Program-made: the position numbers and the translations under genes
Part shown: in pieces, positions 1 through 64,000 of the stretch
Layout of the letters: each line of letters opens with the position of its first letter
How positions within the stretch are numbered: position 1 is the stretch's first letter
The notes under the pieces: generated by a model
Seen by the model: only the letters and a program-made list of their open reading frames with translations
The model's database searches: none
What the model was told of the DNA's origin: nothing
Virus record (IMG/VR): IMGVR_UViG_3300050821_010487
Span: 18,336 to 82,335 of that record
Source: a virus
Length of the DNA stretch: 64,000 bases
Direction: 5' to 3' (one strand)

Positions 1-58
1 CGGTCCCCGGCCGTGGCCCCCGGATGGGCTGGAACATTCACGACCTCTGGGCGGTGCG

Positions 59-295
59 ATGACTCAGTACTGCGACTTTTCCGACCTGCCGGTGGCGTCA
101 TGCGCCCACTGCAAGGCAGGCGGCAGGGTCCTTCCCGCGGAAATCGAGATGACCGAGGCCGGCCCCGCCAGGGGGCCGTGGATCACCGCCCAGTACTCCG
201 GCCGGTGCGTGCTCAACCGGGGCCATCAGATCAAGCCCGGCGACCAGATCCGCTCCGACGGCGAGGGGGCGTGGCTGTGCGCTTCGTGTGGATGA
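59..295 (+). CDS. Small Cys-rich hypothetical protein
   Basis: 78 aa, CxxC motifs (CAHC, CASC); overlaps recA start. Confidence 0.7.
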   Translation: MTQYCDFSDLPVASCAHCKAGGRVLPAEIEMTEAGPARGPWITAQYSGRCVLNRGHQIKPGDQIRSDGEGAWLCASCG

Positions 296-1388
296 ACCTC
301 AAAGGACGGTGGTAGCAGTGGCAAACCCCAAGCTGGCCGCGTTCGCGGCCAAGATGGTGACTGATTACGGCGCGGCGAAGGTCTCGAACGAGCCTCCCCC
401 GGTGATCGTGCCGACAGGCATCACAAGCATGGACTGGGCGCTGGCGATCGGCGGCTGGCAGCTCGGCCGGATCTACGAGATCGTCGGGCCGAAAGACGCC
501 GGGAAGACCCTGGTAGTCATCTACGCGCTGCGCGAGCACCGGAAGAAGTTCCCCGACCGGGGCGTGGTCTACGTCAACATCGAGAAGACCTTCTCGGGCA
601 AGTGGGCACGGCTCCACGGACTTGACTGTTCCGACGACGCCCGCAGTGCCGGGACGTGGCTGCCGCTGCAGGCCAGCACCAGCGAGGAAGCCAGCAACAT
701 GGCCCGTGATGCCATCGGCAGCGGCCTGTACTCCTGCCTTGCGATCGACTCCGTCGGCGCTATGGAGAGCGCCAAGGTCCTGGACCTGGAAGCCGGCAAG
801 GACACGATGGGCAAGAACGCCCAGGTGATCACCAAGCTGGTCAAGGCCCTGGCCGGCCTCGGCGCTGAGCACCAGTGCACGGTCCTGCTGGTCAACCAGC
901 CGCGCGCCAACTTCTCGATGTTCGGCGGCGACATCTCGGCCGGCCCGAAGGCGCTGACACACTCGACCACGGCCCAGATCAAGATGAGCAGCCTGAGCGG
1001 CGTGAAAGACGTCAGGAAGCTGCGGCTGCTCGGCGACGACGCGGCAGAACTCACGACCATCGGCGCCCGGTCGGTCGCGCGGGTGCCGAGGATGAAGAAC
1101 GGCACCCCCGGCCGTAAGGCCGACTGGTTCATCATGAAGCAGGCTTCGGCTGAGTTCGGGCCGGCGGGGGTGGACCTCGCCGACGACGCCCTGTCTCTCG
1201 GCATCAGGCTCCAGGTGATCGAGCGGTCCGGCAACAGCCACTACATCCTGCCTGGCGGCAAGAAGTTCAACGGCCGCGATGCCGTCGGCGCCTACCTCCG
1301 TAAGAACCCTGAGGCCATGGCGGAGATCCGCGCCGCGATCCCCTTCGAAGACCCGATCCTCGATCCGACGGAAGAGGCGACTGCCTGA
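288..1388 (+). CDS. recA: RecA-like recombinase
   Basis: PTGITSMDWALAIGG, GRIYEIVGPKDAGKT (Walker A), IDSVGA (Walker B), NQPR, GPKAL. Confidence 0.95.
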   Translation: MDEPQRTVVAVANPKLAAFAAKMVTDYGAAKVSNEPPPVIVPTGITSMDWALAIGGWQLGRIYEIVGPKDAGKTLVVIYALREHRKKFPDRGVVYVNIEKTFSGKWARLHGLDCSDDARSAGTWLPLQASTSEEASNMARDAIGSGLYSCLAIDSVGAMESAKVLDLEAGKDTMGKNAQVITKLVKALAGLGAEHQCTVLLVNQPRANFSMFGGDISAGPKALTHSTTAQIKMSSLSGVKDVRKLRLLGDDAAELTTIGARSVARVPRMKNGTPGRKADWFIMKQASAEFGPAGVDLADDALSLGIRLQVIERSGNSHYILPGGKKFNGRDAVGAYLRKNPEAMAEIRAAIPFEDPILDPTEEATA

Positions 1389-2260
1389 TGCCACCCACTC
1401 CGACCACCGCCGAGATGGGCGAGCGCCACGTGCGCCACGTCGCTGAGGTCCTGGGCGCTCACACGACCAAGGCCAGCGGCGCCACGGCCACCGACAAGGC
1501 TGACGGAGCCCACCACCACGACCTGCCATTCGCCTTCCGGTTCGACGGCAAGTCCACCAAGGGCCAGCAGATCGCCGTCACCCTGGCCATGGTCGAAAAG
1601 ATCTGCGAGCAGGCTGGCGGCGAGCGCCCGGCCCTGCCGCTGCGCTGGTACGGCAACGGGATGCTGACCCAGGTCCTGGCCGACTGGATCGCGGTGCAGC
1701 TCGTGGACTTCGCCGAGGTTTTGGCTTCGGCCCGCGCCTGGGCGGAGGTAGTACGCCGGCTGAACGATCCCCTCGCCGACCCGGGTGACGTTGCCGAGCG
1801 GGCCATGTCCGTACGGGACAAAGATGCTGCCCTGCAGCGCATAGCGGAATCTAACGAGAGCCAGGGCGACATCATCGGGGCGCTGGCGGAGGAGAATGAT
1901 CAGCTCCGGGAGCGCCTGGAGGCAGCGAACGCCTGGAAGGTGACCCAGGCGCAGATCCAGCCTGACCCCCGCGTCCTGGGCGGGCCCGCCATCCCCGGCT
2001 ATATCCCGGTACTGCCCTGGACCGTTATCCACCAGGTTCATACCGCTGGCACCGTCAAGAACGGCGGGGTTCATTACGACGAGCGCGGCTACCAGAGCAC
2101 GTTCAGTGCCGGCGAGGTCCGGGTGGAGCGGTCACCGGGCAGCACGAACCGGCCGAGGCTGATGGTCAACAACGTCAGGGTGCCCAAGGGGGCCATGTAC
2201 GTGGACGGGGTGCTGCGCGTCCTGGTCTGCGACAGCAACCGGGAGATCGAGGTCGGCTGA
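1388..2260 (+). CDS. Hjc-like PD-(D/E)xK nuclease with coiled-coil and C-terminal domain
   Basis: N-terminal GE..., SGA, D...FDGKST restriction-fold pattern; coupled to recA. Confidence 0.6.
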   Translation: MPPTPTTAEMGERHVRHVAEVLGAHTTKASGATATDKADGAHHHDLPFAFRFDGKSTKGQQIAVTLAMVEKICEQAGGERPALPLRWYGNGMLTQVLADWIAVQLVDFAEVLASARAWAEVVRRLNDPLADPGDVAERAMSVRDKDAALQRIAESNESQGDIIGALAEENDQLRERLEAANAWKVTQAQIQPDPRVLGGPAIPGYIPVLPWTVIHQVHTAGTVKNGGVHYDERGYQSTFSAGEVRVERSPGSTNRPRLMVNNVRVPKGAMYVDGVLRVLVCDSNREIEVG

Positions 2261-2262
2261 CC

Positions 2263-3024
2263 ATGCCCACGTTCTCCGACACCAGCCACTGGGCGGCCGA
2301 CGGCTGCCTGATCAAGCCCCTGTTCTTCCGGTTCTTCAACGACCCCGACGTGCCGTTCGAGTTCAACTTGCGGGTGTCGCGGCCGGTGCGGCGCAAGCCC
2401 GACGGGTGGTTCCACGCCAGCACCCACCCGCTGGCCGACGAGCAGCAGCTCTGCCTCTACATGTCCGACCCGGAGAAGTACGCCCGCGAGCCCCTGGACT
2501 ACATCGGGGCGATGTCGGTGATGTTCGGGTCCCTCGGGCATGCGGTGATCGAGGCGTTCCTGGACAAGATCGGCGTGGCTGTGCCGCTGCCCGAGGGCCC
2601 GTGCCCGGCCTGTGGCCGCCCCCGGAGGCCGCTGCGGGCCCATCCGGACCCGGGCAAGTACTGCACCGAGCACGGCGCGGCCGACCTGGCGACGCGCTCC
2701 CGCTGCCACCTGGACTCGATCGTTGACTTCAGGCAGGCCGGGGTGTTCGGCTTCGATTTCAAGTCGATCAACCAGTTCGGGCTGAGCAAGGTCCCCGACA
2801 TGGACGAGCTGGCGTTCCGGGCGAAGTGGCCCGGCTACTGGGCGCAGATGCAGGAGTGCATGCGGCTGACCGGGCTGCGCCGCTACATCGTCTTCTTCCT
2901 GACCATGGGCCTGCCGTGGGAGACCAGGGAGTTTCACTTCGACTACGACCCGGCGTTCGCCGCGCAGACCGAGGCCAAGTACAGGCGGGTCATCCAGCGG
3001 GCCGGCCTGGAGGTGCCGGCATGA
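2263..3024 (+). CDS. Cas4/RecB-like PD-(D/E)xK exonuclease
   Basis: HAS, GSLGH, HLD...FDFKS, YWAQMQECM motifs. Confidence 0.75.
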   Translation: MPTFSDTSHWAADGCLIKPLFFRFFNDPDVPFEFNLRVSRPVRRKPDGWFHASTHPLADEQQLCLYMSDPEKYAREPLDYIGAMSVMFGSLGHAVIEAFLDKIGVAVPLPEGPCPACGRPRRPLRAHPDPGKYCTEHGAADLATRSRCHLDSIVDFRQAGVFGFDFKSINQFGLSKVPDMDELAFRAKWPGYWAQMQECMRLTGLRRYIVFFLTMGLPWETREFHFDYDPAFAAQTEAKYRRVIQRAGLEVPA

Positions 3025-3653
3025 CCATCGCCCCCGGGGAGCTGCGCGGCCGTCTCCGCGAGCGCAGGAAGCCTGCCCCGCCGCCGTGGAAGCCGCCGCC
3101 GCTGCTGGCGTTCCGCGGCTTCCTGCGGCTCCTGGCGTGGGATGCCACCTTGTCCCATTGCGGGTACGTGCTGCTGGAGCGCACCCACCACCTGGTGGTG
3201 ATCCACGACCGTGGCACCATCCACCCGAAAACTGACCTGACCGGCTACCTGTCCACGTGGGAGAAGGGCCGGCTGCTGCAGGCCGAGATCCGCGGCGTCC
3301 AGGCTGACCACAAGGGCGTGACCCAGGTGGTCGAGAGCCCGTCCGTGGCTGGCAGCCGCCTGGAGTCGTCACTGGTCGCCGGGCTGCTGGTCTGGCTGGA
3401 AACCGTGGGCCCTGCCGGGACGGGCTGCGCCCAGGTCTCCGCCACCCACGTTTCGTCGGTGCTGCTCGGCAACCCCCGGATCAAGAGCGCCGAGCGGAAG
3501 AAGATGATCAAAGAGGCCGTGGCCCGGTACGTCCCCGGGAGCGAGGCCAGGCCCTGGAACGAGCACGAGCGTGACGCGCTCGCTGTCGGCCTCACCCATC
3601 TGTACGACCTGAACCAGCGGCTGGGCACCTTCACGATGCCCAGCTTCACCTGA
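3021..3653 (+). CDS. ruvC: RuvC-like Holliday junction resolvase
   Basis: LLAWDATLSHCGY, VVESP, HERDALAVG; ATG 3021 overlaps upstream stop. Confidence 0.8.
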   Translation: MTIAPGELRGRLRERRKPAPPPWKPPPLLAFRGFLRLLAWDATLSHCGYVLLERTHHLVVIHDRGTIHPKTDLTGYLSTWEKGRLLQAEIRGVQADHKGVTQVVESPSVAGSRLESSLVAGLLVWLETVGPAGTGCAQVSATHVSSVLLGNPRIKSAERKKMIKEAVARYVPGSEARPWNEHERDALAVGLTHLYDLNQRLGTFTMPSFT

Positions 3654-3663
3654 GGAGATCCCC

Positions 3664-4356
3664 ATGAGCGACGCAAGAGATCAGGCGGACCGGGTACTGG
3701 CGGCGATCGACCGGCCGGAAGACCCGGCCGGCGAGAGCCCGATGGACCCGGCGATCCCCCCGGACCGCACCCGGCAGTTCAACGGCACCCAGCTATCCCG
3801 GATGAAGCGGAGCTGGGCCGGCGACGAGGCCATCGCGATGGGCGACATCAACTACGCCGCGGAGCAGGCCATCGAGGGCCTGTTCGGCCGCGCGATCCGG
3901 CTGATCGACCGGCTCCGGTCCATCGCCCAGACCCCCATCGAGATCAACGGCGAGATCCAGTACCACCTGAACGGGAAGCCGAAGGTCCGGGTGGACGAGT
4001 ACGGCGACCCGATCGAGGACTGGTCCCGGCTGGGTCCCGAGCAGGCGAAGAACTTCCTCTTCGTCATCAACACCAGCCTGTTCGAGTGGGAAGCCGTCAA
4101 GGTGCGGCTGTGGGGCGAGGCGATGTTCGCCAAGGGCCTGTGGGAGCAGGCATTCTCGTACGGTTTCCGCGTAAGGGGCGGAGAAGCCATTTCAGGCAAG
4201 CCCACCATTGATGACAAGACCCAGATGGGTCATCTCAATTCCGCCCAAGACCGGTTCTTCGGTATCTTCTGCGCAGTCCTCAGCCGGAGGGCAGACGTCC
4301 TGGTCATGCGCCTGGACCGCATCCAGTGGATGCTGGAGAAGACCCTGGATAGCTGA
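3664..4356 (+). CDS. Hypothetical phage protein
   Basis: 230 aa, GAGGAG RBS, GC3-rich codons. Confidence 0.85.
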   Translation: MSDARDQADRVLAAIDRPEDPAGESPMDPAIPPDRTRQFNGTQLSRMKRSWAGDEAIAMGDINYAAEQAIEGLFGRAIRLIDRLRSIAQTPIEINGEIQYHLNGKPKVRVDEYGDPIEDWSRLGPEQAKNFLFVINTSLFEWEAVKVRLWGEAMFAKGLWEQAFSYGFRVRGGEAISGKPTIDDKTQMGHLNSAQDRFFGIFCAVLSRRADVLVMRLDRIQWMLEKTLDS

Positions 4357-4368
4357 AACAGCTTTCCT

Positions 4369-4404
4369 TGACACGCCCGGGGAAGTGATTCCGCGGGCGT
4401 GTCA
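4369..4404 (+). terminator. Long stem-loop after recombination operon
   Basis: TGACACGCCCG-G-GGAA-(GTGA)-TTCC-G-CGGGCGTGTCA: 15 bp stem, one mismatch, GNRA loop. Confidence 0.55.
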
Positions 4405-4501
4405 GGCATTCCCTCCCTTCCATGCTTTACAATCCCGCCAGGACACTGGATGCCCTGGAGTTTTTTGGGGTGGAGCTGGGAGGTGCGCAGTAGACCACCG
4501 C

Positions 4502-4909
4502 GTGCTGAGAGAACTATTCCGGCATCTCCAGGCATTTGAGGCCCTATTCGAAACTGAGGGCAAAGATGCCATAACTGGACCGGACGGGACGACCTACTCA
4601 CTCCACGATCTGCGCCGCCTCTACGACATGAGGCACCGGGTGCTCCCCCCGCAGCGGGCCAGGGCCATCGAGTTCTTCCTCTACCGCGACATGCGTGAGC
4701 AGGACGCGGCGGTCGCGATGGGCCTGTCCGTGGCAACCCCGGTTGCCATCTACGCCACCCAGGGGCTCAGGCAGCTAGCGGACGAGTGGAACGCGACGTG
4801 CCAGGACGAGGAGGGCCGCGGGGATGACAGCCAGCACGATGAGGCTGCGGCACGGCGTCTGCCGGGAGCTGGAGTCGCAGGCAGACGAGCTGATACGGCA
4901 GTCGCTTAA
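4502..4909 (+). CDS. Sigma-70 region 4-like HTH protein (start uncertain)
   Basis: LPPQRARAIEFFLYRDMREQDAAVAMGLS...YATQGLRQL resembles sigma region 4. Confidence 0.65.
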   Translation: MLRELFRHLQAFEALFETEGKDAITGPDGTTYSLHDLRRLYDMRHRVLPPQRARAIEFFLYRDMREQDAAVAMGLSVATPVAIYATQGLRQLADEWNATCQDEEGRGDDSQHDEAAARRLPGAGVAGRRADTAVA

Positions 4910-5156
4910 AGGGGTCACCAGCCGCGAGGCGAAGTCGGACATCCTCACCGAGTGGAAGCAGCAGGACCGGCTCGACCACGAGGTCTACACGGCCGCGGGC
5001 GTCGCCGACCCGGCTGTCCGCCAGGGCATGTTCACCAGGGCGTGGAACTCGAAGTACCCGCACCTGAACAGCCGCGACGGCCACTACCCGGTGCGGCGGG
5101 CGCAGGACGGCCTGGACACCCATACCGGCGACGAGATCCACGACCTTGGCGAGTAA
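4824..5156 (+). CDS. Hypothetical protein
   Basis: 110 aa, coding-like codon usage. Confidence 0.7.
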   Translation: MTASTMRLRHGVCRELESQADELIRQSLKGVTSREAKSDILTEWKQQDRLDHEVYTAAGVADPAVRQGMFTRAWNSKYPHLNSRDGHYPVRRAQDGLDTHTGDEIHDLGE

Positions 5157-5754
5157 ACAGCTCACCCGCCGCGTCGTCATCGGCGGCCAGAGCTACGACA
5201 AGCCCTGGGACCCTTCCTGCGGCGCCTGCCGGTCGCCGTGGCTGCAGCAGATCGACGTGATGCTGGCCGAGGGCTACGCGCTGCTGCAGATCCGCAAGCA
5301 CCTGTCCGGGCTCAAGCCGGCCTGCCCGAACGCCGAGATCCTCCGCGCCCACATCCCGCACCTGGCCGGCCCGCACCGCAAGGCCCGGATGGCGTTCGAG
5401 GCCGAGGCAGAGGCCCGGGGCGACAACACCGACTCGGCGGGGGCGCAACTGACCGATGCGCTCCAGGCGATAGTCCGGGCGGGCAGCGAGCGGCTGGCGC
5501 TCGGCGACCTGGACATCCAGGCGAAGGACTCCCTCAAGGCCATCCAGCTTCTGCTGCAGCTACAGCGCTCCCAGGCTGCGGAAGGGGTGGAGGCGTCTGC
5601 GTGGCAGGCGGCCTTCATGGAGTTCTTCGAGATCGTCCGCAAGCACCTGACCCCGTCCCAGTGGAGGGCGTTCGTGACTGACGTCTATGACTCCCCGGCG
5701 ATCCGGGCGGTGCTCACCGGGCAGTCCCCAGCGATCCCCGGAGGGGCACCGTGA
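5146..5754 (+). CDS. Hypothetical protein, candidate terminase small subunit
   Basis: CxxC plus HTH-like N-terminus, helical C-terminus, 1 kb upstream of terL; function inferred from position. Confidence 0.45.
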   Translation: MASKQLTRRVVIGGQSYDKPWDPSCGACRSPWLQQIDVMLAEGYALLQIRKHLSGLKPACPNAEILRAHIPHLAGPHRKARMAFEAEAEARGDNTDSAGAQLTDALQAIVRAGSERLALGDLDIQAKDSLKAIQLLLQLQRSQAAEGVEASAWQAAFMEFFEIVRKHLTPSQWRAFVTDVYDSPAIRAVLTGQSPAIPGGAP

Positions 5755-6152
5755 CCACTGACATCCTGAACGTCCTCGACAGCGAGGTCCTGGCGATCGA
5801 GCGTGTGCACCTGGCGCTGCAGGACCGCGCCCGGGGCCGGAAGCTGAACTACGGCAACTTCGAGCGCGAGGCCACGGAGCGGTTCGCGGAGATCGGGTTC
5901 ACGATCGCGGTCAACTGGTACCGGTTCTCGGTGGACGGCGCCGAGCAGAAGGACGCCGCGATGCCGGAGATCACGATCAACGGCCGCACCGAGGCGAAAG
6001 CCTGGGACCCCGACCGGCAGGTCCACGAGGCCGTCCACAACATCCTGGAGCTGCCCGGCCAGGAGGGCTGGATCAAGACCGACCCGGATACCCTCAAGCG
6101 GTTCCTCGGCGACCAGGGAGGGCATGGACATGGCCACAAGCACCAGCACTGA
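5751..6152 (+). CDS. Hypothetical protein with His-rich C-terminus
   Basis: 133 aa, GTGA overlap, RBS. Confidence 0.8.
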   Translation: MTTDILNVLDSEVLAIERVHLALQDRARGRKLNYGNFEREATERFAEIGFTIAVNWYRFSVDGAEQKDAAMPEITINGRTEAKAWDPDRQVHEAVHNILELPGQEGWIKTDPDTLKRFLGDQGGHGHGHKHQH

Positions 6153-6405
6153 CCGGGGTGTCCCTGAGCCGCCCCGGCTGGCGGCGGCGGCTCATGCGAT
6201 CCATGCGATCTGGCAGCCACCAGCGGGCGACGGTGACGCCGTGGACGCTTACACGCTTGCGCGGGCCGCTCTTTCAGCTCAGCCCGACGGCCCCCTCGTC
6301 CAGGTCCTCGCTGAGGTCCGCGACGAGCTGCGCGCCCTGCGCGAGCTGATCCACGACGCCGTGGTGGGCGAGCTGGTGGACACTTCAGGCCCAGAAGGTA
6401 TGTGA
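6124..6405 (+). CDS. Hypothetical protein
   Basis: 93 aa filling gap in operon. Confidence 0.55.
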   Translation: MDMATSTSTDRGVPEPPRLAAAAHAIHAIWQPPAGDGDAVDAYTLARAALSAQPDGPLVQVLAEVRDELRALRELIHDAVVGELVDTSGPEGM

Positions 6406-6731
6406 CCACCTGGCCAGCTCGCCGCGTAGCGGACATGGACGCACTGGAGCGGCCCGGGGATTACTGCGGCCCGTTCCCCATCATCTACGGCCCGGGTGAC
6501 GAGCGAAAGGTCGTGTGGTTCCTGCTGCCCCTGCACGAAGGTGCCGGCAGGTTCGACCGGCCCACCCCGGGAAGCGGACTGCACGGCGTCTACGAGCCGC
6601 CGTGGACGTTCCGGGAGTGTGGGGGCGGCTCCCTGGAGATCCGGGCGTCGATCGCCTGCGGGCGCGGCTCCCCGGACGGCGAGTACTTCCATGGCTACCT
6701 CGATGAGGGCAACATCTGGCGGTCGGCCTGA
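6402..6731 (+). CDS. Hypothetical protein
   Basis: 109 aa, coupled to terL. Confidence 0.7.
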   Translation: MTTWPARRVADMDALERPGDYCGPFPIIYGPGDERKVVWFLLPLHEGAGRFDRPTPGSGLHGVYEPPWTFRECGGGSLEIRASIACGRGSPDGEYFHGYLDEGNIWRSA

Positions 6732-8857
6732 TGGCGATCAGCCGCTGGCAGGCGCCGGATACCCAGGCGGCCGGGCCGCTGGACGTCCTGTCGTGGTTCG
6801 ATGGGCCCCCGGTGCCGGACCCGGTCACTTTCGTCATCGGTGAGGAGTGGCTGGGGAAGCCGAACCTGTATCCCCGCCAGGTGACGCTGCTGAAGCTCAT
6901 CTTCCTGCGCGACGACCTGTTCACCGACTACGACCGGGCGGTCATTGACGAGTGGTGCCAGCGGTTCGCCGACACCAACCCTGACGCCGAGGACAACAAG
7001 TTCTCCGCCCGGACCAAGGGCCTCCAGCCGGACATCTACGAGCGGATCGCCTACCTGAAGCGGCGCGGCTACAAGTGGTTCCCCGAGGTGATCCTTGCGA
7101 TCGGCCGGCGCGGCTCGAAGGGGTACCTGTCGGCGCTGTGCATGGCGTACGTGCTGTGGAACTACATCGCCAAGGGCAACCCGCAGGAGTTCTACGGCAT
7201 CGACCAGGAGAAGCCGCTGGCGGTCGCGATCTTCGCCGGCAAGAAGGAGCAGGCGAAGGAGAACCTGTGGGGTGACCTGTACTCGGTGCTGACCACCGCG
7301 CCGTGCTACACGTCCTACATCTCCGAGCCGCAGGCCGAGAGCCTGACGATCTACGCGCCGTACGACTTCGTCCGGATGCACAAGATGGCCCAGCGGGGCA
7401 TCTCCACGACCAAGGACGCGGCCAGCTTCCGGGTGGTTCCCCGGGAGTCCACGCCGCTGGCCCCCCGTGGCCCGGCCGGGTGCATCCTCGGCTTTGACGA
7501 GGCCGCGCACGTGAAAAACGCCGGCGTCACCCGGGAGTTCGGCATCGTCTACGGCGCGGCTAAGCCGTCCCTCGACCAGTTCGGCACCGACGGCTTCATC
7601 GTGCTGCCGTCCTCCACCTGGGAGATGATCGGCAAGTTCTACGAGCTGTGGAACCTGTCGCTGCAGCGCGAGCCGGGCCCCGAGCCCGGCGAGTACTTCC
7701 CGGCCTACCCCACCAAGTTCATGGTCCAGCTCGAATCGTGGGCGCCGTACGAGGACTGGGAGCGGGCCCCGCTGATCCCGCTGTTCCCGGCCGGTTACCG
7801 CGGCGACCTTGGCGAGTACGAGCCGGACGCGCTGCCGACCCTCCAGCCGCTCAAGGGCGCTATCCAGGCCTACGACGAGGAGATGGCGAGGGAGGAGAAG
7901 GCCAACCCCGACACATTTGCCGTAGAGAGAAGATCAGACTGGGCTACGGCGATGGACGCCTACCTGAACACCGCCAAGATCGATGCGATGTTCTCCCCAT
8001 GGGAGGGGCGGCTGCCGGACTACGGCCGGCCCGAGCTGATGATGCAGGTGTCCGGCCCGATGTCGATCGACTACTCCGCGCACGGCGACCCGGCCTCGGT
8101 CAACTGCCGCTTCGGTTTCGCGGTCGCGCACACCGAGCCGGGCCGCGACGGCCTGGACCACGCGGTGTTCGACCTGATCCACTTCTGGGACCCGGCCGAC
8201 TTCGAGGGCCACATCATCGACTACGACGAGGTCATCGGGTGGATCTACGACAACGTCGTGATGCGGTTCATGCCGGGGGAGCTGACCTTCGACCAGTTCA
8301 ACTCGGTCGCCTCGGTCCAGGCGCTGCAGAAGAAGGTCCGCGCATCCCGGCTGCCGAAGAACGTCCTGGTGTACGAGCGGACCGCGACGGCGCCGCTGAA
8401 CTGGTCCACCTGGGAGACGTTCAAGGCGGCGCTCAACATGGGGTTCGTGCACGCGCCGCTGCACGGCGAGGCCAAGGACGAGCTGAAGTTCGTGCAGAAG
8501 CCCGAGGGGGTCCAGAAGGTGGTCCCGGCCGACTCCGGGCCGGTGCAAACGAAGGACATTGCCGACTGCATCGCGATCGTGTCGGCGCGGCTGCTCGGCG
8601 AGCAGATGAAGGCCTACCTGGCCAAGGACCTGAAGAACCAGCGGCCTCACGTGGCGATGCAGGGCTACGACGCGATGGACCGGTTCTCCCCCGATGCCGG
8701 CAACCCGTATTCGGCGGCCCTGGGCGGTCTCGGCGGCCGTGGTGCGCTGTCGCGGGGGATGCGCCCGGGGATGCCGGGGGCGGCCGGGAGGATGGGCAGA
8801 GTCCCGGCTGGCCGGCTGGGCAACGGGCCCGCGGGGATGCGCCGGCATAGATCCTGA
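6731..8857 (+). CDS. terL: Terminase large subunit
   Basis: LYPRQ adenine motif, IGRRGSKG Walker A, ILGFDEAAH Walker B, LPSS, nuclease motifs HGDPA, TFDQF, KDIAD. Confidence 0.92.
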   Translation: MAISRWQAPDTQAAGPLDVLSWFDGPPVPDPVTFVIGEEWLGKPNLYPRQVTLLKLIFLRDDLFTDYDRAVIDEWCQRFADTNPDAEDNKFSARTKGLQPDIYERIAYLKRRGYKWFPEVILAIGRRGSKGYLSALCMAYVLWNYIAKGNPQEFYGIDQEKPLAVAIFAGKKEQAKENLWGDLYSVLTTAPCYTSYISEPQAESLTIYAPYDFVRMHKMAQRGISTTKDAASFRVVPRESTPLAPRGPAGCILGFDEAAHVKNAGVTREFGIVYGAAKPSLDQFGTDGFIVLPSSTWEMIGKFYELWNLSLQREPGPEPGEYFPAYPTKFMVQLESWAPYEDWERAPLIPLFPAGYRGDLGEYEPDALPTLQPLKGAIQAYDEEMAREEKANPDTFAVERRSDWATAMDAYLNTAKIDAMFSPWEGRLPDYGRPELMMQVSGPMSIDYSAHGDPASVNCRFGFAVAHTEPGRDGLDHAVFDLIHFWDPADFEGHIIDYDEVIGWIYDNVVMRFMPGELTFDQFNSVASVQALQKKVRASRLPKNVLVYERTATAPLNWSTWETFKAALNMGFVHAPLHGEAKDELKFVQKPEGVQKVVPADSGPVQTKDIADCIAIVSARLLGEQMKAYLAKDLKNQRPHVAMQGYDAMDRFSPDAGNPYSAALGGLGGRGALSRGMRPGMPGAAGRMGRVPAGRLGNGPAGMRRHRS

Positions 8858-8924
8858 CTGCGATCGGTTGTCATGATCGGCTTACCATGGCAAGGAATGT
8901 GAACCTCCACGAACCGGGAGAATC

Positions 8925-9143
8925 ATGGCAACGACCGGTGGCACCGAGACGGCCAGCAAGATCGGCGGCCGGCCCACCGCGGCGGTGAGGTCGGGCTGCG
9001 GCGGGTGCGGGCACCCCCACGCCCTGCACAGCAACGGCAGAACCGCCTGCAAGGCCTGGGCTTGCAGGACTGGCCCCAACGGCAAGCCTTGCCAGGGCTT
9101 CGAGCCTGCCAGGGTGCATCAGGCGGCGTTAGTTACGGTCTGA
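8925..9143 (+). CDS. Small zinc-binding protein
   Basis: CGGCGHPHALH...C...C...C..F; GGAG RBS. Confidence 0.7.
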   Translation: MATTGGTETASKIGGRPTAAVRSGCGGCGHPHALHSNGRTACKAWACRTGPNGKPCQGFEPARVHQAALVTV

Positions 9144-9209
9144 CGCCGGGGGAGAGAGGCCGCTCCCCTGGCTTCGTGCTGCCCCCAGAAGGTCCAGGAG
9201 GGCACCCCC

Positions 9210-18200: not shown

Positions 18201-20566
18201 TGCACGACGACTACGCCAACAGCCGGATGCGTGGGCAGATCACCCGGGGACAGGCGCGTCGCGGCTACTACTACACCAACATCGGCGAGGACGCGGGGTC
18301 GCTGTCGGCGGTGGTCCCGTCGGCGGAACACCTGGAGCGGATCGAGCACGAGCCGAAGACGGCTTCGGCTGAGCCCCAGCTCGAAGCGCACGACTACGAG
18401 GGCACCGCCGGCGACCCGGCCCACATCACCCGGAACGAGAGCGGTCTGCTGCCGGTGGATTCGGTCCGGGACCTGCACGGCGTCAACGGCGAGCAGCCCG
18501 GCCACTCGGACTGGCACCGCACCGGGCAGGAGTGGGAGGACTTCAAGGGCGCGGTCGCCCGCGGCGAGGGCGGCGCCGGGGAGCCCATCTTCATCACGGT
18601 GGACCACGGCCAGGAGCCGAAGATCAGCGAGGGCAACCAGCGCCGCGACGCTTACGTGGAGAACGGCGCGTCTCACGTGCCGGTGGAGGTCCGCTACTTC
18701 GGGCATGCCGAGCAGCAGGGCACCGTCCACGAGCGCGCGATGCGCCGGACCGCTGCCGTGGAGCCGTTCGATGAAGAGACCGGAGAGCCCCGGCCGTGGC
18801 ATAAGCGCTGGGAAGGCGAAAGCGATCGGGAGACGTCCGACCGCCGCGAGCGGTATGTCCATCAGGTCGCTGAGCGTCACGGAGTAGGAGCCGAGGTAGC
18901 CAGGCACGCGATCACCCGGGTGGCGCAGGACGTCCGCACAGGCGAGCCTTTTACCGGTGTCCGTGGCTACGGCTACACCCGAAGCCCCGGCGACATGAAC
19001 GACAGCTTCTACACCGAGCGCCGGATCAAGGCCCTCAACGATCCGGAGACGTGGCGCGGCCGGAAGGTTCAGCACGTCTCTACCGATGAGGTTCATGCCT
19101 CCCAGCCATGGCTGAACCCGCCCAAACTCGCCCACAACCTGTTCCACCCTGGCAAGGACCTCCCGGCAATGGAGGGGGAGACCGGTCACCCGGACATCGA
19201 CCCGGATGAATCCTGGGAGGATGCCGGAGAGGAACGCCGCCACCAAGACTCGCTAGGCGCTACCACCCGGTTCGTGCGCCGCTCCGACGGCCGCCTCCAG
19301 GTCGGCGACGGGCACCACAGGGCCGCGATCGACATGCTGCTCGGCAAGGAGACTACCCCGGGGCTGGTGATCAACGAGCACGAGCTGGATTCACCCCCGG
19401 TACGGCTGCACGGCGAGGAGATGACCGCTCCGGAGCTGCACGCCCACATGCTGGAGCACCACGACCGCACCCGGTCCGAGCTGCCCGAGCCCAGGGATGC
19501 CAATCACCTGGACCTGGTGGACGAGCACGACCACAGCCACGAGTTCGATGACCCGAGCCACGTCCACGCTGTCCGCAAGACCGCTTCAGGCTCCGACGGT
19601 GATGACTACTTCACCTGCGCGAAGGGCCACGAGCACTGGGGCGAGCACGGCGCCGCTGGCCTGCTGATCCGGCACCGGGACGACGACGGCCTCTACCGGT
19701 ACCTGCTGCAGAAGCGGGGCCCGGACGGCACGGGCAAGGGCCAGGTTGACCACGGCGGGAAGTGGTCGATCCCGTCGGGGGCGATCGGCGAGGGCGAGGA
19801 GCCCCTGGATGGCGCCAAGCGGGAGTACCGCGAGGAGATGGGCTCGCTGCCCCAGGGCGTCACCCACCACCACTCGGTGACCTCGACAAATTGCGGGGAC
19901 TGGCGGTTCACCACCCACGTGATGGACGCCCCGGAGCGGTTCATGCCGCGCGGCCGGGGCGAGACCGAGGACGAGGTGGCCGGGGCCGCCTGGCACACCG
20001 CCAAAGAGGTCCAGGGCCTCAAGGACCGCGGCGAGCTGCACCCGGCGTTCGCCAAGTCCTGGGACGAGGTCCGGCGCTCGCGCGGCCAGAAGGAAGCCGT
20101 CAAGGGCTACGACCCGGAGCCCCGCACCGGCATGATCTACCTGGACGTCCCGCCTGAGCTGATCCACCAGGTGCCAGGCGGGGTGAACGATTCCCACATC
20201 ACACTGGTGTACCTCGGCAAGGGGCTGAGCGACGAGCAGTTCGGGGAGGCGTGCCGCCGCGCGGCCAAGGCAGCGGCCGGCGCCCAGCCCATGGAGGGCG
20301 TGCTGCGGGGCGTCGAGACCTTCCCGCCGAGCGACGGCAAGACCCCGGCGTTCGTCCCGGCCTACATCCCCGGGATCGGGGAACTGCGCCGCGGCCTGGA
20401 GGACCTGTCGGCGAGCGAGCACAAGGACTACCGTCCGCACCTCACGCTTGGATATCTGGAGCCCGGCGACGAGATGCCGCCGCCGCACCCGCCCGTCCAC
20501 CTGCGGTTCACCCACCTGCACGTGAAGCGCGGCGACCAGGTGGTAGCTTTCCCCCTGGGTGGTTAG
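15188..20566 (+). CDS. Giant polyvalent protein B (3 ART-fold, GNAT, Pol-beta nucleotidyltransferase, 2 ParB, NUDIX, 2H phosphoesterase)
   Basis: RGKGIGAGLL (GNAT); WYHGT x2; VGGSASE...DLDV (NTase); EGNQR and DGHHR (ParB); GAIGEGEEPLDGAKREYREEMG (NUDIX box); HITL...HLTL (2H). Confidence 0.85.
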   Translation: MSRQAEAAVTEPVYGGYAHQWDDYEDPEDNEDEYDTCYHCQRNHNPHEHAGDQTFSPDWHEELPKIPSIHRSVGVVLPDELDKKVHDPATPPHEAASALMHHLTTAYPYQGHTHWSAHQGLEHAEKTFGHAHPEGYHGPSSKITRVMMHAKTPRPDDIEYDNDSLIEDEISPYRHPEYEVPLHPNAPVHLTGVSWSRPQTGRWNEGGSKWHSDPAPAVHHHMFGKPFELTAALDRAAALKRATAAIEHEPTGDGAHWFEHFDSEGNSAGHAIVHERPDHTWVQSMTVNPGERGKGIGAGLLDHVQNHFGKPLRLKPYPIGEREDDPGEEQLRDWYGRRGFTDYERREGDDLDAHDWMERHAAGEILRNPHTQGREWYHGTKASSEQLAGGFRIADSDPDPDWPAHWSTGVGVHFAAHHSMASKFADPNIGVGGKGGAADPWHSTTPSVVHARLHITNPKVYPNEDRMADDVFEHEYDHRKNYISRYLDGGDKEGDKEAPYAASDYFSYDHHPSERPSRGEDEHFDDWEDHSEWGEEQPEPVYRREQWLNLHPDQAGIAKRYRERLQSEGHDGIVYGNSAPDERVRSSKPESNMAAIAFHPHQIEITKHHVHGDEHKTAARWEPSSGVFGPTTGHDPRLFENHELRPEVRRDLMERLDRALRVDTGLVGSDWQDWTRIYLVGGSASEWAGARPNDAAQDLDVVIGVNFFEARRHQSQSDAFQNMDSDQIATAFNSALRAAFNDPDWHPGFGGTWQLTAYVNPLAWDITAIKPYAAYDVSDMKWAVHPPHLPEHSVADFHPAILAIARAVATEVRAVLRLPEPARTREARALWERIHSDRSRAFSGEGEGWEDPGNLIEKYLAYAPGNILGQIKDLVWAQTKTADLQQQVKTAVATGVWYHGTPDDRNWEHGAANGLHIGTEEAARQALNARIGKPHEGEWDGTRPYGRTLLSPAQTTGVERNLTMPRYPSGRATYSDGKQVPADARPNIFPVRVKGEMANTPHDPVHDDYANSRMRGQITRGQARRGYYYTNIGEDAGSLSAVVPSAEHLERIEHEPKTASAEPQLEAHDYEGTAGDPAHITRNESGLLPVDSVRDLHGVNGEQPGHSDWHRTGQEWEDFKGAVARGEGGAGEPIFITVDHGQEPKISEGNQRRDAYVENGASHVPVEVRYFGHAEQQGTVHERAMRRTAAVEPFDEETGEPRPWHKRWEGESDRETSDRRERYVHQVAERHGVGAEVARHAITRVAQDVRTGEPFTGVRGYGYTRSPGDMNDSFYTERRIKALNDPETWRGRKVQHVSTDEVHASQPWLNPPKLAHNLFHPGKDLPAMEGETGHPDIDPDESWEDAGEERRHQDSLGATTRFVRRSDGRLQVGDGHHRAAIDMLLGKETTPGLVINEHELDSPPVRLHGEEMTAPELHAHMLEHHDRTRSELPEPRDANHLDLVDEHDHSHEFDDPSHVHAVRKTASGSDGDDYFTCAKGHEHWGEHGAAGLLIRHRDDDGLYRYLLQKRGPDGTGKGQVDHGGKWSIPSGAIGEGEEPLDGAKREYREEMGSLPQGVTHHHSVTSTNCGDWRFTTHVMDAPERFMPRGRGETEDEVAGAAWHTAKEVQGLKDRGELHPAFAKSWDEVRRSRGQKEAVKGYDPEPRTGMIYLDVPPELIHQVPGGVNDSHITLVYLGKGLSDEQFGEACRRAAKAAAGAQPMEGVLRGVETFPPSDGKTPAFVPAYIPGIGELRRGLEDLSASEHKDYRPHLTLGYLEPGDEMPPPHPPVHLRFTHLHVKRGDQVVAFPLGG

Positions 20567-20594
20567 CAAGCAAGGCTGTATCCAGGAGGAATGG

Positions 20595-20834
20595 GTGGAA
20601 AAGGCCGAATACCCCCAGCGGCAGTGCCGGCAGCCGGTCACTGAGGACGGCCTGATCGACCACTTCTGCGACGGCCCCGACCTGCACCCCGGGCCCTGCG
20701 CCCCGTCCACCTCGGAGGCCGCACTGAAGCGCCGTCAGGCCTGGGAGGACGCCCATCCGGGATGGGAGAAGCTGATGAGGCCCGCCGACCCGTTCGCCGA
20801 GATAGGCGCCACCGTCCCCGAGGAGCGCAAGTGA
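20595..20834 (+). CDS. Hypothetical protein
   Basis: AGGAGG RBS before GTG 20595. Confidence 0.65.
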   Translation: MEKAEYPQRQCRQPVTEDGLIDHFCDGPDLHPGPCAPSTSEAALKRRQAWEDAHPGWEKLMRPADPFAEIGATVPEERK

Positions 20835-21115
20835 CGCAGCCCAGCGAAGTGATGATCAGCCGCCTGGCCCCCGAGCCGGGCGCCCCTGCCCCCGCCGCGA
20901 GCGCGCCATCGCGCGGGCCGGAGTTCCTGATCGAGATCCTGGCCCCGTCCGACGGCGCACCGCTGCTGCGCATGTTCGAGCGCGGCGGCAGGCTGGCCGT
21001 CGAGTACGACGACAGCCGGCTGGAGGAGGGTGCCAGGGCGTTCGTCCACGAGATGATGCGCTGGTCCGGCCTGGCTGGCATCGACTGGAAGAACGAGGCT
21101 AAGGCGGCCGGGTGA
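20831..21115 (+). CDS. Hypothetical protein
   Basis: GTGA coupling at both ends. Confidence 0.65.
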   Translation: MTQPSEVMISRLAPEPGAPAPAASAPSRGPEFLIEILAPSDGAPLLRMFERGGRLAVEYDDSRLEEGARAFVHEMMRWSGLAGIDWKNEAKAAG

Positions 21116-21495
21116 GCGAGCCCGTCTTCGTCTGCCCGCGGTGCGCGCATTTCAGCCAGCACCCGCTGGAGGTCTACTTCCAGTGGTGCGCGGCCTGCAA
21201 GACCGTAACAGGCATCCCGCGGAAGTGTGTGCACGAGACCGAGCCTCAGCCCACGACCCCCTGGCGGGTCATCCGCGACAACCAGGACGACTGCCTGCTG
21301 GCGATCGAGCGCCGCAACCCGCTGCCGGTCAAGGCGCTCAAAGCGCTGCCGCCGTGGCGCGCGGTCATGATGGCCACGGTCGCCAACCGTGCCTGCATCT
21401 GCTTGGAGCGGGGGACCCTCGCCCAGATCCACGCCGAAGCCGCCGCGGTGGGTGGCACCGGCAAGCTCGGCGACTGGTGGGAGAGACCAGAATGA
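21112..21495 (+). CDS. Hypothetical zinc-ribbon protein
   Basis: CPRC...CAAC. Confidence 0.65.
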   Translation: MSEPVFVCPRCAHFSQHPLEVYFQWCAACKTVTGIPRKCVHETEPQPTTPWRVIRDNQDDCLLAIERRNPLPVKALKALPPWRAVMMATVANRACICLERGTLAQIHAEAAAVGGTGKLGDWWERPE

Positions 21496-22214
21496 AGATC
21501 GGTGTGCAGAACCTGTCCACGCTCGTCAGCGGCGAAGACGCTTACATCATGGCGATGCTGGTGGACAAGCAGCTCCGCGAGCACGCCGCGCCTGCCTGGG
21601 GGCTGCTGCCGCCGGCGGTCGCCTATCTCGGCACCGGCATCCGGGGCACGCCCTACCAGAACGCGATCATCGGCATTCTGGACGACGCCGACCAGGCGGG
21701 CGACCTCGGCTGGCACACCGAGGGGCCCGACGCCGACGTCTACGGCCGGGTGTTCGCCCGGCCGGTGCTCGGCAACGGCGGCAGCGCACTCGGCCCGGTG
21801 GGCCTGACGGTGTGCTCGGTGCTGAGCCACGAGTGCCTGGAGACGTTGCTCGACCCGGCGTGTGACTTGTGGGCCCAGGCTGCCGACGGCACGCTGTACG
21901 CCCGGGAGCTGGGTGACCCGGTGGAGTCCGACTCCTACTTGATCGAGATCACGGCGTCGGATACCAGCTCGGTCATGAGCACAGTCTCGGATTTCGTGCT
22001 GCCGTCATGGTTCGACCCGGACGCCGCGTCCGGGCAGACCGACTACATGGGCCTGACCACGGCCCCGTTCGAGGTCCGGTCCACCGGATACGTGATCGTG
22101 ATGCAGGACGGCGTGATCAGCTCGCAATGGGGTGACGAGTATCCCGAGTGGCGCAAGGCCACCAAGCTGACTCCCGCCGCCCGCACCGCCCGCCGCCTAC
22201 AGAGAGGAAGCTAG
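21492..22214 (+). CDS. Putative zincin-like metalloprotein
   Basis: GWH...SHECLETLLDP...ELGDPVE (HExxE-type motif). Confidence 0.55.
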   Translation: MKIGVQNLSTLVSGEDAYIMAMLVDKQLREHAAPAWGLLPPAVAYLGTGIRGTPYQNAIIGILDDADQAGDLGWHTEGPDADVYGRVFARPVLGNGGSALGPVGLTVCSVLSHECLETLLDPACDLWAQAADGTLYARELGDPVESDSYLIEITASDTSSVMSTVSDFVLPSWFDPDAASGQTDYMGLTTAPFEVRSTGYVIVMQDGVISSQWGDEYPEWRKATKLTPAARTARRLQRGS

Positions 22215-22216
22215 TT

Positions 22217-22324
22217 ATGCATCTCTTCGAGCAATGTGCCGGAATCTTCGCGGGGCTAGTTGTCGGCAGCGTCCTGGTCCTGTGGCTTCGCCACTTCTCC
22301 TGGTGGCCGAAGCCCCGAGGTTGA
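22217..22324 (+). CDS. 35 aa membrane peptide (not in ORF track)
   Basis: MHLFEQCAGIFAGLVVGSVLVLWLRHFSWWPKPRG; AGAGGA RBS. Confidence 0.45.
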   Translation: MHLFEQCAGIFAGLVVGSVLVLWLRHFSWWPKPRG

Positions 22325-22429
22325 CTAGCAAGGAAAGCTGTATTACCCTTGCTCGTGGTGAGATTGGTCTGCGAGAGCCTCCGGCTCACCGGTTCCTTGC
22401 AAGCAGTGGCCCCGATGGTCCCTGCCGCG

Positions 22430-22472
22430 CCGGGTGCACCCGAGCCACAACGGGTGCACCCGGTTCGTCGTT
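22430..22472 (+). terminator. Hairpin made of two 12 bp palindromes
   Basis: CGGGTGCACCCG at 22431 and 22451, followed by TTCGTCGTT. Confidence 0.6.
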
Positions 22473-22486
22473 GAGAGGGGAGAGCG

Positions 22487-23113
22487 GTGGACAGCAAAGA
22501 AGCCAGGCTCCAGGACTTGTACCAGGGCTACGCGGAAACCGAGATCCTGCAGCAGGTCAGGCACCGGGACGGCAAGCCCAAGACCCTGGTCATGCCCAAG
22601 GGCCCTCTCGACTCCCCGCTGGCCATCGTCGGCGAGGCACCGGGCCGCGACGAGGAGCAGACCGGTGAGCCGTTCACCGGCAACGCCGGCCGGCTGCTGC
22701 AGGAGCTGTTCGCGGAGGCCATGATCCCGTGGCAGTTCTGTTACCGGGCCAACGTGCTCCCGTGGCGCCCGTCGCTCGCCAACCGCACCCCCTACCCGTT
22801 TGAGATCGACGCCTCCGTGCTCCGTGTCCAGGCTGAGATCGCGCTCGTAGGCCCGCAGATCGTGATCGCGGCCGGGGCGGTCGCCTGGCAGGGGATCACC
22901 GCCCGGCAGATCATGCATTTCGCGGCTGCCCGCGGCCGGTGGGTCCGGAACTGGTCCCCCGGCTGGTACGCCCACTTCCAGTGTGACCTGCTCGCGATCT
23001 ACCACCCGGCCGCCCTGCTGCACGCCCCGGCGACCAGGCGCAGCGAGATGCGGGCCGAGACCGTGGCCGCCCTGCGCAGCGTCCTGGCAGGCGAGCGTGT
23101 CGCAGCCGCCTGA
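22487..23113 (+). CDS. Uracil-DNA glycosylase, family 4-like
   Basis: IVGEAPGRDE, PFTGNAGRLL, YHPAALL. Confidence 0.88.
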   Translation: MDSKEARLQDLYQGYAETEILQQVRHRDGKPKTLVMPKGPLDSPLAIVGEAPGRDEEQTGEPFTGNAGRLLQELFAEAMIPWQFCYRANVLPWRPSLANRTPYPFEIDASVLRVQAEIALVGPQIVIAAGAVAWQGITARQIMHFAAARGRWVRNWSPGWYAHFQCDLLAIYHPAALLHAPATRRSEMRAETVAALRSVLAGERVAAA

Positions 23114-23432
23114 GGAGGCCGGGGCCCCCGAGGTGGAGGGCCCCGACTTCAGCGACCTGCCTGACTCGCACGCGGAGCTGTGGAAGGTGGTGCTCGACAT
23201 CGAGCACCACGAGCGGCTGACGGCAGCGCTGAAAGGCCACGCGCCGGGGGAGCCGGCCCACTCCGAGGCGCTGAAGTTCATGCAGCAGCAGGGCGCGCAC
23301 CTGCGGGTGCTGCTGGCGGTGATGCTTCTGGACGCCTACGGCATCGAGGCGCCCGATACCGAAGCGTCACCGTACGGGCATGCGGGGAAGGCCCGCGCTT
23401 TCGGCAGTGACCTCAAGCCCCCGCCCGCGTAA
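23097..23432 (+). CDS. Hypothetical protein
   Basis: Coding-like frame downstream of UDG. Confidence 0.6.
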   Translation: MSQPPEEAGAPEVEGPDFSDLPDSHAELWKVVLDIEHHERLTAALKGHAPGEPAHSEALKFMQQQGAHLRVLLAVMLLDAYGIEAPDTEASPYGHAGKARAFGSDLKPPPA

Positions 23433-23490
23433 CGTTTGACCCGCTGGGGACCCACCGGCTCGCCCTCCCTGCCTTCTGCCACCGGAAGGT

Positions 23491-23997
23491 ATGGAGGGCG
23501 AGTCTTTGTCTACGACCACTGTCTGGGAATCTGGCCTGACGTGCGATGGCTCCGAGTGCGGGCGGGAGTTCGTGCTCGGCGAGGAGTTCATCTTCTGGTA
23601 CGGGCAGAAGCTCTGCCAGCCCTGCGCCGCCAAGGACGCCGCCGGCCGCCGCGTGGCCGCCTGCGAGAGCGAGGACGTCCTGGACGTGGCCCGCCGTCAC
23701 CTGGACGCCGGAGGCCGCGTGATCCTCACCAGGCGCCAGCTCCGCGAGCTGATCGCCCTGGCGTGCGCCGGCCCCTCCTTCACTCCGGTGCGCAAGCCCG
23801 ACGCCGGCCATGGCCGCAAGCAGTGGTACGGCCGGCTGGCCGGGTGGGATGCGCGGCGGGTCGCCGCGGGCCTGTCCGCCGAAGAGGTGGCAGGCCTGTG
23901 GTCCGACTTCCTGGACGTCGGGCGCATGCCCCCGATCCGGCATTCCGACGTCGCGAGCCTTGTCACGGCGATCGGTGCTCCCGCCGCCGCCGCGTAA
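23491..23997 (+). CDS. Hypothetical protein with N-terminal Cys cluster
   Basis: CDGSEC...CQPC. Confidence 0.65.
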   Translation: MEGESLSTTTVWESGLTCDGSECGREFVLGEEFIFWYGQKLCQPCAAKDAAGRRVAACESEDVLDVARRHLDAGGRVILTRRQLRELIALACAGPSFTPVRKPDAGHGRKQWYGRLAGWDARRVAAGLSAEEVAGLWSDFLDVGRMPPIRHSDVASLVTAIGAPAAAA

Positions 23998-24094
23998 CCG
24001 AGCTGTGTTCGTGACCGTCCCGTGACCGCCTGGCTTTTGCGACCTGTGACCGGGCCGCAGAAGAAATGAGACCAGCGACACGGAGGACGGCCCG

Positions 24095-27000
24095 ATGACT
24101 GACCGCAGCGACCTGGTGCGCGCGATCCACGCAGCCAAGACCGGCCGGGATATCTCCCGGGCCGTCGCGGCGCTCGACGCCCACGACCGGGCGGCCGTCC
24201 GCACGGCTGCCGCAGACAGAGAGCTGGACCTCGGCCACCGGATGGCCGCGAGCCGGCTGGACCCGGTCCCGGTGCACGAGCTGCACACCGCCGCGACCGA
24301 CTGGCTGGCCGACTTCCAGGAACCCCAGGGTGACGGCAACTTCCGGACCGCGATGATCGCCGAGGCATCCACCTGGTACTCCCGCCTCGACCCCGCGGTG
24401 CGCGAGGATGGCCAGGAGCTGACCGAGCAGGCACGCGGGCGCGCGCGCAGCCTCGCCTCCGCCTACGGCTCCCAGGCCCGTGCGGCCGAGCGCGAGTTCC
24501 TGCAGACCGTCGGCTACCTGCAGAGCCAGGCTGCCAGCGGCCTGCCACAGATCGACCAGACGATCGACCCGAACAACCAGCCGTCCGCGACGCCTTACCC
24601 CGCCGAGGTGTTCCCGACTTTCGGGGAGGAGCAGGACCAGTTCAACGGCGTCGAGACCAACAACCACGGCTCCGGCGCCGCCAGCACGGGGGCGCCGATG
24701 CTGCAGCAGCTCCAGCAGCAGCAGAACTCGGGCTCGGGCTTCGGCTCAGGACCTGAGAAGCCCGACGAGCACGGCACCGCGTTCGACACTTCGAACAGCT
24801 ACGCCGAGGTCCCGCTGGGCACCCCCGGACAGATCCCGACGGCGGCTCCGGGCCAGGGCCCCACGCAGCCGTCGAGCGCCCCGACCCCGATGGAGGGCCA
24901 GCCGCAGGACGAGGGTGCCGACCGGCGCCAGGCGGTGGCCGCGGTGCAGGGCTACAGCTTCCCGGACGCTTTCGGCTACCGGTGGGTGATGACCAGCGAG
25001 GTCATGCACCCGTTCCACGAGAAGTGCGCCGCCGCCCACTGGCCGGAGGAGGGATGCGGCGACCGGTCCCACACCGCTTCGGTGGCGATCGGCTACCAGA
25101 TGGACCTGGACAAGGCCCGCCTGCTGGCCGGGGCCGAGCGCCTGGGCGTCCAGGAGGGCCTGCGGGCCTTCCACGGGTCGAAGACCCTCGCCGACCTGGT
25201 CGTGGCCCACAACCGGTTCACGAGCGCCTGGGGCGAGAGCGACCGGTCGGATGCGGACAGCGCGGTGCTGCACGGCTTCATGGCCGTGGTGCGGCCGGTG
25301 ATGGCGGAGATGCTCCCGAACCACGCCTACCGCGGCGACGAGGAGCTGATGCGCCGTCACGCGGCTGGTGGCCTGGCGGCCGGCGGGGTTACCGAGCAGG
25401 AGCGCGCGGATGCCACGCACCACCTGCCGGGCACCGACAAGTTTCCGATCGACTCGGCGGCTGACGTCCGCAACGCCCTGCACGACGTGGGCCGCACCAA
25501 CGAGCCCCACGCCAAGGTCATGCATTACCTCCACGACATGGAGAACGAGTACCACGTCGGGGGCCTTCAGAGGATCGCCGCTAGCGGCGGGTGTGCCAAC
25601 TGCCAGCACGGTGACCACGAGGGGTGCCGGACCGGGCAGTGCGACTGCGCCAAGGCAGGGCACAAGGCCCACCAGGGGAGCCGCCTGGATTTTAGGGGAG
25701 GGGCCGCTGGGCCCCGCCAGGGCGCATCCAGCCTCACCCAGGTCCAGCAGATCACCGACCCGGACAACCAGCCCACCCCCCAGGATGACAGCCTGCCCGA
25801 GGGCGTGGCGTTCCCGCTGAACGAGGAGTACTCGGCGCAGTGGGTGACCGGCCCTGGCGGCGCCGCGCCTAAGGGCGCCACGCCCCAGGCCGAGGCCGGG
25901 GGGATGAAGGGCCTGCCCCAGAGCGCCGCCCAGATGTTCGGGCACATGGACGCGGTCGAGGGCAAGGAGCCGCACCACAAGGACCACTACCCGTACACGT
26001 CCCGGGCCCACGGCAGCTACCTGCGCGGCTGGAACAACACCAATGCCGTGATGACCGCGTACAACGGCACCGACCCGATCAACCGCGAGGCCTACAGCGG
26101 CCTGACCGGCCGGCCGGACCTGCACGCCCACTGGCGCGACGCCTACGACACCGCGGTGCGCAACTACTCGACCAACCAGGGGCACTCCAACGAGGCCAGC
26201 CTCCGCACCGCCGCCGACAGCGGCTCGGGCGTATCCTCCAGCACCGACCGGTGTGCCGACTGCGGGCACGAGCGCAGCCAGACCAGCGGGGGCTGTGTGC
26301 AGCACTGCCCGGGGTGCGCCTGCGATCCCAGTGCGCCGCCGAGGAAGCACGTCCCGCTGCGGCCCCGCCAGGCCGACGCCTGGAGCCAGCCGCGCCAGAC
26401 CACCGACGACTTCGCCCCGCCGTTCAGCCAGCCGGCCACCAACGCGCCGATGACCCAGAACCAGGGTGACTACGAGGCCGGGGCGGCTGCCGCGAAGGCG
26501 GACAAGGCCTCCGGGCAGCGCCCGGCGTTCGCCGACAACTCCTCGGCGGTCTCGCCTTATGTGAAGGGGTACGCCGAGACCTGGGGCGCCTCCAGCGAGC
26601 CCCAGGGCGCCCAGGACGTCCCGTACTCGATGGGCGGGGACTCCGGGCAGGCGATGAACGCCCAGGAGGCGCAGAGAGGCTTCCAGGCATCTCCGCTGTC
26701 GGAGATCTCGGCCGCGTTCGTGCCCGCGGAGCTGCGCGGCAACCCGGACTTCTCGAAGGCCTACCGGTACGCCCAGATCTGGGGCCCTGGCACGCCGCTG
26801 GTGAAGCGGGGCTCGGCCGCGTTCGAGGCCGGCCTGTACGCGGGGGTGACCGACCGGCCGCAGATCCAGCAGGTGTTCCTGGCCGAGCACGCGCTGCACG
26901 CCAAGGACCATCCTGACCTGGCTCAGCGGATCGCGCTGCACCGGTCGTTCAGCGTCAAGACCGCGGGCAAGACCCGTGGCCTGCGCACCGAGGGCGCGTA

Positions 27001-27439
27001 CCTGGTGCGCAAGGCGGGCACGACCACCGACCTGATCACCGACGGGCCGGGGACCTCCCCGGACCCGATGGGTGCTACCCCGCTGAACGGTCCCGGCACG
27101 CCGCCGCCGATGGGCGGGCTCAGCGAGCCGGCCGCCCCGGGCGGTGCCCCGCCGTACCAGGGGGCGCCGCCGCTGTCAGGCGGCCCGGTGGTCCCGGACG
27201 ACGTGATGGGGCACTCCCAGCAGGAGCCGCAGCCCGACGGGCCGTTCACCAGCACGTTCAGTGGTGACCACCCGGAGAACACCACCCTGGCGCCGGTCGC
27301 GCCGAACAGCGCTGACGAGCCGGGCTACTCGAACAAGGACGCCTACCAGGGCGGCCGTGGCCCCGACCGGGTGGCCATGAAGGAAGCGTTCCGCCGGCGG
27401 GTCCAGGCCGGACTGGCCCAGATGAGGGAGGCACAGTGA
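24095..27439 (+). CDS. Large low-complexity protein, probable virion/head-associated
   Basis: 1114 aa, GGAGG RBS; internal repeat ASxLxQxxQxxDPxNQP; DUF6582-like KFPIDSAADVRNAL; many [KR]xA linkers. Confidence 0.6.
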   Translation: MTDRSDLVRAIHAAKTGRDISRAVAALDAHDRAAVRTAAADRELDLGHRMAASRLDPVPVHELHTAATDWLADFQEPQGDGNFRTAMIAEASTWYSRLDPAVREDGQELTEQARGRARSLASAYGSQARAAEREFLQTVGYLQSQAASGLPQIDQTIDPNNQPSATPYPAEVFPTFGEEQDQFNGVETNNHGSGAASTGAPMLQQLQQQQNSGSGFGSGPEKPDEHGTAFDTSNSYAEVPLGTPGQIPTAAPGQGPTQPSSAPTPMEGQPQDEGADRRQAVAAVQGYSFPDAFGYRWVMTSEVMHPFHEKCAAAHWPEEGCGDRSHTASVAIGYQMDLDKARLLAGAERLGVQEGLRAFHGSKTLADLVVAHNRFTSAWGESDRSDADSAVLHGFMAVVRPVMAEMLPNHAYRGDEELMRRHAAGGLAAGGVTEQERADATHHLPGTDKFPIDSAADVRNALHDVGRTNEPHAKVMHYLHDMENEYHVGGLQRIAASGGCANCQHGDHEGCRTGQCDCAKAGHKAHQGSRLDFRGGAAGPRQGASSLTQVQQITDPDNQPTPQDDSLPEGVAFPLNEEYSAQWVTGPGGAAPKGATPQAEAGGMKGLPQSAAQMFGHMDAVEGKEPHHKDHYPYTSRAHGSYLRGWNNTNAVMTAYNGTDPINREAYSGLTGRPDLHAHWRDAYDTAVRNYSTNQGHSNEASLRTAADSGSGVSSSTDRCADCGHERSQTSGGCVQHCPGCACDPSAPPRKHVPLRPRQADAWSQPRQTTDDFAPPFSQPATNAPMTQNQGDYEAGAAAAKADKASGQRPAFADNSSAVSPYVKGYAETWGASSEPQGAQDVPYSMGGDSGQAMNAQEAQRGFQASPLSEISAAFVPAELRGNPDFSKAYRYAQIWGPGTPLVKRGSAAFEAGLYAGVTDRPQIQQVFLAEHALHAKDHPDLAQRIALHRSFSVKTAGKTRGLRTEGAYLVRKAGTTTDLITDGPGTSPDPMGATPLNGPGTPPPMGGLSEPAAPGGAPPYQGAPPLSGGPVVPDDVMGHSQQEPQPDGPFTSTFSGDHPENTTLAPVAPNSADEPGYSNKDAYQGGRGPDRVAMKEAFRRRVQAGLAQMREAQ

Positions 27440-28431
27440 GCGACGAGCTGTGGATCGAGGCGTCAGCCGACCACGAGGGCCTGGTCAGGGAGGCAGCGTT
27501 CGCGCGGGCCGACGCCGAGCTTGAGCCGGTGATGTCGTTCCTGCTCGGTGCCCGCTCCCCCCAGGAGTTCGCGCACCGCAGCGCGCTCGCCCAGGAGTCT
27601 GTGCGCTCTGTCGCCTCCCTCTGCGGCGTGGGCGAGGACGAGCTGATGGCCACGGCCCGGCGCCGCTTCGAGCTGTACCGGCAGGCTCTTGCCGAGGGCG
27701 TGGACCCGCTGCAGGAGGTCGTGGACTGCTCCCACGCCTCCGGTGGCCCGGAGAAGCCTGACGAGCATTCGACGGGCCCGGCGCCGGACGCCTACTCCGA
27801 GGTCCCCCCCGCCCCCCCGAGGGGCCCGGCCCCGCAGGTGACCCAGGTCCGGCCGCCGCAGATGGGCCCGGTGCAAGAGGCCACCGGCTCGCTGCGCCGG
27901 CGGGCCGACACGGGGGGCGCCGCGGACATGACGCCGTTCTACACCCCGCCGATGCCCCCGGACACCGGCACGGGGATGGGCTCGACTGACACCAGCGTCC
28001 CGGGTGCGAACACCAACGACATGACGCCGTCGCTGCCGAACAGCGGGCCGGCGGGCGCCAACGCCCCGATGCCTGAGATCGGCCAGGTGACGTCCTCGAA
28101 GGACCCGGTCCGGCGCCAGGTTCTGGCGACCGCGGCGCTGATCAGGCAGGCGAACCGGCACCTGCCCCCGGCCGAGTGCGAGCGCGTTGCCCGCCAGGTG
28201 GTCGGCCGTTACCTGACCGCCGACCTGGCGGGCTCGGTGATGGACGATGACCCCGGCAGCGGAGGCGGTGATGGCGGCGGCAGCCACGACAGCGGCACCG
28301 GCCCGTTCGGCCACATGCTTGAGTGGAAGGGACTCAACTCCATGATGCCGGGCGGCGGTGGCGGTGCTGCCGGCGAGGCTGCCGGAGCCGGTGAGGGGCT
28401 CGGGGAGCTGGCAGGACTCGCCGCGCTCTAG
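27436..28431 (+). CDS. Probable virion/head-associated protein
   Basis: 331 aa, coupled; shares GPEKPDEH...YxEVP with upstream protein. Confidence 0.55.
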   Translation: MSDELWIEASADHEGLVREAAFARADAELEPVMSFLLGARSPQEFAHRSALAQESVRSVASLCGVGEDELMATARRRFELYRQALAEGVDPLQEVVDCSHASGGPEKPDEHSTGPAPDAYSEVPPAPPRGPAPQVTQVRPPQMGPVQEATGSLRRRADTGGAADMTPFYTPPMPPDTGTGMGSTDTSVPGANTNDMTPSLPNSGPAGANAPMPEIGQVTSSKDPVRRQVLATAALIRQANRHLPPAECERVARQVVGRYLTADLAGSVMDDDPGSGGGDGGGSHDSGTGPFGHMLEWKGLNSMMPGGGGGAAGEAAGAGEGLGELAGLAAL

Positions 28432-28934
28432 CTGAACTGCAGCGCACCAAGGTGCAAGTCGCTACCTGGCATGACTACCTTGTGGACTTCGTAGGGTGGC
28501 CCGATCGGCTTCCCGTGGACGTCCCGTAGCTGCACGGTGTGGACAGTGCAGGAGGGCAGCCCCTTGAGGACAAGACCGCCCTCCCGGCTCCATTCTGAGA
28601 TGTAGCTCACCCCGGGCGGTTCAGAGGTTATGTCGGCGGTGTACGGCGGCTCAAATCCGAGGTCGCTGAGGCTGATCTTCCCCTCATCCTCAGCAGCTTC
28701 TGGCGAAGTGTCTCCGTTTGCGCAGCCGTAGAAGTATCCGGACCAGAAGTGGGCGAACGCCTTGTCCTGCTCATCAAGAGTGGGATCGTCGTGGATGACC
28801 TTCTGCGCCCTGGCGGCAGCGTTGGCATCTCCCGGGTCAAAACGAACGATCTCGCGCTCGGTGCCGTCCTCGAACAGGATGACCTCACCGCCGATCTGCT
28901 GGATGAGGAACAGTTCACTGGGCAGCCGTGCCAT
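28428..28934 (-). CDS. Hypothetical protein
   Basis: GGAGG RBS; last gene of leftward block. Confidence 0.65.
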   Translation of the reverse strand: MARLPSELFLIQQIGGEVILFEDGTEREIVRFDPGDANAAARAQKVIHDDPTLDEQDKAFAHFWSGYFYGCANGDTSPEAAEDEGKISLSDLGFEPPYTADITSEPPGVSYISEWSREGGLVLKGLPSCTVHTVQLRDVHGKPIGPPYEVHKVVMPGSDLHLGALQFS

Positions 28935-28935
28935 G

Positions 28936-29202
28936 TCAGCCTCCGGGGGGTTGATCTTTGGGGAACCGGAACCCGCCCCAGCATGAGCAGCCGACGGACG
29001 GGTCAGAACAGTCGTGGGCATTGCGCAGCCAGCCGGCGAAGTTGGCCAGGTTCACCCGGGGCGAGTAATGCCGGCTCACGCCAGGGCCCGAAGGAGAGCG
29101 CCACGGCTTGCGCCAGAAGAGGTCGAGCACAGGCCCGTGCCAGCGGCGCATCCGCCGCTGCATCACGTGGATCACTTCGTCGTTACGGGTTTTGTACGGC
29201 AT
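28936..29202 (-). CDS. Hypothetical protein
   Basis: AAGGAG RBS. Confidence 0.5.
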   Translation of the reverse strand: MPYKTRNDEVIHVMQRRMRRWHGPVLDLFWRKPWRSPSGPGVSRHYSPRVNLANFAGWLRNAHDCSDPSVGCSCWGGFRFPKDQPPGG

Positions 29203-30148
29203 GTCCCGGGTCTCCTTCCAGTGCATGCTTGATCTCGCGGCCGAAAGCCCGTGCGACGGGCGGCGGGAAGGCGTTGCCGATCTGCCGGTAGGCGGCCGTC
29301 TTGGTGCCTGAGAACCACCAGTCATCGGGGAAGCCCTGCAGCCGCGCGACCATGCGGAGCGTCAGCCGGGGGAGGTGGTCAGCGGGCTCGTCCGGGCCGG
29401 GGGCCAGCTCGGCGATCGAGCCGCCGTTGACGTGCAGCTCCCGCCATGCCGCCCTGGCCCGGGTCGGGCCGAGGTCGGGGCCGCCGTGCTTCTTGCTGCC
29501 GCCCACGATGGTGGGTGCGACTTTGTTGCAGAGTAGCGACCAGTGATGCGCCCACGGCCATCCGTTCTCTGCCATCAGGTCGTACAGCGCTTCCCCCGCG
29601 GTGGCGCCGGGGACGATGGTGTAGGGCCAGTGGAACCGTTGGCACCACGGTGCGCGCAGCGCCACCAGGACCAGGCGCGGCCGGAGCTGGGGAACGCCGA
29701 AGGTGCAGGCGTTGATGCCCTGCCACCAGCTCTGGGCGTAACCCAGTTTCCAGAGCCGCTCCGCCACCTGCCAGCGGTAGCCGGCGAACTTCTTCTGGCC
29801 GAGGCCCATGACGTTCTCCAGCAGCACCGCGCGGGGCTGGGCTTCCTCGATGATCCGCAGCGCCTCAGGGAACAGGTCGCGCTCGTCGGCGTGCCCGAGC
29901 TGCTTGCTGCCGACGGAGAACGGCTGGCACGGGACACCCCCGGCGACCAGGTCCACGCCGCGGAACTGGCGGCCGTCGAGGTTGCGGATGTCGTCCTCGA
30001 TGATTTTCGTGCCGCAGAGGTTGGTGCGCAGTGTGATGCAGGCGTCGGAGTCGATCTCGGCTAGCGCCACGTGCCGGAACCCGGCCTGGTCGAGTCCGAG
30101 CGCCTGGCCGCCGCCTCCCGCGCAGATCTCCACGGCTGTGAGGCTCAT
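29183..30148 (-). CDS. C5 cytosine DNA methyltransferase (NaeI/NgoMIV-like)
   Basis: EICAGGGG, GGVPCQPFS, ENV, QLRPR, YRQIGNAFPP; TRD APTIVGGSKKHGGPDLGPTRAR. Confidence 0.93.
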   Translation of the reverse strand: MSLTAVEICAGGGGQALGLDQAGFRHVALAEIDSDACITLRTNLCGTKIIEDDIRNLDGRQFRGVDLVAGGVPCQPFSVGSKQLGHADERDLFPEALRIIEEAQPRAVLLENVMGLGQKKFAGYRWQVAERLWKLGYAQSWWQGINACTFGVPQLRPRLVLVALRAPWCQRFHWPYTIVPGATAGEALYDLMAENGWPWAHHWSLLCNKVAPTIVGGSKKHGGPDLGPTRARAAWRELHVNGGSIAELAPGPDEPADHLPRLTLRMVARLQGFPDDWWFSGTKTAAYRQIGNAFPPPVARAFGREIKHALEGDPGHAVQNP

Positions 30149-30846
30149 ACGGACGTGACCTCCTCTGGGGTGGGTGCCCGCCAGGCCCATGCCTGCGACC
30201 GCTCAGCGCGCCTCTCGTGCAGCGCGCGGAGAGAGTAGTAGCGGCTCTGGATGTCAGCCTTGATGCCGTCCCGGACCCCGAGGTCGATCGTCGCCAGGGC
30301 GGCCTGGTAGGCCTTGTAGGAGCAGCGTGGCCGCAGACCCAGGGCAGCCTTCAAACGGCGCGTGTAGACCTCCTGGGCGCGCTCCATGAGGGTCCTGGTG
30401 TAGGCGCTGTACTTCGCCCGCAGAGGGTGCCCGTAGTAGCGACCGTGGCAGGCCTCGCAGTAGTGCCGGTACCTGCCTCCGCCGACCGAGGTGCCCCAGC
30501 CCTGGACCCCAGAGCCCTTGCAGCCAGGGCAATCGAGGTAGCCGGTGAAGTGCTCCCGGTCGCGGCGCCAGCTCGGGCAGTGCGGCGGGTAGTTCACGCT
30601 GCGGGCGCCGTCGAGAACCGCGATCTTCTCGACGTAGGGCCCGGCCGCGGTGCAGGCGTAGCACAGGCCGTTGCACGCTCCGGCGTGGACTTCAGCGGGG
30701 TGGTTGCCGTCGGCGTTCAGCAGCTTGTTACAGCGCAGGCAGTGCAGCTCGACCTGGAATAGGCCGTCGCTGCCCATCTGCAGATCCTTGAGCTGCTGCT
30801 GCCAGCGTTCTACCACTGCTGCGGCGGGGCCGCGTTCGCTGGTCAT
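30145..30846 (-). CDS. Cys-rich hypothetical protein
   Basis: Several CxxC motifs. Confidence 0.7.
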   Translation of the reverse strand: MTSERGPAAAVVERWQQQLKDLQMGSDGLFQVELHCLRCNKLLNADGNHPAEVHAGACNGLCYACTAAGPYVEKIAVLDGARSVNYPPHCPSWRRDREHFTGYLDCPGCKGSGVQGWGTSVGGGRYRHYCEACHGRYYGHPLRAKYSAYTRTLMERAQEVYTRRLKAALGLRPRCSYKAYQAALATIDLGVRDGIKADIQSRYYSLRALHERRAERSQAWAWRAPTPEEVTSV

Positions 30847-31235
30847 ATCCGGCCACCCCTCCAGTTGACGGGCCCGTGGACAGCCATCCGGGCACAGAAG
30901 ACGAGCACCCCAGCGCGCTTGATCACAAGCTGATAGGCCTCGCTGTCAAACGGCACCTTGGCCATGTCGAGCGCGACGTCGGTGAGCAGCCAGGCATAAC
31001 CACCCGGGGTGAGGATGTAGCGGGGGACCTCGCTGTCGTCCGGGTCCTTGACCGAGAGGAAGCCGCGGTGCACCAGGCTCTCGCAGATCTTCGAGGTGTC
31101 GTAGAGCGACCCCGCCAGGGGCGCCAGCGCCCGGGACCAGAATCCGGTGTCAGCGACGGCGCGCAGCACCTGCCGCTGCCGCCGGCCCATGCCGGAGCCG
31201 AGGTCGCGCTCGGTCATGACGACGATCCTGCTCAT
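30843..31235 (-). CDS. Putative winged-helix protein
   Basis: RQRQVLRAV...ESLVHRGFL...YILTPGG. Confidence 0.55.
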   Translation of the reverse strand: MSRIVVMTERDLGSGMGRRQRQVLRAVADTGFWSRALAPLAGSLYDTSKICESLVHRGFLSVKDPDDSEVPRYILTPGGYAWLLTDVALDMAKVPFDSEAYQLVIKRAGVLVFCARMAVHGPVNWRGGRI

Positions 31236-31236
31236 G

Positions 31237-31629
31237 TCAGGCCTTCTCTGCGTAGATGGTGCTGCCGAAGCCACCGCCGAGGCGGAAGTAGCCGACGATG
31301 GGGCAGGAGCCGCGGAGGACCATGGCCACCGGGCTGTCCTTGACAGGAGCCCGGTAGATGAAGATCCCCGGCAGCTCCCTGCTGACGATCCCGGCGTCGA
31401 GCAGGTTCTTGTCGGGGGTGCTGAGGTCTCCCTCCCGCCGCAGCTTGATCTCCCGCGCCAGGTGCCAGGCAAGCGAAGAGCTGGCACGGTCGGCGATCAT
31501 GCGCCCGGCCGCTGCCTTGTCGGGAGCCACCACCAGGACGTGGACCTGGTGGTGGCTGCCGGTCATCCCCAGGGCCCGGCACCAGTCGGTCGGCACCATG
31601 GCCACGGAGTTAGACGTGAAGATCTTCAT
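31237..31629 (-). CDS. Hypothetical protein
   Basis: 130 aa in leftward operon. Confidence 0.65.
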   Translation of the reverse strand: MKIFTSNSVAMVPTDWCRALGMTGSHHQVHVLVVAPDKAAAGRMIADRASSSLAWHLAREIKLRREGDLSTPDKNLLDAGIVSRELPGIFIYRAPVKDSPVAMVLRGSCPIVGYFRLGGGFGSTIYAEKA

Positions 31630-32290
31630 GCGGTGCCGCCAGGGGGGAGGAGGTGAAGTGGGTCAGAACGGTGCGCCGGCTGTAGGACTCGGCGCAGGAG
31701 GTGCACACCAGGGCGGTCTCCTGGGGGTCCTGGTTGCGGTAGTTGTAGCTGATCTTGCGGGTGGCCGGGGTGTGGCTGTGGCCGACGGTGTCGCACCGCT
31801 TCTGCTGCGGCAGCCGCATGCTCTTGAGCAGCGCGGCCATGGTGAACTCGGCCGGGCCGATGTGGAGGCCGCTGTCGAGGTCCGGGTCGGATGAGGTGAA
31901 CGCGACGTCGGTGACGCCCTGCTTCGACAGCTTGCGGATGTTCGACCAGCCGCCGTGCAGCTTGACGTCCACCCAGCCGCGGCCGGTGATGAACACCTGG
32001 GCGATGCGGACCTTGTGGTGACCGAAGTATTCGCGTACGGCCGGGGCGGTCGCCTCGTAGATGGGAACCGCGGTCACGTCCTGGGCGCCGTATCCCCAGC
32101 GGTTGGCGTAGGTGATGGCGCGGGAGCGGACCGAGTCGTAGGAGTTGCCGTGCGCCAGCTCGGCCCACTGGCCCTTGCTGTTGCGCGCGATCCCGGCCAC
32201 GCCCCACTTGTTCGGCGGGGAGGTGTAGGTGATCTCGGTGCCGTCGGGGGCGTACGCCGCTCCCCTGACCGTCTTGGTGGTGCTGGCCAT
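31610..32290 (-). CDS. Hypothetical protein
   Basis: AGGAGG RBS; first gene after promoter at 32328. Confidence 0.75.
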   Translation of the reverse strand: MASTTKTVRGAAYAPDGTEITYTSPPNKWGVAGIARNSKGQWAELAHGNSYDSVRSRAITYANRWGYGAQDVTAVPIYEATAPAVREYFGHHKVRIAQVFITGRGWVDVKLHGGWSNIRKLSKQGVTDVAFTSSDPDLDSGLHIGPAEFTMAALLKSMRLPQQKRCDTVGHSHTPATRKISYNYRNQDPQETALVCTSCAESYSRRTVLTHFTSSPLAAPHEDLHV

Positions 32291-32327
32291 CTGGTCCTCC
32301 TGGCTGCCGGTTTCCTTGCTAAGAGGA

Positions 32328-32356
32328 ACATTACAGCTTTTCTTGCTAACGCGCAA
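32328..32356 (-). promoter_or_regulatory. Conserved phage promoter
   Basis: TTGCGC-GTTAGCAAGAAAAGCTG-TAATGT. Confidence 0.85.
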
Positions 32357-32362
32357 CCCCGG

Positions 32363-32992
32363 TCAGGCAGCCAGGTCCCATCCGGCCCGGACCCAGCGGG
32401 CGGGGCTCAGCCGGTGCCATCGTTCGCACCGCAGGATCTCCGCGGCCACGGGCAGGTTCGGGGAGTTCAGTCCTGGCCTGTAGTGGACGTAGCCGTCGCG
32501 GTCGCGCCAGTAGTTGCATTTGAGGATGTTGCACTCCGAGCACAGCGTCATCAGGTTCCAGATTGCGGTCAGGCCGCCACCAGCCCACGGGCGGATGTGG
32601 TCGGCGTGCAGATCGCCTTTCACCACGCCGCCACCGCCGCACCAGACACACCGGTACCGGTCGGCCCGCATCACGGCCCGGTGCACCCGGGCGGGGATGT
32701 CCTGCGAGTTCTGCTGCAGGCGCGGAACGGGATCGCGCCACCTGGTTCCGTTGATCAGCCTGGCCCGGTGGCGGGCCCGTGTCTTAGGCGGGATCAGCAG
32801 CATCGGCACCTTGTTCAGCGACACCAGGAAGGCGGGCATCATGATGCCGGCGAGCGCGCCCAGGGAGAGCAGCACCAGCAGGCCCTTCCCCTCGAAAGGC
32901 TCGTGAAGGTACCCCCAGCCCGCCACGGCGGCCGTGGGCGGCACGAGAGAGGCCGCGGGGAATCCGCGGGCACGGCGGCGCCTCCTAGCCAT
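32363..32992 (-). CDS. HNH endonuclease with N-terminal hydrophobic segments
   Basis: CVWC...HADHIRPWAGGG...NLMTLCSECNILK. Confidence 0.85.
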   Translation of the reverse strand: MARRRRRARGFPAASLVPPTAAVAGWGYLHEPFEGKGLLVLLSLGALAGIMMPAFLVSLNKVPMLLIPPKTRARHRARLINGTRWRDPVPRLQQNSQDIPARVHRAVMRADRYRCVWCGGGGVVKGDLHADHIRPWAGGGLTAIWNLMTLCSECNILKCNYWRDRDGYVHYRPGLNSPNLPVAAEILRCERWHRLSPARWVRAGWDLAA

Positions 32993-33257
32993 GGCGGCGC
33001 TCCTGGGGGCCCGCTTGCTGCACCCGGGCAGCCAGCTCAGCGAATTGCTCCTGCAGCGTTCTGATGTCTCCCTCCAGCTCGGCCACCCGGTTTTCCAGGG
33101 TGCGGACGAGCTGGAGGGTAGGCACCCCGCCTAGATCCCTGGCGGTGTGGGTGTGATCCTCGCGGGCAGCCCTGCTCACGTCCAGGATGTCGTGCTCGTG
33201 CCGGTCGGGTGCGGCACCGACGTCGCGGGCATCGTGGGTGTGGCCGTCGCAGCTCAC
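32985..33257 (-). CDS. Hypothetical protein with HxHxxxD repeats and coiled coil
   Basis: HTHDARDV, HEHDILDV, HTHTARDL. Confidence 0.65.
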   Translation of the reverse strand: MSCDGHTHDARDVGAAPDRHEHDILDVSRAAREDHTHTARDLGGVPTLQLVRTLENRVAELEGDIRTLQEQFAELAARVQQAGPQERRHG

Positions 33258-33538
33258 AGCACACCGTCCCGGTACCGCGCCTCGTGCAGCGCCCCGGCCC
33301 GCCAGAGGTCCCCCAGCGCGCTCAGGAGGGTGTGCAGCGAGACCTGGCCGGTGAGCCTGTTGTCGGGGAGTAGCTCGCGGGCCCGCGCCTCGATCACGGC
33401 GACAGCCGCGTCCGGCAGCTCGTTGCGCTGCCCCTCGCGGGTCATCGCCACCAGCTTGAGGCGTGCGTCGGCCTCCGCGACCATCGCGTCCCGCAAGCGC
33501 TCTGTCTGGTCTACCAGGTCGGTCAGGGAGTAGGTCAT
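33254..33538 (-). CDS. Hypothetical protein
   Basis: GGAGGA RBS, coupled. Confidence 0.65.
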   Translation of the reverse strand: MTYSLTDLVDQTERLRDAMVAEADARLKLVAMTREGQRNELPDAAVAVIEARARELLPDNRLTGQVSLHTLLSALGDLWRAGALHEARYRDGVL

Positions 33539-34020
33539 GGCTTCCTCCTGCGGACGCTCGGGCAGTTCTCGGGCTTGCGGTGCTTGACCTTCTTCGCCTG
33601 GCTCAGCCACAGCCCCCATTGCGTCGAGCGGCCCCAGCACTCCACACAGAAGCCGTGCTTTCTGGCTTCGGCCGTGAACGCTTCCACGGCCTCGTGGCGG
33701 GCCTCTTCCCGGCTGGCGGCCTGCTGCTCGTTGAAGCGGTGCAGCCATGCTCGCTGGGAGGATGCCTCTTCGGCCTGCTGCCGTGCCAGGCGGATCTGCG
33801 CCACGCGCTCGGCGGTGCCGGCGCCGCCGACGATGCACGCCGGGCTGGCGCACGGGCCGGGCCAGGAGCGCAGCTTGTAGTACTGGCCGCTGGGGTCGCA
33901 GACGCCGCCGCAGAACGGGCAGTCCCACGAGCCATCCGGCCACGTGGTGGTGACGGGCCGGGTCTCCCCGTCGATCGTGGTGACCGACGGGGGCGGCAGG
34001 GTGACGACCGGAGTGGTCAC
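33535..34020 (-). CDS. Hypothetical zinc-binding protein
   Basis: CPFC, CVEC; AAGGAG RBS. Confidence 0.65.
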   Translation of the reverse strand: MTTPVVTLPPPSVTTIDGETRPVTTTWPDGSWDCPFCGGVCDPSGQYYKLRSWPGPCASPACIVGGAGTAERVAQIRLARQQAEEASSQRAWLHRFNEQQAASREEARHEAVEAFTAEARKHGFCVECWGRSTQWGLWLSQAKKVKHRKPENCPSVRRRKP

Positions 34021-34030
34021 GTACGGCTCC

Positions 34031-34894
34031 TTACTTGAAGTAGGCGAGCTGCTTGCGCTCGGCGTTGCGCTGGATCTTGTCGATCTCTGCCTGGGTGGCT
34101 CCGGTGCCGGGGTTGGCGGCCTCACGGGCCAGCAGGACGGCCTTGGCCTGCTCGGCTGCCACAAGGGTGGTCTCGTACCAGCAGTGGTGGTCGTTGGGGC
34201 CGCTGTAGTGCTTGAACTCCATCGCCTCGCGGAGGACCTCCTTGCAGCGGTACACGGTCTCGACCCAGTCGCCCCGGCCCCCGCGGCCGATGCGGCCGTC
34301 GGTGAAGCGCTGCTCGGGGGTGAGGGTCTTGGCGGCCTTCTTGGCGTCGCGCTCGGCCTTGGCAGCGTCACGTGCGCCCTTGGTCTTGTCGCGCTCGACC
34401 TGGCCGAGAGTCTTGCTGCGGTGCTCGACCGGGGCGCTGGGGAAGCAGACGCTGCACAGCGCCGGGCCCAGCTCGGCGACCGCGTCCTCGGCGGTCTTGC
34501 CGGACAGGTTCGGGTACCAACCCATCGGGGTGGTGGCGTAGACGGTGGAGCAGCCGCGCAGCGAGCTGTGGATGTGCCCGTCGGCATTGCGGCAGGGGAA
34601 GAAGCGGGTCCAGCGCTGCTCGCGGTAGATCTCCTCCATGGCGCCGATCTGCTCGCCGATGCGCTTGAAGGCGCGCTTGGCCTGGTCGTACTCGACTCGG
34701 GCAATCGGGCTGGACTTCTCGTAGGCCACGCTGGGCGCCATCCCCCAGGGGTGGTTGCGCTGGCAGTAGTCGCGCTTGTCGCCGGCGTCGTGGTGGACCT
34801 GGTCGGCTTTGTAGCGGAGAGTCCGCTCGGCCTTGGCCAGCTCATCGAACAGAGCGGCTTCGGCTTCGTCGTGGGCCTTGGGGCTGATGGTCAC
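34031..34894 (-). CDS. Hypothetical phage protein
   Basis: 287 aa; GHIHSS..C...LCSVCFPSAP; first gene after promoter. Confidence 0.8.
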   Translation of the reverse strand: MTISPKAHDEAEAALFDELAKAERTLRYKADQVHHDAGDKRDYCQRNHPWGMAPSVAYEKSSPIARVEYDQAKRAFKRIGEQIGAMEEIYREQRWTRFFPCRNADGHIHSSLRGCSTVYATTPMGWYPNLSGKTAEDAVAELGPALCSVCFPSAPVEHRSKTLGQVERDKTKGARDAAKAERDAKKAAKTLTPEQRFTDGRIGRGGRGDWVETVYRCKEVLREAMEFKHYSGPNDHHCWYETTLVAAEQAKAVLLAREAANPGTGATQAEIDKIQRNAERKQLAYFK

Positions 34895-34927
34895 TGTGCC
34901 TCCCTGGTTCGGTTCCTTGCAGAACCA

Positions 34928-34956
34928 ACATTACAGGGTTTCTTGCTAACGGTCAA
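34928..34956 (-). promoter_or_regulatory. Conserved phage promoter
   Basis: TTGACC-GTTAGCAAGAAACCCTG-TAATGT. Confidence 0.88.
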
Positions 34957-35768
34957 TCCATCCAGCCCAGCTTCGCCAGCATTCCCTCGCGCCAGAGAAG
35001 AGCAAAGCCGAGGCAGTTGTTGCAGTGCTGGTGGGTGTGCCCCGGCAGCGGCAGCTCCCGGCACGCCGTCAAGGACCAGGACGTCGAGTCCGAGCTGACC
35101 AGGCAGTCGCCGAACAGCTCCAGGCCGGTGGTCTTCACGCCGAAGCCGTGCAGCCGGATGCCGTGGCTGGCGAGGTCGCTGGCGATGATCCCGGCCATCG
35201 TCGTGCTCTGCCGCCGGCAGAAGGTGCCGAGCCCCACCGTCTTGAAGCTGGCCAGGTCCACGCCCGCGTCCTCGTACATCTCCCGGCATCGCAGGTAGTC
35301 GAACCGGCGCTTGCCCTGGAGCGTGGGGATGACCGGGCACGGCCCGTCGCCCCCGGACGGCCACAGCTCCACCAGGCGCAGGTAGTTGTCCACGGTGCGG
35401 CGCAGGTGGTCGTGGACCTGCAGCCCGGTCGCGGCGAGGATCTCGTCCTCATTCATGAAATCCATGCCCGCGGCCCACTGCAGGCTGCCGATCTCCGCCT
35501 GGTAGCGCGCGACGTTCGCGAGGTACTGCTGCTCGGTGAACTGCCAGCGGCCGGTGTGCTTGAGCTGCATGTAGCCGCCCGAGTCCAGCGCCCAGGGGCC
35601 GATCGCCCGGGGAAGGGTCTTGCGGTCGCGCAGGTGCTGGTCGGCGACGAACAGCGGGACGTCTGTCTGCTCCAGCCATGCGGGCTTGTGGGTACCGAGG
35701 TAGAACACAGGGGCCTGAGAGGCCACCGGCCCGGTGGTTAGCCGGGCCGGTGTGGTCGTGGTGGTCAT
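34953..35768 (-). CDS. TGT/DpdA-like base-exchange transglycosylase
   Basis: FYLG, WALDSGG, D-x-M-x-E, IPTLQG, VGLGTFCRR, LHGFGVK, SSDSTSW. Confidence 0.75.
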   Translation of the reverse strand: MTTTTTPARLTTGPVASQAPVFYLGTHKPAWLEQTDVPLFVADQHLRDRKTLPRAIGPWALDSGGYMQLKHTGRWQFTEQQYLANVARYQAEIGSLQWAAGMDFMNEDEILAATGLQVHDHLRRTVDNYLRLVELWPSGGDGPCPVIPTLQGKRRFDYLRCREMYEDAGVDLASFKTVGLGTFCRRQSTTMAGIIASDLASHGIRLHGFGVKTTGLELFGDCLVSSDSTSWSLTACRELPLPGHTHQHCNNCLGFALLWREGMLAKLGWMD

Positions 35769-36160
35769 CAGATGTCCATCGGGTAGTGCTGCGGGCCCGC
35801 GCACAGTTCGAGCGCCATCTGGTGCTCGCACAGCTTGCCGCTGAACTCCATGGCGCCGATCCCGCCGTCCCAGGTGCCGCCCGAGGCGACCACCGCGGCG
35901 TAGCGCCCGGCGTCCTCGGGGCTGCCGCCGCCGGCGACCCAGGACATGACCCCTTCGGCGTAGATCTCGTCGGCCTGCTGAGAGGCCAGCTCCTCGCTCA
36001 CCTCGTAGCAGGCGCGGACCGCGGCGGGGTTCTCGTGCCGGACGCGGACTTCGAACCGCGGGTGGTTGCCGCACAGGATGCCGTGCGGGGCGGTGTCCTC
36101 GGGGAGCCCGAAGCTGCCGGAGTTGTAGCCCTCTGCCTCGCGGACCAGGTCTTGTGTCAT
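35768..36160 (-). CDS. Hypothetical protein
   Basis: GGAGG RBS after promoter; CEH...C.GP.HY tail. Confidence 0.75.
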   Translation of the reverse strand: MTQDLVREAEGYNSGSFGLPEDTAPHGILCGNHPRFEVRVRHENPAAVRACYEVSEELASQQADEIYAEGVMSWVAGGGSPEDAGRYAAVVASGGTWDGGIGAMEFSGKLCEHQMALELCAGPQHYPMDI

Positions 36161-36198
36161 GTTCGCTGCCTCCCTGTAGCCGTCCCTTGCAAGACAGA

Positions 36199-36227
36199 AC
36201 ATTACAGGGTTTCTTGCTAATGCGCAA
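36199..36227 (-). promoter_or_regulatory. Conserved phage promoter
   Basis: TTGCGC-ATTAGCAAGAAACCCTG-TAATGT. Confidence 0.85.
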
Positions 36228-36426
36228 CCTGGACGTTATGCGGGTGGGCGTTGAGGTAGGCTCCGGCTTCCTTCTGCCAGTAGGGGTGCACCAGCACCGA
36301 CGGGCCCAGGAGTGAGCCGAAGGCGGGCAGGCCGCAGACGCAGCGCTGGCCGCCCCACCAGCCGTTCTCCGCCAGCGCCTCAGCCGGCGCAGGTGTGATC
36401 TCGTTTGCAGGTGCGGTCTCGTTCAT
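36217..36426 (-). CDS. Hypothetical protein
   Basis: Coupled small ORF. Confidence 0.55.
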   Translation of the reverse strand: MNETAPANEITPAPAEALAENGWWGGQRCVCGLPAFGSLLGPSVLVHPYWQKEAGAYLNAHPHNVQVAH

Positions 36427-36689
36427 TGCCTGGTTCTCTCCTGGGCGGTGATCGTGAGCAAGTTGACGGCGTGCTGGAGCTGCCCGGCAAGTGTCTGCGC
36501 TGCCCTCTCGTTCCCGGTGCAGGCGCGGGCGACTGCGAGCAGCAGGGGGAAGCAGTCGGTCTCCGCGTTCGCTGCCGCCAGGATGGCCGACTTCATTATC
36601 GAGATCTTCCGGTCGGTGAAGCCGCCGAGCTGCCAGTGGGCGAGGACCTCGTCGTGGAGGATTTCGTCCAGGGTGGCCGGTGCGGTCAT
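36423..36689 (-). CDS. Hypothetical protein
   Basis: Coupled small ORF. Confidence 0.6.
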   Translation of the reverse strand: MTAPATLDEILHDEVLAHWQLGGFTDRKISIMKSAILAAANAETDCFPLLLAVARACTGNERAAQTLAGQLQHAVNLLTITAQERTRQ

Positions 36690-36958
36690 TGCCGGCACTT
36701 CCCCTCGTGGCCCTCGGCCAACGCACGGCCCGGCTTGCACGTGACGCACCGGTTGTAGAGCGGGATGCCGGCGGTGTCCTCGTGCTGGTCCAGGTTGGTG
36801 GCGGCGGCTTTCCACTCGTCGTCCAGGGCCTGCAACTGCTGTCGTAGTTCTGCCCGCCTCACCGCGTAGGTGGAGGAGATGGCGTTGTAGCGGTCGCAGG
36901 CCTTCTCGTAAGCCTCTTCGCTGGTCGCGGCGATCTGCGCGCGGCGCGTCTCAGTCAT
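36686..36958 (-). CDS. Hypothetical protein
   Basis: Coupled small ORF. Confidence 0.65.
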   Translation of the reverse strand: MTETRRAQIAATSEEAYEKACDRYNAISSTYAVRRAELRQQLQALDDEWKAAATNLDQHEDTAGIPLYNRCVTCKPGRALAEGHEGKCRQ

Positions 36959-37323
36959 GCCGACGGCCCCCGCTGCGCGAGCAGTTCTTCGGTGACCTTC
37001 TGCGCGAGGATGTGCGAGTCGAACGCCGCGAACACGGCGACACGCACCTCGGGCGGCGCGTCCATGTCGCCGCCGAACCGCTGCCAGAACGACAGCGCCA
37101 GGCGGATCAGCTCGTCAAGCTGGTCGCTGCCGTAGGGGACCGCGAACCGGATGAACCGCTTGGTCTCGTAGGTCACCTCGATCGAGCGCTTGCGGTAGAC
37201 CAGGCCGCGCTTTCCCGCTACCAGGTTGTTCACCCGCAGCCCGCTGGCCTTGGCCCACGGGTCCCAGGCGTTGCGGCGGACGCCCTCATCGAGCTGGTGG
37301 AAGCCGAACCTGATGGTGATCAT
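36955..37323 (-). CDS. Hypothetical protein
   Basis: Coupled small ORF. Confidence 0.65.
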   Translation of the reverse strand: MITIRFGFHQLDEGVRRNAWDPWAKASGLRVNNLVAGKRGLVYRKRSIEVTYETKRFIRFAVPYGSDQLDELIRLALSFWQRFGGDMDAPPEVRVAVFAAFDSHILAQKVTEELLAQRGPSA

Positions 37324-37586
37324 GGCGTGTCCTCGGGAGTGAGGTAGTAGCGGACGGCGCCAACACGGGTGTCGGCCTGGATGTAGCCCTCGGTGCGCAG
37401 CATTGCTGCCCACGCCTGGGTGTCGTTGGAGTTGGCCGGCAAGCCGTGGTCAGTGAGATACCAGGCCAGGTCTGCCAGCCCTATGGCGCCGCCTGGGGCG
37501 TTGTTGTTGACCGGCAGAAGCGCCTGGATGATGAGCGCCTGGCCATCCCGGGCCCTGTCCACGTGGCGCTGGTCGTACGGGGTCAT
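37320..37586 (-). CDS. Hypothetical protein (winged-helix-like)
   Basis: LRTEGYI...RYYLT. Confidence 0.55.
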   Translation of the reverse strand: MTPYDQRHVDRARDGQALIIQALLPVNNNAPGGAIGLADLAWYLTDHGLPANSNDTQAWAAMLRTEGYIQADTRVGAVRYYLTPEDTP

Positions 37587-37855
37587 GACGCCTCCTGAGC
37601 GGGCAGGTAGCGCTTGGCGGCGGCGCCGAGCAGATCCGCGACCGCGTCGGTGCGGCGCCTGCGGCTCCTGGTCCGGTGCCCGGTGATGGGCCCTGCTGAC
37701 CAGCTCTGGCACGAGGGGAGGCTGCCGAACCGCTCCACGGTGCCGATGTAGTGCCACGTGCCGCCCGTCTGGGTCTGTACCTCGACGCGGTAGCTGCGCC
37801 GGGTCGTGCCACGGCCGTTCGGGATGACGCGGTGGTTGACGATCTCGGTGTTCAT
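37583..37855 (-). CDS. Hypothetical protein
   Basis: GGAGG RBS. Confidence 0.6.
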   Translation of the reverse strand: MNTEIVNHRVIPNGRGTTRRSYRVEVQTQTGGTWHYIGTVERFGSLPSCQSWSAGPITGHRTRSRRRRTDAVADLLGAAAKRYLPAQEAS

Positions 37856-37991
37856 CTCGTGGCCTCCCTGATCGCCTGGCGCTTGCGGTTGGCGCGGCCG
37901 GTGCGGCCAGGCCGCACGTCGGGCCGGCGGGCACGGGCCCGGAGCGCCATGATCTCGGCGCCCCGCTTGCCCTTGCTCCTCTTCACGGTGC

Positions 37992-38279
37992 TCACTCCCC
38001 CAGCGCTGATGCGATGGCGTCCATGGCGGTCTCGGCGCTGACCAGGCCGCGCCGGTAGTTGCCGGCCAGCTCACGCACCAGGGCGGTGTAGCTGCCGGCC
38101 AGGAACTCGTCCCGCAGCCGCATGGCCTCGTCGTAGTGGTCCTGCTCGCTGTACCGGACGTGACTGCCGGCTCGCGCATCCCGTACGAGCACGGCCAGCT
38201 CCGCGGTCGCTTGGTCGATCTGGTGGTTGCCGGTGACCTTGACCCCGCGGGTACCCATCTGGTCTGTCATCGTGCTCAC
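37992..38279 (-). CDS. Hypothetical protein
   Basis: Coupled small ORF. Confidence 0.6.
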   Translation of the reverse strand: MSTMTDQMGTRGVKVTGNHQIDQATAELAVLVRDARAGSHVRYSEQDHYDEAMRLRDEFLAGSYTALVRELAGNYRRGLVSAETAMDAIASALGE

Positions 38280-38635
38280 TCCCCGAACGGTCCGTTTTCG
38301 AAGCAGGATGCGCGGTAGGCGACTTCGCCCAGGTTCTCGGCGTAGACGCCGGTCACCTCGCCGTGCAGGTAGGCCCGGAAGCCCTTGATCCGGATGCGGC
38401 GGACGGTGTACTCGTCGTTCCACTGCAGGTCGATCGTGACCTTGTAGCCGTGGCCGACGGGAAGGATGACGCCGTGGTCGTTGTAGAACATCCGGCCGCC
38501 CGAGATCGCCAGGAAGTTCATCCGGCCGAGCTGCTGCATGAGCAGGCCGATGTCGCAGCGGTCACTGAACCGGCGCTTGTCCTCGGCGAGGAATGACTCG
38601 TCCATCTCGCGGGGCGTGGTCTGCGTGATGGTCAT
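38276..38635 (-). CDS. Hypothetical protein
   Basis: GGAGG RBS; first gene after promoter. Confidence 0.75.
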   Translation of the reverse strand: MTITQTTPREMDESFLAEDKRRFSDRCDIGLLMQQLGRMNFLAISGGRMFYNDHGVILPVGHGYKVTIDLQWNDEYTVRRIRIKGFRAYLHGEVTGVYAENLGEVAYRASCFENGPFGE

Positions 38636-38670
38636 CTGGTGCCTCCCTGGCTCGGTTCCTTGCGAGTCCT

Positions 38671-38698
38671 ACGTTACAGGGTTTCTTGCTAATGTCAA
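38671..38698 (-). promoter_or_regulatory. Conserved phage promoter
   Basis: TTGACA-TTAGCAAGAAACCCTG-TAACGT. Confidence 0.85.
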
Positions 38699-38721
38699 TC
38701 TAGCAAGAGGCACCGACAGAA

Positions 38722-38931
38722 CTACTCCGTGGTGAGGTCCAGGAGCGGGACTTCGCGGGGAGGCCGCTTGGCCACGCCGTCGTCACAGCGCAAGATCCGC
38801 AGCCCCTCAGGCAGCAGCGGCTGGCCTCTCCGCAGCAGGTGCAGCCATGTGACCAGCTCGTGCTTGACGGTGAAGGCCGCGGGGTCCTCGCCTGGCCTGG
38901 TCACGATGAAGATGGTCCGGGCGCGTGCCAT
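38722..38931 (-). CDS. Hypothetical protein
   Basis: Coupled small ORF. Confidence 0.55.
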   Translation of the reverse strand: MARARTIFIVTRPGEDPAAFTVKHELVTWLHLLRRGQPLLPEGLRILRCDDGVAKRPPREVPLLDLTTE

Positions 38932-39344
38932 CAGAGCCGCTCCTGCAGCGGCACCCCGGCAGCGGCCTGGAGTACCGAGTAGGCCAGGTGGCGCTGCCAC
39001 TCCTCGACGGTGCTGCCCTCGAACCTGCGGCACGAGCAAGCGACAAAGTCGCCCAGCACACCTGGAACGCCGAGCACGCCACGCGGCCTGTGGTGGCTCA
39101 CCTCGTCGGCTGCACGCCTGAGGCCGTCGTCGCCGAGGATCTCCCCCGAGCGGTCCTCCCGGCCGCCCTCGTAGGCACGCCGGAGCGCCTGGAGGGCATC
39201 CTCGGGCGAGTCCAGCTTGTACCCGGGGCCCAGCCACAGCACGGGCGTGGGCGGGGCGTCAGGCGCGGTCCGCTCGCGGATCTCGTAGCCGAGCTGCCCG
39301 CGGGGCAGCATGGCGAGTTTGTAGGTGCGCTGGGTCATCGCCAT
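38931..39344 (-). CDS. Hypothetical protein
   Basis: C-terminal CSC...H motif. Confidence 0.6.
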   Translation of the reverse strand: MAMTQRTYKLAMLPRGQLGYEIRERTAPDAPPTPVLWLGPGYKLDSPEDALQALRRAYEGGREDRSGEILGDDGLRRAADEVSHHRPRGVLGVPGVLGDFVACSCRRFEGSTVEEWQRHLAYSVLQAAAGVPLQERL

Positions 39345-39593
39345 TCACTCCAGCCCTGCCGCCTTGTAGACCTGCTCGATGATGTCCCGTGCGTCGTCAC
39401 GCTCCACGCTGATGCTGATGCCTGCTTTGAACACCAGCGACTCGATGTCCTCCAGCAGGTCGGCGCGGATGTTCTCATCCAGCGAGTCGAACGCCTTCAG
39501 CAGCTTCACCCGGCGTGCTGCGGATGCCTCCCGGTTGTTCGGGTTCATGGCCAGGCACGAGGGGCGCCCGGCGTCCCTGGATGGCTTCATCAT
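39345..39593 (-). CDS. Hypothetical protein
   Basis: Coupled small ORF. Confidence 0.6.
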   Translation of the reverse strand: MMKPSRDAGRPSCLAMNPNNREASAARRVKLLKAFDSLDENIRADLLEDIESLVFKAGISISVERDDARDIIEQVYKAAGLE

Positions 39594-39868
39594 GTTTGCT
39601 CTCCCGTTTCCATCGCGCTGTCGTAGATCAGTTTGTCCAGGGCGTCCAGCAGGCCGCGCAGGCTGCCGCGCTGCTCAGGCGTGAACAGCCCCCAGGCGGC
39701 CGGTGTGGCCTCGTCGCGCAGGATCTTGAGCATGTCCAGGGACTCGCCCCGGTGGGTGTCTATGACCAGTTGGTAGCGCTTGACGTAAGCCCGGTCGTAG
39801 CCATGGCGCAGCGCCGGGTGGATCTCATGGACTGATCCACCCGGCTGCTCGGCTGGCTGGCTGGTCAC
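39590..39868 (-). CDS. Hypothetical protein
   Basis: Coupled small ORF. Confidence 0.6.
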   Translation of the reverse strand: MTSQPAEQPGGSVHEIHPALRHGYDRAYVKRYQLVIDTHRGESLDMLKILRDEATPAAWGLFTPEQRGSLRGLLDALDKLIYDSAMETGEQT

Positions 39869-39883
39869 TAGATTTCGTCCATG

Positions 39884-40366
39884 TCAGTGTTCCTCGTCTT
39901 CTACCAGCGTCAGGCTGTAAACCTTGTAGGCCGGGACCTTGAGGCCCTCGTTGCGCCTGGCCGCGAACGCCTTAGCTCCCTCGACGGTGAATGCCAGGCC
40001 GTCCTCGGCATTACGGAAGACATAGCCGCAGGAAGTGTCTACGGCTACCGCGTCAGGCACCGCGACGAGGCGGCGGGTCGCGGGGTCGGGTTCGGGGATG
40101 ACGAACGTCTTGCGCGGGTACTGGGCCAGGGTCCTCCAGGCGCGCACCGTGAGTCCGCGGGCGGTCTTCTCGCGGTCGATGCGGCGGCCGTGCTCGTCCA
40201 GGACGTGGACCTGGCCGCGGGCGATCAGGAGGACGCCGTAGTCCCGCCAGCCGTGGCAGATGCGGGCGCCGTTGCTGCGGTACAGCCAGCCGCCCGCGCG
40301 GCCGGTCACGCCGTGCGCCTTGCCGAAAGCCTTGGCGGCTGCTTCGAGGTTCTTGTACGTGGCCAT
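39884..40366 (-). CDS. Hypothetical protein
   Basis: 160 aa in leftward operon. Confidence 0.7.
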   Translation of the reverse strand: MATYKNLEAAAKAFGKAHGVTGRAGGWLYRSNGARICHGWRDYGVLLIARGQVHVLDEHGRRIDREKTARGLTVRAWRTLAQYPRKTFVIPEPDPATRRLVAVPDAVAVDTSCGYVFRNAEDGLAFTVEGAKAFAARRNEGLKVPAYKVYSLTLVEDEEH

Positions 40367-40367
40367 G

Positions 40368-40706
40368 TCAGGCACCCTTCCTCGTGAGCGTGGCGACCGC
40401 GGCGGCGAAGTGGGAGACGATCTCGGGGCGCTTGGTGACGGCCCAGGTGGGGCGGCCGATCGTGATGCTGTCGGCGCCCTCGGTGGTGACGGTCCAGCCG
40501 TACCACTTGCCCATCCGGCCGTACTTGTCGCGGACGTCCACGCAGCCGAGGAACTCACCGGCAGCGTCGCGCACCTGGTAGGCGATCGAGTAGGTGTCCG
40601 GCCCGCCACTGAGGACCTGGCCGCGGGGGTTGGTGCTGACCTTGACGTTGAATCCCGCCGCCTTGAGTTCTTCCGCGAGTCGGCCCCAGCCTGCCTCTGA
40701 TGCCAT
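40368..40706 (-). CDS. Hypothetical protein
   Basis: AGGAGG RBS after promoter. Confidence 0.75.
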   Translation of the reverse strand: MASEAGWGRLAEELKAAGFNVKVSTNPRGQVLSGGPDTYSIAYQVRDAAGEFLGCVDVRDKYGRMGKWYGWTVTTEGADSITIGRPTWAVTKRPEIVSHFAAAVATLTRKGA

Positions 40707-40743
40707 TCCCGTGCCTCCTGTCGTCCGGTCCCTTGCAAGACCA

Positions 40744-40772
40744 ACATTACAGGGTTTCTTGCTAACGCACAA
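40744..40772 (-). promoter_or_regulatory. Conserved phage promoter
   Basis: TTGTGC-GTTAGCAAGAAACCCTG-TAATGT. Confidence 0.85.
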
Positions 40773-40814
40773 CCCCAGGGAGGTGCTTTCGCTTCCTCCC
40801 TAGGGTTGCCTGGA

Positions 40815-41537
40815 TCAGGCGGCCGGGACGACCTCGAAGTCCATTTCGCGCCAGTCACGGATGTTGTAGCGGCCGTAGCCTGGCACCCCGAACGTGTTGC
40901 CCTTGATGAAGTCGAACTCGGCCCACTTGGTGCCGTCGGTGAACTCGATCGCCCGGGGGAACTTCACCGTGGTGCCCGGGGTCACCGTACGGGCCAGTGC
41001 CACGCGCTCCAGCCGCTGGCGGCAGGCGGTGCGCCACTCGCGCGCCGACTCGTTCGAGCAGTAGCCGTGGCCGCCTGGCACGTGGAACGGTGCGCTGCCG
41101 TCGGCCTGGCGGGCGCTCTCGGGGAAGTGGTAGCAGTGCGGGCCGGTGCACTCGCTGCGCACCTTCCCGGGGTCAGCTTCGTACACCCACTGGCCATCGC
41201 GCACGGTCAGCTCCTGGTTGCAGAGCTGGCAGTAGGTCTCGTCGTGGTGGCACTCGGGGATCGGCGAGAGCAGGTCCAGGACCTGAGCCGAGGCGCCGAA
41301 GTCACCGGGGCCGCACTCTTCGCTGCACGCCTTGTAGGTGAAGTTGAAGTACCCCCGGCTGCGCCAGGTCAGCGTGACAAGCGCTTCCACGTTGCCGGTG
41401 CGGTTGTCGCGTACCGCGGCGTAGTGGGTGGTGCCGGTCATGTTGCTGGCGATGATCGTGTAGTGCTCGTCCAGCTCGCCCTGCATGACCTGGGTGGTCG
41501 TCTGGCCGGGCTCCCGGTGGAAACTCGTTGCGCCCAC
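40815..41537 (-). CDS. Hypothetical protein
   Basis: 240 aa, GAGGAGG RBS; YKxxSEExGP...AREWRxxC. Confidence 0.75.
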   Translation of the reverse strand: MGATSFHREPGQTTTQVMQGELDEHYTIIASNMTGTTHYAAVRDNRTGNVEALVTLTWRSRGYFNFTYKACSEECGPGDFGASAQVLDLLSPIPECHHDETYCQLCNQELTVRDGQWVYEADPGKVRSECTGPHCYHFPESARQADGSAPFHVPGGHGYCSNESAREWRTACRQRLERVALARTVTPGTTVKFPRAIEFTDGTKWAEFDFIKGNTFGVPGYGRYNIRDWREMDFEVVPAA

Positions 41538-41609
41538 TGTCTGCCTCCTCTGTGGTTCGGTCCCTTAGCAAGAAACATTGTAACAGAGGGGGTCCGACAG
41601 TTTGGAGGG

Positions 41610-42008
41610 TCAGGCCGGCAAACTGCCCTCAGCCTCCAGGTTTGCCTCGGCGGAGCGCACCCGCGGCGGGATCGTGCCGTCGGCCACGAGCTGCGCGTGG
41701 CGCTCCAGCAGCGAGGAGCTGGCGGCCATATGGCGCTCGGTCCACCGGGCGCGGTAGTCGCAGATCCGGCACAGGTCCAGCCACACCATGAGTCCACCGG
41801 TCAGGGGCGACGGCTCGACCAGGTGGGAGACGAAGATGCGCCGCCTGGTGCACAGGGAACACTTGCGGTCGTCGCGGTTGAGCATCGCGGCGCGGGCGTC
41901 TGCGACGTCGCACCACTGGCCGTAGAAGGCGGCCCAGTCGGGGTCGAACTCGGGCGCTGTGGCCAGGACCACAATCAGCCGGTCCACGTGCCTGGGGCTG
42001 ACGTTCAT
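41610..42008 (-). CDS. Hypothetical zinc-binding protein
   Basis: CSLC...WLDLCRIC. Confidence 0.65.
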   Translation of the reverse strand: MNVSPRHVDRLIVVLATAPEFDPDWAAFYGQWCDVADARAAMLNRDDRKCSLCTRRRIFVSHLVEPSPLTGGLMVWLDLCRICDYRARWTERHMAASSSLLERHAQLVADGTIPPRVRSAEANLEAEGSLPA

Positions 42009-42139
42009 GTCAGGATGCCCTCCTCCGTCTGCGGCTGTTCCTCTGCGAAGGGCAGCTTAGCAAGGAAAGCTGTATGCATGCAACGCAGCCGGTTATACGC
42101 ATATACGCATACTTGATGATCTTGCCAGGCGTCTGGCAC

Positions 42140-42505
42140 TCAGCCGGAACGCTGTGCCGCCTCTCCTGGCACAGGCTGTGCCAGGAGCTGGCTCACGAAC
42201 ATCAGGCACTGGCACCCCGGCACCTGGCACGGCCCCAGCCTGCCGGAACGCCCCTTGTGCCAGACCTTGGCGTGCCAGCACGTGAACGGCACGCTGGCAC
42301 AGGCCGAGCCGTGGGCTGGCACGCTCTCGCCGCGTGCCAGCCTGTCCACCAGGACGCCCTCGTCAGGCGTCATCGGGTGCGCGCCACGGCCGCCGCGGAA
42401 CGCGCGCCAGAACCTGGTGGCCTCAGGGTGCAGCCGGCACTCCTCGCTGCCGGGGTAGCCGGCCTGGTGCAGCTCGGCGCAGCGGGGGCAGACAGGCTTG
42501 GTCAT
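42140..42505 (-). CDS. Cys/His-rich hypothetical protein
   Basis: CPRC...CxH...CQVPGCQC. Confidence 0.6.
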   Translation of the reverse strand: MTKPVCPRCAELHQAGYPGSEECRLHPEATRFWRAFRGGRGAHPMTPDEGVLVDRLARGESVPAHGSACASVPFTCWHAKVWHKGRSGRLGPCQVPGCQCLMFVSQLLAQPVPGEAAQRSG

Positions 42506-42786
42506 CGCGCGGCCTGGTCCACCATGCGGGCGTTGTCGAGGACCTGCTGGCGGTTGGCCTGCTTGGTGGCGGCCTCCAGCTCCCGGCTCAGCCTGCTGAT
42601 GATCGCGCGCTGGCTCTCGATGTGATCGGCCAGGAGCATGACCCGGCCTCCGGTGTAGGCCAGCTTGCAGGTCTTCCTGCGGCCGTCGATGGTGTAGAGC
42701 TTCGTGCCGTCGGGACCGACGAGCACCCAGTGGGTCAGCGTCCAGTGCAGCCGCCGCCTCCTCGCCGGCGGGTGAACAAGCCTCAT
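42502..42786 (-). CDS. Hypothetical protein
   Basis: Coupled small ORF. Confidence 0.55.
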   Translation of the reverse strand: MRLVHPPARRRRLHWTLTHWVLVGPDGTKLYTIDGRRKTCKLAYTGGRVMLLADHIESQRAIISRLSRELEAATKQANRQQVLDNARMVDQAAR

Positions 42787-42794
42787 GACAGGAA

Positions 42795-43088
42795 CTACCT
42801 TCTTCTCTTGATCTCTCCGTGGATGAACATGAACACGGTGCCCGCGGCGATGAACCAGGGCCCGACAATGTCCGCGCCGCCTCCGGGCCAAAACCAGCTC
42901 ATGACCCAGATCGTGGCCCCCAGGGCGATGAGCGCGGTGCCCAGGAGACTCGCCATGCTGTCGCGGTGCGGCCGGGTGCTCAGGAGCCTCAGGACGTCCC
43001 GGGCCCGCACCCGTCCCCGGTACACCAGCTCCCGCTTGCGGAGCGCTGTCCGGGCCTCCTGGAGCGCCTTGGGCAGGTTCCTGGGCAT
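42795..43088 (-). CDS. Small membrane protein
   Basis: Two hydrophobic helices. Confidence 0.65.
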   Translation of the reverse strand: MPRNLPKALQEARTALRKRELVYRGRVRARDVLRLLSTRPHRDSMASLLGTALIALGATIWVMSWFWPGGGADIVGPWFIAAGTVFMFIHGEIKRRR

Positions 43089-43127
43089 GGGTCTCCAAAG
43101 CGGTATCCGGGGGATGAGTCAATGGTG

Positions 43128-44009
43128 TCAGTCCGGGGGCGGTGCTGTGTAGGTGACGCCCTGGTACTTGATGGTTTCTTCACCTGTCAGGTTCCGGTGC
43201 GCCTGCACGATCAGGCCGGTGATCTGCTGGGCGAGCTGGACGGCGAGCCTCAGCCGCACCGCGATGTCATCCCGGCCTTCCCGCGAGCCCAGTGCGCCCT
43301 GGAGCGCGCTCTTCAGGTCCGAGGCCTTGATGATCGATTCGATGAGCGGCTTGCCGTCGGGCAGGGGCGCTTCCTCCGGCCTGGGACTGGCCTCGCTCTC
43401 ACTGTTGCGTGCTACAACTTTGGCCGGCCACTTGTTGCCCGGGAACACGTTCGACAGCGGCCCACCGGTCGTCACCCGGAAGCACCTGCCGGGCTTGCAC
43501 ACCCCGCTGCCTACCTCCAGGTTGCTGCCGTGGCAGTAGCCGCCGTCGGGGCAGCGGCCAGCTCGGGCCCTGCGGGCATCCGGGCAGGCGGGGCACGGCA
43601 CGACAGGCTCGCCGTGCATCTCGGTGGCGTCCTCCATGCGCAGGCAGACCCGGCAGCGCCGCGAGCATGCCATGGTGCTGCAGTGGTTGCGGCATTCCTG
43701 GCCGTCGTGGCAGTGGCCAGCTAGCCGGTGGTTCTCGGGCCCCCGGTCGGCCTCCGGAAGGTTCCGGTCGTGCCCGAACGGCAGCACGCAGCCGGGGCTC
43801 TCTTCGCAGTATCCGGGTGTGTGCTCGTCAGCGTGGGTGTGGTCGTCATCCAGGACGCCTTCGGTGGCTTTTGCGAACTGGTGCCAGGGGTGCTCGCAAC
43901 CGGTCTTCGGCAGCCAGGGCGAGCGGCACTCCGGGCACGAGCGTGCCTTGGCGTCGAACACGTACAGCTCTTCATCGCTGGAGACGCTGAATCCTTCTGC
44001 GGGGGTCAT
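43128..44009 (-). CDS. Multi-Cys hypothetical protein
   Basis: Tandem small Cys/His clusters. Confidence 0.65.
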   Translation of the reverse strand: MTPAEGFSVSSDEELYVFDAKARSCPECRSPWLPKTGCEHPWHQFAKATEGVLDDDHTHADEHTPGYCEESPGCVLPFGHDRNLPEADRGPENHRLAGHCHDGQECRNHCSTMACSRRCRVCLRMEDATEMHGEPVVPCPACPDARRARAGRCPDGGYCHGSNLEVGSGVCKPGRCFRVTTGGPLSNVFPGNKWPAKVVARNSESEASPRPEEAPLPDGKPLIESIIKASDLKSALQGALGSREGRDDIAVRLRLAVQLAQQITGLIVQAHRNLTGEETIKYQGVTYTAPPPD

Positions 44010-44239
44010 CTGGGCTCCTCGTGTTTGGGTGGCTTGCGGCGGCTGCTGATCGTGGCGTCGCCCATGAAATGCAGGAGCCGGAATGCCGTGACGATGAACA
44101 GCAGCGCCCCCACCGCGGTGGCTATCAGCCCGTAGCGGGTGGGGAGGAACGATCCGGTGATGAAGGCTCCCGCGGTGCACAAGGCAAAGACCGCTACCTC
44201 GATCGGCGGCCGGGGACCGGGGTGCTCGGGCTCTGTCAT
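44006..44239 (-). CDS. Small membrane protein
   Basis: Two hydrophobic helices. Confidence 0.6.
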   Translation of the reverse strand: MTEPEHPGPRPPIEVAVFALCTAGAFITGSFLPTRYGLIATAVGALLFIVTAFRLLHFMGDATISSRRKPPKHEEPR

Positions 44240-44565
44240 CGCTGCCGCCCCCGTTTGGCGGTGGCGGCTGCGTAGTGCATGGTCGCTTCTCCCGCGAACG
44301 CGGCCATCCGGTCCCACTTCTGCCTGCGTTTACAGAACGGGATCATTGCCGCCGCCTCGTCTCCGGCCGCGATGTGTTCGTCCGGGGTCATGCTCCCGAG
44401 GCCGGGAGGTTCATCGAATTGGTGCTCCGGGAGGTCGTGGTACTCCTGCGCCGCTTCCTCGGCGGTCATGGGGAGCCGGGCGTCTTCCGCATCCTGGCTG
44501 CCGCCTCCCGTCGTGGCGTACGTCTCGCCATCGTCTCGCCGCGCGCCCATCCACCGGCCGCTCAC
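44236..44565 (-). CDS. Hypothetical protein
   Basis: Coupled small ORF. Confidence 0.55.
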   Translation of the reverse strand: MSGRWMGARRDDGETYATTGGGSQDAEDARLPMTAEEAAQEYHDLPEHQFDEPPGLGSMTPDEHIAAGDEAAAMIPFCKRRQKWDRMAAFAGEATMHYAAATAKRGRQR

Positions 44566-44972
44566 AGCTTGGTCCCGGGGGCGTGTGCCCGCAGCATCTG
44601 GTGGCAGCGGTGGTTCTCGGGGATGCCGTCGGGCGCGGGAGCGTGGTACCACCAGGTGGGCGACGGCTCCCATATGACTCGGCGGCGGTGCGCGATGCAC
44701 CAGCTCACATGGATGGTGCTGTCGAGCGTCATGGCCTCCTGCCGGGGCGCGGCTTCCCTCTGGCGGTTTATGGCTTCGGTGAACGCGAGATGGGCGGGGA
44801 AGGCCTGGAGGTAGTCGGCGAGGACCTGGGCGGTGGCTTCGTCGGCAGCGATCAGGGTCCCGAGTGCTAGCCCGTTGGTGCCTGGTTCCGGTGAGACGTA
44901 AACGGCCCACCGGCCGATTTCGGAGGCGGGACGTTCTACGGCCACGGCCCGCAGGCCCGGCTCGCTCATCAT
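44562..44972 (-). CDS. Hypothetical protein
   Basis: Coupled small ORF. Confidence 0.6.
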   Translation of the reverse strand: MMSEPGLRAVAVERPASEIGRWAVYVSPEPGTNGLALGTLIAADEATAQVLADYLQAFPAHLAFTEAINRQREAAPRQEAMTLDSTIHVSWCIAHRRRVIWEPSPTWWYHAPAPDGIPENHRCHQMLRAHAPGTKL

Positions 44973-45316
44973 GTGGGCTCCCCGGGCACGCAGACCAGCT
45001 CGAAGATCGCCTGCGGGATGACGAAGAATCCCCCGGGGAAGGTGCGGATGACCCAGTCGCCTGGCTTGGCGGTCTGCTCGCCCGCGGCGGTCTGTATGGC
45101 CAGGGTGGTCTCGTCTCCCATGCCGCCCGGGTGGTGGAAGTCTGCCGCGTTGACCATCAGCCACCCGGCCATTCCCCCGGCCTGGATCAGGTCGCCGGGG
45201 AGCCACTGCATCGCTTCAACCCCGGGGACCTTGAGGCGGTACAGCGCGGGCATCCCGTATCCGGGGCGGAGGAGCGGGAGCCCCTTGCCCTGTCTCCTGC
45301 CTGCTGCTCTCGTCAC
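44969..45316 (-). CDS. Hypothetical phage protein
   Basis: VEAMQW...IQT..G...AKPGDWVIR...IFE, a common phage SH3-like pattern. Confidence 0.7.
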   Translation of the reverse strand: MTRAAGRRQGKGLPLLRPGYGMPALYRLKVPGVEAMQWLPGDLIQAGGMAGWLMVNAADFHHPGGMGDETTLAIQTAAGEQTAKPGDWVIRTFPGGFFVIPQAIFELVCVPGEPT

Positions 45317-45537
45317 TGCGCATCCTCCTTGGTGTGGTTGTCCTGCTGTTTCCGGCCGGTGTAGACGAGCACGTGGGCGTAGATGACGGCCCCGGTGGCA
45401 CCGGTCAGGGCGCGGGCCCACGTGGGGAGCGGGGTCAGGTGCGGGAAGGTGCTCAGCGTCATCATGGCGATGGACACCAGGCCGGACCAGAAGAGGAGTT
45501 CCTTCTTCCAGCGCGGCCGGTGGTCTGCTGCCATCAC
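45313..45537 (-). CDS. Small membrane protein
   Basis: Two hydrophobic helices. Confidence 0.6.
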   Translation of the reverse strand: MMAADHRPRWKKELLFWSGLVSIAMMTLSTFPHLTPLPTWARALTGATGAVIYAHVLVYTGRKQQDNHTKEDAQ

Positions 45538-45695
45538 GTCTCCTCCAGCCTCATGTAGCGCACGGTCACTTCGTCCGTGCCGTGCTGGGGGCAGCGGTAG
45601 GACGGCTCCACGATGCCGCCACGGATCTGGCGGCGGAAGGTGTGCCCGCACGCGAGTTCGACCCGGTAGGTGTCGCTACCTGCCGTTCGTCCCAT
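45534..45695 (-). CDS. Small zinc-ribbon protein
   Basis: LACGH...YRCPQH. Confidence 0.55.
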   Translation of the reverse strand: MGRTAGSDTYRVELACGHTFRRQIRGGIVEPSYRCPQHGTDEVTVRYMRLEET

Positions 45696-45735
45696 CTGCC
45701 CTATTCCTCCCTCGCGCACCCGCGCCCGCGACCGT

Positions 45736-46158
45736 CTAACGCGCGCCCGCGCGCACGGCCTCGGGCAGCCTCTCGAAGTCGAGCAGCGGCCAGCAGTAGT
45801 GCTGCTCGCCGTCGCTGGCCTGGATGATGATCGTGCCGTCGGCGCTGGTGCCGAGCATGATGCCTTCGCAGACGAGCCTTTCGTCCTTGCCGTAGGTGGC
45901 CCGGACCAGTGCACCGAGGTGCGAACTGTCGGTGACCTGGGCGGTTATGACGAACCGCGGCTTGTCCCGCAGCAGGCGCTTGGGGTGGTCGCTGGCCACC
46001 AGGTACTTCCGCACCGCCCAGTCGTAGGCGACGATCTGCTCGAACCTCGACCACCGCCCGATAGACGCCTGGCCGATGGTGACGCCGACCATCTCCAGGA
46101 CGTCGTGGAGCTGCTCGGCATCGAAGTGGCCTGGCACCATGAACTCCGGTCTCATCAT
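45736..46158 (-). CDS. Hypothetical protein
   Basis: 140 aa. Confidence 0.6.
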   Translation of the reverse strand: MMRPEFMVPGHFDAEQLHDVLEMVGVTIGQASIGRWSRFEQIVAYDWAVRKYLVASDHPKRLLRDKPRFVITAQVTDSSHLGALVRATYGKDERLVCEGIMLGTSADGTIIIQASDGEQHYCWPLLDFERLPEAVRAGAR

Positions 46159-46198
46159 CTTCTTGTCCCTCCCCTTGGTGGTGCTGTTGTGCGGGTGT

Positions 46199-46519
46199 TC
46201 AGACAGCCGGCACTTCGTGCATCGAGCTGGTACCGTCGCTGGATTCCTGCAGCAGCTCAGGAAGCGGCACAGCCTGCTCGGCCTCCTCGGCCTGCCAGCG
46301 GTAGAACGCGGCGAGCGACTGGTGGGCCTGGGCGAGTTTCCTGAGGTCCGGCCTACTGCTGGCGCCTCTTTGCACGTAGCGCTCAAGCGATGTGATGGCT
46401 AGCGGGTCGCTGGCCCGGAGCACGAAGACGTGCTCGCCGGGCGGGATGGCCACGCCGTCGGGCCCGATGATCTTCCCGTCGCTGATCTGGTAGCCATTTG
46501 ATAGCTGGTTCATGATCAT
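46199..46519 (-). CDS. Hypothetical phage protein
   Basis: VFVLRASDPLA motif; GGAGG RBS. Confidence 0.7.
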   Translation of the reverse strand: MIMNQLSNGYQISDGKIIGPDGVAIPPGEHVFVLRASDPLAITSLERYVQRGASSRPDLRKLAQAHQSLAAFYRWQAEEAEQAVPLPELLQESSDGTSSMHEVPAV

Positions 46520-46585
46520 CCTCCGTTTAGTGTTGCGAGCATTCGCCCTGGTCAGACTCGGGGGGTAGCAAGGGGGCTGAGCGGC

Positions 46586-46723
46586 CTACTTCGCTGGCGG
46601 CCTCCGGTTAGCGCGGTGCCTGGGTGCGGTGCTGTTCCGGCCCACGCGGTAGCCGATGTAGAGACACGCAACGGCCAGGACGAGTTCGCCGGTAATCAGC
46701 CACGCCCAGTGCTGCCAGCTCAT
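46586..46723 (-). CDS. Small membrane peptide
   Basis: One TM segment plus basic tail. Confidence 0.5.
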   Translation of the reverse strand: MSWQHWAWLITGELVLAVACLYIGYRVGRNSTAPRHRANRRPPAK

Positions 46724-47136
46724 CGTGCTCTCCTGCCGGTCGCGGCCCACTGCAGCACGAACGACCACACCATGGCGGCGAACCCTATGGATGCCACCCA
46801 GCGGCCGGGCCCGTGCCACATCACCAGGACCCACAGCAGGACCCCGGCCATGAACAGGGTCAGGACCATCGAGGACCACAGCAGCGCGACCCGGTCGATC
46901 GTGTACCGGCCTGCCTTGCGCTCGTGCAGCCCGAACGCGCCTGCTACCGCGCCCCACGGGGTGCGGTAGGACCAGACGGCGCAGCATCCCGGCGTGCCCG
47001 CGTTCCATACGGCGAGCGAGCGCGGCCTGGGCAGCCGTGCCCAGCAGTTGCGCTGCAGCCATGGCCGCAGGCCCCGGCCCAGTTTGGGGTCCATCACCAG
47101 CACGATCGGCTCACCTGGAGGAGTCGTCATCGCCAT
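46720..47136 (-). CDS. Membrane protein
   Basis: C-terminal hydrophobic helices. Confidence 0.55.
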   Translation of the reverse strand: MAMTTPPGEPIVLVMDPKLGRGLRPWLQRNCWARLPRPRSLAVWNAGTPGCCAVWSYRTPWGAVAGAFGLHERKAGRYTIDRVALLWSSMVLTLFMAGVLLWVLVMWHGPGRWVASIGFAAMVWSFVLQWAATGRRAR

Positions 47137-47449
47137 CCTCCGGGGGCGCGATGATCGTGTATCCGTGGTCGCCCAGGATCTCCGCCATAGCGTCGAGGCG
47201 CCGGCCGCGGAGCAGCTCGGCCTCGGCTTCGGTGATGACGCTCTGGCTGAGGGTGAGGTCATTGAGCGCCAGTCCGTCGAATGCGCTCTCGACCACCACG
47301 TGGCGCTCGATCGTGGGGGTGCCGAACGCGGTGTCCTTGACCTCGACCACCAGCTTCAGGGGGATCTCGCCCCGCTGGAGCTGGGGCAGGCCCTTGGTCA
47401 TGCGCTCGACCTTGCCGCGGCTGATGACCAGGTAGACGGTGTCTTTCAC
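47111..47449 (-). CDS. Hypothetical protein
   Basis: GAGGAGG RBS; first gene of leftward block. Confidence 0.75.
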   Translation of the reverse strand: MKDTVYLVISRGKVERMTKGLPQLQRGEIPLKLVVEVKDTAFGTPTIERHVVVESAFDGLALNDLTLSQSVITEAEAELLRGRRLDAMAEILGDHGYTIIAPPEDGDDDSSR

Positions 47450-47472
47450 GGGTTCCTCCTCATTCAGCCGCC

Positions 47473-47551
47473 ATGCTACAGGCTTTCTTGCTAACGCGCG
47501 AGACTAGAAAGCCACAATCGTGTTGCCTGTTAGCAAGAAACCCTGTAATGT
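47473..47551. promoter_or_regulatory. Back-to-back divergent promoters at the strand switch
   Basis: Minus: TCGCGC-GTTAGCAAGAAAGCCTG-TAGCAT (47473-47501); plus: TTGCCT-GTTAGCAAGAAACCCTG-TAATGT (47523-47551). Confidence 0.88.
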
Positions 47552-47590
47552 TGCTCTTGCAAGGGAACGAGCTACCAGGAGGCGTGCAGG

Positions 47591-47716
47591 ATGAAGCTCA
47601 AGCACTCAAAGAGCCGGGTTGCTGTATGGGGCATCTGGCCCGAGCGCACCCCCGGTGGGCGCGTCTGCATCGCCATGGCGTTCGGGCACCACTGGTTCGA
47701 CCTGTGGGTTGGCTGA
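47591..47716 (+). CDS. 41 aa hypothetical protein (not in ORF track)
   Basis: AGGAGG RBS directly after promoter. Confidence 0.5.
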   Translation: MKLKHSKSRVAVWGIWPERTPGGRVCIAMAFGHHWFDLWVG

Positions 47717-47726
47717 GGAGGCCACG

Positions 47727-47993
47727 ATGAGCAGCTACCGGTTCACATACGCCACCGACGGGGCGGGTGCCTCCATCTCCCGCGACGAGGCCGTTGACCG
47801 GCTGTCCAGTAAAGCGGGGAGCGTGGTCGTGACCTTGTACCCCGGGCCCACGTCGGTGCAGATCGAGCCAGGTGGCCTGGGCTCTCCCTACGTGGTGCCC
47901 CCGGGCTGGGGCCACCTGCCTGCTTCACGCGCTGAGAAGGCGGGGCACCTGATGATCGAGGCCGCGGCGCTCGCTGCGGAAGCGGAGGAGTAA
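47727..47993 (+). CDS. Hypothetical protein
   Basis: GAGGAGG RBS. Confidence 0.7.
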   Translation: MSSYRFTYATDGAGASISRDEAVDRLSSKAGSVVVTLYPGPTSVQIEPGGLGSPYVVPPGWGHLPASRAEKAGHLMIEAAALAAEAEE

Positions 47994-47997
47994 CGAG

Positions 47998-48459
47998 ATG
48001 TGCACCGAACCACGCGACCTGAGCGCCACCGAGTACGAGATAGCCGACAAGCTGACCGGCGCAGGCTGGAAGGCACACCGCTGCATGGACGCCTGGACCG
48101 CCTTCGAGAAGGACGGCCGCCAGGTCCTCATCAACTGGGACTCCGCGGGCGAGATCGAGTCCGTCGAGGGCATCCCCGCGGCCGAGCTGCTCGGCTTGCT
48201 GACCGGCACCCCGGAGCGCCCCGCCAAGGACACACCCGCCTACGGCCTGTGGCTGGCCGCGATCGAGGTGGCCATCCACGCGCCATGGCGCCAGAACACC
48301 AGCACCGGCACCGCCTCAGCCAAGATCCCCTGGGGCGACATCCACGCGCTGCGGCGCGTCCTGGACCGGCTGGGCATCGACTGGACCGCGGCCAAGCGCA
48401 AGAACGACGCCAGGCGCCGGGACCGCGCGCTGCAGGGATGGCAGGGCAGCGGGTCATGA
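47998..48459 (+). CDS. Hypothetical protein
   Basis: 153 aa. Confidence 0.7.
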   Translation: MCTEPRDLSATEYEIADKLTGAGWKAHRCMDAWTAFEKDGRQVLINWDSAGEIESVEGIPAAELLGLLTGTPERPAKDTPAYGLWLAAIEVAIHAPWRQNTSTGTASAKIPWGDIHALRRVLDRLGIDWTAAKRKNDARRRDRALQGWQGSGS

Positions 48460-48833
48460 GCTACGGCCACGCACACGAGCTACTCGCTAACGGTGCTAAG
48501 AGCCCGGCCGCCGAGCTGCGTGTGGCTGTGCGCAAGCTGAAGGCGTGGGCCGACCTGAACCCGCGCCTCGTGGAGCTGTACCTGGACTTCGAGGCGTGCC
48601 TGCGTGATATCGATGCCCACCTCCAGGAGCACACCAGCCCGATCCCCGAGGAAGACCTGGAGGTAGAGGTGTTCCGTCGTGGCAAGCATGCTGTGGGAGT
48701 GCGTCTCACCCACCTGCCCACCGGCCTGGTGACCTCGGCTTTTCGCGCGTCTGCGATCCAGGCGAAGACCCACGCGCTCACCGAGCTGCGAGCCAAGATT
48801 TCGGGCCATGCTGGAGAGCCTCGGGAGCACTGA
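48456..48833 (+). CDS. Class I release factor domain-3-like protein lacking GGQ
   Basis: IPEEDLEVEVFRRGKHAVGVRLTHLPTGLV...AKTHALTELRAKI. Confidence 0.7.
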   Translation: MSYGHAHELLANGAKSPAAELRVAVRKLKAWADLNPRLVELYLDFEACLRDIDAHLQEHTSPIPEEDLEVEVFRRGKHAVGVRLTHLPTGLVTSAFRASAIQAKTHALTELRAKISGHAGEPREH

Positions 48834-49246
48834 TGGCTAAGAATCAGCCGCACATCAAAGCGGCGCTCAGCCCGCACCCCGACGGCGACCGCATCGTCTT
48901 GTGGATCAAGAACACCCCCCGCGAGGACTTCCCGGACATGCTCGTCAAGGTGCGCGCGATCCACGGCACCCGGTTCGACTGGGACGAGAAGGTCTGGCAC
49001 ATGCCCCTCACCAGGCCGAACGCCGACCGGGTACTCGCCCTGGCATCTCACGAGAACGTCGAGATCGCCCCGGCCCTCGGCGCCTGGATGGCTGACCGCG
49101 CCTTCCTGGAGCGGATCGTCGCCCTGGAGGCCGGGCTCGCCGCCGTCCGGCAGCACCTGGGCCTCGACGTCCCCGATCCCGAGCGGCAGGCGGACGAGCT
49201 GCTGCGTGCGCTCACCCCCGGCGAGGCTGACAAGCCCCCGTTCTGA
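48833..49246 (+). CDS. Hypothetical protein, HARP-like
   Basis: VKVRAIHGTRFDWDEKVWHMP. Confidence 0.55.
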   Translation: MAKNQPHIKAALSPHPDGDRIVLWIKNTPREDFPDMLVKVRAIHGTRFDWDEKVWHMPLTRPNADRVLALASHENVEIAPALGAWMADRAFLERIVALEAGLAAVRQHLGLDVPDPERQADELLRALTPGEADKPPF

Positions 49247-49248
49247 CA

Positions 49249-49277
49249 TTGACCGTTAGCAAGAAACCCTGTAACCT
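49249..49277 (+). promoter_or_regulatory. Conserved phage promoter
   Basis: TTGACC-GTTAGCAAGAAACCCTG-TAACCT. Confidence 0.85.
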
Positions 49278-49319
49278 CTGCACGAGTCCTAAAACACCCA
49301 AGCAAGGACGGAGAGCACC

Positions 49320-49700
49320 ATGAACGACAGCGCCAAGTACACCCAGATGCACGACAAGCTGGACGGCTCGATCGAGCAGATGATCGAGGCGATCGACAAC
49401 GCCGGCACCGGCTTCACCCCCGCGCCGTTCGCCGGGGTCTGCACGGCCAAGGTCCTGCTGGCTCACGCCCAGTACACCGAGCTGGGCGATGAGCGTGCCG
49501 GTGGCTGGCAGCTCTTCCGCCAGCGCCTGCAGACCGCGGTCCAGGCCGTCACCCGCTCCTACGACAGCGGCCAGCCCACCCAGTTCGGCCTGTGGGACGG
49601 CCTGCACTTCGCGGCGGTCGAGGCCGGCAAGATCGACGGCGAGCAGGTGGCCATGAACGGGGAGACGGTGGCCCAGGAAGCGCAGGACTCCGGTGCCTAA
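49320..49700 (+). CDS. Hypothetical protein
   Basis: First gene after promoter. Confidence 0.75.
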   Translation: MNDSAKYTQMHDKLDGSIEQMIEAIDNAGTGFTPAPFAGVCTAKVLLAHAQYTELGDERAGGWQLFRQRLQTAVQAVTRSYDSGQPTQFGLWDGLHFAAVEAGKIDGEQVAMNGETVAQEAQDSGA

Positions 49701-50652
49701 GATCGCCTACGCCCGCACCAACTTCAGCAAGTCCTCGGTCGAGGTCATCTCACGGGCTATCACCATCTGCGAGGCCTACGCCCAGCAGGGCTACAACCTG
49801 ACGCTGCGCCAGTTGTATTACCAGTTCGTTTCCCGCGACTGGCTGCCAAACACCCAGCAGAGCTACAAGCGCCTCGGCTCGATCGTCAACGACGCCCGCG
49901 TGGCCGGGCTGATCGACTGGGACCACCTGGAAGACCGCACCCGCAACCTCGAACGGCTGGCCCAGTGGGACAGCCCCGAGAACGCCATGGATGCCATCGC
50001 GGCCCAGTTCCGGCTGCCGCTGTGGGCCGAACAGCCCGAGTACGTCGAGGTGTGGGTCGAGAAGGAAGCCCTCGCCGACGTCGTGTCCAGGCCCGCCGAG
50101 CGCTGGTTCGTGCCCTACTTCCCGTGCCGCGGGTATGTCTCGCAGTCGGAGATGTGGCGGGCCGCCCAGCGCATCCGCAGGCAGGAGCGTAACGGCAAGA
50201 AGGCCGTGATCATCCACCTCGGCGACCACGACCCGTCCGGGATCGACATGACCCGCGACATCGAGGACCGGTTGTGGCAGTTCGGTTCCCAGGTCCACGT
50301 CGAGCGGATCGCCCTCAACCTGGACCAGATCAGCCGGTACAGGCCGCCGCCGAACCCGGCCAAGCTTACCGACGCCCGGCATTCGGGATATGTGGACCAG
50401 TTCGGTGACGCGGTGCTTGACGAGAACGGCGAGGCGATGTCCTGGGAGCTGGACGCGCTCGACCCGGCCACCCTGGACACGCTGATCGAAGACACGATCC
50501 TGGCGCACCTCGACCGGGACCAGTGGGATGGCGACTACGCGGTCATGGAGCAGGAGCGCGCGGTCCTGACTGCGATCTCGGAGAACTGGCGCGAGCTGGC
50601 CGGGTTCGTCCGCAGCTCGGGCTGGGTGCAGCAGGGAGAGGACGAGGACTGA
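49693..50652 (+). CDS. Topo VI-A/Spo11-like winged-helix plus Toprim protein
   Basis: TLRQLYYQ, VEVWVEK, LGDHDPSG, WELDAL. Confidence 0.8.
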   Translation: MPKIAYARTNFSKSSVEVISRAITICEAYAQQGYNLTLRQLYYQFVSRDWLPNTQQSYKRLGSIVNDARVAGLIDWDHLEDRTRNLERLAQWDSPENAMDAIAAQFRLPLWAEQPEYVEVWVEKEALADVVSRPAERWFVPYFPCRGYVSQSEMWRAAQRIRRQERNGKKAVIIHLGDHDPSGIDMTRDIEDRLWQFGSQVHVERIALNLDQISRYRPPPNPAKLTDARHSGYVDQFGDAVLDENGEAMSWELDALDPATLDTLIEDTILAHLDRDQWDGDYAVMEQERAVLTAISENWRELAGFVRSSGWVQQGEDED

Positions 50653-50906
50653 TGGCGCTGACCATAACCACCCTGGCGTTGCTGCAGGCCGAGGTTGAGC
50701 AGATGGACGATGCTGCCGACCTGGCCAGGGTGCTTGCTGCTGTCGGCAGCTTTGCGCTGGAGAGGCTGGGCTTCACCCCGGGCGCTCCCGCGGATGTGAA
50801 GATCGACATCGGTGACGAGGACCCGGACCGGATGTCGATCAAGATCATCTGGCCGGTGCCTGACAGCTCAGATCCTGACACCGAAGCGCCTACCGAGGAG
50901 AACTGA
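50652..50906 (+). CDS. Hypothetical protein
   Basis: Coupled small ORF. Confidence 0.55.
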   Translation: MALTITTLALLQAEVEQMDDAADLARVLAAVGSFALERLGFTPGAPADVKIDIGDEDPDRMSIKIIWPVPDSSDPDTEAPTEEN

Positions 50907-51205
50907 TGGACCAGGCGAAGATCGAGGAGATCACCGCCCTGATTGACAGGGCCAGCGAGAACGAGGCGCTCAGCGCTCTGGGGGAGATGCTGCCCAGAGA
51001 GCTGCCCAGTGACGCCCGCAGCTCGATCCTTTTCGCTGCGGAAGCGGCCAAGAGTGCCCGGCAGACACTGGCTGACGCCATCGCCGCCGCGACCGACGGG
51101 AAGCTGGCCATCGCCGCCGCGATAGCCCAGGAGGCGCACAGCTCCGCTGCCTTGGTAACCGGACGGCTCAAGAACGCCGAGATGATGCGGAGAGCCGGGA
51201 GATGA
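50906..51205 (+). CDS. Hypothetical protein
   Basis: GAGGAG RBS. Confidence 0.6.
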   Translation: MDQAKIEEITALIDRASENEALSALGEMLPRELPSDARSSILFAAEAAKSARQTLADAIAAATDGKLAIAAAIAQEAHSSAALVTGRLKNAEMMRRAGR

Positions 51206-51567
51206 TCGCTAGCCCGCCCCCGCCCGGACCGGGCACCTGCCACTCGACCTGGACCGCCAGCCTGAACACCAGCGGCGACGGCGGCACGGGCCTGTGGGAG
51301 GACAACGACTGCGGCTTCCAGGGCCGTATCCGCCTGGTGTGCCGCCAGCTCTCCGGATCGGGCACCTCGATCGCCCGCGGCGACTGGGAGGTAGCCGATC
51401 AGCTCAAGGACTCGGCTGCCTGCCCGAACGGCATGCCCGAGGTGATCAACGGCTCGTGGCAGAAGCGCAAGGCCGCGGGCGATACCGTCCGCACCTGCCG
51501 GTTCTACCCCGTCACCAAGCCGTGCACGACTACCAGCTACCCGGTCCGGCTGACGGTGCTGTCATGA
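51202..51567 (+). CDS. Cys-rich hypothetical protein
   Basis: Coupled, six Cys. Confidence 0.6.
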   Translation: MIASPPPPGPGTCHSTWTASLNTSGDGGTGLWEDNDCGFQGRIRLVCRQLSGSGTSIARGDWEVADQLKDSAACPNGMPEVINGSWQKRKAAGDTVRTCRFYPVTKPCTTTSYPVRLTVLS

Positions 51568-51845
51568 CCGGCTTCAGCAAGAGCTGGCCTGACGCCGAGG
51601 ACCTCACCACCCAGTACGCCTGGCCTGACCTCATCGAGCCGCCCCCGATCATCAAGCCGGCGCCTATCGAGGTTCGGCCGATCGACCAGGCGGCTGTCAC
51701 CAGGATTCTGGGTGCCAGCTCACCCGGCCTCTACTACGACGAGGCGGCTCAGTTCGGCCGCCTTGACCCTCATCTGCTGGAAGACCTGCTGCTCAAGGGC
51801 CGCAAGACCGGCCTGGCTGAGGAGGACCAATGCCCAGATACCTGA
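51564..51845 (+). CDS. Hypothetical protein
   Basis: Coupled small ORF. Confidence 0.55.
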   Translation: MTGFSKSWPDAEDLTTQYAWPDLIEPPPIIKPAPIEVRPIDQAAVTRILGASSPGLYYDEAAQFGRLDPHLLEDLLLKGRKTGLAEEDQCPDT

Positions 51846-52345
51846 TCAGCCTGACCGACGAGAACGCGGCCAAGCTGGAGAGCAGGCTCGGTGGCGCCTT
51901 GCGCATCATCCCCGCCTGGGGCGACTCGTTCTCGGGCCCGCTCATCGCCAGCCTCGACGCCGTCGCCGACAAGGAGCTGGAGCCCGTCCTCGACCGCCTG
52001 GCCGCGGGCGTCTCCATGTACCACCACGGCGGCCCGCCCGGATCGCGCGGCAAGATTCATCGCGCCGGGTGCGACGAGCTGTGCACCGCCAGCGGCCCCG
52101 AGGCCGCGCTGAAGCGCTACGCGGAGAAGCTGGCGGAGCGCGCAGGCCCCGACCCCTACGGCGGCCGTGGCATCCGCGTGGGTGACCACTGGGAGCCACC
52201 GATCGGTGCCATGCCCGGCGACCGGCTGCTGATGGGCTACAACGGCACCTGCACAGCCAATGCCAGGCGCGGCACCGGCACCGGGATCTGCGACCGCCCC
52301 CTGGACGAGCTGGGCCAGTGCGACCGGGCCAGCGACCACATCTAG
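51830..52345 (+). CDS. Hypothetical protein
   Basis: GAGGAGG RBS; C-terminal Cys/His cluster. Confidence 0.7.
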   Translation: MPRYLISLTDENAAKLESRLGGALRIIPAWGDSFSGPLIASLDAVADKELEPVLDRLAAGVSMYHHGGPPGSRGKIHRAGCDELCTASGPEAALKRYAEKLAERAGPDPYGGRGIRVGDHWEPPIGAMPGDRLLMGYNGTCTANARRGTGTGICDRPLDELGQCDRASDHI

Positions 52346-52355
52346 GAGGCGCCTG

Positions 52356-52628
52356 GTGGATCGTGATGCCGCGCTTGAATGCGCCGTTGAGGCGATGCAG
52401 GCCCATGGCAACACGGGGCTGACTGACCAGTGGTGGCGCAGGTGGCTGCCGGAGGATTATGCCGCTAACACCGCTATGCACCTGCGGAGATGCGCGGGCT
52501 GCTGTGGCTGGCACGGAGGCCGGATGGGGCACCATCTGCCGGGGCTGCCGACCACCGTCCAGATGAGCCTGTCTTGCTTTCTGATGGAGCGGGCCGTGCG
52601 GCTGATTTCGGCGAGTGATACCGATTAG
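52356..52628 (+). CDS. Hypothetical protein
   Basis: AGGAGG RBS. Confidence 0.5.
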   Translation: MDRDAALECAVEAMQAHGNTGLTDQWWRRWLPEDYAANTAMHLRRCAGCCGWHGGRMGHHLPGLPTTVQMSLSCFLMERAVRLISASDTD

Positions 52629-52635
52629 GAGACAC

Positions 52636-52836
52636 ATGCTGAACCTGTACCGAATCCCCCACCGCGCCCGGGTCGTTGTGTGCCGGTGGCTGCTGATAGG
52701 CGCCGGGATGTGCTACGGCGCGGGGCTCATGGGCGCTAGCTGGCTCACGCTGGCGGGTGGCATCACCTGCTCCGCGGCATGGTGGGCCATCCCCGAGCGC
52801 ACGACCCGGCCCGAGCGCCAGGAGATCAGGCGATGA
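52636..52836 (+). CDS. Small membrane protein
   Basis: AGGAG RBS, hydrophobic. Confidence 0.55.
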   Translation: MLNLYRIPHRARVVVCRWLLIGAGMCYGAGLMGASWLTLAGGITCSAAWWAIPERTTRPERQEIRR

Positions 52837-53270
52837 CCGCCTACGAGGCCATCGCCGAGTTCATCCAGAAGTGCTGGGACGAGGACAGGGCCACGCTGCA
52901 GGCCGCGGGGCCCGGCGAGATCGCCTGGCTGACCTACCTCTGCCCCGATGGTCAGATGGGCTATACAACTGTCGCGCACCGGCACCACGAAGAAGGCCCG
53001 TGGGTCGCGAACGGCAAGGAGCTGAAGGAGCCCGCCTCGTTCCGGGTGATCTTCAACCGGGGGCGGGAGCTGCACCGTCTCACGCAGAACCGGATGATCC
53101 TGCAAGAGCACCGCCCGGACCGCAGCGACCCCACGCGGTGCCGGGTCTGCACGTCGGCCGCCCAGGGCTTCCACACCCGGTTCCGGCACCCGTGCCGGAC
53201 GGTGCGGCTGCTGGCTTCGGAGTACGACGACCGCCCCGGCTACCAGTACAGCCTGTGGGCTCCGGATTGA
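52833..53270 (+). CDS. DUF6221-like actinophage protein
   Basis: IAEFI...EDRA...CRVC...PCRTVRLLASEYDDRPGY. Confidence 0.7.
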   Translation: MTAYEAIAEFIQKCWDEDRATLQAAGPGEIAWLTYLCPDGQMGYTTVAHRHHEEGPWVANGKELKEPASFRVIFNRGRELHRLTQNRMILQEHRPDRSDPTRCRVCTSAAQGFHTRFRHPCRTVRLLASEYDDRPGYQYSLWAPD

Positions 53271-53295
53271 CCGTTAGCAAGGAACCCTGTATTCT
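53267..53295 (+). promoter_or_regulatory. Conserved phage promoter
   Basis: TTGACC-GTTAGCAAGGAACCCTG-TATTCT. Confidence 0.85.
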
Positions 53296-53332
53296 GGGCT
53301 GAGCAAGGAAACGGACCCCAACGGAGGCCCCA

Positions 53333-53503
53333 GTGACTAACCAGCCCCAGCCTGTGCCCCTCGCGGTGCAGCGCCGGCGTGCCGAGACCCGCAACGCGCT
53401 CAGGTCCATTCTCGGCCCGGCCATCGACGTCACCGAAGAGATGGTTGACGTCTTCATCGCCGAGGCTGACGCCGAGCGCGCCCTCGAAAGCCGGGTGAGC
53501 TGA
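53333..53503 (+). CDS. 56 aa hypothetical protein (not in ORF track)
   Basis: GGAGG RBS after promoter. Confidence 0.6.
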   Translation: MTNQPQPVPLAVQRRRAETRNALRSILGPAIDVTEEMVDVFIAEADAERALESRVS

Positions 53504-53504
53504 C

Positions 53505-53774
53505 GTGGCCAGAACCAGGCGGAAGATCCTAACCCAGCACCCGGCGACCTACAGCTCACCCGCGGCTCCGCACCCATTCGCGGTCGTGATGAACATCGAT
53601 GCCACCGGCCCGGCTTTCGCCAAGGACCGAGAAGTGCTCGTCCGCTTCGACGCGGTCGCGCTCAGCCGCCTCCTCGGCGCGATCCCCGCCTCCCGGTTCG
53701 ACGGTGCGACCGGCACCGAGGACTACGCGGCCTTCACCCGGCTGCTCCGCTGGCTCGCAAGGCAGCGGGGCTGA
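53505..53774 (+). CDS. Hypothetical protein
   Basis: Operon context. Confidence 0.6.
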   Translation: MARTRRKILTQHPATYSSPAAPHPFAVVMNIDATGPAFAKDREVLVRFDAVALSRLLGAIPASRFDGATGTEDYAAFTRLLRWLARQRG

Positions 53775-53775
53775 C

Positions 53776-54219
53776 ATGGCCCCCCTGCCTGTGGTCCGCC
53801 GCGACGGCGGCCGGGCCGCTGCCGGGTACAAGGGCGCGGCCAGCGACTGCGCGTGCCGGGCTATCGCCATCGCCACTGAGAGCGACTACCAGATGGTCTA
53901 CGACATGATCATCCGGTTCGCGGCCAAGTACGAGCGGCCGTCGGCCCGCAAGCGCCCGTCCCACCCGCGGACCGGCGTCCACCGGGCGCTGATGATGAAG
54001 ATCATGTCCACCAGGGGCTTCGGCTGGAACTGGCACCCCACCATGGGCATCGGGACCGGCTGCAAGGTGCACCTGGCCGAGGGCGAGCTGCCCAGCGGCC
54101 GGCTGATCACCAGTGTCTCCCGCCACTATGTCGCCGTGATCAACGGCATCGTGTTCGACAGCCACGACCCGACCCGCGGCGGCACCCGCTGCGTCTACGG
54201 CTACTGGACCAGGGATTAG
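53776..54219 (+). CDS. Conserved phage protein, papain-like Cys/His/Asp pattern
   Basis: DCACRAIAIAT...HYVAVINGIVFDSHD. Confidence 0.65.
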   Translation: MAPLPVVRRDGGRAAAGYKGAASDCACRAIAIATESDYQMVYDMIIRFAAKYERPSARKRPSHPRTGVHRALMMKIMSTRGFGWNWHPTMGIGTGCKVHLAEGELPSGRLITSVSRHYVAVINGIVFDSHDPTRGGTRCVYGYWTRD

Positions 54220-54221
54220 CC

Positions 54222-54776
54222 GTGGCGAGATACAAGCCTGTCGGGGACCAGCTCCTGAAGCGGCTGCGCGCCGACGGCATCGTGCCGTTCGGCCACCGCG
54301 CCACCATCGACCGCCTCCACCCGAACCAGCGGGACCGCTACGCGGGAGCCTGGATGTGGTCAGCCGCCTGGCAGCAGGGCGGCACCGGATACACCGCGGG
54401 ATCGCGGTCGTCTATGAAGGCCTGCCTGGAGGCATCGCTGCTGGTGCTCGACCGCGAGCCGGGTGGCGTCATCCACGTCACGCCGAAAAACCTCACCCCA
54501 GGCGGCCCGCCACCTCCTCCCGCGAAGCAGCCTTGCCCGGTGTGCGGGCGCACCACGATCATCCGCGCTGACGGGCGGCTCCGGATGCACCGCCTGGCCC
54601 CCGGCAGCCGCACGCAGTGCCCAGGTGGCCAGCACACCCCGGGAGAGGCCGCCGGCCTCTCCCTGGAGCGGCACGAACTGTCTGTGCTGATCGACCGGTG
54701 GACGCTGCTGCCGGACAGCGTGATGGATGCCGTTGACCGCTACGTGCGTCACGAGCAACAAGAGAGGCAACGATGA
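54222..54776 (+). CDS. Hypothetical protein with zinc finger
   Basis: CPVCGR...H...CPG. Confidence 0.65.
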   Translation: MARYKPVGDQLLKRLRADGIVPFGHRATIDRLHPNQRDRYAGAWMWSAAWQQGGTGYTAGSRSSMKACLEASLLVLDREPGGVIHVTPKNLTPGGPPPPPAKQPCPVCGRTTIIRADGRLRMHRLAPGSRTQCPGGQHTPGEAAGLSLERHELSVLIDRWTLLPDSVMDAVDRYVRHEQQERQR

Positions 54777-55402
54777 CCGAACCCAGGGCGATGGCTTCCC
54801 CCTCAGCCAGCGGCAAGCGCATCCTGCTCGGCGAGGGCGTCCTGGAGGTCGCCCGCGAAGAGCGCGGCACAGGCCGCTGGGGGAGCGTGATGCTCAACGT
54901 GCCTGGCAACACCTGCGCGTCCTACCCGGGCGCTCCTGAGGGCACCTGGGGCGCCCTGCGGGCAATCGTTCAGCGCATCCCTGCTGGCATTGTCCTGCGT
55001 ACCCCCTGGCGAGCTGGCGAGGAGGTTGCGCTCGGCTCCGGCTACCTGTTCACCACCGAGTTCGGCGGCTTCCCCGCGGTTGGCGTGCGTCCGCACAATG
55101 CGACTCATGCTCCCTGGCTGCATCAGCCCAGGGTCGAGAGCCTGCTGCATATGCAGGTGGCGCTGGTGTTCGACCCGGACCCGGTGAAGGCGACTCTGCG
55201 CCTGGACGAAGAGGCAGAGCCGGCCGTCCTGCCCCCGGATCACCCGGCAAGGTTCGCGACGCAGCCGGCCAGGGCCACATCCGAGCAACTCGGCGCATTC
55301 TGGGCGGAGTACTACGGCCGGCTGAGCCAGGAGGAACGCGACGCCATCGTGATCGCCCGCGGTGCGCTGACCCGGATCGCGGTAGAAGACCGCCATGGAT
55401 GA
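54773..55402 (+). CDS. Hypothetical protein
   Basis: 209 aa, coupled. Confidence 0.65.
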   Translation: MTEPRAMASPSASGKRILLGEGVLEVAREERGTGRWGSVMLNVPGNTCASYPGAPEGTWGALRAIVQRIPAGIVLRTPWRAGEEVALGSGYLFTTEFGGFPAVGVRPHNATHAPWLHQPRVESLLHMQVALVFDPDPVKATLRLDEEAEPAVLPPDHPARFATQPARATSEQLGAFWAEYYGRLSQEERDAIVIARGALTRIAVEDRHG

Positions 55403-55655
55403 GATCCAGCAGGCCGTACTGAGGGGCATCGCTACCCAGCAGGGCACGGCTACTCCCCAGGGAGTCGCCCACCACCTGAACACCAGTGGCGACGGCAGCA
55501 TCTACCCGCCGACTACCCACTACTCCTGGCAGGGCGTGGCCCGCGTGGCCGGCGAACTGGCCCGGAAGGGCCTGGTCAAGCGCCATTCCCTGCCCAAAAT
55601 GACCTGGTACGAGATCACTTCAGCCGGCCGCGAGGAGCTGGACGGCCATGGCTGA
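55395..55655 (+). CDS. Winged-helix DNA-binding protein
   Basis: ELARKGLV...WYEITSAGREEL. Confidence 0.65.
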   Translation: MDEIQQAVLRGIATQQGTATPQGVAHHLNTSGDGSIYPPTTHYSWQGVARVAGELARKGLVKRHSLPKMTWYEITSAGREELDGHG

Positions 55656-56070
55656 CCCAGCAGCCGTCATCCCCTGGCTCGATGACAGCGGCGAGGTGAT
55701 CATCAACGGCCGCCACTACGTGATTGCGATCAACGAGTTCGACTGCACCGCCGTCAAGCACTACCACTACGACAGGCACGCCGACGGCAGCCTCGGCAAC
55801 GAGCGCCACCACCACCACTCCAGCCGGTGCGCCGACATCCCCCGCCAGGCGACGCTGTACCCGCTGGACGCTGACGAGCGGCACGAGCACGAGTTCGGGC
55901 CCGGCGAGCAGCAGCCCCACACATGCACGTGCGGCGCCTGGCGCGAGCGGGCCGCGGTACGGGACGGCTCCAGCCGCAACGACGGCCGGATGTTCGCCTA
56001 CCACATGCCGCCCGACCAGGATCACCCGCAGGGCTGGAGCTACAAGCGGCGGCTCCGGGAGGACGAGTAA
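55648..56070 (+). CDS. His-rich hypothetical protein
   Basis: 140 aa, coupled. Confidence 0.6.
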   Translation: MADPAAVIPWLDDSGEVIINGRHYVIAINEFDCTAVKHYHYDRHADGSLGNERHHHHSSRCADIPRQATLYPLDADERHEHEFGPGEQQPHTCTCGAWRERAAVRDGSSRNDGRMFAYHMPPDQDHPQGWSYKRRLREDE

Positions 56071-56206
56071 TGATCATCAGCAGCACGCTCATTCCCCGCT
56101 GCTTCGAGTGCGGGGAAAAGATGTGGCAGTGGAAGTTCCTCACCGTCGGGGGCCTCCCCATCCACTGGCGCCACCTGATCGGCTTCCGCCCGTTCGAGGA
56201 GTCACG

Positions 56207-57403
56207 ATGACCGCAACCACGTTCCGTAGCGTGCTCGCCGAGCGCGAGTACCGGGCGGTGTGGGCCGCGCAGCTCGTGAGCATCGCCGGGGACCAGTTCG
56301 CCCGGATCGCCGTGAGCGTCCTGGTCTACCAGCGGACCCGCTCGCCCCTGCTGGCCGCTGCCGCGTTTGCCGCGACGGTCCTGGCGTCGTTCGCGGGCGG
56401 CCTGCTGCTCGGCTGGGTGGCCGACCGTTACCCGAAGCGGGCGGTCATGGTCACCTCTGACGTGGCCTGCACGGGGATCGTGCTGATCATGGCCATCCCT
56501 GGGGTGCCGCTGTGGGCGCTGCTGGCCCTGCTCGGCGTGGTGTCGCTGGCGTTCCAGCCGTTCCTCGCCGCGCGGATGGCAACCAACCGGGAGATCCTCG
56601 GCAAGGACCGCTTCCAGGCCGGCGTCGCCATCACGACCAGCACCTACCAGGTGGGGCAGCTCATCGGCTACAGCCTCGGCGGCGTGATCACCGCGGTGGC
56701 CGGGGTGCACGTAGCGCTGCTGATCGACGCGGCCTCGTTCGCCACCTCGGCGGTGCTGATCCGTGCCTGGGTGCGCCCCCGGCCGCCAGAAGAGCCGGCC
56801 GCCCGGCTGGAGCGGCCGGGGCTGTGGGATGGCGTGCGGCAGGTGTTCTCCTCCCCCGTGGCCCGGACCGCGCTGGCGCTGATGTGCATGGCCGCGTTCT
56901 TCGTCGTCCCGGAGGGGGTGTCGGTGCCGCTGGCCCACCAGCTCGGCGGCGGTGCTGCCACGGCCGGGCTGCTGCTGGCCGCGATGACCGCTGGCGCCGC
57001 GGCGGGGCTGCTCGGCTGGACGCGGCTTGTCCCACCGGGCACGCTGAGTCAGTTCGCCGCGCTGCTGGCGCTGACCGCCTGCGCCATGCTGGTCCCGTTT
57101 GCCTTCTCGCCGCCGCTGGGCCCGGCACTGGCCCTGCTCGCGGCCTCGGGCATCTACGCGGGGTACATCCCGTCGGTGGCCAGCTCTCTGTTCGGCGCGG
57201 TTCCCGCCGAGCACCGGGGCAAGGTGTCCGGGGTGGTCGGCGCGGGCATGGATCTCGGCCAGGGCGTCATGATCCTGGTGGCGGGCGCGGTAGCTCAGCG
57301 GCTCAGCGCTTCGGTGACGATCGCGATCATCGGCGCGGCCGGGACGGTCGTGGCGGTGCCGCTCGCCCTGGCATGGAGGAGAGTCAGCTCTCTTGCTCAT
57401 TAG
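56207..57403 (+). CDS. MFS transporter
   Basis: About 12 hydrophobic helices; GWVADRYPKR motif A; PAEHRGKVSG. Confidence 0.92.
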   Translation: MTATTFRSVLAEREYRAVWAAQLVSIAGDQFARIAVSVLVYQRTRSPLLAAAAFAATVLASFAGGLLLGWVADRYPKRAVMVTSDVACTGIVLIMAIPGVPLWALLALLGVVSLAFQPFLAARMATNREILGKDRFQAGVAITTSTYQVGQLIGYSLGGVITAVAGVHVALLIDAASFATSAVLIRAWVRPRPPEEPAARLERPGLWDGVRQVFSSPVARTALALMCMAAFFVVPEGVSVPLAHQLGGGAATAGLLLAAMTAGAAAGLLGWTRLVPPGTLSQFAALLALTACAMLVPFAFSPPLGPALALLAASGIYAGYIPSVASSLFGAVPAEHRGKVSGVVGAGMDLGQGVMILVAGAVAQRLSASVTIAIIGAAGTVVAVPLALAWRRVSSLAH

Positions 57404-57421
57404 CAAGAAACCCTGTAATGT
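57393..57421 (+). promoter_or_regulatory. Conserved phage promoter
   Basis: TTGCTC-ATTAGCAAGAAACCCTG-TAATGT. Confidence 0.85.
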
Positions 57422-57456
57422 TCCTCTTGTAAGGAACCGACGACAGGGAGGCCGAG

Positions 57457-57615
57457 ATGCGCCCGTGCACCAACGGTGACGAGACCGACGCCTTTGACTC
57501 CGGCCGCACCAAGCTCAAGTGGAACCACGGCGACCGCAAGAAGATCAAGCGCCGCGCGAACCGCCGCGAGCGCCACAGCACCCGCCAGGCCCTCCGCTCC
57601 GGCCGGGAGGCCTGA
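57457..57615 (+). CDS. 52 aa highly basic protein (not in ORF track)
   Basis: GGAGG RBS; RKKIKRRANRRERH. Confidence 0.65.
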   Translation: MRPCTNGDETDAFDSGRTKLKWNHGDRKKIKRRANRRERHSTRQALRSGREA

Positions 57616-57618
57616 CCG

Positions 57619-57990
57619 ATGACTACCCTCTTCCAGCACCTGGCCCGGATGACCCCCACCAGCCTCTACCCCGCCTCGCACTCCGCCGAGCGCGTCTACT
57701 GGGCGATCAGCCAGCTCCAGGACCCCCACGCCGAGGTGCTCCGCTGGGCCTCGAACGACAGTTGCCCGATGGACGACATGCTTGCCGCCTGGGTCACCAT
57801 CGGCGAGATCACCATCGAGCAGGCCATGGCCACCTCCGACGCCCGCGCCGGGGAGACCCAGGCCTTCCTGGCCGCCTACCGCGCGAATCCGCCGCAGCCA
57901 GACGCCGAGCAGCTCGCCGAGATGCGCAACGCCTTCGGGCCTGGCGCCATCGTCGTCAACGCCGTCACCGGCCAGAGCTGGAGGGTCTGA
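57619..57990 (+). CDS. Hypothetical phage protein
   Basis: EMRNAFGPGAIVVNAVTG tail. Confidence 0.75.
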   Translation: MTTLFQHLARMTPTSLYPASHSAERVYWAISQLQDPHAEVLRWASNDSCPMDDMLAAWVTIGEITIEQAMATSDARAGETQAFLAAYRANPPQPDAEQLAEMRNAFGPGAIVVNAVTGQSWRV

Positions 57991-57991
57991 C

Positions 57992-58189
57992 ATGGAGCAG
58001 CTCGCATTGTTCGAGGCTGACCGTCCCGTCTCCATGGAGGAGCTGCGGGCGCTGTGGGCCAAGCTGGAAACGCGCGGCGAGCTGTGGAACGGCATGACCG
58101 GTCACTACCTGGCCGAGAAGTACGGCGCCCGCCTGTATCGGGTGCGGGGCATCGGCTGGTTCGTCCGCCCAGAGAATCAGGTGGCCTGA
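57992..58189 (+). CDS. Hypothetical protein
   Basis: GGAGG RBS. Confidence 0.6.
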   Translation: MEQLALFEADRPVSMEELRALWAKLETRGELWNGMTGHYLAEKYGARLYRVRGIGWFVRPENQVA

Positions 58190-58190
58190 C

Positions 58191-58679
58191 ATGGCCCAGC
58201 GCCAGAGGTACACCCCCCTGCAGCTCCGCATCCTCAAGATGCTCACCGAGCGCGGCCCGATGAGCTGCGCCCAGATGGGCGTCTCCGCCAGGGCGCTGTG
58301 GTGGCTGCGCAGCCACGGCTTCGTCAAGGCCGCGGGGAACGCCAGCGGCCTGTGGGAGGTTACTGACGCTGGCCGCGAGATCTCCCCCAAGCCCGCCACC
58401 TGGCCCGAAGGCTTGGAGGAGGGCGGCTACCACGACATCTCGTGCCGGTGCAGCCGCCATTGCCGCAACTGCTTCGAGGACCTGGACAAGGTCCGGGCCC
58501 TGCAGATCCAGATGATCGAGGACCAGCGCCCCGGCGCCCCCGCCGAGCCGCTGAGCAAGCGTGCCGGGTACTGCTGTGGCTGGTGCCAGGGCCGGGCCCA
58601 GCGCGACCGCCAGCTCGACCGGCACCTGGCCCAGCAAGTTCCCGGCAGCCGCCCGGAAGGGCAGAGAGCCTCCCCGTGA
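58191..58679 (+). CDS. Winged-helix plus Cys-rich protein
   Basis: TPLQLRILKML...LRSHGFV...VTDAGR. Confidence 0.6.
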   Translation: MAQRQRYTPLQLRILKMLTERGPMSCAQMGVSARALWWLRSHGFVKAAGNASGLWEVTDAGREISPKPATWPEGLEEGGYHDISCRCSRHCRNCFEDLDKVRALQIQMIEDQRPGAPAEPLSKRAGYCCGWCQGRAQRDRQLDRHLAQQVPGSRPEGQRASP

Positions 58680-58689
58680 GGCTGGAAGG

Positions 58690-59298
58690 ATGACCGTGAT
58701 GAAGGAGCCCACCTCCCGCGAGCTGGCAGAGAAGATCACCGCGGGCATCCACGAGGCTGTCGTGCTCCGGATGCCCGAGGGCGCCAGCCTCACCCAGATC
58801 CACGCCCACCTGATCGCCAGCAACCTGATGGTGTCCCGCGACACGGTCGTCTTCTGGGTCCGGTCTCTCCACGACTCCGGGAAGCTCGCCTACTCTGTCC
58901 ACCATTTCTGGGTGCTCGGGCCGAACGCCTCGATCCTGCGGTGGGACAAGCCCCCGCCCGAGCTGCCCTACGAGCAGTGGGCCGCCTACCAGGCCGACAG
59001 CACGCCTCCCGGCACCTACCAGCCGAACATGAGCCCGGAGTGGATGGGCCGCTGGAAGGCGAAGATGGCCGGCCAGCGCTCGAAGAACCTCAGCGAGCTG
59101 CAGGTGGTGATCCGCAAGACCGCTGGCGGCGTCCAGGTCAAGATCATCGTCTTCCACAGCGGCGAGATGTCGATGAGCATGAACGGCACCGCACAGTTCT
59201 ACGAAACGGAGGTCGCCGAGCTGCCCCTCGTGGTCGATGAGGCCCGCCAGGCGATGAGGTTGTATGTCCGCCACCACCCTGTCAAGGAAACGGCATAG
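58690..59298 (+). CDS. Hypothetical protein
   Basis: 202 aa. Confidence 0.65.
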   Translation: MTVMKEPTSRELAEKITAGIHEAVVLRMPEGASLTQIHAHLIASNLMVSRDTVVFWVRSLHDSGKLAYSVHHFWVLGPNASILRWDKPPPELPYEQWAAYQADSTPPGTYQPNMSPEWMGRWKAKMAGQRSKNLSELQVVIRKTAGGVQVKIIVFHSGEMSMSMNGTAQFYETEVAELPLVVDEARQAMRLYVRHHPVKETA

Positions 59299-59583
59299 AT
59301 GAACCGCAAGCCCAAGCCGGTACTTCCCCCCACCCGCCACCGGAAGCGCTGGCTCGCGGTGCTGCTCTCCGGCGCGTCCAACATCGGCATCATCACGCCC
59401 TGGCTCATCGCTGGCGGCCCGGCCGGGGACGTCCACGTGATGTTCAGCCAGATGCAGAAGATCGGCTGGCTCATCACCCACACCGAGCCCGACCCCGGCC
59501 TCCAGCCGCCGCGGAAGTTCTTCGGCCTGACTCCCGAGGGACGCAGCGAGGTCATGAAGCTGCTGCACCTCGAAGAGGGCTAA
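59299..59583 (+). CDS. PadR-like winged-helix protein
   Basis: MQKIGWLI...PPRKFFGLTPEGR. Confidence 0.65.
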   Translation: MNRKPKPVLPPTRHRKRWLAVLLSGASNIGIITPWLIAGGPAGDVHVMFSQMQKIGWLITHTEPDPGLQPPRKFFGLTPEGRSEVMKLLHLEEG

Positions 59584-60752
59584 ACCATCTCCGTGACCCT
59601 CGGCCGCAGCGGCAGCGGTGGCATGATCAGCTCGATCGCCCGCCCGGCGATCTTGTCCGGAACCCGCGCCAGGCGGCTGCCTTCCTCGGTGTGCACGGTC
59701 CCCAGGCTGTCGAGGAGGACCATGTCCACCGAACCCTGCTCCGGCATGCGGTAGCCCCGCTTGTTGTCCTTGTGCACGGCCGCCAGGACATCCCGGGGCG
59801 GTATCCGGTGTTCCAGGGTCATCGGTGCGCCCACCTTGGCCAGGATCAGCCGGTGGGCATGCTCGCCGGAGGCGGCGAGGTACCCCATCTCCGCGGAGAT
59901 GCGGGCAGCGGCGAGCATGCCCAGCGCGACCGCCAGGCCGTGAGGAATCCCGCCCGGGGCGAGCAGCTCGATCGCATGGCCGATCGTGTGCCCGTACTCC
60001 AGGGCGAGGCCTGGCCCGGTTTCCCGGGGGTCCTGGCGCATCACCTTCTGCTTGGCGGTGATGCACAGCGAGATGAAGTCCGACAGCTCCCAGATGCTGT
60101 AGTCCACCTCCGGCCGCAGCCGGGCCATGGCCCACTTCATCCGCTCCGGCTCGATCGCCAGGACGTTCTTGGCCATCTCGCACAGAGCTGAACGGATCTC
60201 GTCGTCCGGCAGCGTCTTGAGGAAGTTCAGGTCCGCCCAGATGAACTCGGGTGCGTGGAACGCGCCGAGGTGGTTCTTGCCCTCGGGAGAGTTGACCGCC
60301 TGCTTGAGGCTGAGCACCGAGTCGGACATGGCCAGCAGGGTGGTGGGGATGTGGACGAGCCGGGCGCCGCGCAGGAACAGGTGGGCCAGCAGCCCGGCGA
60401 CGTTGCCGACAAGGCCGCCGCCGAGCGCGACCACGACCGACCGCCTGGTGCACCCGTCCCGGAGCGCTGCCCCGGCCAGCTCACCGACCGCTTCGAGGGT
60501 CTTCGCCTGCTCCCTGGTGGTGATCGAGTAGACGCCTGTGGGCGCGTGCAGGGTGAGGATCTCGTAGACCCTGGCCGTGTGCTTCGGGGGGAGCTTGCGG
60601 TCAACCACCAGGATGAACCGGTCGGCGTCCAGGCGCCGCAGGAGCCCGCAGAGGGTGCGGCTGTCGTTGCGGGCCCGCAGGTGGTAGCTGAACGCATGCG
60701 TCCCGAACTCGATGTGCTGGTCGAACTCGGCGGTGAGCTGAACGGTGGTCAT
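59580..60752 (-). CDS. 2-deoxy-scyllo-inosose synthase-like sugar-phosphate cyclase (BtrC-like)
   Basis: GGGLVGNVAG, PTTLLAMSDSVLSLKQAVN, GKN, CEMAKN, LEYGHTIGHAIE, HG.AV, DNKRGY; GAAGAGG RBS. Confidence 0.88.
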   Translation of the reverse strand: MTTVQLTAEFDQHIEFGTHAFSYHLRARNDSRTLCGLLRRLDADRFILVVDRKLPPKHTARVYEILTLHAPTGVYSITTREQAKTLEAVGELAGAALRDGCTRRSVVVALGGGLVGNVAGLLAHLFLRGARLVHIPTTLLAMSDSVLSLKQAVNSPEGKNHLGAFHAPEFIWADLNFLKTLPDDEIRSALCEMAKNVLAIEPERMKWAMARLRPEVDYSIWELSDFISLCITAKQKVMRQDPRETGPGLALEYGHTIGHAIELLAPGGIPHGLAVALGMLAAARISAEMGYLAASGEHAHRLILAKVGAPMTLEHRIPPRDVLAAVHKDNKRGYRMPEQGSVDMVLLDSLGTVHTEEGSRLARVPDKIAGRAIELIMPPLPLRPRVTEMV

Positions 60753-60857
60753 CGGGCGCCTCTTCCCGGTAGCTGGCAACTCCTGCCGAGCATGCGCCCG
60801 TGACCTTGCGGACAACCTTGCAGTTTTGTTGATGCCCAGGCCAGGCCCGGGAAAGGC

Positions 60858-60890
60858 CAGGGCCCCAGCCATATGCCGGCCGGGGCCCTG
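60858..60890 (-). terminator. Hairpin between small ORF and DOI synthase-like gene
   Basis: CAGGGCCCC...GGGGCCCTG 9 bp stem, GCCTTT follows on minus strand. Confidence 0.4.
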
Positions 60891-60907
60891 ATGATCGAGA
60901 GCGGCTC

Positions 60908-61099
60908 TTAGCTGCTGTCCTCCGTCTCGCACTCGGCACGCAGCCGGGCACCTGAGCAGAGGGCCGTGAACTGAGCCCTGGAAACTGTTCTGCCCCGGCG
61001 ATCTTGTGGCCTGATGAGCATTCTGAGCACAGGCTGGGTGCAGATCGCCGGCCTCCCCTCCGAGATGAGGTAGCGTTCCGCGGTCAGGTCGGGTGGCAT
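60908..61099 (-). CDS. 63 aa hypothetical protein
   Basis: AGGAGG RBS before ATG; atypical codon usage. Confidence 0.4.
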   Translation of the reverse strand: MPPDLTAERYLISEGRPAICTQPVLRMLIRPQDRRGRTVSRAQFTALCSGARLRAECETEDSS

Positions 61100-61182
61100 T
61101 GGCGCCTCCTGATCCACCTGGGGGACCACTCCCCACTGGCATGCTCAGCCGGAGACCGGCCTAAACCAGGACCAACCGGGGG

Positions 61183-62355
61183 TTACTCTGCGCAAGCGCC
61201 CGCCGGCAGCGCCTCGTGGTGGAAGTACCGCCAGAAGATTCGCCCGGCCCCCTCGGGCTCGGACACCGCGCTCGTCAGGTCGGCGGTGGCGATCATGATC
61301 CCCGGCTGCAGGCTCCAGGCGACCACCCCGATGCCCCACTGGTGCAGGCACCGCAGGTAGTTCCCCATGGTCTCGGTCGAGCGGGACCAGTCGTAGCCGC
61401 CCCGGTAGTTGGTCATCTCGCCGTTGACCACCGGGACCCCCGCTTCGGCGAGGTAGCCGAACTGGTGCCACCAGACGCGCTCGGTGGGTGCGCACTTGTT
61501 CGGCCATGGGCAGCCGGGCTTGTGAAAGGAATACACCAGGCCCTGGCACCACGCCACCCGCTGCTGGCAGGGGACCAGCGGAACGCCGCCGAGCTGGCTG
61601 CCCCAGGCCTTGCCCTCCAGCCAGAGCTGGTTCTGCGAGCCGATCGAGCGGACGTAACGGGCCAGCGGCCACATCTTCGCCTGCCACACCGCCCAGCCGC
61701 AGACCTTGGTCTGGTTCCCCTGGTTGTGCGGCTCGCAGCGGGGTTCGTTGAACAGGTCGAAGACGACCCGCGGATTGTGCCCGTAGCTCCGGGTGAAGTG
61801 GCGCCAGAAGCTGTAGGTCGCCGCGGTCGGGCCCTGCTCGTTCTCGGGGAAGCCGGTGGCGGGCTCGGTCTGCGCGTTCACGATCACGGCCAGGTGGCGG
61901 TGCAGCGCGTAGCCGATGATGTGCTGGACCGAGTGGTAGTAGCCCGGCGACCACAGGTTGCCCTTCGGGCCGACCAGCTTGTCCTGGAGGATCTGCAGCC
62001 GGATCGCGTTGCCGTGCCAGCTCTTCCACCGGGGGTGCCCTGGCGTGCTGACCGCGCGGATCTGCGACTCGGCGGACCGGGTGAACAGCAGCCAGTTCTC
62101 CAGGGAGGACAAGGCGATGGCCCGGATGCCGCCCGGCCGGGGATAGCGGGAGCAGTCGGCGACGGGGCAGATGCGGAAGCCCGCCGCGGGCGCTGTCACC
62201 GCGGGTGGAGCGAGCCTGGCAGCGGGGGAGCGGAGCACGAACGGCGTGACCGCGAAGGCGGCCAGCGCGAAGGCGACGGTGAGCCAGGCCCATCCCCCGA
62301 ACTGGCCTTTGCGGCGATGGCGGACGCGCGGCAGTGGCGCAGTGATGTCAGTCAT
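61183..62355 (-). CDS. Glycoside hydrolase family 5-like, membrane-anchored or secreted
   Basis: N-terminal TM; VVFDLFNEP (acid/base), VYSFH, PVVNGE (nucleophile), AWS. Confidence 0.82.
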   Translation of the reverse strand: MTDITAPLPRVRHRRKGQFGGWAWLTVAFALAAFAVTPFVLRSPAARLAPPAVTAPAAGFRICPVADCSRYPRPGGIRAIALSSLENWLLFTRSAESQIRAVSTPGHPRWKSWHGNAIRLQILQDKLVGPKGNLWSPGYYHSVQHIIGYALHRHLAVIVNAQTEPATGFPENEQGPTAATYSFWRHFTRSYGHNPRVVFDLFNEPRCEPHNQGNQTKVCGWAVWQAKMWPLARYVRSIGSQNQLWLEGKAWGSQLGGVPLVPCQQRVAWCQGLVYSFHKPGCPWPNKCAPTERVWWHQFGYLAEAGVPVVNGEMTNYRGGYDWSRSTETMGNYLRCLHQWGIGVVAWSLQPGIMIATADLTSAVSEPEGAGRIFWRYFHHEALPAGACAE

Positions 62356-62472
62356 GTTCCCCGCTTGAACTGGCCGAGATACGGTCACCAAATACCTTAG
62401 TAAGGAACCCTGCATTAAGTGACCGGGACCGCCCGCCTGGTGTCCGCCCCACGGAAGAAGTGGGAGGCGAGC

Positions 62473-63531
62473 ATGGCTGACGACCTGTATCCGGTGGCGC
62501 AAAAGGGCGTAGGCGTCCGTATTGCGCATGATCCGGGCGATCCTCTCATTACCTCCCATTGCCCATTTTGCGGGTCGGGACAGGTCGTAGGGCGCAGCGA
62601 TGGAACAATTAGCTGCGATTTCTGTGGGCAGGTCTATATTGTCCGGGTTCAGCCCGCGTTCCCCGGCATGCCCCAGGCACCGATGGGCCCCGGCGCCCCC
62701 TCAGACATCGGCCCCGACGGCGGCGTGCTGCCCCCCGACGCGATGGGCCCCGACGGCCTGCCCATGGGCGGCGCGGAGATGGGCCCAGACGGCGAGCCCC
62801 TGGACGACGAGGGCTTCCCGCCCGATGAGATGGACGACGAGGAGGGCGGGCCGCCCGAGGACCTCTCAGGGCCTCCTGGAGCCGCGGACGACGAGGATGC
62901 AGACGACGAGCCGCCCCCGCCCAAGAAGAAGGACAAGGGCAAGTCCAAGAAGGGCTCCCTCACCACCTACCACGGCCTCAACGGCGAGGTGCTGACCGAG
63001 AGCCAGTTCATCAGGCACCTGGCCGCAACCTTGTCCGGTGGCCACCCGGCCGTGATGGCCCAGCTCCGTGCCGAGGCAGAGGTCGGCCCGCACGCTCACT
63101 ACCCGAGCGGCCCAGAGCCGGGAGCCGGCCACTACTGCCAGCGCTGCGGCCAGGGCATCGAGCAGTCCCCCGCGGGCCACTGGGTTCCCCGCCTGAGCAA
63201 GGTGCCTCTCGACCCATCCGGGTACGCGCCGGTGTCTCCCGCGGACCGCAAGCCACGGGCTACGCCGGCACCGCAGCTCCCCCTGGCGCCGATGCACAAC
63301 CCCCGGAGAACAGCCGCGTTCCACCAGGACGCCCGCGGCCATGGCTCCGGCGCCAGCAACCCCGACCAGTGGCCGACCCAGGGCGAGGTCGTGCATCACG
63401 TCCTCCAGCGGCACCCCGAGATCCACGACGCCTTCACCCCCGAGGCCGCTGACGCCGCGCACCGGTCGATCCACGAGCACGTCCCCGAGTACCTCGACCA
63501 CGCCCACCACGACCAGGCGGCCGTGGCCTGA
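62473..63531 (+). CDS. Zinc-ribbon, low-complexity protein upstream of portal
   Basis: HCPFCGSG...CDFC; acidic/Pro-rich tract; GGAGG RBS. Confidence 0.75.
   Translation: MADDLYPVAQKGVGVRIAHDPGDPLITSHCPFCGSGQVVGRSDGTISCDFCGQVYIVRVQPAFPGMPQAPMGPGAPSDIGPDGGVLPPDAMGPDGLPMGGAEMGPDGEPLDDEGFPPDEMDDEEGGPPEDLSGPPGAADDEDADDEPPPPKKKDKGKSKKGSLTTYHGLNGEVLTESQFIRHLAATLSGGHPAVMAQLRAEAEVGPHAHYPSGPEPGAGHYCQRCGQGIEQSPAGHWVPRLSKVPLDPSGYAPVSPADRKPRATPAPQLPLAPMHNPRRTAAFHQDARGHGSGASNPDQWPTQGEVVHHVLQRHPEIHDAFTPEAADAAHRSIHEHVPEYLDHAHHDQAAVA

Positions 63532-64000: not shown

Follow-up and report, generated by a model that had tools for sequence, protein, structure and literature searches.

A cyclase gene of the 2-deoxy-scyllo-inosose synthase type as probable cargo of a soil actinomycete myovirus

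[quoted passage not shown] BtrC, the DOIS of the butirosin producer (PDB 2D2X, 2GRU), has an aminotransferase, a dehydrogenase and a glycosyltransferase as partners in its aminoglycoside cluster. In Streptoalloteichus tenebrarius, the DOIS gene of an apramycin-like cluster (locus L161) is surrounded by genes for DegT, APH, a GHMP kinase, GT2 and GT4 glycosyltransferases and an FAD oxidoreductase. Dehydroquinate synthase (DHQS, AroB) belongs to the same superfamily and has identical Pfam domains. Aminoglycosides block phage infection and protect Streptomyces communities from phages (PMC9239200), which supports the anti-phage action stated in the original prediction for the locus described here. 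Because the protective compounds are 2-deoxystreptamine aminoglycosides, a phage that carries a DOIS gene is unexpected.

A gene of this type, encoding a 390-amino acid protein (P0001), lies on the minus strand at positions 59580-60752 of the 64,000-nucleotide stretch of viral DNA that we analyzed (the window), as judged from its open reading frame, translation, Pfam domains, match to BtrC and phylogenetic trees. P0001 is like BtrC in fold and length and is identical to it in metal ligands, catalytic lysine, E243 and other DOIS-specific motifs, although the two share only ~35% identity in a structural alignment. None of the BtrC cluster partners stands beside the phage gene across the 82 kb record, which was searched for DegT, GT1 and radical SAM proteins. 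Similarly, P0001 falls in a common DOIS-type clade with the S. tenebrarius enzyme (43% identity, canonical sites all common), but its gene neighbors are a GH5 gene, a 63-amino acid ORF and phage genes. In common with the auxiliary metabolic genes and morons of phages at large, it is a host-derived metabolic gene in a phage genome, on the strand opposite to its neighbors and outside the phage-wide promoter regulon. The locus is thus probably best read as a DOIS-type cyclase carried as cargo (a moron) by a soil actinomycete myovirus, where it would make 2-deoxy-scyllo-inosose (DOI) from host glucose-6-phosphate.

Family assignment of the phage cyclase

Both DHQ_synthase domains are found in P0001 (PF01761 and PF24621; 4e-33 and 2e-24), and the NCBIfam aroB equivalog model (TIGR01357) gives it 235 bits, short of the cutoff of 305. 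A phmmer search of the PDB scores BtrC (2D2X/2GRU) at 235 bits, against 138 for the best DHQS, 86 for DDGS and 70 for EEVS (ValA). The AlphaFold model (pLDDT 92.7) has a DHQS-like two-domain fold, with a Rossmann-type N domain and a helical metal-binding C domain. Foldseek matches this model best to BtrC (2GRU and 2D2X, TM 0.87-0.94) and orders the families as phmmer does; by both methods the EEVS and DDGS structures are far more distant than BtrC. In an IQ-TREE tree of 120 sequences rooted with an AroB outgroup, in which BtrC itself is not among the rows, P0001 falls inside the DOIS-type clade (106 rows, 98% SH-aLRT) together with the S. tenebrarius enzyme and apart from AroB. The original prediction had proposed a DOIS homologue that differs from dehydroquinate synthase and had called for such a phylogeny. 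Homology searches, fold, tree and site residues all agree with it, and by these comparisons P0001 is confirmed as a BtrC-type DOIS homologue and not an AroB.

The motifs on which that proposal was built are indeed present, and in HMMER alignments they line up with BtrC and not with DHQS. GGGLVGNVAG aligns with GGGLTGNVAG of BtrC (GGGVIGDMIG in DHQS), SDSVLSLKQAVN with SDSVLSIKQAVN (DSSVGGKTAID in DHQS), CEMAKN with CELVKN, and LEYGHTIGHAIE with FEYGHTIGHAIE (LNFGHTIGHAIE in DHQS), and DNKRGY is identical in P0001 and BtrC. The glutamate of EYGHT, correctly recognized as BtrC-type, occupies the position of BtrC E243, which is Asn in DHQS. At the sites that discriminate P0001 from AroB, the phage protein has N117 for Asp, SLKQ for GGKT and E252 for Asn, and it carries the DNKRGY insertion that AroB lacks.

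Of the 31 canonical sites that vary little or not at all across 97 other DOIS-type proteins, P0001 keeps every one, including K150, E192, H255 and H271. The DOIS-specific positions N117, S148, Q151, N196, E252 and DNKRGY are retained; E252, N117, S148-L-K150-Q151, N196 and D329-Y334 agree with 95-97 of the 97 DOIS-type rows and set the protein apart from the AroB-like ones. Metal-ligand and catalytic residues of the superfamily are conserved as well (E192, H255, H271, K150, K195, K234, D144 and N160), and we take E192, H255, H271 and the others to be the equivalents of the BtrC ligands from the HMMER alignment to BtrC and from background on the family. Putative residue roles in P0001 are assigned from that alignment, conservation counts and the same background. 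On the basis of this site conservation, P0001 is predicted to be a catalytically intact DOIS-type sugar phosphate cyclase that would depend on NAD+ and a divalent metal.

It is very unlikely that the same fold performs a different chemistry, acting on another sugar phosphate or yielding another carbocycle, for example as EboD/DEIS does on mannose-6-phosphate. New specificities are still emerging in the sugar phosphate cyclase superfamily, DEIS being one example (PMC12904256), and the P0001 subclade holds no characterized member and occurs in genomic contexts unlike those of 2-deoxystreptamine clusters. However, the DOIS-specific active-site positions are all identical to those of BtrC and AprC, the EboD-like model TIGR04425 scores P0001 at 181 bits against a cutoff of 400, and the distance to EEVS and DDGS structures noted above also speaks against this alternative. 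From homology, we infer glucose-6-phosphate as the substrate and DOI, or a very close carbocycle, as the product in an infected or carrier cell.

The reading frame of P0001 is intact, with an ATG start and GAAGAGG ahead of it. A longer open frame reaching 61142 was rejected as the true gene start because homologues begin at the same Met as P0001, and we regard it as merely a GC-rich upstream extension. The gene has phage background composition (GC 0.687, GC3 0.926). The stem of the P0001 clade and the phage's own branch are long (0.38 on the tree), and 31 of 31 sites are intact after this divergence, so the sites have been kept under constraint. Sister bacterial lineages have lost 11-17 of them.

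The cassette and its phage surroundings

The 82 kb record is a linear fragment amounting to about 51% of a genome. It encodes a large terminase (terL, 33% identity, E 8e-89) and a replication module of primase, DnaE-like polymerase, exonucleases, UvsX-like recombinase and resolvase, which is distantly like those of 135-160 kb Rhodococcus, Gordonia and Mycobacterium myoviruses. The N-terminus of a portal protein, truncated by the contig end, lies at 63531-64000 on the plus strand (phrog_2833 portal, 1.5e-19) and is 30% identical to annotated Gordonia and Rhodococcus phage portals. Together with the phage promoter box described below, these genes bear out the claim that the cyclase is phage-encoded. 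Its gene content marks the record as a genuine phage, a soil actinomycete myovirus of large size (about 160 kb).

The cyclase gene is the last of a reverse-strand cassette of three genes (GH5, 63-amino acid ORF and DOIS) that stands between phage operons and appears to be an insertion, with a phage-box-driven operon on one side and the portal region on the other. The first gene (61183-62355, minus strand; the start may be 62559) encodes a glycoside hydrolase of the GH5 family that carries a membrane anchor at its N-terminus (Pfam Cellulase/GH5, 8e-22). This hydrolase belongs to a small metagenome-only family of 122 proteins and recurs as a moron in two unrelated viral contigs (L165 and L166). 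The 63-amino acid ORF (60908-61099, minus strand; GC3 0.77) is of no known family and is preceded by an AGGAGG ribosome-binding site at 61105-61110. Between it and the cyclase gene, a GC-rich hairpin with an 11-bp stem and a 7-nt loop can be read from the sequence (60860-60888, minus strand). This hairpin is a possible terminator or attenuator, although it has no T-tail and a terminator consensus scan did not call it. No Rfam family matched over 59400-62700. A sigma-70 scan of the cassette, using a consensus that is a poor model for actinomycetes, gave no promoter and one terminator-like site, which is inside GH5 and at chance level. Flanking direct or inverted repeats were not found above chance.

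Transcription of the flanking phage genes appears to be organized by a 19-bp box that has 15 copies in the window versus 0 expected by chance. Boxes at 53274 and 57400 bracket an operon whose last gene is apparently an EntS/MFS_3-like MFS transporter (56207-57403, plus strand; Pfam MFS_1 3.5e-28, NCBIfam EntS-like below cutoff, phrog_2034 1e-23). The second of these is a perfect copy (57400-57418, minus strand), oriented like the copies ahead of other plus-strand operons. It heads an operon of five small phage ORFs (57619-59583, plus strand; from the ORF list and GC3), for which a PHROG search gave no match. This operon abuts the cyclase gene and is convergent with it, the stop codons overlapping at 59580-59583. 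On the other side, a 370-amino acid protein with a zinc ribbon and acidic low-complexity sequence, of no known family (62419-63531, plus strand), is divergent from GH5. The cassette itself lies on the strand opposite to these neighbors, carries its own ribosome-binding sites and the hairpin after the 63-amino acid ORF, and has no phage box; it would therefore probably be transcribed from its own signals in the manner of a moron. Independent expression of the cassette is what we infer from this arrangement, and any benefit to the phage is likewise putative. Exact metatranscriptome contigs match 60578-60754 and 60880-61118 (the latter at depth 21); these are two short assembled contigs from one metatranscriptome, free of strand or level information, and DNA carry-over may account for them.

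That the cassette is an artefact, either an assembly chimera or a host flank misjoined to a viral contig, is extremely unlikely. The contig end of a linear fragment is 3.2 kb away from the gene, and the three cargo genes are host-like in look. However, phage genes stand on both sides (the phage-box operon to the left and the portal to the right), composition along the stretch has no break, and other soil runs contain exact contigs that span 59240-59691, 60676-61353 and about 62371-62576 (the last in three runs). The bridging contigs cross both cassette junctions and the internal spacer, and come from runs filed under other studies, of which the best may be the source sample and whose studies may belong to one campaign. 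Since exact contigs from other soil runs extend across both junctions, a chimera is unlikely, and the host-derived chimeric segment that the original prediction named as a refuting outcome is contradicted.

Two joints in these runs, 60002 to 60288 (run X3) and 60137 to 61801 (run X2), were considered as deletions and rejected because each is seen in one contig and has 30 letters or fewer on its short side or 13 mismatches; we take them as relatives or repeats. Where runs X2, X3 and X5 leave parts of the stretch uncovered, this does not speak for absence. High depth at 60136-60469 reflects contigs that are 90-95% alike and represent the conserved cyclase core of other organisms.

Distribution and origin

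No DOIS-type gene was found in other viruses in INPHARED (50,697 phage records), IMG/VR (2.9 million contigs) or BFVD, and a literature search found no paper on a viral DOIS-type gene, in keeping with the earlier statement that no phage example was known. AroB-like matches in phage records are solely host-type aroB, with 28-35% identity, and the viral collections searched contained no secondary-metabolite entry cyclase of the DHQS-like superfamily. No sister phage with the cyclase gene was found, which leaves this phage a singleton, and single-protein scans of IMG/VR with the phage genes on either side of the cassette revealed no relatives of these two.

The closest relative of P0001 is P0002 (80% identity, support 100/99), which is encoded on a 1690-bp contig that may be phage or bacterial. 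The pair is sister to soil actinobacterial genes, and bacterial relatives have at most 64% identity to P0001. Neighbors of the sister soil genes include DUF397/XRE and TetR regulators, a DrrAB-type ABC exporter, an MBL-fold hydrolase, AraC and a glyoxalase-type protein. More generally, the nearest relatives are either solitary beside regulators and exporters or part of DOIS-cupin-SDR-cupin-SARP-exporter operons, and these operons and the P0003-P0009 group are the nearest phylogenetic neighbors of the phage gene. The operons occur in Mycobacterium europaeum, in Nocardia sp. and in MAGs. No DegT gene lies near the genes of the P0001 subclade or its sister clades within their contigs, including the loci with 10 kb flanks (L013, L083, L093 and L101). 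Like these DegT-less DOIS genes of soil Actinomycetota, the phage gene has no aminotransferase partner and has an exporter nearby (the MFS); unlike it, they are chromosomal and accompanied by host-type regulators (TetR, XRE/DUF397 and SARP).

None of the genes that flank the DegT-less actinobacterial DOIS genes is present in the phage, and the cyclase is the sole ORF common to the phage and sister bacterial loci. In the reverse search, neither the 63-amino acid ORF nor GH5 was found beside bacterial DOIS-type genes, and MFS gave two weak matches, so there is no conserved linkage. From its placement in the tree and these contexts, the ancestor of the phage gene would have come from an actinobacterial lineage whose cyclase stands outside aminoglycoside clusters, beside regulators and drug-type exporters.

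A neutral passenger, namely a host gene lately captured by illegitimate recombination that has no phage role and has not begun to decay, is rather unlikely. The singleton status, the missing partner enzymes and the neighboring GH5 would all fit such a gene, and because GH5 is itself a mobile moron, the site evidently accepts cargo. If the gene were a mere passenger, it would be a curiosity. However, capture was not recent relative to sampled hosts, because identity is just 80% for the nearest known relative and at most 64% for those from bacteria. Moreover, canonical sites that were lost in sister lineages are intact here, composition is fully phage-like, and the intact ORF has a ribosome-binding site and is overlapped by RNA contigs.

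Possible fates of the product

The DOI aminotransferase family (DegT/DnrJ/EryC1, PF01041) has no member in the 82 kb record, in a search whose controls were positive in 14 of 14 genomes, and GT1 glycosyltransferases (PF00534) and radical SAM proteins (PF04055) are missing from it as well. The earlier remark that no partners are visible thus holds for these three families and extends to the full record. With a subclade that has no DegT nearby and a record that has no partners, the description of the enzyme as the entry point of 2-deoxystreptamine aminoglycoside biosynthesis is not sustained.

It is still conceivable, but unlikely, that P0001 opens a 2-deoxystreptamine or aminocyclitol pathway whose partners (an L-Gln:DOI aminotransferase, a dehydrogenase and glycosyltransferases) are encoded by the host or by the half of the phage genome outside the record, and that it boosts an aminoglycoside-type metabolite which might, for example, exclude competing phages. 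P0001 is a bona fide DOIS type, the record covers half of the genome so that partner genes could lie in the other half, and aminoglycosides do block phage infection (PMC9239200). In addition, a DegT aminotransferase is encoded 1.7 kb away from many DOIS-type genes of named genomes, including members of a neighboring clade with about 50% identity (Streptomyces, Kitasatospora and Lentzea). On the other hand, 82 kb without DegT, GT1 or radical SAM genes, the lack of DegT on the contigs of the P0001 subclade and its sister clades, and a neighborhood of GH5 and the 63-amino acid ORF where partners would normally be adjacent all argue against this pathway.

For the cargo cyclase, the available half of the phage genome holds no DOI-processing enzyme, and DOI would therefore presumably be used by host enzymes or exported. 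It is not obvious that a drain on glucose-6-phosphate would be useful to the virus. One speculative option, which we consider improbable, is that DOI or a host-modified derivative leaves the cell through the phage's box-driven MFS and acts as an extracellular signal or as a weapon against competing phages or bacteria. Secretion is conceivable because DegT-less bacterial DOIS genes recur with exporters and because DOI-derived aminoglycosides are anti-phage (PMC9239200). If this were true, a virus would encode the entry step of a secondary metabolism that serves chemical superinfection exclusion. Should P0001 simply prove active, the auxiliary metabolism of phages would reach into cyclitol secondary metabolism. 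A DNA-modification role via the phage DpdA-like gene was also considered and dropped, given the absence of known chemistry or gene linkage and a distance of 25 kb between the genes, and nothing found in the analysis favors a DNA-modification purpose. The original prediction had put forward modification of DNA or virion, interference with the aminocyclitol chemistry of the host and diversion of carbon as candidate purposes.

Outside aminoglycoside clusters, genes for DOIS-type enzymes are widely distributed, occurring in ~292 species genomes, and many of them belong to a conserved DOIS-cupin-SDR-SARP-exporter operon. In one soil actinobacterial lineage, the enzyme has become a degenerate and probably non-catalytic protein, always encoded beside NB-ARC/TPR and SARP regulators.

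The cyclase and its family

The cyclase gene of the phage (P0001; 59580-60752, minus strand) is an intact ORF of 390 codons, with GAAGAGG ahead of its ATG. Its frame is open up to 61142, but a longer start was rejected because homologues begin at the same methionine, making the extension a mere GC-rich open frame. Both halves of the dehydroquinate-synthase fold are present (Pfam, 4e-33 and 2e-24). An AroB identity was rejected on the NCBIfam equivalog model (235 bits, below the cutoff of 305), as was an EboD-like identity (181 against a cutoff of 400). Among all PDB sequences the top match is BtrC, the butirosin 2-deoxy-scyllo-inosose (DOI) synthase (DOIS), at 235 bits, with the best DHQS at 138, DDGS at 86 and the EEVS ValA at 70. 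All of the motifs quoted in the original prediction are present, and in alignments to PDB sequences each is BtrC-like and unlike DHQS: BtrC sides with P0001 at GGGLVGN (DHQS GGGVIGD), SDSVLSLKQ (DSSVGGKT) and LEYGHT (LNFGHT), and the two share a DNKRGY block that differs from DHQS.

The AlphaFold prediction, made from 30 homologues, has high confidence (pLDDT 92.7, pTM 0.91), and its best structural matches are the four BtrC chains (TM 0.84-0.94), with every DHQS structure ranking below. A tree of 120 sequences, with annotated AroB of Salmonella and Acinetobacter as its root, separates P0001 from this outgroup and places it within the DOIS-type clade (106 rows, 98% support). The same clade holds the cyclase of the apramycin-like cluster of Streptoalloteichus tenebrarius, whose confirmed neighbours are DegT, APH, a GHMP kinase, glycosyltransferases and an FAD oxidoreductase. 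P0001 keeps the consensus residue at all 31 sites that are invariant or nearly so in 97 other DOIS-type proteins, including the presumed metal ligands, the catalytic lysine and DOIS-specific positions. The original claim of a phage-encoded DOIS homologue was thus right in observation and in family assignment, as judged by PDB ranking, fold, tree and sites, and on present evidence the sequence is that of a presumably functional DOIS-type enzyme.

The cassette within the phage genome

The cyclase gene adjoins a gene for a membrane-anchored GH5 hydrolase (61183-62355), and with it lie a 63-codon ORF with a strong AGGAGG site (60908-61099) and, between this ORF and the cyclase, an 11-bp GC hairpin (60860-60888). 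All four are on the minus strand, counter to the flanking genes. Base composition and GC3 (0.93) of the cassette are the phage's own, and searches for repeats at its flanks, Rfam families and consensus promoters gave nothing. The 63-aa ORF has no homologue beside bacterial cyclase genes and no Rfam match. The GH5 family is small (122 proteins, metagenome-only) and absent from deposited phages. Two otherwise unrelated IMG/VR contigs carry a member as solitary cargo: L165 (5785-6963), where 83% nucleotide identity extends over the gene only and the flanks are two integrases and a holin/tail module, and L166 (2929-4059), where it adjoins a terminase. The hydrolase is therefore an independent, mobile moron of phages, and the genes near the cyclase probably do not form a pathway with it.

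Three soil metagenome runs, deposited under separate studies, contain the region. Exact Logan contigs span the left junction (59240-59691), the cyclase-GH5 spacer (60676-61353) and, in three of three runs, the right junction (about 62371-62576), so nothing points to a misjoin or chimera. The best-matching run may come from the source sample itself, and year and habitat are common to the studies; the bridging is thus supportive and not fully independent. One soil metatranscriptome yielded two exact contigs, at 60578-60754 (5′ end of the cyclase, depth 3.3) and 60880-61118 (63-aa ORF, depth 21, about six times deeper), a hint that both genes are transcribed.

A 19-bp promoter box, TTACAGGGTTTCTTGCTAA, has 15 copies in the window where 0 are expected, at 57400-57418 and 14 other sites (for example 32331, 34931, 36202, 38674, 40747, 47530 and 49256), and its orientation tracks the strand of the downstream operon. 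No copy lies on the GH5 gene, the 63-codon ORF, the hairpin or the cyclase. The perfect copy at 57400-57418, immediately past the stop codon of an MFS transporter gene, is oriented like those ahead of other plus-strand operons and therefore heads five small plus-strand genes (57619-59583) that run up to the cyclase 3′ end with a 4-base overlap. On the opposite side the portal gene starts 2.8 kb from the cyclase, which is thus bracketed by the phage regulon and the virion module. The MFS gene, 2.2 kb from the cyclase on the opposite strand, seems to close a phage operon driven by the box, so that this host-like transporter belongs to the phage programme and the cyclase cassette stands outside it. 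The sole link between the two is that DOIS genes without DegT generally tend to lie near exporters.

The original observation that no aminotransferase, dehydrogenase or glycosyltransferase partner is visible in the window holds for DegT/DnrJ/EryC1 aminotransferases, GT1 glycosyltransferases and radical-SAM enzymes, none of which occurs in the whole 82 kb (51% of the genome; controls positive in 14 of 14 genomes). Nor was another phage DOIS found: a tblastn search of 50,697 phage records returned only host-type aroB (28-35% identity, largely bacterial contigs), and three scans of 2.9 million IMG/VR contigs, a set that may omit the closest neighbours of the window's record, found no DOIS and the signature EYGHT[VI]GH nowhere else. 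BFVD held no structural match at E 0.001 or better, and no paper in the literature searched treats DOI together with phage.

Bacterial relatives and the likely role

In a large protein database, the relatives of P0001 are a metagenome-only clade (53-80% identity) followed by NCBI-named actinomycete DOIS (about 50%). Scanning 185,579 species genomes with a motif gave 292 relatives, which we divided into two types by the presence or absence of a DegT homologue within 10 kb. Streptomyces, Kitasatospora, Lentzea, Nocardia, Paenibacillus, Photorhabdus/Xenorhabdus and Pseudomonas have DegT-bearing clusters of the classical or aminoglycoside-like sort; that of Pseudomonas matches a published aminoglycoside-like cluster (PMC8719888), and nabscessins have been linked to Nocardia DOIS genes (PMC11364655). 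P0001 belongs to the second type. No DegT was found in its nine-member clade (99% support) or in the neighbouring clades of the tree, represented by L013, L083, L014, L093 (Mycobacterium europaeum), L101 (Nocardia) and L092, even with 10 kb flanks. In several of them the cyclase is the first gene of a conserved DegT-less operon, followed by a cupin (260 aa), an SDR, another cupin, a SARP regulator and an exporter of the ABC-2 or MFS type; such cyclase-cupin-SDR operons lie in Actinomycetota at L013:9950-17641, L083:9866-19647, L093:9968-12713, L101:9986-12726 and L092:9902-14988. We found no paper linking DOIS with cupins in the literature searched. Among bacterial relatives whose active sites are intact, the closest to the phage protein (P0003-P0009) are encoded by solitary genes, near a DrrAB-type exporter, a DUF397/XRE pair, TetR, an MBL-fold hydrolase, AraC and a glyoxalase-type protein. 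The phage contains neither these neighbours nor their upstream DNA; it acquired the ORF alone.

Close relatives P0002-P0009 and P0031 share with P0001 all 31 canonical sites. Proteins P0013-P0029 are monophyletic (support 100/99) and have changed 11-17 of the 31, among them the catalytic lysine, the NAD-binding glycines and the DNKRGY block; examples are K150T, N160R, G113D/E and DNKRGY turned into DDRPxx. These degenerate soil-actinobacterial copies are always beside NB-ARC/TPR and SARP (BTAD) regulators (L006:316-1491, L010:1146-2399, L011 and L012), and may be a pseudo-enzyme turned ligand sensor. P0001 pairs with P0002 (80% identity, support 100/99) outside this group. Intact sites despite long branches argue for purifying selection in its lineage, though the lineage may have spent some of that time in bacteria.

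The original prediction described P0001 as the entry enzyme of aminoglycoside synthesis. This is the family's best-known role, but it is not suggested here, given DegT-less relatives and no partners in 82 kb. The most economical reading of the sequence data is a stand-alone cargo enzyme, expressed independently of the phage operons, that would convert host glucose-6-phosphate to DOI and would have been inherited from an actinobacterial lineage using the cyclase outside aminoglycoside synthesis. The enzyme family is known, as is the category (phage auxiliary or moron gene), but this case has no precedent among the data surveyed; it comes from a single metagenomic instance and is directly testable.

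The phage record

The window is the final 64 kb of an 82,335-bp IMG/VR record, 51% complete per CheckV. Its large terminase subunit (6731-8857) has 33% identity (E 8e-89) to the terminase of Rhodococcus phage E3 and matches 135-160 kb Rhodococcus, Gordonia and Mycobacterium myoviruses, as does the portal N-terminus (63531-64000). Both are about 30-33% identical to their counterparts in those phages, although 57 kb separates the two in this record. The record also encodes a primase, a DnaE-like polymerase (839 bits to phrog_405), exonucleases, a UvsX-like recombinase and a resolvase. The polymerase is at most about 32% identical to any cultured phage's, and the phage therefore represents a new lineage; its host is likely an actinomycete. 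An FtsK/TraB-like protein (G000, 1-1811) suggests that the phage may have plasmid-like features. Pfam also identified a uracil-DNA-glycosylase-superfamily protein (22487-23113) and a C5 cytosine DNA methyltransferase (29183-30190).
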